A stretch of 63,970 bases of DNA, filler included, from Welwitschia mirabilis (Eukaryota): assembly GCA_051453625.1 (NCBI GenBank). It is 5 parts of one record of this genome, joined end to end, with 100 filler letters (N's around TTAATTAATTAA, not from the genome) between each part and the next. Parts side by side here need not be neighbours in the genome. Positions count along the whole stretch, not along the records: positions 1 to 24,718 come from JBOZIK010000001.1; 4 more parts are not named here. One strand, given 5' to 3'. Position numbers and translations under genes: made by a program. This document shows positions 1 through 63,970 of this stretch, one piece after another. The stretch's first letter is position 1; each line of letters opens with the position of its first letter. The notes beneath the pieces are model-generated. The model had not been told where the DNA came from. It searched no databases and worked only from the letters and a program-made list of their open reading frames with translations.

Positions 1-2879
1 TATTTTCTTTACTTATAATATAATTGTATGACTTCTGAATAAAGAATTATATTTTAATAACCATTTTTAAAATATACTTCTTTTATTTATATTTATTAAT
101 GAAGATTGTCATATGAGCATGAAAGAATGCTATTAAGATTAGCATAGCTCCAAGTATGAATTAATTTCTTTAAGAACATTATAAAGAGGTGATTTAATAC
201 ATTTTAAATTTTGTTGTTATTATTAAAAGAAAAAAAATCCTTTCTTTAAATTTTCATTACTAGATTACTAAATATAGAGATGTTTTAGTATGCTTATTTT
301 CTCTTTTATCATTGTTTCTATAAAATAAATGTAACGATGATTAGAATTATTATAACTAGGTAAATAATTTATTAAATATTGACATTAGTTGGAATTATAT
401 GTATTCATTTGTGTGATTTATTCATTGAATAGGACTAAATCAAGATAGTCTTAATAATAATCATTCTAATACTTATATTTCATTACCAAAGTGGATTGCA
501 TTGCCTTTTTTCTTCTATACTACCTTCTAGAAGTGGGTTTAGTTATCGCTCTCCTATCTTACCCATATATAAACTTACTCTGATTTAATATCTTAATCCC
601 TTAGCATCACGAGATCATGTTACATCATCTAGAGATGTTTTAAGGAAGTGGGGGTTATTTGTAAGCATGCCTCCATTTTATGTACCACTTGTCACTTCTA
701 TTTAGGGTATATTAAGATGANNNNNNNNNNNNNNNNNNNNNNNNNNNNNNNNNNNNNNNNNNNNNNNNNNNNNNNNNNNNNNNNNNNNNNNNNNNNNNNN
801 NNNNNNNNNNNNNNNNNNNNCATCCCTGGATCATGTTACATCATCTAGAAATGTTTTAAGGAAGTGGGGGTTATTTGTAAGCTTGCCTCCATTTTATGTA
901 CCACTTGTCACTTCTATTTAGGGTATATTAAGATGAAGTGTAAGCTTATGGAGTTAATCCCAATTATGTTTGTATAGTTTAAAACCTAAAGTATAATCAA
1001 CTAACATCCAAAGGTTAGCTAGATATCAAGTTGAAATTACATTAATAGGAGTTGCAATCTCCTATTATATTGGTTAACTATTATCCTTAAAATTATCCAT
1101 GTATTTTCATAACAAGTTTACATCCCCTCAACTATTAATAAGATATCTCTATATGTGATGAAAACTAAGAAGAAATAGAGGACACAAGCTTATGACATCA
1201 CTATTATTTGTAAATCAAAATACTTTAGAAATTACTTATAAGTAAATATATAATATTAGTATGATTTATTTTTTTAGGTATAAAAATACTAGTAAAGACA
1301 TAAGTAAAATTTGATCGTAGGTTCTACTATGTCTTTTAGTAATAATAGTAAAGAATGAAGGAGGAGAAAAGAAAATATGAAAAAAAATAGTGCTTAATTA
1401 GGGTAATAAAAGAGAGAATATGATAAATTGGCATAAAGCTCTAGGTTAAGTTAAATAATACCTATGTTAAGCACTTATAAATTTATAATAATATAAATCT
1501 AATTATATCTTTAATAAATTTTCTCCTTAATAATCTTAAATTTAGTTGTAACCATAATAACCTTAATTCCTAATAGCTATAAAGTTAATTTTATTGTCAA
1601 TAATTTTATACCATGAGTAAAATCAATTATATCCTTGATAATACTAAATTTCAAAATAACTCTAAGTCCTAGATAAGAATTAATTTAATTATATCTCGCA
1701 ATAGTCATGAATTTGACTATACCTATAATGTTTTTACTCCCTAAATATATATCAAGTCACATCCATATTAATCGTAGTAATTACAAAGGTTACACTAATA
1801 ATAATCCTAGCATCTTGATACCCTAGAAGTTGATTATATTTGGGATGATTTTAAAGTACTCATAAGTTAAACTATAACCCCAACTTCTAGATGATAATTA
1901 TGTTAATCATATTTATGATNNNNNNNNNNNNNNNNNNNNNNNNNNNNNNNNNNNNNNNNNNNNNNNNNNNNNNNNNNNNNNNNNNNNNNNNNNNNNNNNN
2001 NNNNNNNNNNNNNNNNNNNCATCCATATTAATCCTAGTAATTACAAAGGTTACACTAATAATAATCCTAGCATCTTAATACCCTAGAAGTTGATTATAAT
2101 TGGGATGGTTTCAAAGTACTTAACTATAACCCCAACTTCTAGATGATAATTATGTTAATCATATTTATGATAATCCTAAATTCCTAAATAAACTTGAAAG
2201 AATGATTAACTTAAGTGATTAAATACTCTACTACCTTATAGATATAGATAATAATCACCTAGGAAAATTATAATTATCTTAAGAATNNNNNNNNNNNNNN
2301 NNNNNNNNNNNNNNNNNNNNNNNNNNNNNNNNNNNNNNNNNNNNNNNNNNNNNNNNNNNNNNNNNNNNNNNNNNNNNNNNNNNNNNTGATGAACTTAAGT
2401 AATTAAATACTCTACTACCTTATAGATATAGATAATAATCACCTAGGAAAATTACAATTATCTTAAGAATTTAGGACAATGACATTATATGATTCCTTAA
2501 AGAGCTTAAGATTCTGCAAAAAAAAAATAAATACAAAAAATAATACCTTATAATTAGATTCCCTTGAAACTAATCAAATCTTTAACTAAGTTATTTATGT
2601 CAAACGATAAAGTCATATAACCTCAAAGTAAAACTCTATATTCATAATTTATAAACCTAGTAAATCTTATTTATTTAAAATAAACAAAAGTGGTTAAACT
2701 TGATTATATACTTTAAGTCATAGATTAGGGCTAATCACCTCATAATAATAACCATGTCTTTTCTAAAATCACAAAAATATTTCTAAGTTTAACCCTTAAT
2801 AATATTTATCTTACTTTAAAATGTAATTTTATAAAAATTTCCACTTCTTTCAAATTCTTTATTGTCATCAGTTAAATCT

Positions 2880-5340
2880 TGGGGCTAAGTTTATTGCATC
2901 ACATAATCTAAATAAAAAGAAGTTACAAGAGAGTTAGCAATCTAATGATGAAGATCAAGTTTCATTTAACCTTAAACGAAAGGAATTAATAAATACATTC
3001 ATGTAGTTCCTATTACAAACAGTAAATCAAGATTAAAATCCATAAGTAAATAATGGTATCAATCNNNNNNNNNNNNNNNNNNNNNNNNNNNNNNNNNNNN
3101 NNNNNNNNNNNNNNNNNNNNNNNNNNNNNNNNNNNNNNNNNNNNNNNNNNNNNNNNNNNNNNNNNNNNNGTGATGTTAAAAAGGTTATATGTACCATAGG
3201 ATGTGATGAATATGAAAAGGATTCTTTAGCTATTTATATGTTATAATAAGAAGATAAACTAGAGTAAAAAATAAAAATGATTAAGTTGGAAGATCTGGAA
3301 CTTTAATGGAGGAAATTTAAACACATCTTTAAGAAGAGGTACATCACCAAGTTCTATATTGACTAGAAGGTTATAAGATTTTATAATCTAGGACAAGCCC
3401 ATAATGTAAACATGGCATCTCATAAGTGCAAATTTATAGAATTATTAAGATATGTATCTAGATAAAGAAGCTAAAGCAAATCTCTTTATTGATAGTCTTC
3501 TTATTTCTATTGCTACCAAAATATTCATGTTTCAATATAAGAGTCTAGAAAAAGTTATAAGAAAGATAAAAGATAACAAAACAAAACTGGCAGAGATAAT
3601 AAAAAATTAAGAAAATAATTTCTCCCCAGGGCATGTCCTTAAGGGGGTTTAATCATAAATGTCTTATCAAAATAAGAATTGGAACTTTAGCAAAAATAGT
3701 ATTAGTAGTAGTATGAGAAGAAAGAGGAATTTTAATTAATCTAAGCAAACTCTATTTAAAATACATTAGAATGTGTCTAGTTAAAGCTATGCAAGTAATC
3801 AACCTTAGAGATCTAACTTCCAGTAACTTGCTAGCTATAATGAGTACCAAAACAAGTATAATGAATATTAATGATGTAACTATAAATGAAATCATAACAT
3901 AATAGAATGTCTATTACATAACAAAGATCTTTCCAAATAATAAACAAAAAATCATCAAAAAAAAAAAATTCCTCAATCAATAAGACAACTTCAAGTAGTA
4001 GTAGATAATCAAGGGGTGCAATTTCAGATCTCTATCATAGAAGGTAAGCCTTTACTTAATAATAAATAAGTAATTCTTATTACGGAGTAACACATTGCTT
4101 CATATCTCCTATGATTATTACAATTATGTTGTGCTCTAATTGATGAATGCATAAAGGTAGCAAATAGATCAATGTTTAAAGTTAATTAACAAGTCTAAAA
4201 CTATACTTTATCTATAAGTGGGGGAGATTTTTAAATATAAATAATTGTTATTAAATTATAAAAATGTGATATTATTTTGGGTATGAATTAATTAATGTAA
4301 AATAGAGTAGTTATAAATTGTAAAAAGCATTAAGTAGAAATGATGAATCATGGTCAAAGACTAAACTTTCATGGTCATTGCAAATTAATAATGGAGAATT
4401 TAATCAACATAAATCATATAAAAATGAAATTAAGAGAGGACCACAATTTAAATGTTATATCTAAAATAAAGTAGCTTGAAGAAAGGAGGAACTTTAGTAA
4501 AAAATATACTAATAGTTCAATAATATCTAGATGTATTTATAATAGAATTACAAGGAATTTTACCACTTTGGGAAGTTGAGCTTTTCATTAAATTCGTCCT
4601 ATGAACTCAACCAATTTTTAAGGAAATATATAGAATGTCTCTTATAAAAATGAAAAAAAATTAAAAATTCAACTTAAATAATTTTATAAAAAGTCTTTAT
4701 TGATCCTAGTATATCATCATGGGTAGCATCTATATTATTTATAAAGAAGAAAGATGGAACACTAAGATTGTGCATTAATTATAGATGACTAAATAAGATT
4801 ACTATCAAGAACAAGTATTTGCTACTAAAAACAGATGACTTTTTGATTAGCTCAAGGATGCTAAGGTGTTCTCAAAAGTTGATCCAAAATATGGATATTA
4901 TCAAGTTTAAATTAAGGAAGAATATATTTATAAAACAACATTTAGAACCTACTATGATCATTATGAGTTCACTGTTATGCCTTTTAGTTTAATTGATTCC
5001 CCTATAGTATTTATGAGTGTTTAGAATTACATCTTTTAATAAATCTTTATTTCTTTGTAATAATATTTGTTGATGATATTCTCATTTATTTAAAGTCTTA
5101 CGAAAAGCATAAGAAACACTCAAAAATAGTGTCACAAATGTTATGAAATCATTGATTATATGCTAATATGAAAAAATGATCTTTTTGAAAGGAATCCATT
5201 GAATTTCAAAGTCATGTAATATCTAAGAAAGGTATATCAATGTATTAAGATAAATCTAGAGAAATCATGAAATGGTCAATACTTATAAATCTTACTGGGG
5301 TTAGTATATTTTTTAGTCTTATTGGATACTATTATTGATT
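2880..5340 (+). mobile_element. Degenerate Ty3/gypsy (Tekay/Del-like) gag-protease-reverse transcriptase remnant
   Basis: Decayed translation: gag KFKHIFKKRYITKFYID*K..FYNL and KFIELLRYV (3310-3460); protease G(V)THCFISP (~4085) and CDIILGMN*L (~4265); [67 protein letters not shown] (4700-5090). Many stops and frameshifts; ends approximate. Confidence 0.9.
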
Positions 5341-5579
5341 CATCTTCAACAAAATTATTGGATATTTTTTAAAAATTATTAGTCTTATTGGATACTAGTA
5401 TGGCTTGGGACATAGTAGAGTTACAACTAGAACTTCAACCTCCTTGATTAAAAAATAGAATTATAAGTTAAGGTATAAACATTTAGCATTTACAAATAAT
5501 ATCATTTTCTATTATTATCATAATAGGCTTTATTATTAATATAGATGTTTGATGAAATTCAAAAATAAGTATTATACTA

Positions 5580-7450
5580 ATAGTACCAAAAGACATAATA
5601 GAATGATATATCATTTGGTGTAGGATAGATCAAGAAAGGTATGGTTACCAATAGCCAAATTAACACTTTAGCATAAATTCCTCTTGGAGCCATAAAGAAG
5701 AATATCTAGTATGTTGATAATCGATGTTTAAGGCACATGATGGGGAAACATATAGTTTACTTCTTTAATAAAATAAGATAAAGGAGTTGCAATCTTTAGA
5801 GATAATATGGAAGCATCAATCAAAGATATTAGTACTATCAAAGGAGAAATTCAACTAAAGGTAAATGATGGTTTCTTTATAGAAGGTTTGTAATATTTTA
5901 TTAAAGTGTAAATACACTTTGTGATGAAATGTTTTTGTTACATTTACAAAATATGAAATGTTTTTTCTTGGTATAAGGAGGGAAAAGGTATATTTTACTA
6001 CTTTATTAGAAACTTTTAAAAATAAAACCAAGTGTTTACTAAGAAAAATAAGAGAATCAAAACTTGGCACAAAAAGCTTGATCATGAAAAAAAGAACTTA
6101 ATCAAAAGGAAAATGGTAAGAGGGCCTTCTAAGTTGAAAGGCATTCAAATCTATGAATCATATAAAAAGGACTTAATATAGTACAAAAGGTACAACAGAG
6201 ACATCACAATACAATATGTTGATGATCTACTTGCAAATGTATTCTTAAAATAATTTAGTACTTAAAGGATTACAAGGTTGTGTAAGAACCTCAAGATTGG
6301 GCCTTGTCCAATCAAATAAGTTAATAGGTAATATCATTTAAATTCTTAACTCCACATTGTATGTATTTGATGAGTTACGATTATGATTATATGTAGTAGT
6401 AAAAGTTAAATCATGAACTTTTTATTTACGTTTTTGAAGTATTATTATTATGTTTATAGGAGTTATAGATCTTTTCAAAAAATATGAAAATTTCATAATA
6501 AACATTTTCAGTTTTGTAGATGTCTATATGTGTGACATCTTAAGATTTGTAAACATCTTAAAAGCAATTATCTTGAGTTTTGTAGATGTCTTCAGAGGAT
6601 AGGTATGCTATTTAGTTTTTTGGAAGTAGACATCTTCAATTTTCTAAACATCTTGATAATAAGAAAATGTATTAAAACTTTATAAATGAAAGACATCTTT
6701 GAGCTTTTATACATGTATTTTTTTGTGTTTTAGAATCTTTTATATTATAAAAATCTTGACTATACTATTTTGAAAATTAAAATGCATTAAAAACCTTAGG
6801 TTTTAACACTTTTTATTTGGAAAAGGGGCCATTAAATATCATTTTTAAATCTCCACTTGATAGGCATCTCTCTCAAAAGAGTTTTTACACTTGACTTTCT
6901 CATATTTCCCTACCAAGAAATCTTGGATTTATGAGACATCTCCATAGCAAGTAAAAACAAGATTTCTCATTACATAAGTGAACAATTTTCATTGTTTCTT
7001 GGATTTCGATTAATTTTTTTTATTAATCTTTTCATATATCTTGTAGAAATGGTTAGAAGAAAGTTACTTGATACTTCTAGAGACAAAGAAAAATCTTTAG
7101 AGCAGTAAAGAGCACAATATAAGCCTTAGCTCTACAATAAGGTAGCAGTTAAAATATATAAAACTTGTTCTAGAAAATCTGTTATTATAGAAAAAACTCT
7201 TGGTTTTCAGAAATAGTGTAGAGATAATCTTGTTGCTTATTTTACATGTTCTAGATGAAAAATAATCATACAACTAGACTAGAGTATTTCAGATCCTATT
7301 ATAAGAGAGTTTTATGCCAAAATATGCAAAATATATAATAGCACAAGTACCTTTCAAGCTTAAGTTAGAAGTACTTCTTTGCATATTATTCTTAGTCTTA
7401 TAATTTCATTTCTTGGTATAGATGATTCAGATGTTCCTCAAATTTATGCA
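5580..7450 (+). mobile_element. Internally deleted SIRE-like Ty1/copia remnant (protease, GAG-pre-integrase, RNase H tail, spacer repeats, env-like ORF)
   Basis: I*YVDNRCLRHMMG (~5704-5745, equivalent to WYLDSGCSRHMTG); FRDN; WHKKLDH (~6065); MVRGPSKL; then immediately DITIQYVDDLLANVFLK (RNase H end, ~6200-6250); repeated agatgtct/agacatct motifs 6515-6715; env-like ORF from 7049. Confidence 0.7.
7049..7450 (+). pseudogene. env-like / plant transposon protein (Transposase_32-like) ORF remnant of the SIRE-like element
   Basis: ATG at 7049 is in frame with PIIREFYAKI (REFYA motif at 7304) followed by FQA*VRSTSLHII..LII.FLGI; internal stops. Confidence 0.6.
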
Positions 7451-7465
7451 TATTCATTTAAAAAA

Positions 7466-7725
7466 TACTATTACAAATATAGTCTTTTATGTTTTTTTGA
7501 AAATGCCTTATAAGGCTTTAAAAAAAATACCTTTTATGCTTCTTCAGAAAATACCTTAAAAAACCTTACCTTAAAAGACTACAAGTTTTCAAGTCATTTC
7601 TAAGAAATTTAAATAAAAACGCCTTAAAATTTTTTTTATTAAAATTCTTTAAAAGATATTTTAAGGTATTTTTAAAAGAAATTCCTTAAAGAAACACCTT
7701 GAAATAAATTTTAAGATGTTTTAAT
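7466..7725 (+). mobile_element. Decayed CACTA (En/Spm) terminal/subterminal region
   Basis: tactattacaaatatagtctttta resembles the CACTACAAGAAATATAGGCTTTTA end at 11231; followed by aatgcctta(aa)/tttaaggtattt repeats in both orientations. Confidence 0.55.
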
Positions 7726-7855
7726 AGAGTAGCAAAAATGTTAGCACTTGTTATGATACATACTAATCATGTGAAGCCTTATCATTCATGTTTAATGTCT
7801 AGTACATTTACATTACAAACTAAAAAGAGATACCAAAATAGATCTATCTTCTTCT

Positions 7856-7859
<4 letters not shown>

Positions 7860-7928
<69 letters not shown>

Positions 7929-8681
7929 NNNNNNNNNNNNNNNNNNNNNNNNNNNNNNNNNNNNNNNNNNNNNNNNNNNNNNNNNNNNNNNNNNNNNNNN
8001 NNNNNNNNNNNNNNNNNNNNNNNNNNNNNNNNNNNNNNNNNNNNNNNNNNNNNNNNNNNNNNNNNNNNNNNNNNNNNNNNNNNNNNNNNNNNNNNNNNNN
8101 NNNNNNNNNNNNNNNNNNNNNNNNNNNNNNNNNNNNNNNNNNNNNNNNNNNNNNNNNNNNNNNNNNNNNNNNNNNNNNNNNNNNNNNNNNNNNNNNNNNN
8201 NNNNNNNNNNNNNNNNNNNNNNNNNNNNNNNNNNNNNNNNNNNNNNNNNNNNNNNNNNNNNNNNNNNNNNNNNNNNNNNNNNNNNNNNNNNNNNNNNNNN
8301 NNNNNNNNNNNNNNNNNNNNNNNNNNNNNNNNNNNNNNNNNNNNNNNNNNNNNNNNNNNNNNNNNNNNNNNNNNNNNNNNNNNNNNNNNNNNNNNNNNNN
8401 NNNNNNNNNNNNNNNNNNNNNNNNNNNNNNNNNNNNNNNNNNNNNNNNNNNNNNNNNNNNNNNNNNNNNNNNNNNNNNNNNNNNNNNNNNNNNNNNNNNN
8501 NNNNNNNNNNNNNNNNNNNNNNNNNNNNNNNNNNNNNNNNNNNNNNNNNNNNNNNNNNNNNNNNNNNNNNNNNNNNNNNNNNNNNNNNNNNNNNNNNNNN
8601 NNNNNNNNNNNNNNNNNNNNNNNNNNNNNNNNNNNNNNNNNNNNNNNNNNNNNNNNNNNNNNNNNNNNNNNNNNNNNNNNN

Positions 8682-8735
<54 letters not shown>
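7860..8735. repeat. (GT)n microsatellite spanning an assembly gap
   Basis: Perfect GT runs on both sides of about 750 N. Confidence 0.98.
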
Positions 8736-8740
<5 letters not shown>

Positions 8741-9636
8741 TGGGTTTTAGAACTATATATACATAAGAAGGTAAGGGCTTCCAAATAAGACAATCAGGAG
8801 ATAGGGTATATTACATTTTAATAGAGCATGCATATAGAATAGAAAGTAAAAAAGGGAAATAATGGAAAGAAAACATAGGCATAGCATAGATTGTGATACA
8901 AGGAGAATAACATGATAGAGGCAAGAGTATGGAAAAGAAGTTACATCAACACAAAACCAATGAACATCATGACATAGATATTAGAAAAAGAGATTCATTT
9001 TAGTAATATTATAGGAGATGACACTCATTGAACGAATTATACTACTAATCACATCCATAATAGGAGATCTATTATTTACAAAATTTTATTAAAATCAAAA
9101 TACAATCTATGAAATAGTGGAGGAGTTAATGAGTCTAAACAACAAACTTTGTAGTAAAGAGAGAGAATGTGCCAAATTCATCATCAAAACATTTGAATGT
9201 AATTTCTAGTCTAAAGGGAGGAGATTAGGTTAAATACTAATTTGTTCATTATTCACAATTCCATTTCATTTGTTATTTATTCTAAGTGAAATATTTTTTT
9301 TTAAAAGATCCATTATCAAACCTATAAAAAAAGTACCTAAAACATATGGTAGTTAACTAGTAATTTGTCCTTAAATAAATACAAAAAAATATTAATGAGG
9401 ATAATTAATACCAAGTATAAATCATTAGGTTTGGATCATTCTTCACATATTTAGATAAATCATTTTCTTTTTAAAAATGAAATTTCAAAAGAAAATTTTC
9501 TTACCATCTTATTTTATTTATTTATTTTTTTAAAAAAGCTAAAAATGTAAAAATATATTAAACTTTAAATTTGAAATCTTTTGAAAGATAAATAATTAGT
9601 ATATATGTGCATATCCTTTTAAAAAAAACTCAATAA

Positions 9637-10130
9637 GAGGATTTTTTAACCCTTATAAATAGTATGTAAAGCTACTTGAAAAAGGCAGGAGTGAATGGAG
9701 TAAAAATCAAAATAAAGAAGATTCTTTATAGCCATTATTTAGATGATAACATCATTGCTATTAAGTTAACATGGGCATAGAAGCAAGTTATTTCACAAGG
9801 GGATTATACATCATGTCAAACGAATTGGAATTAAGAAGTAGTTGGGTTTTGGAAAAACTTCAAAGTTTACTCTATTCATACAGTCTATTAAAAAAAGAAG
9901 AATTGTTTTTCGATGAAAATAAAAATGGGAAGATCAAATGATATATAGCTCAGAATACCCCTGCAAGAGTGGTAAAGAACAATCTTATGTGAGAACTTAT
10001 AGAAGGTATATACTTGGTATGGAACATGAGTTAATCAGTTCCTATCCAGTAAGGCCAAATGCATTTTAGTTACTCTAGTAATGGCATGCAGTACTAGATC
10101 CTCCCTAAATAGGTATTAGAAATTGAATAA
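9637..10130 (+). mobile_element. L1-like LINE ORF2 (RT C-terminal) fragment, near-identical copy of 14153-14648
   Basis: Direct alignment with 14153-14648; SHYLDDNII (FADD-like region) and FLSSKAKCILVTLVMA; ends at a gap. Confidence 0.7.
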
Positions 10131-10230
10131 NNNNNNNNNNNNNNNNNNNNNNNNNNNNNNNNNNNNNNNNNNNNNNNNNNNNNNNNNNNNNNNNNNNNNN
10201 NNNNNNNNNNNNNNNNNNNNNNNNNNNNNN

Positions 10231-11230
10231 GATTTAATTAAATACTTTGGATTAAAAAATGCAAAAACAACTAACACTCCCATGTTTACATCATGTAAAG
10301 TGAGTTTGAATGAAAATGACAAATTAGTAGACTAATGAATTAACAGAAGTATGATTGGTAGTCTATTATATTTGACTACAAGTAGACTGAATATCATGTT
10401 TAGTATTATAGTATGTGCAAGATATTAGTTTCAACCAAAAGAATCACATGTTTAAGCAGTAAAAAGAATAATTAGGTNNNNNNNNNNAAAAGGCACATGT
10501 GATTATAGCTTATGGTATCCCATCGAGACATCTTTTGAACTTGCATGCTTTAGTGATGTGGATTTGGCTGGATGTAAAGATGATAAAAAAAGCACAAGTG
10601 GGAATTGCTTTCTTCTAGGTTCATGTTTAGTTGGATGAGCAAACAAAAAATAAAATTCTATTTCTCTCTCTATTGCAGAAGTCGAATATATTATAACAGG
10701 TAGCTATTACATCATCTTTTATGGATTAAAGAAATTTTAAGAGATTTTGGTGTTAATTTTGAGCAAGTTCCTATTTTTTATGATAATACAAGTGCTATTA
10801 ATATATTAAAAAATCCAGTTCAGTACTCAAGAACGAAGCATATTAAGCTAAGACATCATTTCCTATGATACCAAGTTGAAAAAGGACATATATCTATGAA
10901 TTTTATAACTTTAGACCAGTAGTTGGCAGATATTTTTGCTAAACCCCTAAATTTTGATACTTTTCTTCATCTGAGAAATGAACTGGCATTTCTATCGCCA
11001 TCCTATAGCTGATTACAGGATGGTCAATCGGATCATTGATTTGGTCGACTGGATGAGGTTAGTCGACCAGTCTACTTAGATACCCTAGGTTCTGTAGCTA
11101 TCCCAGTAAAAGTACAAAATAGAAATTTGTTATCTAATTTTGTTTTATCGATAAACGTTTCTTCTCTCCTTTGTCATTGATATCAAAAGGGGGAGGATTA
11201 GTTATTTTTTTGTTGAATGTTTGTAATGTC
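10231..11230 (+). mobile_element. SIRE-like Ty1/copia RT C-terminus and RNase H remnant with 3' region
   Basis: RSMIGSLLYLTTSRLNIMFS..CARY*FQPKESHV*AVKRIIR; FSDVDLAGCKDDKKSTSG; DNTSAINILKNPVQYSRTKHIKLRHHFL; LADIFAKPL; stop ~11008; PPT-like tatcaaaagggggagga at ~11181-11197. Confidence 0.93.
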
Positions 11231-11585
11231 CACTACAAGAAATATAGGCTTTTAAGGCCTTTCTAAAACACCTTAAAAAGCAATAAAAAATGCCTTAAAG
11301 GATTTTAAGGCATTTTTCCAGAAAATGCTTTAAAAAAGGATTGCCTTTAAGGTGTTTCTAAGGCGTTTGAGGTATTTTTTTTCAAATAAACACCTTAAGG
11401 AATTTTTTTTAAGATGCACCTCAAAAGGCTTTTGAGGTGTTTTTTTTTTAAATGAATACCTTAAAATGTATTTTGAGGCATTTCTCTAAATAAATGCCTT
11501 AAAATATCTTTTAAGATATTTCTTTAAATAAATGCCTTAAAATCCTTCTAAGGAGTTTTATGAAAGAAATGTCTCAAAAGGTTCA
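11231..11585 (+). mobile_element. CACTA (En/Spm) transposon end: TIR plus subterminal repeats
   Basis: CACTACAAGAAA at 11231 followed by many copies of aaatgccttaaa / ttttaaggcattt in both orientations; inserted into the 3' region of the SIRE element; no matching opposite TIR seen in the window. Confidence 0.85.
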
Positions 11586-12654
11586 CTACTATTAAAAAAA
11601 AATACATGATTAATAATCATGATTAATAATAATAAGTGTCTACTGGTCACACAACTAGTGACCTCCATAGAAATATAGAATTTCTCTAACTACCTCTAAA
11701 GGCTTCATAAATTTCATTTAGGCTTATTTTGTTACATCTTATGTTTAATAACTTTAATGACCTAGCTAGTGGAACTCTAAGTAAGAATAAGCTAGTGCTA
11801 AATAAATACTACACATCCATGCATAAAAAATAAACTCAAATAAATAATAATCCTTCAGACAAGATAAGTGTAATAAACTTAGTATGAATCTATGAAACCA
11901 ATCATACTAGTTATGTTTCTAACTAATTAACCACATAGTAGGTAATGATAAACATGAGATAGCAAGAAAGAAAGTTATTACCTTTTTGTGTATGACCTAT
12001 ATAGTATGATGGACCAATATTCCTCTCTAATGATATTATTTCCTTAGCTTTGTGAATATCTGATTTTGTTCTCTATGAAAAATTGTCACTCTTATGTTCA
12101 TTGTCTGGTGGTGCATATTTTGTAGAATTTACTAATATAAGATTGGGGGTTAAGTCATCTACCAAAAAGCATTAGAACATTAATATCTAAATACAATCTC
12201 AACTCCACTTCCTATGGTGATCATAGAACATACCCCTAGTATCTTCACACATACAATATCAGATGTATACATTTGACACAAAGATTTGCATCTTGAAACA
12301 CAACAATGATAATAACAGTTAACATAAACAAAAATCTATTATGATATCAGAACATTAAATATAATTAATTATTGCAATTAACAAAGATAACAATTTTTCA
12401 ATGACACCTATAAGATGCTTATTTATAATAACTAATTAAATAGATCGATTATTGTACCTTGTGGTAATGTGTAAGTAGACAGCAAAAAAATCACTAACAA
12501 CCAAAAACTTCAATAAGGTAATACATGTTATATGTTAAAGCTAACATCTAGTGGGTAAATTTTAGAACTTTAACAATAATCACAATAAAATTTTCATAAG
12601 AAACCATAATTTGAATTATGATATAAAAATAAAAATGAGAAATGATTCTAAAAT

Positions 12655-13405
12655 TATACATACCACAGATGATTTAAAGAGGAAGAGGCAGATAAGGTTA
12701 AATTACAGATTTTATGATTGATTCAAAAGGATAAATAAACCATGAGCATATATTTTATACCATCTACAAATTGCAATATACTCTTCTAAATAATGATGGT
12801 ACTTGCAACCATGGCTTCCATCAGAAATGCCTGAATCCTACTTTGTCAACTACAAATATTCCTCCTAGAGATGGAGGTTGGCTTTGTAATGCATGTGAGT
12901 GTGAATTATTGGGCTTAGAATCAATAAATTCTTATTTGGAAGTACAGTTTATAGTTACTAAAAAAAAGAGTAGAACAGCAAAAATTGCAAATAGTAAGAG
13001 CGTATCTAATGGGTCTGATGAAGAATGGTCATCAAATGATTCTGAAGATGATGACTATGATTGAAAAAACTAGGAAATAGAAATGAAAAAGGTTATGAAA
13101 ATGTCACTAATCATTTAGTGGATTTAGATGATACAGGATCTTTAGATAATATTTTATAGAGTGATTATGATGCATAATACTATCAAAAATCTATCTGCCA
13201 TCTTGAAAGATTTTAGTAAAGAACATGAGTCACACAATGCATTTGTTTCATCCACAAGGATAGCATCAGTGAACATCCTAAAAATTAGTGCTAGAGCTTT
13301 TATTATATTGTAGTCAATCCATGCAGAGATGTACAAACACATAGAAATTTAATGAAGATCACATCATTGTTATCATAATAAATGATTAGATTATAAGACC
13401 TATGG
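12655..13405 (+). pseudogene. PRH: Pseudogene fragment of a PRH/HAT3.1-type PHD-finger homeodomain gene (apparently intronless)
   Basis: From 12717 in frame: IDSKG*INHEHIFYTIYKLQYTLLNNDGTCNHGFHQKCLNPTLSTTNIPPRDGGWLCNACEC...EEWSSNDSEDDDYD, matching PRH-type HIFCAxC...CDGTCNRAFHQKCLDPPL...IPPGDQGWFCKFCDC...WPSDDSxDDDYDP; K*LDYKTY at ~13381-13404 resembles the family RLDYKKLY motif. Confidence 0.85.
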
Positions 13406-14029
13406 CCTCAGTTTCTTTCGACAAATTTAGTGGGTGTCCTGTCCATGCTCATTAGTGAGTGTAGGAAAGCTAACTAGAAAGGAAACTAATCATTATAGTT
13501 TTTTATAATTTAATTTTCAAAGGAAGCATCATAGAAGAAAGACCCCAAGAGATAGAGAAATTCCAAGAAGGGTTTCTTTCAAAATAGAGGAGCAAAAAAG
13601 GGGAGTATGAGCCTCTATAAAAGACAAGGGGGACTCCATAGGGCAACATTCATTAGGAAGGATCTACACACATAAAAAATGGTTTTATAAGTCTGATAGT
13701 GCTGGTTGTAGCAACAGAGTTTTTCCATAGTACTAAAAAGATGTTTTTGGTACAAGGAGGTGAGTGGTTCTTTTTTGAGTTCTTTTAACTATTAGCTCCT
13801 AAGAGGGTAGGCAAAACCCTTGTGTTTAACATTCCAAATGAAGACTATAAGTTTTGTTAGGTAATTTTCCACCTTAAAAAATATTCTAGGTGAAATCAGC
13901 AAAAAGGTTGAAAAGGGGTAAAATTAAGTCTTTCTAGACAACTTTATTTCTGCTAACCCTATCATTTTCAAAGGGGCTTTTTTCACTTTTTTTCAAGCAT
14001 GCAGGTTAAAAATATAATTTTAGCTAAAT

Positions 14030-14752
14030 GACTATGTATCTTGGCATAAAGGGCCTTGCTCTTATAGAATGAAAGACTCAGTAGCAATTGGCATATTGAG
14101 ATATCAAGACAAGAACGTATAATGATTGTTTATTATAAGGGAAGCTAGTCAAGAGGATTTTTATTGCCCTTACAAATAGTATGTAAAGCTACTTAAAAGA
14201 GGTATAAGTGAGTAGGATTAAAATCAAAATAAAGAAGATTCTTTATAGCCATTATTTAGATGATAACATCATTACTATTAAGTTAACATGGGCATAGAAG
14301 CAAGTTCTTTCACAAGGGGATTATACATCATGTCAAAAGAATTAGAATTGAGAAGTAGTTGGGTTTTGGAAAAACTCCAAAGTTTACTCTATTCATACAA
14401 TCTATTAAAAAAAGAAGAATTGTTTTTCGATGAAAATAAAAATGGGAAGATCAAATGATATATAGCTTAGAATACCCCTGCAAGAGTGGTAAAGAACAAT
14501 CTTATGTGAGAACTTATAGATGGTATATACTTGGTATGGAACATGAGTTAATCAGTTCCTATCCAGTAATGCCAAATGCATTTTAGTTACTCTAGTAATG
14601 GCATGCAGTACTAGATCCTCCCTAAATAGGTATTAGAAATTGAATAATGAGTCAATAAGTTCATCTTAATAATAGAAAAAGATTAAAAAAATAGATCCAT
14701 CTAGTTAAATTGGATGTTATAACAAAGAACAAGAAAGCAGGAGGATGCCACC
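14030..14752 (+). mobile_element. L1-like LINE ORF2 fragment (RT C-terminal region)
   Basis: IREASQEDFLLPL (RGLRQGDPLSP-like, ~14135), SHYLDDNII, FLSSNAKCILVTLVMA, IHLVKLDVITKNKKAGGC (~14695-14748; L1 HLVxWxxxxxPKxxGGLG motif). Confidence 0.75.
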
Positions 14753-16329
14753 TATATAAGATTAAAGATTGTATCTTGACAGATACAATAAAATTGATAA
14801 ATAAAATTAATAGACATAAAGAAATAAGCTAGATCAAAATGAGTGAACATAAGCATAGGAAGTGGATGTATAATGAGAATGATTTCTATCCTATGAAGGA
14901 ATCTATGCATAACCAAGATAAAACTCAATAATAAAGGAATAAATTCAAAGATAAAGAGAAAGAGGTTAGAATTTAAAAATACAAAAAAATTGAAAACTAT
15001 GATAGAATATGAAAAGGTACTTTCTGTAAAAGTGCTAAGGCATTTCTCTGATTTCTTAACAAAGAAGCCCTCATAACAAAGAAATGTCCAATTAATAAAG
15101 GGGTATCTATTAGCCCATTTTATGCAATCTATCAAATTAATAATGAAATAGTGTTCATGTATGAGCAAGATAGCTATCCATTTTTTAACATGATTAACTA
15201 TAGAGGAAGTATGAAATAGTATCCATGCTAAAACTTTAACTCTTTATAAATTAAAATTTAGGAAGAACTAACTATAAAATTAGTGTAAAATATGAAATTT
15301 CTGACATGTCTAAACAAGAAAGAAAATTAGCATGATCATAGAATATATTAATTTGTAATAAAACTAAAATATCAAGAAAAGTAAAATCAAAAAGATATTT
15401 GAAATTGCAAAAATGTGCTACTAGAAGGTCTCTGTCTATGTGATGCAATAAGATCCCCTTATTCATCAATTGCTAATTCTAGATATATTGAGGTTTCTCT
15501 ATCAAAATTGTAAAAAAGATAAAAAGAACATGTCAAATCATTTCAAACATCCCTTCAAAAGATTAAAATCAATTGGACACATCAAAATCACCATGTGCTT
15601 AAACACGATATTTTAAGGCCATTGAAACACTAAAAAAATACAATATTTCAAGACCTTAAAAATGATATCTTTATTTAGTGAAATAAAGAAGATATGGTTT
15701 ATATGTTACCTTATATATTTTAATCTCAAAATTTTAATAAGAAGGATAGGTAAAAGGTAAACCAAATTTTAAGATCAATACAAATGCAAAAATAAATGAT
15801 ATCATTTCAAGTAATCCAAATAACAAACATTTATTGCTTCTAAAAGACTTGAAAAATAATAGACATTTATTGCATAGATGATTTATTCTATAAAATTTAA
15901 AAAATAAAGAAGACATATGCCTCAGATTAAAGAAATCTAAACATCATTTATTCAATGAAGCTTCCAATTTGATCAAGAATCATGTAGAACATATCAAATT
16001 ATTTTTAATGAAACATTTATGCCATGTATATTACAGTAAGCATGAGTTATAAAATTACTTACTTGATCTAAGTTAACAAGTAAGACCTCAGTTACTCCCT
16101 AAGTTTTGCAATGTAACTTGTGAAAATTCTTTTGTTAAAATTACATTTTAACAGCTTTAGCTTTCTATTAATTATTCCTTACAATGCACTAATATTCAAG
16201 TCCTTTGATATAGAAAATCTGCTTTATAATCTTTTAATTTAGATGTTCATAATATTATTAATTTTTTAATGGTTTCTTATCCTCACATGTACTATGTATT
16301 CTTATATAGTTGTAAAAGAGTTACTAATT

Positions 16330-16676
16330 CCATTTGTTAATTTCACCTCCACTTCCAGTGGGTATGATAATATCTTTCTTAACTAGGAAGACATGTTAAA
16401 TGTTTATGAGGTTCATCTTGTAAACTTAGAATAAAGGCATGATTCTTTTTAATATGTTACTTATGAAAAGATGATAAAACTACTTGTGATTACTTGCAAG
16501 AAATTAGGCATATTAGAAAATTCAAGTTCATATGAAGAATGTGGTGGAGTCTTAGAAGTCACTTTTCTATAGTCATCTATATTTGGGTATACCATAATTT
16601 GACTATTCCTTGGGATTAGCTTAGACCTAATTAAATATCTACATAAATCCATAGACATCCATTCGAATGAGGTCAA
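16330..16676 (-). mobile_element. Very degenerate Ty1/copia integrase-core-like fragment
   Basis: Minus strand DLIRMDVYGFM, NIDDYRKV and TGSGGEI occur in the order expected for DLIHxDVxGP / FIDDYSR / RTDxGGE, but in different frames. Confidence 0.35.
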
Positions 16677-18081
16677 AATTTTAAATGTGGCATATTTTAT
16701 TTTAAATATGTTCCTACATTTTTAGGTCTCAAATTTTACAAACAAGTTCTATCATGTCTTTGATAAGCAAATCTATGGTCTGTGTTTCATTACCTATTGC
16801 CACTATCACTTGATTATAGTGTTTGATTTAACAGGTCTCTATGATAGGCATATGTACATGAAAACAAAATTTTTACAAACAAAGGCGTGAAAGTAATTAG
16901 CTGAGAAGTATGATATGTAAACTTGAGAGATATTTAAATCTCTATGAAAATAGAGTATTGCACAGCATATTTTTAAGTAAAAGAAATAAAAAGATCATAT
17001 GTATTCTATTATAAAGAAGCTAGAATTTGATATAAATGCATGAAAGTAATAAGAGTATCAAGTGAAACATAATCTTGTAATAACTTCAAGAAAATTTTAA
17101 ACTTTTTAGTCTTAGAACGTCCTGTATCATTGGAATACTATTTCTCTTGATCTTTTCCTAAGCCACTAGACTTTAACATTGATGATCTTGATCACTTAGT
17201 TTTCATTCAATCAACATCCATATTAAAAGCTTAAATATATAGCATTTTTCTTTTAGAATATTATGTAAATCACAAAAAATTGAAGGACATTCTAAGTAAA
17301 CTACAAAGTGTTTATTTCAAACCAGAGAAAGAGAAGTGTTTGAGACTAATAATTAAATATTTTCTTAAAATGCTTGAAAATATAATTTAAAATGGTTGTG
17401 TCCTTAAGAAACTCAACTAATAATGTTGATAAAACACACATTAGATTATCAAGTATAATATTTATTTTAAATCTTAAAATATGGAAACATTTTCAACAAT
17501 CTTCTTTAGATGTCAAGGTTAGATGTTAAAAATATTAGATACTAAATGTTAGAAAATGAGAGAGACAATANNNNNNNNNNAAAGTAGATATGTTGTTGAA
17601 AATTTAGTATAAAGGTCGGGTTTGGAAGTTTGAAATTATCAAATTCTTTGATTTGATTTCAAGTTAATCTTTACTTAAATCTTTTCCATCTTTAGAGGGA
17701 TTTATCTTTTGGATTACTTTTCAATCAATCATTACCATGTGTATTATAGTTTGTTGGTTTTGAATGCAACTATAGTAAATTATGCACTTAAGAGATGGAA
17801 ATGGCATCATTCTAAAGTAACCCAAAAATAATAGAGTAGAAAAGAAAAATGGAAATGGAAATTGCATCTTTTTCTTTTCATACATTGTCCATGATAATAG
17901 CCATCTTACTACTGAAGATAATAATTATTGTGGAAATGAAGGTAAGTTTTTCTCTTAAATAGAATTTCCATTTTAATGTAAAATGATATTTTTCTATTTC
18001 TTAAAATGGTATGAAATGCAATAACCACATCATCATTTAATGTGATCAAGTGGCCATTAACTGATGGAAGAAGTAAAAGAT

Positions 18082-18510
18082 TATTAAAATGCAACACCAA
18101 CTCATGTAATAGATTTCTTTGAAGACTTCATTATCTGAGTTTAGCTCATATTTTGAATTGTTCAAGTTGTTATTTCCTATTATTTTCTAGTTGAGTCTAG
18201 TTAGTGAAGTTAGTGGGTCAGTTGCTAAAAAGAAGAATAATTGTTATTGATTTAGTGAAGTTAGGGGATCAGTTACTAAAAAGAAGAAGAAGTATTATGG
18301 TGTTAATGGAGTTAGTGGGTCAGTTACTAAAAATAAAAGGAACTATTATTGATTTTATTCCTTTATATGCCTATATAAGGTCCTCTAGTTACATTAAATG
18401 ATATGACTTCCTTTGTAGCATCTATTTTGTTTTTTATAAGATATCTTCTACAGAGTGCACTTTATCTTCTCAAATTTATTTTTATTCTTTTGCTCTCTAA
18501 TTTTTCATCA
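18082..18510 (+). repeat. 5' LTR of the copia element, with 3 copies of a ~50-bp internal repeat
   Basis: Starts tattaaaat (decayed TG), ends catca; aligns end to end with 20745-21173; TATA-like ctatataagg at ~18371. Confidence 0.92.
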
Positions 18511-18549
18511 TTTAGTGTTAGATCTAGGTGAATATTTTCTATTGATAAT

Positions 18550-19683
18550 ATGAGTGATCTTCAATTGATTAGTAAAACTAGAAAACTTAACAATCAAAAA
18601 TATAATTCATGGTCAACATGCATGAAATCTTACCTGAAAGGTTAAGACTTGTGGAAAGTTACCTATGAAAGCAAAGTTACACAACTAGAAGAGGATTCAT
18701 CTAGTACATTACCGAAATAGAAGACAAAAGTAGGTAAGGTGATGTTCATTTTAAATAATATGATTGAAGAAGAAGTACTAGAGCACATCTGGAGGGCCAA
18801 AACACCTAAAAAATCTTGGGATACATTATCTATGCTTTTCTCAATGAAGAATGCCGTGAATCTTTAACTTCTAGAGAGCATGATATTGTCAGTAGCACAA
18901 CTAACATGATAGTTTCTTAGTACTTTTACAAAGTAAATTTACTATGTTATGAAATTTTTGAGTTGGATTTAGAAGCTTTAATTCGAAATAATAAAATTAA
19001 GAGAATAATTATGTATGGTTTAAGACTTTAATATAGAAGCTTTATTGTTATCATACAAGGATGACAAGAGGAATCACTACTTATTAAGTTCAAAAATTTT
19101 CTTGCTAGTCAGAAAGCCTTAGCCATATAAATGGGAGGAATTTCAATAAATAATGAAGAGGAAGCATCTACATCAATGAAAGAAAATTAAATTTCAAGAA
19201 ACACATTGTTAGTGGATCCAAAAGAAATGAGGATAATATGAAAAATGATCAACACAAAGGAAGTGGCTATTCAGGGGAGCTTTAAAAAATCATGGTAATG
19301 ACAATAAATTTGAAGGAAATTGATATAATTATGGGAAGGATGGTCATATGATGAAAGATTTTCATAGCAAAAAGTTTCAAAAAAAAAAAATGCTAAAATT
19401 GGAGGAAGAATGATTATATGGGGAAAGATTATTAGTTGAATTATGCTACTACTTCAAAACACAAAGATATGTAGGATGCTAAGACACTCTTTGCTGCAAA
19501 GGAGGAGTTAGATATCATAGCAAAAATGTTTGAATAGATCAATTATGAAAAAGATTGGATCATCGACTCAGGATGCTTAAGTTATATGATAGGCATGAAA
19601 AAAAATATTCTATCAGTAGCACAATTTACATCTTTAGTTTATTTTTTTTCTATTTGTCTTGCAAGATGTAAAGGTATATTATG
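18550..19683 (+). pseudogene. Copia gag (UBN2-type), Zn knuckle and protease, disrupted
   Basis: MSDLQLISKTRKLNNQKYNSWSTCMKSYLKG*DLWKV; *YNYGKDGHMMKDF (decayed CCHC, ~19321); DWIIDSGCLSYMIG (~19553); KNILSVAQFTS...QDVKVY. Confidence 0.9.
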
Positions 19684-20107
19684 AATAGAGGATAAAGAGA
19701 GGTAAGAATCAGATGATAAAGGTGAAAATATGGATTTTGAGGAGGAGCAAGAAGAGGATGTGGACAATGATGATAGATCTAATGATGTGAGATCATTTGG
19801 CACATTGAAAGACCTCAAGGATAAAGAATTTAAGGATGAGGAAGATAATGATGAACTTGATGTGGAAGAAGAATATGGAGAAAAGTGTTAAGATGGTGTT
19901 TTCATAAATGATCATGGATCTACTACTCTAAATGCTACTACTCGAGGGGATATCTCACTACAAATGTTGTAGAAAATAGCGGGGAGGAGGATGAAGTTAA
20001 TGACAAATATGTAAATGAAGTAGAGGTTTAAAATCTAGATGTTGAAGATGAGGAGGAGAGCAATGAACTTGTATAAGAAGAAGAAGATGATGATGATGAT
20101 GATGATC

Positions 20108-20140
<33 letters not shown>

Positions 20141-20393
20141 CATCTAAGGACGATGATTAGGAAGGCCCTAAACATGCCACAACAATATCCCTAGCAAGCT
20201 TAATATCCAAGATGATGATGAAAACAATGATGAAGAGATTGGTGATGGGGATAAAAAGGAAGAGGGCATGGAGAATAATAAAGATGAAGGATAAGACAAG
20301 AAAGGAGATTATGAAATGGAGTATTTAGTGTAGCCTATTGAAAAGCCAAAAGAAGAAGATGGTGGAAGTGATTTCCTTCTTGTCAAAGGTGAA
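19684..20393 (+). pseudogene. ANP32: Captured host-gene segment resembling the acidic C-terminal tail of plant ANP32-related (acidic leucine-rich nuclear phosphoprotein) proteins
   Basis: EDKER*ESDD...DEEDNDELDVEEE...EVEV*NLDVEDEEE...poly-D...DDENNDEEIGD...DYEMEYLV*PIEKPKEEDGGSDF follows the motif order I recall for plant ANP32-related tails (ERPESDD...VEVHEIEDS...DGETG...YLVQPV...SD). Identity is from memory; low complexity limits certainty. Confidence 0.6.
20086..20139 (+). repeat. (GAT)n trinucleotide tract (poly-Asp) within the captured segment
   Basis: 18 units with one CAT interruption. Confidence 0.95.
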
Positions 20394-20735
20394 TAAGCAG
20401 AGTACCAAGTTGTAGCAAGTGTAGTTCAAGAGAGTACTTGGCTTATGTAATTGTTGAAGGACTTGCATTAGGTAATAGATTTTGTAGTTCATATGTATTA
20501 TGATAACTAGTCAGCAATACATTTGACAAAGAATCTAATTTTTCATGAAATAACTAAACATGTGAAGGTGCACTACCATTTTATGAGGGAAAAAGTTTTG
20601 GAAAAAGAGGTGGAGCTAAGGCTTATTCAAACAGAAGATCAAGATGCAAATTTATTCATAAAAGTCTTGACTAGTAATAAGTTTGAAAACTTTTGTCATT
20701 ATCTCAGCACAATGAAAAGAATGGAAGCTGGTGTT
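20394..20735 (+). pseudogene. Copia RNase H C-terminal part
   Basis: *AEYQVVASVVQESTWLM...YDN*SAIHLTKNLIFHEITKHVKVHYHFMREKVL...EDQDANLFIKVL. Confidence 0.92.
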
Positions 20736-20744
20736 AAGAGGGAG

Positions 20745-21173
20745 TCTTAAAATAAAACACCAACTCATATAATAGATTTCTTTGAAGACTTAGTTGTTTA
20801 AGTTTAGTTGATATTTTGAATTGTGCAAGTTTTTATTTCCTATTATTTTCTAGTTAAATCTAGTTAGTGGAGTTAGTGAATTAGTTGCTATAAAGGAGAA
20901 GAACTATTATTGAGTTAGTGGAGTTAGTGAATCAGTTACTCAAAAGAAGGAGAATTGTTATTGAGTTAATGGAGTTAGTGGATCAATTACTAAAAATAAG
21001 GAGAACTATTATTGAGTTTATTCCTTTGTATGCCTATACAAGGCTCTTTAGTTGCATCAAATAATATAACTTCCTTCACAGCACCTATTTTATTTTTTGT
21101 AAGATATCTTCTACAGAGTATACTTCATCTTCTCAAATTTATTTTTAGTCTTTTTCTCTATAATTTTTCATGA
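20745..21173 (+). repeat. 3' LTR of the copia element
   Basis: Directly follows the PPT; aligns with 18082-18510, mostly transition differences. Confidence 0.92.
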
Positions 21174-22861
21174 AATATGTCTATTAATAAGATGTTATCA
21201 TGATTTTACAAGAAAATGAAATAACAAAATCAAGTAAATCATAACAAGATATTATAAGTAGGACACAAATATGAAGATAAAGATTCATGCAATACATTCT
21301 TTATTCAAATAAATGAATTTTAAATATTTTAACATGCTTTTATTACTAATGGATTTTGACTTAATTTGACTTTTGAGTTTTATTTCTATTCTAAACTTAG
21401 CATGCATGACTATTAGTTTTAAATGCTTTTTCCATTTCTATAGTTGCATCTGCATTGGCATATATGACTATTACATTTAACTAGCTTTATCATTTCTATG
21501 ATTATAACTGATTAATGTGCATAATGAGTTTTCTTATTTTTATAACTATAAGTGAAATTTATAGTTATAATTCCTTTAATCATAATAAGTGATAATAATT
21601 TCTTATTATAAATACCCTATCATCCATTATAATTATGTGTGTTTTTCATTGTAACATTAGTCAATAGAGTAGTTTTTTTTTAGAGTTTTCTTAGTGGTTA
21701 TTTCATAGAAGAATATATTTNNNNNNNNNNTCATTTTGTCATTTCAATATTTATGTTTGTACCAAGTATATAACTCTTGAGACATTATTTTATTCAATCT
21801 CAGTGTATGTCCCCTCTTCATACATTTTGCAATAACTTTTCTATTGCAAAATTAAAAATATGAAGGTGGGTATTTCATCTGCAATTATAATTACAGCTTT
21901 AGTATGAAAAGGACTCAATTGCGTTCTCTTTCTCACCATAACAAAATCCACCTAATAGTCTAGAAATGTGGTTAAGGGCCTTTCAACTTTTTTGTATATG
22001 CAAATATAAATCTTAGCATCATCTACATATTTAGTAGCTATAACAAGTAAGGAAAATCATCCAAAGTTAGAGATGGATGAAGAAGAAATGAACAGTGGTT
22101 AAATAATTAAAATAAATACTATATATGATCTAGTCACATTAAAGCATTAAATGTGATCACATGAAAGATCAAAATGGTATTTCTAATAGAATCACCTTTT
22201 GTTTTGAATTCCTAAGAACTCTAAATCTTCATGAGAAAATGAAAGCTCTCTTAAGAAATTGCTAAATTTACTTAACATAAATGAAATGCTTCTATGCTCT
22301 ATGAGCCCATTTACAAGTAGTGATAGTATTACTTTTTCTTTTCAAATCAAAAAAAATGAAAATAAAGATTCTTACAATCCCTATTTTGTGATCTCTATGC
22401 ATAGATAAGGACTATGAGTTAAAGTTCTTTTTAGAGAATGTTTTTTACCTTTGCTTGAACTATTGCAATCTAATTTAAAGCACGATCAGTCTGCTGTTGC
22501 TAAGGCTATATTGTTTGAGGCTAGAATATAAGATGGTGTAATTAATTGATATTATTTTTACTAAATAATTACATAATATGTTTACATAAACTTGGGGCTT
22601 TTGGCATGCAACTACTAAAGTGAGAAGTGTTGATGTCCTTACTGGAGTTTCTTGGACTTTTGAACTAGTGCTTTTTCTAAGAATCTCTCTCATTTTCTCT
22701 TTTGATACTTCTACTATTACATTCATATTTTTACTTTAATTTCTCAAAATATTCATTAGACTATTAATATGAGCACAAATTTGACAAAAAATGCCCTACT
22801 GGAATTAGGAGAAATACCCATATCTTATTTAGAAGACTTCAGGAGTACAAGCAACACATCT

Positions 22862-23176
22862 ATAGTAACTAATTGTCTTTTCACAATAAAAATCATAATC
22901 ACCCTTAACAACCTGATGGCCATGACAAATAAGGTCTAGATGATGCTTTTGTAGAAATTTAGCTACTCTGTTAGATCTAAATATATATGAAATACCCCTA
23001 TCATTCTCTTTCCACCTTTCAATGTTTTTATCTAGATCAGCCAAGAAGAAGTCACATAACAGATCTTTATCTAATACATCTATTGACATAATTAACATAT
23101 ATAGATTAGAAATTCAAAGATTTTAGAAAAAAAATTAAAATAATGTGAGGTCCATGCATATTGATATTTATGTATC
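22862..23176 (-). pseudogene. PP1: Protein phosphatase 1 (TOPP-type) catalytic subunit pseudogene fragment, apparently processed
   Basis: MHG...IDVLDKDLLCDFFLADLDKNIERWKENDRGISYIFRSNRVAKFLQKHHLDLICHGHQVVKGDYDF, then frameshift to KRQLVTI; matches PP1 [64 protein letters not shown]. Confidence 0.92.
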
Positions 23177-24467
23177 TTACACGAGAAATATATGTAGGAA
23201 GAAAGAATGAAAAAGAGGTTATTTTACTTATCCATTCCTCCAAATGTATTTGTTAATGCTACAAGATATAAAGCTACTTTTCATCTTTAGCTATTAAATA
23301 TACTTACATACTTGTGGAAAAGTTCATTGATTAAGATTTTGAATCATTTGATAAACTCATAAGAGGGATGAAATAACACATCATAGAATATCAAATTTTT
23401 TGAATTGATCATTATCTTGAAAAGGAACTTGTTTAAAAAATTCTTGTCTTTATTCTCTTTATTCTTTATTTTACCATTATGATAAAGAAAATACATATGA
23501 AATGTGCATCTAATATTTATTAAACATTTTAAAACTAAATATTAATAAGAGTATTTTGATAATAATCATATTATCAGGGATATAATGTAGAATCACTTGC
23601 TTCAAATACTAGTTATTTTTGACATGGAAACACTAGTTAGTTTATATGGATAAAATATTAGAAATGAAAATGTTAAGGTATTGTATTCTATGAGACCTTT
23701 GTAAATTAAGGATACAATTATTGGGAAATACAAAATTCATGTTAATGGAATTATAAATATCTTATATATACTAATGATCTAATAATACATAAAAATAGTC
23801 CCACTCCTACTTTGCTATAGCTATTGTTTTTATAGATAATGCTAGATGGTATGGGAACCCTTTCTTCACAAAAGCTAAAAAGGCCTTTTATAAAAAAACT
23901 TGTAAAAAATAAAGATACAATTTAAACGTCTTCTTAGTAATATTTATAAGAGAAATTTTATAAGTTATCTGGCTGGTGCTTCAAATGAATTTGTAATTTA
24001 AATTTAACCTAATGAATCCATATATCTAAAAATTAATAATAAGGTTCTAGGACAAGGTATGAAATTAGATCATAATGTTTTATACTTGCAAGAATAAATG
24101 ATCAATATTTGATTAATTTTTTTTCAAAGATAAATGAAAAGAGTGATAAGTTAGATTTCCAACTTTAAGCTAAGCTTAACAATAGACTGCTCATTGTGTC
24201 TAATAAGTTCACTATTATTCTTAGCATGGAACCACATTAAAGAATTAAATTAAAATGCTAGACAAACTAAAAAATTTAGGTGAATCACTACAAAATTGAT
24301 TCTAGCATTACTTAAAGCACATGGCAACATGTTACATCTTTCTTTCTAATAGAGCCTCCCAACTATTAAGAAAATATTACATGAATATGTATTTAGTAAA
24401 TAAACTAAATAAAATATAGAAATATAATATGACGAGGTAGGTCACCTATTTTCTTATTAAATGAGAT

Positions 24468-24633
24468 GTTAAGAAATATGCCCAAAGTTTAATTAAAAAC
24501 AACAACAATAATAAAATTAAAGAGAATGAAGACAAATGAATTTACATGATTCAGTTAATGTCGCCTACATCCATAAGTGAGAAAAGAGAGATTAATATTA
24601 TTATTTAGAGAGAGTACAAAGTAAGAACCTCAT
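24468..24633 (-). mobile_element. Copia-type LTR 3' end (reverse orientation), interrupted by a later insertion
   Basis: tgttaagaaatatg...aatttacatgattcagttaatgtcgcctacatccata...gagagtacaa resembles the reverse-strand U5 motif (atttacgtggttcggc..gcctacgtccac) common in Tork/Tnt1-like LTRs. Confidence 0.5.
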
Positions 24634-24718
24634 TATTGCGCTGCCAACTTAAGTATATTTGATAGTGTATTTTGAGTTGTTTTGCAGATAAACTAACAGA
24701 TAAATGCTCAGTTTCTAT
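24634..24718 (+). mobile_element. 5' end of a Tat-like gypsy LTR, same family as the LTR at 63297
   Basis: tattgcgctgccaacttaagtatatttgatag...gataaatgctcagtttc aligns with 63297-63380; truncated by the scaffold end. Confidence 0.85.
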
Positions 24719-24818
24719 NNNNNNNNNNNNNNNNNNNNNNNNNNNNNNNNNNNNNNNNNNNNTTAATTAATTAANNNNNNNNNNNNNNNNNNNNNNNNNN
24801 NNNNNNNNNNNNNNNNNN
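24719..24818. other. Artificial scaffold-joining spacer
   Basis: N44 + TTAATTAATTAA (24763-24774) + N44. Confidence 0.97.
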
Positions 24819-27800
24819 AAATTAGAATTATTCAACTTCACTACCTATCAACTTGTTATAAGATCAACTATATGATGAAATGTAGAAATATGGTGAATGC
24901 AAGAGACTTCAATTAGTGTTTTCAACACTTATAAATGGGAAGGATGTAAAAGAAAATATAGTGGTAGATGCATCACAAAATTTTTCATAAATGTAAAGGC
25001 CAACAAGTTCTATAATCTTATAAGTAGGTATGAAGAAGTAAAGTTCAACATATTTATGATTGGTCTACATCCAATAATTTAAGATCAAGTCAAATTATTT
25101 CAACAAAAGACAATTATAGAATCCTTAGAGGAGGCCAAATTAATGAAGAATTATGCATCATGAATAAAAATATTAGAGAAAAAAGAAGAATGTCTCAAGA
25201 TATTAAAAGAATGCAACCATGGAAGGAAATTTTCACTCAGAATATAAGTATGATCATAGGAAGAGGTAAAGTAAATATGGCTACAATCAACACTAGAACA
25301 ACATATAAACTTCAAGGAAGAAAGAAGACTTATCCAACTCAAGGAAGTGATAGATTTTTTAAACTTTCAAGAATGATTAATCCTTTGAAATACAACTAAT
25401 TCTTTCAAGGACACGGGACATTCTCTATGTTAGAGAGCTCACTGTGCTATAAATTGCCTTGAAAGGAAGAAACAAGAAGCACCTATAACAAGTGTACAGA
25501 AGATGTCTTCTAGTTAGATCTAGAGGTTGTTTCTATTAAAGTCAGTTGTCCTTCCTCACTTGTTAAAATTTTTTATGAAAGCTTTATTACTTTTAATGAT
25601 AATAATGTATTTAAGAAGAGACGGTGTCATCTTAAGTACTAATACTATGAAGATAGAAGATGATATAGTTATGGTTAAAGATAACATAAATGAATTTGCA
25701 AAGATGAATGAAGAAGAACTAAATTTTTTCTTAAATAAGCGAAAAAAAGTAATTTAAATGATTTAGAAATTAATTTGATTAATGATGTAAGTAGGAATGA
25801 AAAGCCAATTCAAGAAATTAATTCTTTATCTTTACTAAATAAAAACTTTTTAGCACCTAAGGTAGATATAGTTGAAGTTTTTCCTTATTAACATGTAAAG
25901 GCTTTCCTTTATATTATCTTGATATGTTAGAGAGGCATTACTTACATCAAGAGATTAACTCTTTATTCTATCTGATTAGCCTATATTCTATTATCAGTAA
26001 ATCTTTAAATAATCCCTATCTTAAGAAATTCTTATATTAATTAAACTCTTACTTATAGTTACTATTAGCATGCATCTTGTAATCCTTAGCCACATGATAA
26101 ATCTTAACCAGTCAATCCTATTATTATATGATTAAAGTTTTTAATCTTGTTTAGATGGATTATGCACTTCACCCTTATGGCTAGACATTTCTCACTCTCA
26201 ACTAAATCTAAAATCCCTTGTATGCTTATTTGATCTATACTTGCATAGCCTTATTTCATACATTCTCTTCTTGACTTATTAGGCTTTATAATTATATATT
26301 GTACATGTGAGTCATTGAAGTGGAAATTCAACAAGATTACACATGAAGAAGTATCAAGGAAGCTTTAAAAGAAGAAGTGCATAAAAAAGGAGTGTAATAT
26401 GTAAGTGATCTATAATTTTGAAACTTAAGCTTAAGGAATTTCTACATAACAACTTTATAAGTGTGTATCACAATTTAGAGTAAGAGATTGTTATGTTGCC
26501 ATAATTGAGTTGTAATTTTAAAGTTAATGGTTTAAGCACATTTTGCTTTGGTCAATGTAAGAAGATCATCAAGATATTTTGGATTATGAAATTAAATGGT
26601 TTAACTTNNNNNNNNNNTTATTAAACTATTTTTCTTAGAAATTCCTTCCATGAGAGATGCTATTTCATAAATGTTTCCCTAATTAAGTGATTATTATAAC
26701 CCTAGAAAGTGGAAAAATATTAGAAGTTTATAAATAACAAAGGATTTGTGTAAATTTTAAAATCAATATGCCATGAAGTAAGCATTGCAATGAAGGTGAT
26801 TAGGCATCTCACTTAACATAAAGAAAAGTTATATAAATCCTAAGATTGATGATATCATTGTCCTTAAATAAGCTATGTAAATTTACTTATTAAAGAACAA
26901 TAGTATAAAGCTAAGGACTATCTATACCAACTACTTCCAATCTGAATGCATCTAAGAAGAAACTATCAATATGAACTTTGTAGTAAGTTTATATTGANNN
27001 NNNNNNNNNNNNNNNNNNNNNNNNNNNNNNNNNNNNNNNNNNNNNNNNNNNNNNNNNNNNNNNNNNNNNNNNNNNNNNNNNNNNNNNNNNNNNNNNNCTT
27101 ATTAAAGGACAATAGTATAAAGCTAAGGACTAGCTATACCAACTGCTTCCAATATGAATGCACCTAAGAAGAAACTATCAATATGAACTTTGTAGTAAGT
27201 TTATCAAAATGAAGGAGGTGGAGTATGACTTTATATTTTGCTGTTAATTACTTAGTAAGATTTCATGATCCATATGTGTATGAAGATATCAATTATAGTT
27301 TAAATTACAAAATTAATCTTTAGGAAGATTATGAAGATCTATATGTCTATAAAGGTAACTTTTAATACATTTTATGAAAAATATTTTAAAGATTAATATA
27401 ATATAACCAATCTATAAAAGTAATAACTTGGAACACAAAAGTAGATATTAATTAGTGGAGACTTGATCTCTTAGCAAGTTTTGAGGAAAACACTTCTTAA
27501 GGAGTTGAGAAATGTTACATCCATATTTTGACATCTTTTTTTAAAATCATAAAGATTAAGTTTAATGAAATATTTAAAATATTAATTATTTTAAAATCTT
27601 CATCTGATATAAAGATTATTTTTCTGAGATGAAATTATATTAAATTTTGCCTTAATTTCCTTTTATCTTGATTAAAAATATTACTTATAATTTTCAAGAA
27701 TGTTCTTGCAATGGTGATAATTTCATGTATTTTTATCTTACTGCACTTTCCTAGAAGTTATGCATGTTTAAATGTTATTTGTGAAGGCTTCTTTTTCTTC

Positions 27801-30800
27801 CTCATTATTATTATTATGATTAAATGTGAAACATCCTTTTTATATTATTAAAGCACCTAGTAGCTAGGCAAGCCTTTATAAGACATTATTTAACCCCTCT
27901 TTATCATTGGATCATGTTGTGTCCTTTTGTATTCTTAAGTTTTATCACCTTACTCACATTCTCTCACTTTAAATAGAGTCATTTTTTCCTTCAATTCTAG
28001 TTTTTTTTTTTTAGAAACAACCTTGACTTGAAATCTTAGAGCTTAGGAGTTCTAAGAGCTTTGGAAACTTGGAATATCTTCAAAAAGATTGAACATATAG
28101 GGTATGGTTCTATTCTTTTTGCTTCCTTGTTTATCCTTTTTATGCATTCCATTATTGAGATTCTCATGTTTAGATTCCTATAATATGAATGTTTAATTAT
28201 GTGAAACTTGATAAAAATAAAATCAGTTTTATTACATGTCTTATCCCCATTCACCTTTCATGCTTAATGTCTTGATGTTATTTATTCTTAATATGAGTTG
28301 AGAGATCATGATTAAACCTTATCCTATTTATCTTATCATTGTGCTATTTGAAATATATGATTATGAATTAATAGCTTATGGTTAAATCTTATCATATTTT
28401 TCTTATCATAATTATGTCTTAAACTTATGATTATGAATTTTTACAAATTGTCAAATGAGATAGTGGACTTCAATAGATCACTAAATGAGGTAGTAAAGTG
28501 AGAATTCCATAGATCACCAAATAAGAAAATCGGGATATTATATTTATCATAGATCGCTGAATGAAACAGTGGGCTTCATAGATCACCAAATGAAGCAGTG
28601 AAGTTAATGATATATGAGATTTTATATATACATATATATTTTTATAAGAATCACAGATTACCAAATGAGGAAGTGGCCTTTGCAAATCATCAAATGAGGT
28701 ACTGATGTTAAATATAGAAAATTATATGAGAATAATAGATCGTTAAATGTAGCAGTGGGCTTCACAAATCACCGAAGAGGCAGTGAAATAATTGAGCCAT
28801 TTTTAAATATATAATGATTATTCTTGTTCATAACCATAAGGTCAATTTTTGTGATTTATCATGTCCCTTAGATTCTTTACTTGTTTTTCATATCTTAACT
28901 CTCAAAAATCCTTATCTATCTTACCTAGTCATGCTAGAACCATATTTAGAGCTATGAGATTTTCATAGTTTTCATCCCATGATTTTGTGTAATAGGTGGA
29001 AAATCTAGACTATAATTGTTGTTGTGGGCAATGGAATATGAAGGATTAATGTCTAGTATTATTGGAAAATTTTGTTAAATGATCTTTTATTTCTTTACTA
29101 ATCCTGAAGTATTTGTTATAATATGTATGAGATTTGAGAACATGATATACTTTTCTAGAATAATGTTTTCTTGAATGATTTGAAGAATTAAACTCCATTT
29201 TATTATGTGTGTGCTTTATAGTCTATGAATTTTTATCAGTTGAGATGTCAAACATTGTATTATGGAAAATACTATTGAAATATAAAAATTTAATTGTTCT
29301 TTGTGCTTGTCTTGATGATTTGTATTGAGAAGCTTGAAATCTTTAGTTATATTAATTACCTCAAAATTTTATTAAATGTCAACTATGAATATATTTTTTT
29401 GAATTATTTTCCATAAATTTTGAAGTTGATAATATATTTTATGCACCACCTACAATCCTTTTTGAAAAGTATTAGCCTAATCATGAGTATTAATTTGGAA
29501 ATTATGCCTTTGATTATAGAGTTGATGACCATTTATTAATCATTGATTTATAATTACATTACAACTAGTACATTGAAGTTACATAAAGAAAAAATATAAT
29601 GTAATTATTTAAGTAGAAAGGGTTATATTAAAATCATTTAGTACCATAGAACAATAATAATTAGCATTTATTTCTATACCTCAGTTTGAAAATTTTCATG
29701 AAATTTTTAGTTAAAATATGAGTATAGGATGTTATGCCTTAAAATAAATATTAAAATTCATTTACCTCTACCTTCTGGAATATTTAAATCTATCATAATT
29801 AATTTTAGGTAGTACATGTATAATTATTTAATTATTATAAGATTTAGGAAAGGGACCAACCATAAAAAAGTTATTAATGAAATTGAAAGGTCTAGCACAT
29901 GGTGTGACTTGAACCTCTAACCAATCAAGTTACTAATATAATATATTACCACTACACTATCCATTCTTACTGGTAATGGACTATCTTACTATTATTAATT
30001 GTCCAGTGAACATAGCATTTGAATTATTCTATAAAGTAACTCCATCATTCTCTTTTAGCTAAACTTGTGAATACCCTATGCAAGGCGAGGGAGAAATAGA
30101 TGTAGTCAAAGAAAAATAAAACCTTTAATACTAGGTAGTAATAAAAGAGGTACAGTAATTAATAGAGCATTATCTAATTTTTTAGAACTACTCCCCTAAA
30201 GAAGACGCATCTAATATGCTTCAAATGTAGGCTTTATGCTTTAAACTTTAATTATTATATGCATTACTTTGGAGAGGAGTTTAGGTGATTGAATTAAGTG
30301 TTTTAAATTTTATTTCAACTCCACAAAATAATCATTTACTTGTCTTTCCTCTGTTGTATCAATATAAGGTAAAACTCTATCTCATATCATGTCTTGTTTG
30401 CACATCTTCCTTTCTTTCTATTGCAGTGCATATCTTCCCTCCCATGCGTCTCTCCTCCTATGTAGCGAGACTCTCTCTTTGTCATGCCTTTCCAGGATAT
30501 TCTTTCTTATTTCACAAATCTCTCTTACCCTGTGTTCTTTTTTTTTCTATGTGTTGTAGGTCCACCCTTTCCTCCATCTTTAATGCCTTGCATTCATAAA
30601 TTACTTGGGTGATATTTGGCTTGAGTATTCTACTTTCCCACTTCTATGCTATCCTCTGTCCTCTTGCATGTTGCTATGTTTTGTGTGCTATTCATTTTTT
30701 CAATTTGTACCATCTCATGTGTGCCATTGATTTTAGCTTGGATGTTTTCCCTTCATAAACTATTTAATCTTTCATCATCACATCAACTTGCTGCTCATGC

Positions 30801-31978
30801 CTATACTTCCCTCCTTTTTTTGCATTTCATTTTCTTTGTAGTTTGTTATGAGATGCTTTCTTCTTTGCTAGTTGATGCACACCTTTTCACATGGCATTTT
30901 CTTTCTTGTGTAACATGTGTAAAATAACTTACATTCCCATTTGAAGGTTAATGACTTCTTATGTCAACTATCACAATATCTTATTTGGTCATTACAAGGA
31001 AGTTAAGGTGAAAAGCTAGAAGTCATAGGTTTAAATATGAGGGTGAACATTTGTTTTAGGGTTATGCTTATTTTCATAAATCATACCTCCAATTCTTTAC
31101 TCAACCCATTTAAAAACTTGTCAATGCAATTTTTCCTTACGCTAATAACCTCTAAAGAGTAAATAAAATATTATCTAAATATTAATATATATCTAGATTA
31201 AGGTGTTCCTTTGACATCATATATGGACATTATTTCCAATATATATATATATATATATGTATATCATGGTATTAAAGGTACACCCTAAATCTAGATCATA
31301 ATTTAATATAAACTATAGCTAATAATCTTGACTAGGAAAATTGGGAATTTAAAATAAACATATTTAANNNNNNNNNNTAATATATATCTAGATCAAGGTG
31401 TTCCTTTGACATCATATATGGACATTATTTCCAATATATATATGGTATTAGAGGTACACCCTAAATCTAGATCATAATTTAATATAAACTATAGCTGATA
31501 ATCTTGACTAGGAAAATTGGGAATTTAACATAGACATATTTAAATGGTAAGTAACATTATCCTATTCAAGGAAAACTTTATCCTATTTTCAATTTAGATC
31601 TTAATTTAAAGTTTATATTATTTCCTAGTGTAAGCTTATTATAATTTTAACAATTCTCTTATATGTATCCTTGGATAATTATTGAGTAGACTAGTCTTAT
31701 ACCTAGTCTTAACATTAAACATTATTTAAGAAACTTATTTAAACCAATAAAACTATAAGCCCTAAGTTTATAATGAATCATTATTAAAAGAATCATGCAT
31801 TTATCCAACCTTGCCAAGAAGATTATGAAGTTAATATTTTTAGGATTGTATGTCACTATGTTCAATTTGGTAGTAGAGCTAATTAAAGTTTCTAAGTTCA
31901 ACAACTAGGTCATTACCTTTTGGTATCAGAGTATCAAAGTTTGAGGATTATTAACTATAGAATTTTTATGGTATTATA
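24819..31978 (+). mobile_element. Non-autonomous Tekay/Del-like element: gag remnant, non-coding interior, PPT, long 3' LTR
   Basis: gag-like KWEGCKRKYSGRCITKFFINVKANKFYNL; 24819-27512 is colinear with 38590-40988; PPT ttgaggaaaacacttcttaaggagttgagaaa then LTR start tgttacatcc at 27513. LTR homology is clear to ~29400; the 3' end at ~31978 (ggtattata after a PBS-like copy at 31921) is tentative. Confidence 0.75.
28455..28790 (+). repeat. LTR-internal tandem repeat (core ttcacagatcac(c/t)gaatgaggcagtg, ~30-45 bp period)
   Basis: About 8-9 degenerate copies; same array at 34310-34765 and 42305-43200. Confidence 0.9.
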
Positions 31979-31989
31979 CTATAGGATTT

Positions 31990-32955
31990 ACTTTTCAAAG
32001 AGTATATAATCAAAATACAATGCATACCTTTAGGCTGGAATTTACCCAAATTCTTATCATCCGAAATAATACATCTACTACCAAAGATACTAAAATACTT
32101 TACCAGTGGCTTCTTACCATTCCATAGTTTATAAGAGATGCTTCAAGTACCAGCCCTTGGAAAGATCCTATTAGATATTTANNNNNNNNNNNNNNNNNNN
32201 NNNNNNNNNNNNNNNNNNNNNNNNNNNNNNNNNNNNNNNNNNNNNNNNNNNNNNNNNNNNNNNNNNNNNNNNNNNNNNNNNNNNNNNNNNNNNNNNNNNN
32301 NNNNNNNNNNNNNNNNNNNNNNNNNAAATATTCCATAGTTATTGCAAAAATTAATAAAATTTTCATTTTCAAACTCACCTCCACTATCAAACCTAATTTT
32401 TTTAATGGTGAGGCCCTTTCCATTTTGAATTTTTTTGCAAAGATTATAAAACTTATCAAAAGTATTAGATTTAGAATGCAAAAACTTAACCCAAGTATAA
32501 TGAGTAAAGTCATCAACCACCACCATAAAATATCTCTTACCACATAGACTTTAAACTTTTATAGACCCTACTAAATTTAATTGCAACATATCTAGAGGCT
32601 CATATAAAGATATCTCAGGCTTGGATTTAAAAGAAGTTTTCATGATTTTTTCTANNNNNNNNNNNNNNNNNNNNNNNNNNNNNNNNNNNNNNNNNNNNNN
32701 NNNNNNNNNNNNNNNNNNNNNNNNNNNNNNNNNNNNNNNNNNNNNNNNNNNNNNGTCATTAATAACCACCATAAAATATCTCTTACCACTTAAACTTTGA
32801 ACTTTTTGTAGGTCCTACTAAGTCTAGATGCAACATATCTAGAGGCCTTTTTGAGGATATCTTAAGCTTAGGTTTAAAAAAGGATTTCATGATTTTTTCT
32901 ACTTGACAATTTTCACATAAGATAGAATTGGAAAAGATAATCTTGGGTAACCAAC
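31990..32955 (-). mobile_element. SIRE-like Ty1/copia integrase remnant
   Basis: LCENCQVEKIMK.FKPK...PLDMLHLDLVGP; VVVDDFTHYTWVKFLHSKS...IQNGKGLTIKKIRFDSGGEFENENFINFCNNYGI; YFSIFGSRC...KNLGKF. Cut at 32956 by a Tekay LTR. Confidence 0.92.
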
Positions 32956-35779
32956 TGTCATGTTCACATTTTTACTTTTCTTTAAAAAATACAAAGTTTA
33001 TGTTTAATGAAATATTTAGAAAACATTGAATTACTTAAAACCTTCAATTATTTTAATTGTCATGTTCTTGAGATGTAGTCTTATTAAATTATAGTATAAG
33101 TACCCTTGGTTAAATGTTGGCATACAATTTTCAAATTCTTTTATGGTGGAAATGATTTCTTTTATTTACTCATGTATTTTTTTATAGAAATTTTTATTAA
33201 TTAAATGTATNNNNNNNNNNNNNNNNNNNNNNNNNNNNNNNNNNNNNNNNNNNNNNNNTCATTATCTTTACTTATGTTATTAAAAGAACTAGGTGGTTAG
33301 GCAATCTAGTATGATACATTTTGTAACCCCCTCTTAATTATCACTTCATGTTGTGTCCTTTTGTATTCTTGAGTTTTATCATCTTATCCATGTTCTCTCA
33401 TCGTAAATAGAATCCTTCCTTTCTCAAGTCTAGTTTATTTTCCAAAAAAATCTTCTCATGAAATCTTAGAATCTTAAGAGGCTTAAAAGCTCTGAAATAC
33501 TTGGAAGGTCTTCGAATAATGAACTTACAGTTATGATTCTATACTTTTGTACTTCCTTATTGGTCCTTTATTGTGCATTTCATTATTCAAATCATCATGT
33601 TTATATTTTTGTAAGTTTGATGTTAATCCATGTGATGCTTAATAAGATAAATTCTATTTTGATACATGTCTTGTCTCCATTTACCCTTTTGCTTGATGGC
33701 TTAACATTANNNNNNNNNNNNNNNNNNNNNNNNNNNNNNNNNNNNNNNNNNNNNNNNNNNNNNNNNNNNNNNNNNNNNNNNNNNTTAATTGTCACTTCAT
33801 GTTATGTCCTTTTGTAGCCTTGAGTTTTATCATCTTACTCATGTTCTCTCATCTTAAATAGAATCCTTCCTTTCTCAAGTCTAGTTTATTTTCCAAAACA
33901 ATCTTCTCATGAAATCTTAGAATCTTAAGAGGTTTAGAAGCTCTGAAATACTTGGAAGGTCTTCGAATAATGAACTTACAGGTATGATTCTATACTTTTG
34001 TACTTCCTTGTTGGTCCTTTATTGTGCATTTCATTATTCAATTCATCATGTTTATATTTTTGTAAGTTTGATGTTAATTTATGTGATGCTTAATTAGATA
34101 AATTCTATTTTGATACATGTCTTGTCTCCATTTACCCTTTTGCTTGATGGCTTAACATTATCTATTTTTGATATGAGATGATTATTCATGATTAATCTTT
34201 ATCATATTCATCTTGTTATCTTACTGTTGAAATCTATGTCAAAGTATATATTGTGATCAAAACTATCTTAGTTTCTTGATATCATTTATTGAACTTATGA
34301 TTATGGATTTCCACAGACCATGAAATAAGGCAGTGAACTTTACTAATTACAAAATGAGGTAGTGAAGGGAGAATTTCACAGATTACTGANNNNNNNNNNN
34401 NNNNNNNNNNNNNNNNNNNNNNNNNNNNNNNNNNNNNNNNNNNNNNNNNNNNNNNNNNNNNNNNNNNNNNNNNNNNNNNNNNNNNNNNNAACCTATCTTA
34501 GTTTCTTGATATCATTTATTGAACTGATGATTATGGATTTCCACAGATCACTAAATAAGGCAGTGAACTTTACTAATTGCAAAATGAGGTAGTGAAGAGA
34601 GAATTCCACAGATTACTAAATGAGGCAATGGGGATGTTATATTTACCACAGATCGCTGAATGAGGTAGTAAGCTTCACAAATCATCGAATGAGGTAGTAA
34701 AGTTAATTATAATTAAAATTTTATATATATATATATATTATGAGAATTACATATCAATAAATGANNNNNNNNNNNNNNNNNNNNNNNNNNNNNNNNNNNN
34801 NNNNNNNNNNNNNNNNNNNNNNNNNNNNNNNNNNNNNNNNNNNNNNNNNNNNNNNNNNNNNNNNNNNNNNNNNNNNTTCTCAATCATAAACATGAGGTCG
34901 GTGTATATAATATATCTTTATTTTTTTTAAGTCTTGATTGTCTTTTCTATCTTAATTCTTAAAGATTCTTACCAAATTACCTATTCATACCTGGACCATA
35001 TTTGGGTATATGAGATTTTCATAGTTTTCATCCCATACCTTTGTAACAGGTGATAAATCTAAAGTCTAATTACTAAGATCAACATAAGTTCATAAATGAT
35101 TTTTGAATCTATATTGGTGGAAAAATCTTCTAATTAATTGTATCTTTTTTTGACTATTTGGAGTTAAATATCTGAATACATAAACATTCAATATGTTATC
35201 TATTATTGTGATGAGAGACAAACACTATTTATTCATAAGTGTATGGCTTGCATAGTTGAAGTATATTTTGAATATTTATATTACACAGGATAGTGATTAT
35301 CCTTCTTGGAAATTTAGCAATAAAATTTATTTATTGGAGGTCATATTTTCTACCTATTACCTGATGAAATTTATGAAAATTTTGAATCTTTTCCCATGTA
35401 TTTATGAAATATTATATTGAATATTGAATTAAAAATTGTGTATTCTTGAGAATCTTCTTGGAATAAACCTGAATTTGTGCATTATTATTATTATTATATA
35501 TTTGGAAAATTTTTGTAAGATTTCATGATAAGTTGATGTTTTCTTAAATCTTTTAGAAGTTTTATTAATGTATCTTTGATAAATTTTCTTTTAAAATTTG
35601 GACGAGAGACTTTCCCTCTATCTCAAAGGAATTTAAATCCCAAGAAAAAGAAGTTACTTTTCCGCTTGAAATTTATTAAAGTTTGTAAGATTGGATAGTA
35701 AAGAAGACCCTCTAAATTTAATTTAAGGTTTTAAAGGTTATATTTTATGAGAAAGAGGGGAAAGTAATTAGCAAAGATT

Positions 35780-36880
35780 GAGGGCCAATGCACTCATAGA
35801 GGAATTTGAGCCACCACCTTTTCTCTTCTTAGTAATTGTCCTCTACCATTACTCCATTGAGGAACCATTGAATATGGAATTTTATCCTTATCATTTAATC
35901 TATACATTGGATTCATTTATGAGGAATTTCCAATGTTTAACTATGTTAAATGTAGAAGAAATTTAAAAGGCAAATGCTAATTTTCTCACAAGTTAGGGAT
36001 AAGAAGACATACAGATCAACATTGAGAGATTTTATATAGAGATGCATTTGTTTAGGCATATTTTACTTTCTTGAATTGGCATTAAGATTGAAGCAAGTTG
36101 TTTCTAGTATTACAAACCTAAAAATGCAATCTAAAGAAGCAGATGTAGAACATGTCAAATTAGGAAATGGTTAGTTGATTAGACATTGTGCTTAGGCCGA
36201 TCACTATCTTTAATAGGTGGGTAATAAATTCATAGTTTGAAATTAAGATTAATAAAAAACTAAGCATTTTTTTCTGGAGCTAATTATAACATAAATTATC
36301 TCTCTTACATCACTGCTCCCCTCTCCACATTGCCTGAAGTATAGGCATTTAATAGATAGCTTTTCATATAATTTCTATGCCATTCTTGTTTTGGTGTTTG
36401 ATAGTAATGTAATTTTGAGTGGGCAGTCAAGGTGAAGTTACCTTTTAATCCTTCAATTAATTTTATAATGCCCTCTATTGAAACACTCCTCTCTTAATTG
36501 GGTGAACCAAGCATTATTCTGGCTTAATGCATTTGTCAAAACACCCTATAACTAGTGTGCTTCTTTAATGTCTATACTTCTTCATCTGTTGTTTCTTTTT
36601 CTAGATGCTTCTTAGAATTCTTATTTCCTCTAAATCTTGAAGGCATTGGGTATCTGAAATGTCTCTTACATTAGAAGCTCAATCATCTCCTCCCTTCCAG
36701 ATCTACATAAAACAGACTAGATGATCATTTTCCATTGATTATATCTTGTGCCCAAAAAAAAGAGTTTTCTTTTCTTTTTGCCAAGAAGGATTTCCTATCC
36801 ATAGATTGCAGACTATATCCCTATAATACATTATTAATTAGAGATCCAAATCCTTCTAAGACCTCCATCATTGAATCAAT
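35780..36880 (-). mobile_element. Degenerate L1-like LINE (ORF1 DUF4283/zf-CCHC-like region plus ORF2 3' piece)
   Basis: Minus strand SMENDHLVCF (~36735), LHLDCPLKI...KLYEKLSIKCLYFRQCG (~36437-36325) and W*RTITKKRKGGGSN (~35850-35805). Confidence 0.55.
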
Positions 36881-37413
36881 CATTGTAATGTTTTCTCTCT
36901 CTTACTCTAAGTTAGTGAGAAAATGGCTTTATAGATTAGAAACATCCTATGTTAACCGCTAAAAATATGTCTCACTTAAGTGCATTTAAATTAGGTTTTC
37001 TAATTCTAATTCATTCAAAATCTAATTCCACTAAAATATTTGAGAATAAATAAGGGGACATTGTGGAAATAGAAGTAAAATCTCTTACACATCTTAGTTC
37101 ATTGTTATTATGATCCATTTTTATTATGCTTCTGTTCTTCCATATGCTTGTGTCCCTCCCTTCTCTTCTATGTACCACTTCTTGTTTGAAATATAGCTAG
37201 GTCGATTATCTACATTTGTCCATTTCGTTTCTTCTCATTTGGTGTTCTATGCTTGTTGATTATTCTTCTTTCTATGATTTGGTTTCACGAATGATCCCCA
37301 TTTACATGGAGTATGAACAATTGGATATCTTGGATCTTTAAGTAGTAATTTACAATTTTTCTTCTTATCTATTATTCCTTCCTATTGAGCAACTCTATAC
37401 ACCCCCAATTGTG

Positions 37414-37416
<3 letters not shown>

Positions 37417-37475
<59 letters not shown>

Positions 37476-37492
37476 TGTGTGTGTGTGTGTGT
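37417..37492. repeat. (GT)n microsatellite abutting a gap
   Basis: Near-perfect GT run. Confidence 0.98.
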
Positions 37493-40400
37493 NNNNNNNN
37501 NNNNNNNNNNNNNNNNNNNNNNNNNNNNNNNNNNNNNNNNNNNNNNTAATAAGAATTAATAATTAAAAAGTATGTGTGTATGTGTGTGTGTGTATATATA
37601 TATATATAAAATCCATATTCATTTTACCTTATTAGTAATATAATCCTCAAGTTTTATTAAAACTTTTTTTATTTAATATGTTTTATTCTCATGAATGAGC
37701 TTTAAGAACTGTTACTTACTAATGAATGTACATCTATTAAGATATAAATATGAATGATATCATTTTTTCTCTTTTTTTTTTAAATTAGATGCTTAGCATT
37801 CTAGCCAATAAGTTATTGGATATAAATTTTAAATCTTATAGCTAAGATTAATCAATACTCCATCACATGCTTAGGTTGATGCATGGTCAAATATTATCTA
37901 CATTAGAACTAGTTGTCTTGGTAGGCTTCAACTAGTCACTTAAGATTTCATTGTCTACTTTACCTGCATAATTTTAAGTATAATCATGTTGATTTTAAAA
38001 CTAGATTTGTATTATAACTAATGGTATGCATATGAAAACTTGACTAATAAATAACATTTAAAAATATATAGGTAATGTATTAGAATAAAGCTCCTTGATG
38101 AAGTCCTATATTAATTATTAAAGTTTTAGAATTCTCTTNNNNNNNNNNNNNNNNNNNNNNNNNNNNNNNNNNNNNNNNNNNNNNNNNNNNNNNNNNNNNN
38201 NNNNNNNNNNNNNCATCTTAGCATTAGAGCATAGGTTAACAACTTTACTTGGCATAACTATTATTATGATGTAAATTGCAATTCCACTTGGCTTAACTCT
38301 ATTTAAGTTGCAAGTTTTAACATAGAAATTTAGGCTTGTAATATGTATTACTTGATTTACATGAGGTTAACATGGCCCCAAGGAGAGTATTTAACTGACT
38401 AATTGAAGTAACAACTTTAATAAATCTCGTTAGAAACCTAGCGGGTGAACTTTTGAGCAAGCAATAAGTGGGAAGACAGCAACTCTATCTAGAAAATGAT
38501 GGTATAACTTAAGAGAATGAAAACTTTAACTTTCTAAGGTATCAACAATATGGTACACGTAAAAGCATGTTTGATATATGTAAAAAAACAATCTAGAATT
38601 ATCCAACTTCATTATTCATCAACTTGTTAGAAGAGTAACTTTACAATGGAATGTAGAAATATTCTGAAATGTGAAGAGAATTCGATCATTATTTTCAACA
38701 CTTATGAATTAGGAAGGATATAAAAGAAAATATAGATAGATGCATCATAAATTATTTTCATAACTATGAAGGCCAACAAATTCTATAATCTTATAAGTAG
38801 GTATGAAGAAGTAAAATTTAGAAAAGTTATGATTGGTCTACATCTAGTAATTTGAGGTTAATTGAAATTATTTCAATTCAAGATAATTGTAGAAGCCTTG
38901 AATAAGGCTAGAATTAATGAAGAATTATGTACTAAGAACCATAAGAATGTCTCAATATAATGCAATCATGAAACCAATCTCTTAGAATTTAGATATGATC
39001 AAAAGAAAAGGTAGAGTAAATATGGCTACAATCAATACTAAAATAATACATAAACTTCAAGAAAGAAAGTAGAGATAGATTTGTGAAACTACCAAGAAAT
39101 GATTAGTCTTTTAAATTCAACTAATAATTTCAAGAACATGGAACATTTTCTATGTTAGATACTCACTGTGTTAGAATTGCCTTGAAATGAAGCATCAAGA
39201 AACACCTATAACAAGTGTATAGAAGATGTCATTTAGTCAAAACTAGAGGTTGTTTTTATTAGGGTCAATTTTCCTTCTATGTCTATTAAAATTTTTCATG
39301 GAAGATTTATTGTTTTTAATAGCAATAATGTATTGAAGAAGAGATAGTATCATGTTAAGTACTAATTCTATGAAGATAGAAGATGAAATAGTTATGGTTA
39401 AAGATAAATAAAATTATAAGGATGAATGAAGAAGAATGAAATTTTCTCAAATAAGAAATTAAAATTAATCTAAAAGGGTGTAGAAATTAATTTTGTTAAT
39501 AATATAAGTTGGGATGAAAAGTTAATGCAATGAATTAATCCTTTAACCCTATTGAAGAAAAATTTTCTAGTACTTAAGGAAGATATAGTCGAAGTTTTAC
39601 CTCATTAACATGCAATATCATCTCTTTATATTATTATGATCTATTACTTGCATTAATGGATTAACTCTTTGGTTTATCTGGTTAGCTTATATTCTATTGT
39701 TAGCAAGTCTTAAATTAATCCTTTATCTTAAGAAATTCTTATGTTAATTGAACCCTCATTTGCAGTTACCATTTGCATTTATCTTGTAATCCTTAGCTAC
39801 TTGATAAATCTTAATTAGCTAATCCTATTACTATATGATTAAAGTTATGATCTTGTTTAGATGGACTATGCACTTTAACCTTATGGACTAAAATTTACTT
39901 ACAATCAACTAATCTAAAATCCCTTGTATATATATTTAGTCTATACTTGCATAACCTTATTTCATACTTTCTATCCTTGATTTATTAGATCTTAAGATTC
40001 TATATCATCCATATAAATCCTTGAAGTGGAAATTAAACTATATTATACATGGAGAAGTGTCAAGAAAGCTTTGAAAGAAGAAGTACACAATAAGAAATGT
40101 AATGCAGAAGAGATCTACAATTTTGAAACTTAAGGAATTTCTACATAACAACCTTAGAAGTATGTGTCATAATTTGGAGTAAGAGATAGTTATATTACTA
40201 TATTTGAGTTGCAATTTTGGACTTAATGGTTTAAGCACATTTTTTCTTGGTTAACGTAAGTAGGTCATTAAGATATTTTGGCTTATGAAATTAAATGATT
40301 CAACTTAATTGATGGCTTATTCAAATATTCTTCCTAGAAATTTATTCCAAGAAAGATATTCTAGTTTACAAATTTTTCTCTAATTAAGTAATTATTGTAA

Positions 40401-43224
40401 CATTAGAAAATGAAAAAAAATTAAAAGGTTATGATTAACATAAGAGTTTATCTAAATTTTTGAAGTCAATATGTCATAAAGTTTAGTATTGGGATGAAGG
40501 TAAATATGTAATACTTAACTTAAGGATAAGTTCATGAATATTTATATTGATGATATCAATGGCCTAGACTAAGCTGTGTGGATTTGTTTATTGAAGAACA
40601 ATAGTATGAAGTTAAAGGCTATCTTATCCTAACTACTCCTAATACAAAGTCTCATAGGAAGAAATTTTTCACATGCATTTGTAGTAAGTTTAACAAAATG
40701 AAGAAGGTGGAGTACAAATTTATATTCTACTATGAAGTACTTAGAAAGATTACATAATCCATATTGTATATGAAGATACCAATTACAATTTAAATAGCAA
40801 AATTAATCTTTAAGAAGTTTGAAATGTTCTATAATTCAGTAAAGCTAACTTTTGATACATATTATGGATTAATATGATTCAATTAATCCATGGAAGAAGA
40901 AAATTGGGAAATAAAAGAAGATATTAATAAATGAATACCTAATCTTTTAATAAGTTTTAAGGATGAAACTTCTTAAGGAGGTGAGAAATGTCATGTCCAC
41001 ATTTTTACTTTTCTTAAAAAACTGCAAAGTTTATATTTAATAAAATATTTAAAAAATATTAAATTATTTAAAACTCTAATTGTTTTGAATGTCATGTTCT
41101 TGAGATGTAGTCTTATTTAAATTATAGTACGAGTACCTTTTATTTAATGTTGACCTCTAATTTTCAAATGCTTTTATGGTGGAAATGATTTCTTTTATTT
41201 GCTTATGCATTTTTTTAATATAAATTATGCTTAATTAAATGTATATTGTGGAGACATGTTATTTATCCTTTTTTATCATTATTAAATGTGAGGCATTATC
41301 TTTATTTATGTTATTAAAGGTACCTAGTGGCTAGGAAATCTTGTATAAGACATTTTGTAACTTCCCTCTGAATCATCGCTTCATGTTGTGTCCTTTCGTA
41401 TCCTTGAGTTTNNNNNNNNNNNNNNNNNNNNNNNNNNNNNNNNNNNNNNNNNNNNNNNNNNNNNNNNNNNNNNNNNNNNNNNNNNNNNNNNNNNNNNNNN
41501 NNNNNNNNNNNTGAGATGTAGTCTTATTTAAATTATAGTACGAGTACCTTTTATTTAATGTTGACCTATAATTTTCAAATGCTTTTATGGTGGAAATGAT
41601 TTCTTTTATTTACTTATGCATTTTTAATAGAAATTATGATTAATTAAATTTATATTATGGAGACATGTTATTTATCCTTTTTTATCATTATTAAATGTGA
41701 AGCATTATCTTTATTTATGTTATTAAAGGCACCTAGTGGCTAGGAAATCTTGTATAAGACATTTTGTAACTTCCCTCTGACTCATCACTTCATGTTGTGT
41801 CCTTTCGTATCCTTGAGTTTTATCATCTTATGCATGTTCTCTCATCTTAAATAGAATCCTTCCTCCCTTAAGTCTAGTTTTATTTTTTAGAACAATCTTG
41901 CCATGAAATCTTGGAAGCTTAAGAGGCTTAGAAGCTCTGAAATACTTGTAAGATCTTCAAATAATGAACTTACAGGTATGGCTCTATACCTTTATTCTTT
42001 CTTGTTTGTCCTTTATTATGCATTTCATTATTGAAATCATCATGTTTATATTTCTATAAGTTTAATTTTAAATCATGTGATGCTTAATAAGATAATTTCT
42101 ATTTTGATACATGTCTTATCTCCATTTACCCATTTTCTCGATGTCTTAACATTATCTATTCTTGATATGTAATGATTATTTGTGATTAATCCTTATCATA
42201 TTCACCTTGTTATCTTGATATTGGAATCTACGTCTAGGTATATGTTGTGATCAAACCTATCTTAGTTTCTTGATTTTTTTTTATTGAACTTATGATTATA
42301 AATTTTCAAAGATCATCGAATGAGGTAGTGAACTTCATAGATCACTAAATGAGGTAGTGAAGAGAGAATCCCATAGATCATTGAATGAGGTAGTGGAAAT
42401 GTTATATTTACCACAAATCATTGAATGAGGTAGTGGTATTCACAGATCACTGAACAAGGCAGTGAAGTTCATAATGATTGAAATTATATATATATTATTA
42501 TAAGAACCACAAAATTACCAAATGAGATAGTAGGCTTTATAGATCACTGAATGAGGCTATGAAGTTAAATATTATTTGAGAATCACAGATCACCGAATGA
42601 GGCNNNNNNNNNNNNNNNNNNNNNNNNNNNNNNNNNNNNNNNNNNNNNNNNNNNNNNNNNNNNNNNNNNNNNNNNNNNNNNNNNNNNNNNNNNNNNNNNN
42701 NNNNNNNNNNNNNNNNNNNNNNNNNNNNNNNNNNNNNNNNNNNNNNNNNNNNNNNNNNNNNNNNNNNNNNNNNNNNNNNNNNNNNNNNNNNNNNNNNNNN
42801 NNNNNNNNNNNNNNNNNNNNNNNNNNNNNNNNNNNNNNNNNNNNNNNNNNNNNNNNNNNNNNNNNNNNNNNNNNNNNNNNNNNNNNNNNNNNNNNNNNNN
42901 NNNNNNNNNNNNNNNNNNNNNNNNNNNNNNNNNNNNNNNNNNNNNNNNNNNNNNNNNNNNNNNNNNNNNNNNNNNNNNNNNNNNNNNNNNNNNNNNNNNN
43001 NNNNNNNNNNNNNNNNNNNNNNNNNNNNNNNNNNNNNNNNNNNNNNNNNNNNNNNNNNNNNNNNNNNNNNNNNNNNNNNNNNNNNNNNNNNNNNNNNNNC
43101 TTCATAGATCACTGAATGAGTCTGTTAAGTTAAATATTATTAAGAATAATAGATAACCGAATGAGGCAATGGACTCTACAAATTTCCGAATAAGGTAGTG
43201 AGGTGATTGAGATATTTATTATAT

Positions 43225-43341
43225 TTAAAAGTAGAGGATTGACCTTAGAGGAGGTGAATAGATCTTTAATTATCAATTTCCTTGGTCTTTACAACCTGCA
43301 AATAAAACAAGTACATATGCAATGCACAATAGCATGATATC
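43225..43341 (-). mobile_element. SIRE-like LTR 3' end (reverse orientation) inserted into the Tekay LTR
   Basis: cttagaggaggtgaatag resembles the reverse complement of the conserved sirevirus U5 motif ctattcacccccctct. Confidence 0.55.
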
Positions 43342-43441
43342 NNNNNNNNNNNNNNNNNNNNNNNNNNNNNNNNNNNNNNNNNNNNTTAATTAATTAANNN
43401 NNNNNNNNNNNNNNNNNNNNNNNNNNNNNNNNNNNNNNNNN
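43342..43441. other. Artificial scaffold-joining spacer
   Basis: N44 + TTAATTAATTAA (43386-43397) + N44. Confidence 0.97.
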
Positions 43442-45059
43442 CTTAAATATCTTTAACTTGACTTATTTATTTACATATGAATTTTTCATAATTAGTGATA
43501 TTTTACTTGGGCATTTTAGATGATAAGATTAGATTCATCCAATCTTCAGATCTTCTTATGTCTATAAACTTTAATTTGAAGGAAGATGCCTTATTTCTTT
43601 TATTCTCTTTTAATGATAAGAGTAATTAATTGTTTTTTCATGTTCTTACTTTGTTACTTATCTCATTACTTTCCTTTTATCCTTACAAGTACTTGGTCAT
43701 GTGGAATGTTACTTCAAAAAAAAAAAAAAGAAAAGGAAAAAAAGATTGTTTTGGGAGTGGTGGGGGCCATGAAAGAAGGATTGTTAAGGGGGGAGGGGAA
43801 GAAAGAAAAGAAATAAAGACCATGGTCTTTCATGTTATATCTCAAAAACATAATCACCATAATGCCCAATTGCAAGAGCACTAGGACCAAGCTTCTCGAG
43901 AGGGGCCCGTTGGTAGTATGATGTGATAGTTGTGAAAACTCCATTAGGGGGTTAGTTGGCCATGCTGTATGAGTCCTTACTCTTATTATGGTGGTTGCAC
44001 TTCCCTCATCATGGTGAAATAAATTTCATTTTAAGGTTGTGGGATTAGTGGCATTCCTAGTTTTATTAGATGCATTACTTATTTTCTAGACTCATTATTT
44101 ATTTATGTATTTTTAGTACTTCTACATGATCACCTTACTTTTTGGATTCTATTATTATTTTAATATGATAGCTTATAAGTTCCTATTTTAAATAGCTTTT
44201 TATCTTATCATTCATTGTTTAATAACATTAGACATACTTTACATCATAATAATCATTACTTAATTTAGTGGTACTTTATAGTTTCTACATGCTATTATGC
44301 ATCTTTCATCAAGTGATTTTATGATTGCTACCAGGGGAGTTTATTAGGTTAGAATTTATGGTAAAAAATCAATATTCTTCATGTTCCTAGTTGTTTTTTT
44401 AATTATGTTTTTTCTTTAGTTATTTTATTGGATTTTTTGAAGTCATTTTCCATACTTTTTCAGCATCATATTATCAATCTAATTATTTTTCTAGTTTCTT
44501 GTTGATGTGTTTTCCTACAAGATTGATTCTTGATAGGTTTTCATGACCTGATGAGTTTCATTTTTCTTTTTCCATGAGTTTGAGCATATTTTTGGAGTTT
44601 GTGAGCATTGTTTCTTTCTATTTCTATATTTTCCTCTCTTTTTACATGTTCCTTCCTACATCCCTCTTCAACATGGGAATGTTTTTTAAGATATTTCTTT
44701 ACTTTCTACCTTCTTTCTATTTTTACTTTATTTCTTATGGGTTTGCTTCTTTCAAAATTTTTATAGATTATATTTTCTTCTCAAACAACTTATTTGATCA
44801 CTGTTGTCCCATGCCTGTCATTCTAATGACATCTGGGATGATGCTCATCCTTTATATTTGGTTTAATATGGGACATGTTGCTTCTCCTGTAAGACACTTT
44901 TATAGGCTTTATTCTATGATTTTAAGCATAAATTTTTCATATTCTGAGGCATATATATGATGGGTTATTTGTATTAGTTTTAATGTTAATTGAATAAATT
45001 TATGGAGAATTCATGAACTTTATCTTACAAGATTAGTTTTCTTGTAGCTATGTTTCAGC

Positions 45060-46740
45060 TCATCTAAAAAAAAAAAGAAAAAAAAAAAACTATATCTACT
45101 CTTGAACTTTAACTTTATGGATGAAACTAATAAAATTAAATATATTACTCTTTTGAGGATTAGTACTACTTAAGTCTATCACATCAGTCCATTATTACTA
45201 TTTCTGTAATATGCATTTACATTGTCATTTCATAAGTTATTAATGTTACATTTTTATGATTTTTGTATATATATGGCATTTTTTATTCTATAGTAACATG
45301 CTTAAGTAGGGGGCTTAGCAATTTTTTTTAGCATTTATATTAGTTAATCTATTTGTGATATATTTTTTTACATGTTCTAACTAGATTCAATTTCAATCTT
45401 TTTAGTACTATTATCTTAGTAAAATTGGCTCACAATGTAGTTTATCGCTTACTTTATTAGGAATTAATAAGTCTAAGTAGGAGGATATGTTATAATGCTA
45501 ATTTGTAGAAATTTGATGGTGTATCTTAAGTGCTTTTGCAGGACTTTTACATAGGTTTGGATGCAATACTAATAATTATGGAGATTTGATAAGATGATCA
45601 ATAAAACATGTGATTCTTAGCATATTTGAAGGTTTCTCGGGCTTATTCTAATACTTCATACTCGGAATAAGGATTCATCATATAAAAGACTGACTCACCT
45701 TTAAGATTAGAGATAATGGGACCTATCATGCCCTTTGTCATCTCCACAATAGGTAGGATGATAGCACTACTGACATAGAAAAAAGCTGTGGGGCTGATAG
45801 CCGAGCATGAAGCTGATGAATTACCTTGTAACATAAGGTGATGTTCCATTTGTCATCCTTACAATAGTCAAGACAATATCTATTTTTCTATGGTTAGAAA
45901 TAATTATTTTTATAATGGGGTTAAGTGACACATTTCGACTATTAGAGTTTCTTTTCTAACTTCTTGGGTTAAGTTTCTAGAACATCAATGTAAAACTATA
46001 AATACCATTTTACTCTTTCAATTTTTTTTCCATATTTTTTACTAGAAATTCTTGTGACAGAAGATTAAAGGATAAGAGATCCATTTAGTAGCTATAGAAA
46101 GGAGTTTCCTTGGTATTAGGCTGAGTCTTTTCCATTGAGATGCTTCTATTTTGTTGTAAGTGGATGTAAAGTTCTTGGATTTATCCAATTACTCTTTAAA
46201 TCAATACAATTACTCTTTTCATTCCAATTCTGTGTATGTCCCTTATGGTTTAAGTTGGTCATAGTTAAGTGATAGTTTTATAATTTATTTAGATCATAAG
46301 GGCAACCTTTGTTAAGGTTTAATTTAATTAGCTTTAGATTGTATTATTTTTCCATTTATATTTCACATTACATTCCTTATTCTAATTGGTATATATCATA
46401 GATCATATTGGTTAGGAATAAGTTAAGTACTCTTCTTAATTAATCTGAATTATAGAGAGCTAGTTCTTATGACAGAAGAAGTAGGAACCAATAGAGTTCA
46501 TTCCATTTCCATTTTTATTTCATATTAATTTATATTAAATTGCATTTACTTTATTTCCTTTCAGTTATTAAAAGATAAAAGACTAAAAGAAACTATTGGA
46601 TATCAATTCTCTAACTCTGAGCCTAGTGCCTTTATTGGGATTATGATATTTGGGTGAATTCCTATCTATACTAGCATGTATTTTTCTACAAGTTATTTTA
46701 TTTATAGATTTACCTAAATGACTTCAGGATTGCATAAATT
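45060..46740 (+). mobile_element. Possible Athila-like 3' UTR, PPT and LTR remnant
   Basis: Poly-A tracts, ttgaggattagta and aagtagggggc / aagtaggagga PPT-like motifs, tgttataatgctaat LTR-like start at ~45488, and tgggattatgat...ctatact near the end; motif-level resemblance only. Confidence 0.35.
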
Positions 46741-46869
46741 CATACCACAAAATTTCTCCTATGTATCAATTAATCATCTATTCTCAATAAACATTATGTT
46801 TGTAGTGTCTTATATGTGCATTATCTAAGGTAATATCTAGCATAGTGCTTCTTCTCCTCATCTTCTTAT

Positions 46870-49386
46870 GTACATTTTCTAATAAAAAGTCTAGCATTAG
46901 GATTCTATTCATTTACTTCTTCTCCTTTCTCTAGCCTACAACTTGATGTAATCCCTTTCTTCTTCAATAAAAATGCCACTTAAAACCTAATAAAAGAAAG
47001 AGACATGTTGAGTATAATGAAATGATAAGTGGAAAAACTCATAACCTAGGATATTTAGAAGTGATTTTAGGTACACACATATCACCTTACTACATTAACA
47101 AGCTAGTGTGTTGTTTAAGCTAGCACATATTAGTGAAATTTTCTAAAATACCTATTCAACTAGATACTAAATGATTAAGAGCATGATTCCATAAAGGTTA
47201 TGGTAATAATTAGAGCATGCTTTCTTTGGGCTAGTGAAAATAATGTATTTGTTCTCACATGCTTCAAAGTTTTAGGAGTGTAAGGCATTATCTAGATAAT
47301 TGTGGTACATGATATGATTGCTCAATTAGTTTCTTTATTTATTTAAACTTTCTTTTACTAAATTCAATATTTAGATGACACATGAACTTTTTTTTATCAA
47401 ATGTCTTAAGGTTGTTGTAGTGGCTAAGTTACATACATGTTCATAGTGTAGTTGAGGATTCAATTCCAAACAAAAGCAAAATATAAATTTTATTAATAGA
47501 ATTAATGAAAAATATATTTTATGATTTATACAAACATAGTTTTATCCTTAATTATAAACTTTATTTTACATAATATAATTATTCTTGTTTTTATCATTAC
47601 CTATAAACCTTATTCCAATATATCTAGTGACTAGTATGTATCTTGATATTAGAAGTGATACCCTATAACTTTGGTATAAATAAGACAGCTTTAGATATTA
47701 TGTTTTTCAATGATAACTATATTTAGAATGTAAACTATCATGAAGTAGTGGATATTACATCATAGCAAGCTTGAAGTTTTTTATTGTAGAAAATTTGGTA
47801 TTATATTTTGATGCTAGAGCATCAACATGTAGAACTTTTTGGTATTAGAAAAAAAGGGTGTTACATTTTTGGTATCTAAGCCTATGTTGGTGAATTTACT
47901 AGGCATAACTATTGTTAAGTTGGTAAATTCACTAGGCATCACTATTGTTAAGATTATGAACTCATTAGGTGTAACTATTGTTAAGTTTATGAATTACCTT
48001 AGCTTAGCTATTTAACATGGGTTTATGATATGTGTAGTTTAATTTTTTAAAGGACTAATATGGCCCTAGAAAGATTAATAAACTAATCAACTAAAGTTGT
48101 AATACTAGTAAGTGTAATTAATAACTTAATGGATGAGCTTCATAATCAAAGAATCAACGAAAAATATGGTGATTCTCTTAGCAAATTGATGATTTAATTT
48201 AAAAGGATTAACCCTTTAAATTTTAAAGGTGTCGACAATGTAGCTAATGTAGAAGCATGATGGATAGTTATTCAAAGGTAGCTAGAATTATTTAGTTTTA
48301 CTAATAATAAGAAGGCCTTGCTAGTAACTCATCAACCAGTTAAATAAGCAGTATTATGATGGAATGTAGAAAAGATTCAAGTATCATTTCCAATACCTAT
48401 GACATGGGAAGAATTCAAGAGAAGATTTAGATGTAGGTATATCTCAAAATTTTTCATAAATGTAAGTTTTGTGATAATAGCACAACATGAGAATAAATTT
48501 ATAGAACTTTTAAGATATGTTATTGAAATAGCAAGTAGTAAACAAGTAAAATTCAAAAGATTAGTAGCTAGTTTACATCGTACTATTTAAAGGTAAGTAA
48601 AATTGTTTCAACCAAAGTCACTTATAAAAGCTTTAAAAAAATAAGGATATGTGAAGAATCTTCAAATAAGGACAAGGAATTTAGGGAAAGGAAAAGGATT
48701 TTATAAGAAAGAGGAGAATTGCAAGAGAAAAATAAGTAATTCTTTAGAAATAACGATTCAAATTAAATTAATGACAAAGGTGAAGTCTCCAAGGTTAATG
48801 CAATGCAAAATTAGAATAAAATCAAGCCTAAAGGTAGGCCAAGGACTGCCTATTACTTAGGTAATGGAACTAAAGATCCTTAAAGAATAGGATGTTATAA
48901 TTGTGAATATCCCCAAAAGTTACCTTAGCAAAAAGAAGTTAACGGATATAAAGAAGATTTATACCTAAACTCTAAATAAAGGGACCTAATTATTTGTAGT
49001 CTAAAAGATAGTAGGTATTAATATCTTAATTTGTGAAATAATTAGTTAAGCATGGAGTTTCCAAAATTATTTTATTTTTAACAACAAAAGTAGAAATTAT
49101 ATAGTTTCTTAATCCATTAAGTAGTTGCAAATAATAATTTTTTACTACAATTATAATTTTTGAAGTTTTAATTACTCAGTTAACTTTATAAAAAGAAACT
49201 AGATACAAGTTGTAAGATACTATTATAGGTAATTTAAAGAGGTAAAATATTTACTAGTTTTTAATTTCTAAGAGGAAACCTCTTAAGGGGAAGAGAAATG
49301 TCACATCCTAATTTTTTAATGATCAAGATTTAAGTTCAAAATATCTAGATAAATAAGTTAATAGAGAATATGAAATTTTATAAGGC
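46870..49386 (+). mobile_element. Non-autonomous Tekay/Del-like element: 5' LTR end, PBS, 33-bp leader repeats, gag only, PPT, 3' LTR start
   Basis: LTR end gggtgttaca at 47865 (46870-47865 aligns with 55150-56127); PBS tggtatctaagc at 47870-47881; gag FKRINPLNFKGVD..EA*...MTWEEFKRRFRCRYISKFFI...ENKFIELLRY; PPT aagaggaaacctcttaaggggaagagaaa; LTR start tgtcacatcc at 49299. Confidence 0.85.
47891..48010 (+). repeat. 33-bp tandem repeat in the post-PBS leader
   Basis: Unit gtgaattcactaggcataactattgttaagtt(t/g), about 3.5 copies; about 5 copies at 51990-52170. Confidence 0.9.
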
Positions 49387-49486
49387 NNNNNNNNNNNNNN
49401 NNNNNNNNNNNNNNNNNNNNNNNNNNNNNNNNNNNNNNNNNNNNNNNNNNNNNNNNNNNNNNNNNNNNNNNNNNNNNNNNNNNNNN

Positions 49487-50126
49487 CCAACAAGAAAGAA
49501 AGAAGGAATAGAACCATACCCTTATCAGATCATGGTATTTAAGGACTGTGAAGATCATCCAAGATTACAATTAAAGCTCCTATACTTCCTAATATTTAAG
49601 ATTAAAAGGCTAAGTCTTTTTAGAAAATAATCTATACTTGGAAGAAGAAGAACTCTATTTATAATGAGAGAACATGGGTAAAGTAAAAGGACCCAAGAAT
49701 ACAAAAGGACATATCATGAGTCAACAGTAAAGTTGGAGGTTTCATAACATCTCATAGAGTATTTCCTAGCCACTATGAACTTTAGTAATATAAAGAATTC
49801 TTTTTATTCTATCACATCTAATCATAATAATGAGGAAAAATAAATAATAAGCCTCTAGAATCATGCATAAATTCTAGGAAGGAATAACAATAATAATAAG
49901 TAAATGGTATCATCACCACTAAAAGAACATTCTTGAAGATATATAAACTAATATTTTAATCTTTACAAGATAAAAGGGACTTAAAGAATAATTAAATATA
50001 ATAGCATCTCAAAAACATAATATTTATATCAGTTGAAGATCTCAAAATAATTAGATCTTTCTAAATAATTTATTAAAGTTAATCTTTGCATCTTTTTTGG
50101 AAGAAATAAAAATTATAAATGTGACA
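49487..50126 (-). mobile_element. 5' part of a Tekay-like LTR in reverse orientation (family of the LTRs at 27513, 32956 and 40989)
   Basis: Reverse complement begins tgtcacattt at 50126 and contains tagtggctaggaaa, tgtccttttgtattctt, catgttctctcat and ggtatggttctattcc, all shared with the + strand LTRs. Confidence 0.8.
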
Positions 50127-50129
50127 TTC

Positions 50130-51520
50130 CCCTCTGGATCTACATTTTATCTAAAAGGCATTTTTATGCTCTAATTCTTATATGTACAATGCTCATTTTT
50201 TGTGCAGGAACTCTCTTCTAAGTGTGAATTCACTTGCATGGTTTTCTCTACCTCTGTACCACTTACCAATCAATTCCTATCTTTTAAGCCTTAACTATGA
50301 AACAAAAAATGCTAGTTAATATCTATATTCTAAAAACTATATCCTATAAAAGAGCAAATGCCTAGTTAATGTCCTCTTCTAATCAAGTGTTATAGACATT
50401 TTACTTCTAATGTCCATTTGTGCACCTCCACATTCTAGGGGAAAAAACTCATCTTTACTTGACTACCATGCATTTTTGTCTACAAGAAAACCCATTCATC
50501 TTTACTACATATCTTTTATGATCTTTCTTTTACTTTAAAATCTACTTAGAAATGCTATTGCATACCACTTGAAGCATGATTCTTGGAAGCCTTTTGCAAT
50601 CCTTTTTCAACCTAAACTATCATCTTCATTTATAATTTCATGAACTAGTGTTTAAATCTTTCCCCTCTATACTGTCTCATTCATCCCATACTCAACCATC
50701 ACTCTTTCCTTCTATAGTGATGTCATTTGTCCTCAAACATAGTTTGCTTAAAGTAAGGATGTCAAATGAGAAAATAAGAAGAAATTATACATCCGTTGAT
50801 CTATTTTGTATACCATTATTGCATGGAATATGTTTTTCCTACATGCTTAGCATGATGTTCATCTCCATGTAAATCTTTTATTTCTTTCATGAAATTAATC
50901 CTTTAATTAGTTTCTCCTTTTGGTAGTGATTTTCCTTCCACTTTCTCATGTTTATACATGAACACAACATGTTCTTTTATTGTTTTCTTCTACACACTAC
51001 CATCGGCCTCCTTTTCAAATGTATTACCTTAAGAAAACACTCCACAAATAAGCATTTTTGGAGCTAATTCTTCTTATCTTTCTCTTCACTTCACCTGGCT
51101 ACCATCAAATAAGAGCCACTCTACTCCATCTACAAATGCATAGACTTCTAGCATCATCTACTTAAGAGCTGTCAACACTATCAAATATTCAGTAGAATCT
51201 TTTCCTTAATACTTTTCTTTCTATTACTATTCAGATGTTCTTCATTCTTCATCTTTCTTAAACCTGATTGAGAAATCAACATCATTAGGAAAATTTATCA
51301 AGATAGGTAAAGTGCTAGTTATGCCTTCAACTATTGCACCACATCTATTTTATCTTGTTCGTTCTTTTATTCATTGAAATCTAGTCAGATCTTAAGAGGC
51401 TCTAAAGCATGATTGTAAGATGTCTAATGCAAGTAACAAGCAAATAAGATTTGATGGCCAAGATTGATATCCAACTGAATGCATAAGACTTAGGTTTCTA
51501 GTTCGAGTCTCACAAAATAT
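50130..51520 (-). mobile_element. Degenerate Ty1/copia (Tork-like) gag-protease-GAG-pre-integrase with PBS and LTR end
   Basis: Minus strand YK*R**FRLKKDCK (decayed Zn knuckle, ~50635-50595), GYSF (~50345), LYI*ELEH (LWHxRLGH-like, ~50190); decayed reverse PBS gctctaaagcatgattgt at ~51399. Confidence 0.5.
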
Positions 51521-51898
51521 GTTTATTTAAAATTTGAAATTTGGATCTACTTTAACTTTTACATAAACTATAGTCTTGAATATAGGAGGAGGAAGGTTAG
51601 TCAAAATTTATATGTACCATGTAAAAATGCACTAAATACTTAAAGACAAACTTGATTTAAAGGAAAATATAAATTTAACTAATTATAACCATCTATTTAT
51701 AATGTTAGGACTTTAATATCAGAACTTTAATTTTGTATTAGCCTACTTTAATATTGATCAAGAACATTATAAAAATTCTAAATTAAAAAGAATAAATAGT
51801 TAGATTTATTTAAATATACTATGGAAACACTTGATCTTTAGGAATTAACTTTTGTTTTAGGTATTATATCTTATCCTGATGTATTGTCTAATTGTAAA

Positions 51899-54800
51899 TA
51901 TTACAATTTTGGTATTAGAGCATTAATGAATTTGAAGTTTTTGGATTAGAAAAATATAAGAATTACATTTTAATATTAGAGCATAGGTTGAAAAATTTAT
52001 TGGGCATAAATATTCTTAAGTTTATGAATTCACTGGGCATAATTATTGTTAGGTTTATATATTCATTAGGCATAATTACTTTTAAGCTTACAATTCCACT
52101 AGGCGTAACTATTATTAAAGCATAGATTACAATTCCACTAGACATAAATATTATTAAAGTTATAAGTTTCAACATGAAAATTTAGATTTGTGACATGTAT
52201 AGTTTGATTTTTACAAGCTTAACATGACTCAAAGTAGAGTAGTAAATTGACCAACCAAAGTTACAACACTAGCTAACAACTTAGTGGATGAGATTCATAA
52301 GCAAGTAATAATAGGAAAGATGGTAATTCTATCAAGAAAATGATAATGCAATTTAATCGTATGAATCCTTAAACTTTTGAAAGTATTAACAACATGGCAT
52401 ATATGGAAGCATGATTGATTTGCATGAAAAACACATTAGAATTATTTAATTTTACTACTCATTAACTTGTTAAAATAGCAACTTTACTAGTGGAATAAGC
52501 AATAAATAGAGTATTGTGAAGAGGTAAAATATTTTATTAATTTCTAGTTTCAAGGATAAAACCTCTTAATGGATGGAGAAATTCATGTCCCCAATTTTAA
52601 CAATCAAGGCTTAAGTTCAAAATGTCTTGATAAATAAGTTAAAAAAGAATATGAAATTCCATAAGGTTAACATTTTAGATGTTTTTCTTTATAGCTAATA
52701 GTCTGATAATTAATATTTTTTTGGCCTTATTCATTTAATTTCTCATTTTAGAAAATGCCAATGAGTTATGGATTTGAAATTATTATGAATGGGGATTCTT
52801 AACATATAAAGTTATTTTATTATTTTTAGTAAGTATCTTAAATTGTAACTGTTACTATGTGTATGAAATATTTTATTATTGATGTTAATTTATTATTTAT
52901 TATTTATTATTTTTATTTTATAATAAGAAAAATGTTATTTATCATACCTAATGGACTGGCAAGGTAATGGAATCCCCACCACTTCCACCACCTTCACCAT
53001 TTTCACCACACCGCTTCCACCATCTTCACCACCTTTGCCACTTCCACCACCTTCACAACTTTCATCACATCACTTTCACCACCTTTATCACTCTTTTCTA
53101 TGATGGTATCTCTTCTCAACCTTCATCGTCTATCGTAAATAAAAGCTTCATTCCCTTTTAGTTTACATCTCAAGAAAGCTTTTTCTATTAAAAGTTGGTG
53201 ACCTTACTCTTGAAGCTTGGAAACGCCTTAAAGCCTTGGAAGCTTTGATCTTTAGAAGCTTTTAAATTTTCATCTTGATTTTGGTATGGTTTTTGATGTT
53301 TGTTTTATTTTTTATATGGTTTATGGACTTTTATTTCTTATATGTTCTAATTAATTCTTGCATTATTTACATGTTTGATGGATCCCTCTTGCTATTTTGT
53401 AATTCTATTTTTTGCATGTATTATCTTTACCATGAATTTAATTCTATGCTTAAAAGTTACTAAGTGACCAAATTATGTGGCCATAGGGGCTAGACCACCT
53501 AAGGAGCTTCCATTGACCATGGGAGCAAGCTCTTAGAGTACTCAGCATGATGTTTATAACTCATCTAGTTATGCATGACATGATGTCTTATAGCTTCAAA
53601 GGGTTTATCCCATCTAAAGGATTTCTATTGGCCATAGGAATGAATCTCTAGATAAATGAGTATTTTTAACACCCTTCTAATAGAGCATAATATTCGCTGT
53701 ACATTCTTGGGTTAGTGAAACTTGAAAATGTGTATTTAGATTATTGTGTCTTGTATGATGTCTTGGTTATGTTTGATTTACTTGAGAATCCTATCTTATG
53801 TTTGGATACCCCCACTTACCTTAACCTTATCATGAGTTATGCTGGGAGCTGTGAAATTTTCATAGTTCTCACTCCATTTTTCTTGTGTAAAATTGGTATT
53901 CAAATTAGAGATCAAATGTCAAAGAGGGCATAGTAAAAATGGAAATTATCATCTAGTTATTTTGAAAAATTTATCTTAGAGTGAGAATTGTAGATCTATG
54001 TAATTTTAGTGATGTAATTATTATACCTTCCAAAACTGAATTTTTATTCTCGAGATAAATTATCTTATTTAAAATCTTTGTGTTTTTAATGTTGATTTTC
54101 TTTTAAAATTTCTATATTTAGAGTGTTGTATCTTTATTATAATTTGTTGATTTATAAGAATATCATCATCCAATAACTTTAACTTATTATTAAATTAATT
54201 ATTAGCATAATTATATGTAATGATGAAAAATTAAGAGGAAGTTATAATTAACTTGGAAAGGTTAAATTTCATGATATTATAGGATTAAATGAATTATATA
54301 TGAATCTCATAGCAAATATTAGATTAAATAATAGTGTCTTTACATATCAAATATTTTTCATAATGTTGATATTAGATATAATATCATTCTAATAATGTAT
54401 TTTTGTTTATTAACTTTTCACATGGTCTATCTAAGAATAGAAGATGAATTATTAAATTATTAGATTAAAATACTAAATTAAATGATAAGATACATGGAGC
54501 ACATGAGATTTAAAATCATAACCTCACCTTTCATGTCTCTCCCACTTATCATTATACTAATAAGCCCATGTTGTATAAGAAACCATTAAACATATATATG
54601 AGTATGTGACATTAGCCTATAAATAATTTATTTATTTAGAAGAATTTAGAACAAATTGGATTCAAACTGCCAACCTTCTCATTGAATTCACCTCTATTTA
54701 ACCATTATGCTAGCCAAAGCAGACATTAAATAAAATTAAATGTTATGAATTTACTATGCTACCACCATCTTATCGTGTAAAACATTACAAACTTAAGTAG

Positions 54801-56127
54801 TGTGATGTGCAATGTTAATTGTCTTACCCTTTTCCATTTTTGACACTCGTGTAATTTCATGTCTTTTCATCTTCTTTTTCTTTTCAAACTATTCATGTCC
54901 ATCTCACTTAATAATAATTAAATAAATGCTTCAATATTTATCTAAAGCAAATGGAATTTTTAAGAAAGGAATAAATCAAATGATGCATAGGTCCAAGTCT
55001 TGGCAAATTTGAGTATTCACTTTAGATGAGTATTGGCAAATAGCTTATCCTCCATTCTAGTGTTTTCCTTTCTCCTGTGGATCAGTGAGTCATCCCTTCT
55101 CAAGAAATATTATGTTTGCAATGTCTGATATGCATGTTATTTAAAGCAATCTCTAGCATTAGAATTCTAGCAGTTTGCTTCTTCTTCTTCCTCCAGCCTA
55201 TAATTCAATGTAATCCCTTTCTTATTCAATAAAAATACCACTTTAAATATAATAAAAGAAAGATAAAAGTTAAGTATAATAAAATTCCAATTGGATAAAC
55301 ACATTACTTGGATGTTTAAAAGTACATCTTAGACATACACATACCACCTTACTACATTAAGAGACCAGTGTGTTATCTAAGCCAGTGCATATTGGTGAAA
55401 TTTTCTAAAATGCCTATTCAACTAGATACTAAATGATTAAGATCATGATTTCACAAAGGCCATGGTAATGATTGGAGTATGCTTTATTTGGGATAGCAAA
55501 GATAGGGTATCAATTATCACATACTTCAAATTTTTAGGAGTGTAAGGTATCATATAGATGACAACAGTACATGATCTAATGGCTTGCTTAGTTTCTTTAT
55601 TCATTCATATTTTCTTTTATTAAAGTTAATATTTAGATGACTAAGGGATTTTTATAGTAAATGGCTTAAGGTTGATGTAGTAGCTAAGTTATATACACTT
55701 TAATAGCGAGGTTGAGGATTCAACTCCAAATAGAAGAAAAATTTAAATTTTTTGAATAGCGTTAATGAAGAATATATTTTATGATTTATTCAAGCATAGT
55801 TTTACCCTGTAAATAAAAACATAAATGATTGATTCTCATAGAGGATTATTATTTTTATCATCACCTAAAAATCTTATTCCAATATATCTAGTAATTACTA
55901 TATATTTTGACATTAGAAGCGCTATCGTATAACTTTGGCATAAATAAGATAACTTTAGATATTATATCTTTCCATAATAACTATATTTATTATGTGGACT
56001 ATTAAAGTGGTGAATATTGCATCAACACAATATTCAAGTCTTACATTCTAGAAACTTTGGTATTACATTTTAATATTGAAGTGTCAATGTGTAGAATTTT
56101 TTGATATTAGAAAAAGAGGATGTTACA
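51899..56127 (+). mobile_element. Minimal non-autonomous Tekay-like element: LTR end, PBS, 33-bp repeats, ~300-bp gag stub, PPT, ~3.5-kb LTR
   Basis: ttacattttaatattagagc (~51963-51981); gag stub FNRMNP*TFESINNMAYMEA*LICMKNTLELFNF; PPT tttcaaggataaaacctcttaatggatggagaaa; LTR from ~52582 (matches 49299 and 58976) to ggatgttaca at 56127. Confidence 0.8.
52975..53092 (+). repeat. Low-complexity (CACCACCTT)-like repeat inside the LTR
   Basis: About 12 degenerate 9-10-bp units. Confidence 0.85.
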
Positions 56128-57325
56128 CTAATGTCCATGTATGTGACATAATAATAAAGATATGTATCTCTAAAATATATTTGTACAAATTTTGAAAGAT
56201 AGTTTTCATGTCTAGAAATGACTAGAAGTTCACATGACTTAAGTGACATAAGAAACCTTCTTACTTTTCCAAAACATGCATGTAGGATTAATGACTTAGC
56301 TTCATACTTGTACAAGACTTGATTAATAAGTAGTTATAATTTTTTAAAGATCTCAAAACCTACTAAAATGTATAGCATAATTTCTCTTGCCCAAGTTTAA
56401 TATTTAACAATTTTATTTATGCAATGAAAATTTAGCTTAGAAGAGAATGGAAAACTAGTTTCGTTGTTAAAGTAGAAGACTACTCCTAAAAATCAACCAT
56501 TTCTGTTGAATGTACCATTAAAGAATATTAATGCATCTTAATTTATTTGATAGGTAATTATCTAGATTTAATAGAGATTTCACCTTTATTTATAACTATG
56601 ATGTCTACCATTTTTTTTTGCTATACACTTCCCTTTGACTAATTTTTTTGATTGAAAATTTAAGTCAAACTTGGTAAGGATCAATGCCCATTTGGTTAGT
56701 TATGTATTGCTAGTAGAGTATTCGAGTAGATGTTTGAGTAGGCTTTAGATGTTAATCATAATTATTTTATTTGCCATCACACATTGATAAACTTTTTATG
56801 AAGTAAATACTAAACTCAAACATGTCTTTTCTACATTGGTGTAATTTCTCCTACACTAGTGAAGTGTCCTATGAATGTATTAGATTAGATTATCTCAATG
56901 GAGTTTTTCTCTTTGAAATATAATCATGCTAATGTATGATAGGGTATATGTAAGATAAATATAAAACAACCAATTTAGCCTAAGAATACTTAGAACAAGA
57001 GTAGATTTTAAATACTCTTTGATCTTATTAAAGCAATTATGGTAATCTTCATCCCATTTAAACTCACTATCTTTTTAGAGTAAGTGAATGAAAGGCTTAC
57101 ATTAATCTATTAAGGTTGAGATGAATTAGTATACTACCTATATTATATCTTATAGGCTCCATAGTTCCTTTAGATTCTAGGGGGCTAATATATTAGTAAT
57201 TTCCTTAATCTTATCTGCATGAACTTTTATGCCTTTTTCTAATATCATAAACACTAAGAGTTTCCATAAAAGCACACCAAAAATACATTTATTTAGATTA
57301 ATTCTTGGGAGAAGGGTTGGTTTAT

Positions 57326-57425
57326 NNNNNNNNNNNNNNNNNNNNNNNNNNNNNNNNNNNNNNNNNNNNTTAATTAATTAANNNNNNNNNNNNNNNNNNN
57401 NNNNNNNNNNNNNNNNNNNNNNNNN
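57326..57425. other. Artificial scaffold-joining spacer
   Basis: N44 + TTAATTAATTAA (57370-57381) + N44. Confidence 0.97.
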
Positions 57426-58975
57426 TAAATATATTACAATAGGTAGTTTTTGCACTTATCTTTTATGGAGAAAAGAAATGATAAAGAATTATGGTATTAA
57501 TTTTAAACAAGTCCGTATATTCTATGACAATACTAGTGCTATCAACATATTAAAAGATCCTATTTATCACTTAAGAATTAAGCATATTAAGGTAAGACAT
57601 TATTTTCTATGAGACCAATTCAAAAAAGAATAGATCTCTATGAATTTTATAAATATAGACCAACAATTGATAGATATTTTTACTAAACCCCTTATATTGT
57701 AATAATTTTCTTCATCTTATAAATAAACTAATGGTTATTTCATCGTCCTATGGTTGATTGTAGGGTGATTAATAGGATCCTCGATTTGATTGACTAGATG
57801 TAATCAATTAATCAAACTAAAGATTTGGTTACTTGAATCCTTTTAGTTCTTTAGGTATTTTAGCAAATGCTAATAATGCAAAACAGAAGTTTTTCATTTG
57901 TAGTCTTTTCTTTCATCCTTTTATTCTTTTTATATATTTATGTTTTACTTATAAAAATTTTATTCTCTCCTCTATCCTTAATATCAAAAGGGGGAGAATT
58001 GATTTTTGCTATAGTATGCTCTTGATGAGTACTTTTATTTTATAATGTTTGCATATGTTTAATAGAATCCACTTGCACTTCATTCTTATGCTCTAAAGAG
58101 TCTTTAATTGATATATTAGATATTTTTGTGCTTATGCAAATCATATGTACTTAACTTAAAATTTTAAAGACTCAAATAGTTATTTCATAAATTTAAATAT
58201 TGATGTCCAATTTTGGAAATGAATTTTAAAATGTGACAACTAATCAAATTGTTAAATTGTTTATATGATCACATTATGCTTTTTCTAAAATATGTGCTTT
58301 TAAAACTTTAATTATGCATATTAAATTTATTTTATATTAAGTACAAAATTTGATTATTTAAAATGTGTTAACTTGATTTCAAAAGATGTAATATTTTGTA
58401 ATAGAAATTTTGTAAGTGGGAGCTTTTCTAAGTCCTAAATATTTTCACAACTAAGTATTATTTGCCATTAATGTAAAAGGGGGAGATTATTAGATTATGT
58501 TTTACCAATTGATGTCATACTAATGTATTCTGTATAGCAAATTTTTTGTATCTTCTATCACTTATAGGTCTAATATGAAATCAAAACCATCAATTTCTAA
58601 GAACTAAAAACTTGTCAAGTTCATTTACTCTTTTGAGGAATCAATTGGATTTTTAAGGGGTTGATTGCACCTGAAGCAGATACCTAGGAAATGAACAAAA
58701 TTTAGAGGGATCAACTAGATTTTCGATGGGGTTGATAAAACCAATAACCTTGAGAATCAGTATCCCTAAACCAAATGGCAAAGGATCAATTAGATATTTA
58801 TGGTTTTAACTAGATTTGAGGACCTGATAAATAGTATCCCTGAACTAAATGAAAAGGGGTCAACTATACCTATTATGTGGTTAACTAGATTTGTTAACCA
58901 AGGAATAGTACTTCTAAACTAATTGCTAAGGGGTCAACCAAACCTATATTGGAGTCAACTTAACCTACGCACTAC
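57426..58975 (+). mobile_element. SIRE-like copia RNase H end, multiple PPTs and start of 3' LTR
   Basis: YDNTSAINILKDPIYHLRIKHIKVRHYFL...DQQLIDIFTKP (same family as 10680-11000); PPT-like aaaagggggaga at ~57986 and 58475 plus aagtgggag at ~58414; LTR from 58488 with tandem ggatcaactag/gggtcaac motifs at 58640-58960. Confidence 0.88.
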
Positions 58976-60750
58976 TGTCACATCCCAAATTTCAAATAAT
59001 TAAGACTTAAGTTTAAAATATTTTAAGGCTAAAAATTCATGCTAAATCTTGAATTTTTTGTTTTATTTTTAAAAGTTTCATGAATATTATTTTATGCCTT
59101 GACTTATGCATTTAATTACTTATTTTAAAAAATGTCAAATTATTTCAAATAAAAATGCGTAATTTGTAGAGTTTTTTTAAATTTATTATTGAAACTACTA
59201 TCATGTTATAGAATGTTTTAATTACTATTAATGTTTTATTACTATTAATTATGTAAGCTTAATTTTTATTTATTATTTTCCTAGTGGCCTGACAAAGTAA
59301 CAGAAATACCCATTGTATAACCACCCTCATTAATAATGAGGTTTTATATTTACATGCATAGAATCTTCACTAACTGTTGCCACTTCAACTAACCCCCTTC
59401 ATGATGTTTTGTCTTCAAATGCATGGAATATTTACCAACTTTCATTTTGTCCTCATATTCTTATGACTCTTCACATTTTACCAAACCTTAATTATAAATA
59501 GGACCTTCCTCCTCTTTTTCTCTCACTTTCATTTTTGAATAACCTTTTGATACCAAGTTTTGGATCTTAAAAAAGTCCTGAAGACTTGCAACCTTTACAA
59601 GATTTTGAGTTCTTTTTAAAAATCAGTATGGTTCTACAGTTTCATTAATCTCTTGTTTGGTTCATGCAATTACATTTGATTCTTGTATGTTCTAATTAAA
59701 TCCTACATCCTTCATGTCTTTAAAGTAAATCTTTTCTTATGCATATCTTCGCTATGATTTATATTCAATGTTTAAAGCTTATTGTGACCAAATCATATGG
59801 CTTAAAGGGCTAGGCCACTTAAAGGGCTCCTACTAGTCATAGGAATGGCTGTCAGTGATTGGGTGGTTATCTGTCTAGCTGTTGCATGATACATGTGGCT
59901 TCAAGGGGTTATCCCACTTGAAGGATTCTTATTGGCCATAGGAATGATCTAGTAGACAATGGATAACTGAAACCCCTCTGATGGGGCATACTATTCCTTA
60001 AACTTTCATGAGATTTAGATATTTTACCTTATTTTTTATGTTGATTTCAGGTTTCATTTAATTGATATTTTATGAATCCCTTCTTGTTCTCAAAACCCTT
60101 ATCTTAAACCTTGCCATGGACCATACTGGGAACTGTGAAGGTACAATTCTCATGCCATGCTTTGCATGTGTAGGACCGAGCATGAGGACAACCTTAGAAT
60201 GAACCAGTGGCTACTATTGGATGGAGAATTATTTTCATACTTGTTGTTTAAATTCAAGTATTTAGTAAAGGACCTTAGATGATCTAATTGTAATATGAAT
60301 GTGGTTAATGTATTCGAGTTTATTATAAGAAGTGTTATGAATATGTGAACAATGTATTTCCCTTTTATTTTAAGGATTACAAGTGCTTCTCCTTCAATAT
60401 AAGATTTTAATTATGTTGTGTTGTATATTAATGCTTAGATTGTTTATTTTAAACAAACATATAACCATGTTCATATCTTATTTATTTAGAGAAATGATTC
60501 TTATGATTAACTTATATGGAAAATAAGGAGTTTAAAATTTGTAAGATTCTATTTAAGATTATTTATTGAATATATCCAAAAATACCTAGATAAAACCCTA
60601 AAGAAAATTTTAAAGGGCTTTAATTTTCATAAGAATAGATGGCTTAGGACTATATTAGAAACTTTGGATAAATGATAAATATAATAAAAATTTTATTAGA
60701 AAAAACTAGGTTTTTTTCCATTGAACATCTAATGCTAGGGGTTATGGTCA
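58976..60750 (+). mobile_element. Tekay-like LTR inserted into the SIRE LTR
   Basis: Start tgtcacatcccaaatttc...ttaagtttaaaat matches 49299 and 52582; 59775-60000 aligns with 53455-53700; 3' end uncertain. Confidence 0.8.
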
Positions 60751-61325
60751 CTTACTATAAGAAAATATTAATGAAATAAGCCAAGGTTAATACTATAATA
60801 AGTCCTTATAAATTATTTGTAGGTAACTGTTATTCAAAGAGGTGTTAATGAGAGGGTCCACATAAATTGTGTTGTGTCTTAAGCCATATTTAATAAGAAA
60901 TAATGCTTTCATTTTAATTAATGCACTATCATAAAAATTTTCTGCCTTGGATGAACTGTTACCTTCTTCTTTGTCATTACTCAACCCTACTGTTACATCA
61001 TTCATGTAGTTGAAACCGGAAGGCCAAATCATCAAATGCATGTATCTCATGGTTACCGTTACATCGATGAGTAAGTGTTGAGTTAAATGGTTGCTTTCCA
61101 TTAATTATTCTAGGCATTAGGCTATTCAACGTCGAGCTTGCGCGTTAGTGAAACCTCCAAAGGAATGCACTGTAGCAACGCTTACAGGTGAGGGGTCAAG
61201 TTCTGGTGCATATTTAAGCTAAGGACCTGACTAGTGGGCTGGTAGAAATGCGATTGCATTTAAAGGGATGACGCCATGAGGTTAAGCATTAAATTCTAAT
61301 GTCCTTACCCTTTTATAGTTCTTAC

Positions 61326-61330
<5 letters not shown>

Positions 61331-61367
<37 letters not shown>
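61331..61367. repeat. (TA)n microsatellite
   Basis: Perfect TA run. Confidence 0.97.
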
Positions 61368-61370
<3 letters not shown>

Positions 61371-62758
61371 CAATTTCAACTATTGTAGAAGAACAGGAGA
61401 GATGTCCCAGTTATTTAACTATTGAAAAAATGTTTAATGCAATTCAATGTCCTGTTGAAGGTGTTAGTGCGTTACTTAGAAGGGGCCTTTGGTTAATGAA
61501 ATTAAACATTAATTAAGTGCTTGTAACCTCTGAAATGTTCCTATTTCAATTGCATCCCCTCCATGCTCCATCATTCATTATCGTTTCTAGAAATACTATT
61601 TAAAGATTGAATGGCTTTTCATCCTATTCATCTCGATTTGCACATAGGAATCTTTGGATTAAGTAGTGTAGTGTTAAAAGTTATGTTTCGCTATTCGTTC
61701 ACTTGCTTAAGTCTGGTTTGATTTCTTACTTCTTTGATATGTAGTGTTATTCCTTTCTTGAATTATTTGAGGTTAAGATCCAAAGGCATCTTTATTCAAC
61801 TTGATTTTATTTTTCTTTCTATCACAGATGTTAGCTCTCTTTATAAAGTTTGAGTTTTTGCACACTTAGATACTTGTGTTCCTCTATGTATCCAATTACA
61901 CTTCACAGTTAGTGAATCGCCCCCTTTCTTTCCCACATCTACTAATTCACTGTTGTATCACTTCCAAAAGTGTGACATCCAAGGAGAACATTTTAACCCT
62001 TAGTAGGGTGCAACATCAACTTGAAAGTCTTTTTCTGAGATTTCTTAGAGATAATAGTTATAGGATTAAGGGACAAAGCTCATGTTAAAGGCCTCAAATC
62101 TTATGCATTAATCCATTAAATTTCTCATAAATTAGATGTGTTTCTTTATAAATTATAAAATCATCAATAACTACAACCGAATTTGGAACAATTCCTGTAA
62201 ATCAATCCCAAATAAAATGTCTTCGAATTTCAGGTGATCTTTGATTCTTTCCATCTGAACTTTGATCATCTTCAATTTGAAATGCATTTAGTTTCCTCCT
62301 TCTTATGCTATTTGTTCTTCCCATTTCCCTACTTCTCATTGCATTATCTATCCATCAAGCCTTTTGTGCTTATGCCCCTTCTATTGTGCCTTCATGTTAA
62401 TACTCCTCCATCACAAGTATATCACATTTTCCTGCATCTTCCATGCATCGGCTTAGCCTTGATGCTTTATCTCTAGCTATTTCGCTTGTCTATGAGCATT
62501 TTTCCTTCTCATTTCAACATTTGTATGATCTCTACTCTACACTATCAAGAATCATTCTAAGTGACTCTTACATGAGTTATTTTGGGCATTATTATGGTTT
62601 TCCATTTAAATAATATTATTAAAACATCCTTTATATCTTGATGACTAAGCCTTGATAGCTTATAAAAATGAAACTTTTTTTAGCTTATAAATGTTAAGTC
62701 CCATTTTCATAGGATCCTTAATAGGTTGAAAATTTTAGATCTCAAATTATTTAATTTT

Positions 62759-62765
<7 letters not shown>

Positions 62766-62800
<35 letters not shown>
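62766..62800. repeat. (CA)n microsatellite at a scaffold end
   Basis: Near-perfect AC run before the gap. Confidence 0.97.
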
Positions 62801-62803
62801 AAC

Positions 62804-62903
62804 NNNNNNNNNNNNNNNNNNNNNNNNNNNNNNNNNNNNNNNNNNNNTTAATTAATTAANNNNNNNNNNNNNNNNNNNNNNNNNNNNNNNNNNNNNNNNN
62901 NNN
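62804..62903. other. Artificial scaffold-joining spacer
   Basis: N44 + TTAATTAATTAA (62848-62859) + N44. Confidence 0.97.
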
Positions 62904-63970
62904 TTCGATCATCATAAATCATTATTGAAAACCCTCCTTAATTTTCACATGATTAGACTTACCTATCTATCACAGGAGGAGCTATTTCACAGAATTTTTA
63001 ATCTATCTTTTCTAGAATTTTTATCTGTTTTCTGTCACAGGTTCCAGAATTGAAAATCTTTTAAGGAGCCTGTCATCCCCAGTATCGTCTGGACGACAGA
63101 CAGGACGACAGCACATATCTAATACTTCAAATGAATCTTATTCAGTTTTTAAATTTTTCAGAAATTTAGATTCAGCATTACAGTTTTGTTAGATGTTTCC
63201 TTTATCTATCTTAGTTTTTATTGTGAAAAAGTTAGCTTGCAAACACGGTTTACCGCCTGGTTTTGTCAGGAACCGACAAGGCTAACTGGGGGACTATGTT
63301 GCGACGCCAACTTAAGTGTATTTGATAGGATATTTTGAGTTGTTTTGAAGATAAACTAATAGATAAATGCTCAGTTTCCATGACAATTGACAATCAAGGA
63401 GCACAAGCCGAAAACATGCAATTTATCATATAATTCATGATGATTTCCTATAGTTTTAGATGAATTGTATTTTCGGATGGTTAATTCAGCAAACAACCAG
63501 ATATCAGGCTGACAAAGGACCAGTAGAAGACTATCGTCCCCTATATCGTCCAGACGACAGTAAGGACGACAACCTTCTTCGATAGATCACAGACTTAATT
63601 TCAGATAGCTTGCAGTTGAAGTGAACTTCTAATCATTAGACTCCATCGTCCACATCATCATCCAGACGACACTAGTGGACGACATCTCCAGAATCAATCG
63701 ACATCAGTTTGCATAAAGATCACAGAGAGTTAAATAGCAAGCAAACTAAGTTATCTTATTATAAATCCCTATTGTCCCCTACATCGTCCGGACAACCACC
63801 AGGATGACACTCCCCTCTGAAACTTTCACTGATTGTATTCCCGAGTTGTCGCCTGTTTATTGCGACTTTCCCTTTCTTCATAGTTAGAGTTTATCTTATG
63901 CTTTTCTATTAGTCCCTTTCCCCTTTTCAGCTATAAATAAAGGTCTCCCCCTCGATCCCTAATCATCTTC
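62904..63970 (+). mobile_element. Younger Tat/Retand-like gypsy 3' UTR, PPT and 3' LTR (runs off the window)
   Basis: aactgggggacta immediately before TGTTGCG at 63297 (Tat-type PPT/LTR junction); CpGs retained; repeated atcgtccagacgac motifs; TATA-like ctataaataaa at ~63932. Confidence 0.75.

Follow-up and report, generated by a model that had tools for sequence, protein, structure and literature searches.

Bs1 of maize is the best comparison for gene capture by a small LTR retrotransposon. The portion of the literature account devoted to it describes three transduced segments, derived from a membrane H+-ATPase, a xylan endohydrolase and a beta-1,3-glucanase, and a chimeric reading frame (PMC13317346). 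Captures have also been counted genome-wide, with 672 captured genes given for rice and 1,343 for sorghum LTR-retrotransposons in the summary parts of that work, where chromatin-organisation terms are over-represented among the sorghum genes (PMC3726574). In retroviral oncogene transduction, Veju and BARE-2, switching of reverse transcriptase (RT) between co-packaged RNAs produces a chimeric element; the sequence acquired by Veju and BARE-2 was of unknown or transposon origin, unlike the host coding fragment considered here (PMC13317346). A full-text literature search for ANP32 captured by a retrotransposon returned no article on the subject by title or abstract.

The element analysed here is a Bs1-like example of this already known kind of gene capture. 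It lies in Welwitschia mirabilis (assembly GCA_051453625.1) on record JBOZIK010000001.1, which supplies positions 1-24,718 of the window. The window is the whole stretch of DNA that was analysed, 63,970 nt with filler included, in which five parts of one record are joined by 100-N fillers. A Ty1/copia deletion derivative of 3.1 kb occupies positions 18082-21173 (Table 1). The initial annotation had described a complete copia element with both LTRs and its core exchanged for an ANP32-like segment. This is borne out by anatomy and homology, which support a structurally complete copia element in which an ANP32-like host gene segment replaces the integrase-RT core.

Judged by the described parts of that system, the locus resembles Bs1 in being a small LTR element with host coding sequence inside it in place of most of pol (PMC13317346). 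As expected of a Bs1-type capture, it also has sense host coding sequence within the element and an identifiable expressed parent gene. It differs in that a single captured segment is present, derived from a histone-chaperone gene of the ANP32 family, and in that the copy is fully decayed. The contigs suggest a larger family with copies in two organisms. In one RNA run, of which about a quarter was sampled, no expression of the chimera was seen. The rice and sorghum captures likewise place parts of host genes inside full-length elements, flanked by the LTRs, but they come from bulk catalogues rather than a single case (PMC3726574).

Table 1. Features of the chimeric copia element, in window positions
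Feature	Position	Strand	Basis
5' copy of TSD (AAGAT)	18077..18081	+	read from sequence; 4/5 vs AATAT
5' LTR, 429 nt	18082..18510	+	gap-free alignment to 3' LTR
Decayed PBS, 2 nt past 5' LTR	18513..18524	+	8/12 to initiator-tRNA-Met PBS motif; expected place; weak
Decayed gag, many stops and frame changes	18550..19400	+	Pfam on 18550-18874; remainder by eye
Protease remnant, frame +2	19457..19624	+	tblastn, copia-type protein P0009 residues 21-77
63 nt containing 5' junction	19625..19687	+	two candidate frames searched, no Pfam match
Captured ANP32-family acidic-tail fragment	19688..20394	+ (sense)	tblastn P0007, HMMER, RNA reads
RNase H C-terminal part and end of pol, frame +3	20397..20744	+	tblastn P0008, P0009
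PPT AAGAGGGAG, abutting 3' LTR	20736..20744	+	read from sequence
3' LTR, 429 nt	20745..21173	+	gap-free alignment to 5' LTR
3' copy of TSD (AATAT)	21174..21178	+	read from sequence

The two LTRs are identical at 367 of 429 positions (85.5%) and differ by 43 transitions and 19 transversions. The resulting K2P of 0.164 is the reason for calling the copy old. Each LTR contains a 51-nt unit in three tandem copies, at 18201-18355 in the 5' LTR and 20862-21018 in the 3' LTR. The outer edges were placed with family contigs, whose counts and depths, here and below, are not equivalent to copy numbers. Contigs with flanks unlike the window and unlike each other start at 18084 (31 in X1, 25 in X5) or at 18082 (a further 8 in X5), and on the right X1 depth drops from ~1050 to ~14 past 21168. 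The choice of 18082-18510 follows the contig breaks at 18082-18084 and leaves the PPT directly next to the LTR. Alternative TG...CA edges at 18090-18507 were dropped for these two reasons. The LTRs and PPT reported in the initial annotation are retained, but its PBS is a weak match to the initiator-tRNA-Met motif. Its near-perfect TSD is also weak taken alone, with a chance match estimated at ~7% in DNA this AT-rich.

The coding capacity is reduced to gag, a remnant of protease and ~115 codons at the end of RNase H. The element is without INT and RT, and RNase H keeps its C-terminal part only. Because the protease remnant and RNase H tail match proteins bearing RVT_2, Pol_BBD and SH3_retrovirus, these remains sit on the copia side. 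In gag, Pfam returned DUF4219 on 18550-18874 (E 9.3e-8, 32.1 bits, cut-off 27) and, under the same cut-off value, Retrotran_gag_2 (E 6.1e-6, 26.2 bits). The second half of gag and the zinc-knuckle region gave no Pfam match; later gag and the remains of a zinc knuckle at about 19330-19380 were identified by visual inspection alone. The protease remnant is identical to P0009 at 24/57 residues (tblastn, E 4e-8) and has D-S-G at 19565-19573, while Pfam Pol_BBD reached only E 0.05 on this region. A protease reading of QDVKVY (~19683) had been proposed previously; it lies in a different frame from the protease homology and has no Pfam match. The RNase H tail (20397-20738) aligns with residues 293-406 of P0008, which carries RVT_2, at 65/114 identical (57%, E 1e-33), and with P0009 at 65/116 (tblastn). 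Rfam had no match on 17581-21720, and self-BLAST within the window found no second copy of any internal part, only a 47-nt, 81% match at 27973-28018.

Between protease and RNase H lies an insert of ~700 nt (19688-~20394) that is colinear with ANP32 in three shifted frames. The protein used for comparison, P0007, is a transcript-derived ANP32-family protein of 349 aa. Pfam assigns it LRR_9 and other LRR families. Its top 8 solved-structure matches comprise 7 ANP32A/ANP32B chains and one 'LRRcap domain-containing protein', with ANP32B and ANP32A the best solved relatives (E 1e-30 to 4e-24). In tblastn, P0007 residues 156-343 are colinear with 19688-20300 in three pieces: residues 156-242 at 19688-19948 (58/87 identical, 116 bits, frame +2), 243-332 at 19948-20166 (62 bits), and 307-343 at 20190-20300 (52 bits, frame +3). 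All off-diagonal acidic matches score <=30.4 bits. Residues 1-155, the LRR domain, match nothing in the window above 21 bits.

HMMER with the first piece found P0007 as the sole match among 117 candidates (E 5e-20, 65% identity). Composition-corrected BLASTP against P0007 gave E 36 for piece 2 and E 0.64 for piece 3, neither significant alone; both are assigned to ANP32 because they are colinear with the strongly matching piece 1. The stretch 20301-20394 lies beyond the P0007 match, since P0007 ends there, and a protein search with the last insert piece found 0 of 29 candidates at E <= 10. A full-library HMMER search with 19694-19990 yielded three matches at E <= 0.001, to proteins of 1835-4876 aa, each matched in many stretches; these were judged to be acidic low complexity and uninformative. 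The ANP32-like host gene proposed initially is supported by the match to P0007 and by mRNA of the same organism. The insert had been started at 19684; the insert itself stands, but detected ANP32 homology begins at 19688.

An LRR domain with an LRR-cap defines the ANP32 family, whose members are histone chaperones. Colinearity of the insert is confined to the acidic tail, the LRR domain being absent from the window. As only the tail was captured, homology identifies the insert as derived from an ANP32 gene and not itself a family member.

The parent is an expressed host gene in the same organism. Oligo-dT run X16, of which about a quarter was sampled, placed 603 reads on the element. Nearly all of the 587 that are <90% identical fall on 19651-20064, and this low identity to the insert is why the insert-region reads are attributed to the parent. 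Reads of this organism cover 19694-19983 of the insert. An unmatched end upstream of 19694 is carried by 133 reads, with an agreement of 1.0. Hand translation gives KYLDKIDSEG, which corresponds to P0007 residues 148-157 and overlaps the tblastn match (from 156) by two residues. RNA matching the insert thus runs upstream into KYLDKIDSEG, as in the ANP32 protein, which identifies the expressed gene as the parent.

The two junctions differ in how far they can be read. At the 5' junction, Pfam found no match in either frame of 19623-19700. This junction had been called one base off frame, which is not upheld as written. Frame +2 holds both the protease homology and the start of the ANP32 match. 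Single-base length changes among copies at 19642-19684 make the frame relation unreadable from the present copy. The 3' junction was correctly described as in frame, the last ANP32 piece and RNase H both being in frame +3. It is spanned by an X6 contig (20193-20460, 5 differences). Diverged relatives (X1 records 6 and 7, X5 record 13) match the window only from 20395-20422 onward, and their contigs extend 132-532 nt farther upstream. Two X6 contigs depart from the window after 20379 into other sequence, so the 3' end of the insert may vary from copy to copy, or remodelling may have followed the capture.

Contigs that are 81-82% identical bridge the 5' junction at 19474-19756 in X1 and at 19474-19756 and 19519-19783 in X5. 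In other contigs the protease region is linked to the insert across internal skips, from 19589 to 20015, 19637 to 19729 and 19543 to 19809. Position 19747 is covered by 14 X1 contigs, and X1 depth is 58-119 on the first part of the insert vs 1.5-14 in its flanks. These diverged contigs support the non-autonomous family that had been conjectured. As ~81% identical contigs from two organisms bridge the protease-to-ANP32 junction, the chimera appears to have multiplied as such a family, with copies judged by the shared junction and not by insertion site.

The locus is probably a dead copy of a non-autonomous copia family whose founder captured an ANP32 tail at the RNA level. In this founder, everything between the end of protease and mid-RNase H, namely integrase, RT and the first part of RNase H, would have been replaced by ~0.7 kb. 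The replacement would be sense acidic-tail coding sequence of a host ANP32-family gene, starting just past the LRR-cap. We infer that RT switched template twice, using element RNA and an ANP32 mRNA packaged with it, a mechanism like that of retroviral oncogene transduction, Veju and BARE-2. The chimera would have kept the cis parts it needed (LTRs, PBS, PPT and the gag-proximal region) and may then have been copied in trans by the proteins of a postulated autonomous copia relative. The present copy inserted long ago.

Acquisition at the DNA level, in which a copia element already integrated received a fragment or processed pseudogene of ANP32 and the family arose later, is an unlikely origin for the chimera. 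Double-strand-break repair, illegitimate recombination, and nested insertion followed by deletions were considered as routes. The 63 nt at the 5' junction and ~15 nt at the 3' junction could be filler from such an event, and copies vary near both junctions. However, the fragment is in sense orientation and stands in place of the pol core, not in addition to it. Its two ends lie inside coding sequence, with no poly(A), duplication of its own or inverted ends, and over ~190 codons it runs colinearly with both RNA reads and a transcript-derived protein. The initial annotation had pointed to a TSD or TIRs of the insert's own as signs of an independent insertion; these were looked for at the insert ends and none were found. 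A nested DNA-transposon reading was rejected, there being no terminal inverted repeats or flanking direct repeats at the insert ends. Intron loss is the key mark of RNA-level capture, and the element/parent pair together with the genome could test capture by RNA against capture by DNA.

Two further readings are very improbable. The draft could have wrongly joined a copia fragment to ANP32-like sequence, as the window is gapped, with 31 N runs and 3164 N in total. Yet the entire element lies in one gap-free stretch (17581-21720), and both junctions are crossed by independent contigs, from other samples as well as from a second organism. It is just as improbable that the locus has, or had until recently, a functional host gene made of the gag-PR-ANP32 tail-RNase H frame. 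Both junctions are compatible with an in-frame fusion, but there are 11 stop codons in the first 194 gag codons, and 7 stops and two frameshifts in the insert. At least 95% identity was reached by 7 of the 603 X16 reads, and in the same quarter of that run RNA depth outside the first part of the insert is found almost only in LTR bins, the internal region being almost without it. The present copy is old and inactive and codes for nothing now.

That the acidic stretch is native or chance low complexity with no host gene behind it deserves practically no credence: although Pfam found nothing below E 0.03 in the three insert pieces, two of the three fail composition-corrected BLASTP and a (GAT)18 run has expanded at 20086-20140, the protein matched by HMMER has an LRR domain of ANP32 type, the non-acidic blocks DVDNDDRSN and HGS..LNA..RG are common to insert and P0007, and host mRNA reads continue from the insert into LRR-cap coding sequence.

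Knowledge of plant gene capture is unchanged by this element. It provides a clean, well-bounded case of an LTR retrotransposon in which a host coding fragment took the place of the enzymatic core, and which would then have spread by parasitising autonomous relatives. It is improbable that the ANP32 tail helped the family as an in-frame link from protease to RNase H. A histone-binding, nucleic-acid-mimicking tail could conceivably aid packaging or chromatin engagement at integration, or interfere with the host ANP32 pathway or silencing. If true, a helpful tail would explain the multiplication of a pol-less chimera in at least two related organisms.

The element and its parent also record the direction of decay. 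RNA and window differ at 109 positions, of which 72 have A/T in the window and G/C in the RNA (A>G 40, T>C 32) and 11 the opposite. Decay in the element copy has therefore been mostly G>A and C>T. Because the parent is still expressed and decay is one-directional, the pair could be used to measure methylation-driven decay. Both LTRs contain 0 CpG, and CpG in the insert is depleted, with 3 observed vs 16.6 expected.

The element at 18082–21173 (+) is a cis-complete, pol-less Ty1/copia derivative in which part of an expressed host ANP32 gene sits in sense orientation. Its gag region, 18550–19131, translated with X at stops, matches DUF4219 (Pfam, E 9.3e-8) and, slightly below the curated cut-off, Retrotran_gag_2 (E 6.1e-6). 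The later part of gag and a zinc-knuckle remnant were recognised by eye only, and Pfam returned no match there. The protease remnant was placed by alignment to P0009, a plant copia-type protein with Pol_BBD, SH3_retrovirus, and RVT_2 domains. In the RNase H tail, homology starts precisely with the motif's A-E-Y. The stretch between these two remnants holds neither integrase nor reverse transcriptase. The window copy is dead, as stops occur in gag (11 in the first 194 codons), the insert (seven, with two frame changes), and the RNase H tail (four).

Features of the element and contigs bridging its 5' junction
Feature	Position	Strand or frame	Evidence
5' LTR	18082–18510	+	gap-free alignment to 3' LTR
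Protease remnant	19457–19624	frame +2	P0009 alignment; D-S-G at 19565–19573
P0007 residues 156–242	19688–19948	frame +2	tblastn, 58/87 identical, gap-free, 116 bits
P0007 residues 243–332	19948–20166	frame +1	tblastn, 62 bits
P0007 residues 307–343	20190–20300	frame +3	tblastn, 52 bits
RNase H tail	20397–20744	frame +3	P0008 and P0009 (copia-type proteins), 56–57% identity, E 1e-33 and 1e-31
3' LTR	20745–21173	+	gap-free alignment to 5' LTR
Junction-bridging contig, X1	19474–19756		54 differences in 283
Junction-bridging contigs, X5 (second organism)	19474–19756; 19519–19783		

The identity of the insert rests on P0007, a 349-residue protein and the only one found among 117 candidates when 19694–19990, translated with X at stops, was searched against a library of 5.8 billion proteins (E 5e-20, 65% identity). 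P0007 contains LRR_9, LRR_4, LRR_8, and LRR_1 domains. Among solved structures, the eight chains closest to it comprise seven of ANP32B/ANP32A and one named 'LRRcap domain-containing protein' (E 1.3e-30 to 4.5e-24), followed by other LRR proteins at E 4e-13 or weaker. tblastn of P0007 against the window, with neither low-complexity filtering nor composition correction applied, gave three colinear matches on the insert; off-diagonal acidic matches, an internal composition control, all scored ≤30.4 bits. The LRR domain (residues 1–155) had no match in the window above 21 bits. Under composition correction in BLASTP, the second and third insert pieces alone were non-significant against P0007 (E 36 and E 0.64), and the last piece had no match in the large protein library. 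A full-library HMMER search with the insert returned only three proteins, all very long and acidic. The insert also holds an expanded (GAT)18 run at 20086–20140. P0007 stops short of 20301–20394, leaving those positions without a verified counterpart.

Expression of the parent gene was observed in X16, an oligo-dT RNA run from the same organism, about a quarter of which was read and aligned at 80% likeness. This placed 603 reads on the stretch, nearly all at 19651–20064, and 587 of them were <90% alike. Before 19694, 133 reads have a loose end (agreement 1.0) that translates by hand as KYLDKIDSEG, P0007 residues 148–157, overlapping the tblastn match (start 156) by two residues. Hence this organism transcribes an ANP32 gene whose mRNA corresponds to the insert and reaches further upstream, into LRR-cap coding sequence absent from the element, so that the captured piece starts at ~19688–19694. 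Internal loose ends of the reads are GC-rich versions of the window sequence. At 72 of the 109 RNA–window differences the window has A/T and the RNA G/C, with the reverse at 11, and CpG is depleted in the insert (3 seen vs. 16.6 expected) and absent from both LTRs. The element copy thus bears the signature of cytosine-methylation decay and is therefore the derived sequence.

At the 3' junction, RNase H continues in the frame of the last ANP32 piece, as the initial annotation had stated, with ~15 nt (20380–20394) unassigned. At the 5' junction, the protease homology and first ANP32 piece also share a frame, separated by 63 unassigned nt; the QDVKVY peptide previously read here lies in another frame and has no Pfam match. 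As copies in contigs have one-base length differences at 19642, 19655, 19659, and 19684, the original 5' frame relation is not readable from the window copy alone. Neither inverted ends nor an own flanking duplication was found at the insert ends.

The chimera is a family of several diverged copies rather than a single accident. Contigs 81–82% identical to the window span the protease-to-ANP32 junction, reaching far more than 31 nt to either side, and in others the protease region is linked to the insert across internal skips (19589>20015, 19637>19729, 19543>19809). Position 19747 is covered by 14 X1 contigs; X1 depth, which is not copy number, is 58–119 over the first part of the insert vs. 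1.5–14 in the flanks. The 3' junction is covered by a contig of X6, a further sample, which has 5 differences over 20193–20460. In several diverged relatives, similarity to the window starts only at 20395–20422, although their contigs reach 132–532 nt further upstream; ahead of the RNase H tail these relatives have something else, presumably ordinary pol. Two X6 contigs track the insert to 20379 and then enter AT-rich sequence unlike the window (median 146 nt), perhaps because they come from a copy whose 3' junction differs or from another fragment derived from ANP32.

The LTRs are direct repeats of 429 nt with 367 identical positions, 43 transitions, and 19 transversions (K2P 0.164). At a commonly used plant substitution rate, from which the host's own may differ, this means an insertion several million years old. 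The edges proposed initially are supported on the left by Logan contigs with mutually unlike left flanks that begin matching at 18084 or 18082 (31 in X1; 25 and 8 in X5; two organisms), and on the right by a ~75-fold fall in X1 depth beyond 21168. The purine run AAGAGGGAG directly adjoins the 3' LTR. Weak evidence when taken alone comes from the 5-nt flanks (AAGAT vs. AATAT) and from a 12-mer 2 nt past the 5' LTR, matching the initiator-tRNA-Met primer-binding motif at 8/12. Each LTR contains ~3 repeats of a 51-nt unit (18201–18355; 20862–21018; 80–85% matches). Family contigs join these units differently (18264>20907, 18298>18358, and others), so repeat number probably varies between copies.

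This structure probably arose when host ANP32 RNA was co-packaged with element RNA and two template switches during reverse transcription captured the fragment; an autonomous relative would then have trans-mobilised the chimera. Acquisition of the fragment at the DNA level is the chief alternative to this RNA-level route. That LTR retrotransposons of plants take up host genes is established; maize Bs1 is the classic example, and one of the routes named is abnormal template switching (PMC13317346). Genome-wide surveys put the number of captured genes at 672 for rice and 1,343 for sorghum, where chromatin-organisation terms are over-represented (PMC3726574). The ANP32 capture is a further case. 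A full-text literature search for ANP32 capture by a retrotransposon returned nothing on the subject by title or abstract; supplementary gene lists, possibly with ANP32 captures, lay outside it.

The window is draft sequence, gapped and very rich in AT (GC 0.18–0.31 per 2 kb, ~0.26 overall) with 31 N runs totalling 3164 N, in which the element lies entirely within one gap-free stretch, 17581–21720. Self-comparison of the window found no second copy. Transposon remnants excepted, there are no open frames of at least 110 aa outside N-filled or low-complexity stretches, and the region has the look of repeat DNA in an advanced state of decay. At 10231–10994 (+), broken by a 10-N gap (10478–10487), lie the decayed RT end and RNase H of another copia family, 30–38% identical to P0008–P0010 (copia-type proteins) over ~150 and ~90 aa; Pfam found no match in 10231–10477. 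A short copia RNase H-tail fragment at 57427–57693 (+) shares 38% identity over 61 aa with P0008 and P0009, also with no Pfam match. An open 75-aa stretch at 32326–32550 (−) matches the integrase core domain rve (E 4.5e-7, 30.5 bits, cut-off 32.6) and is probably a piece of yet another LTR element, since it adjoins a 144-N gap. The 753-N gap at 7929–8681 is probably an unresolved simple repeat, as a (TG/CA)n microsatellite flanks it on both sides (within 7860–8740).
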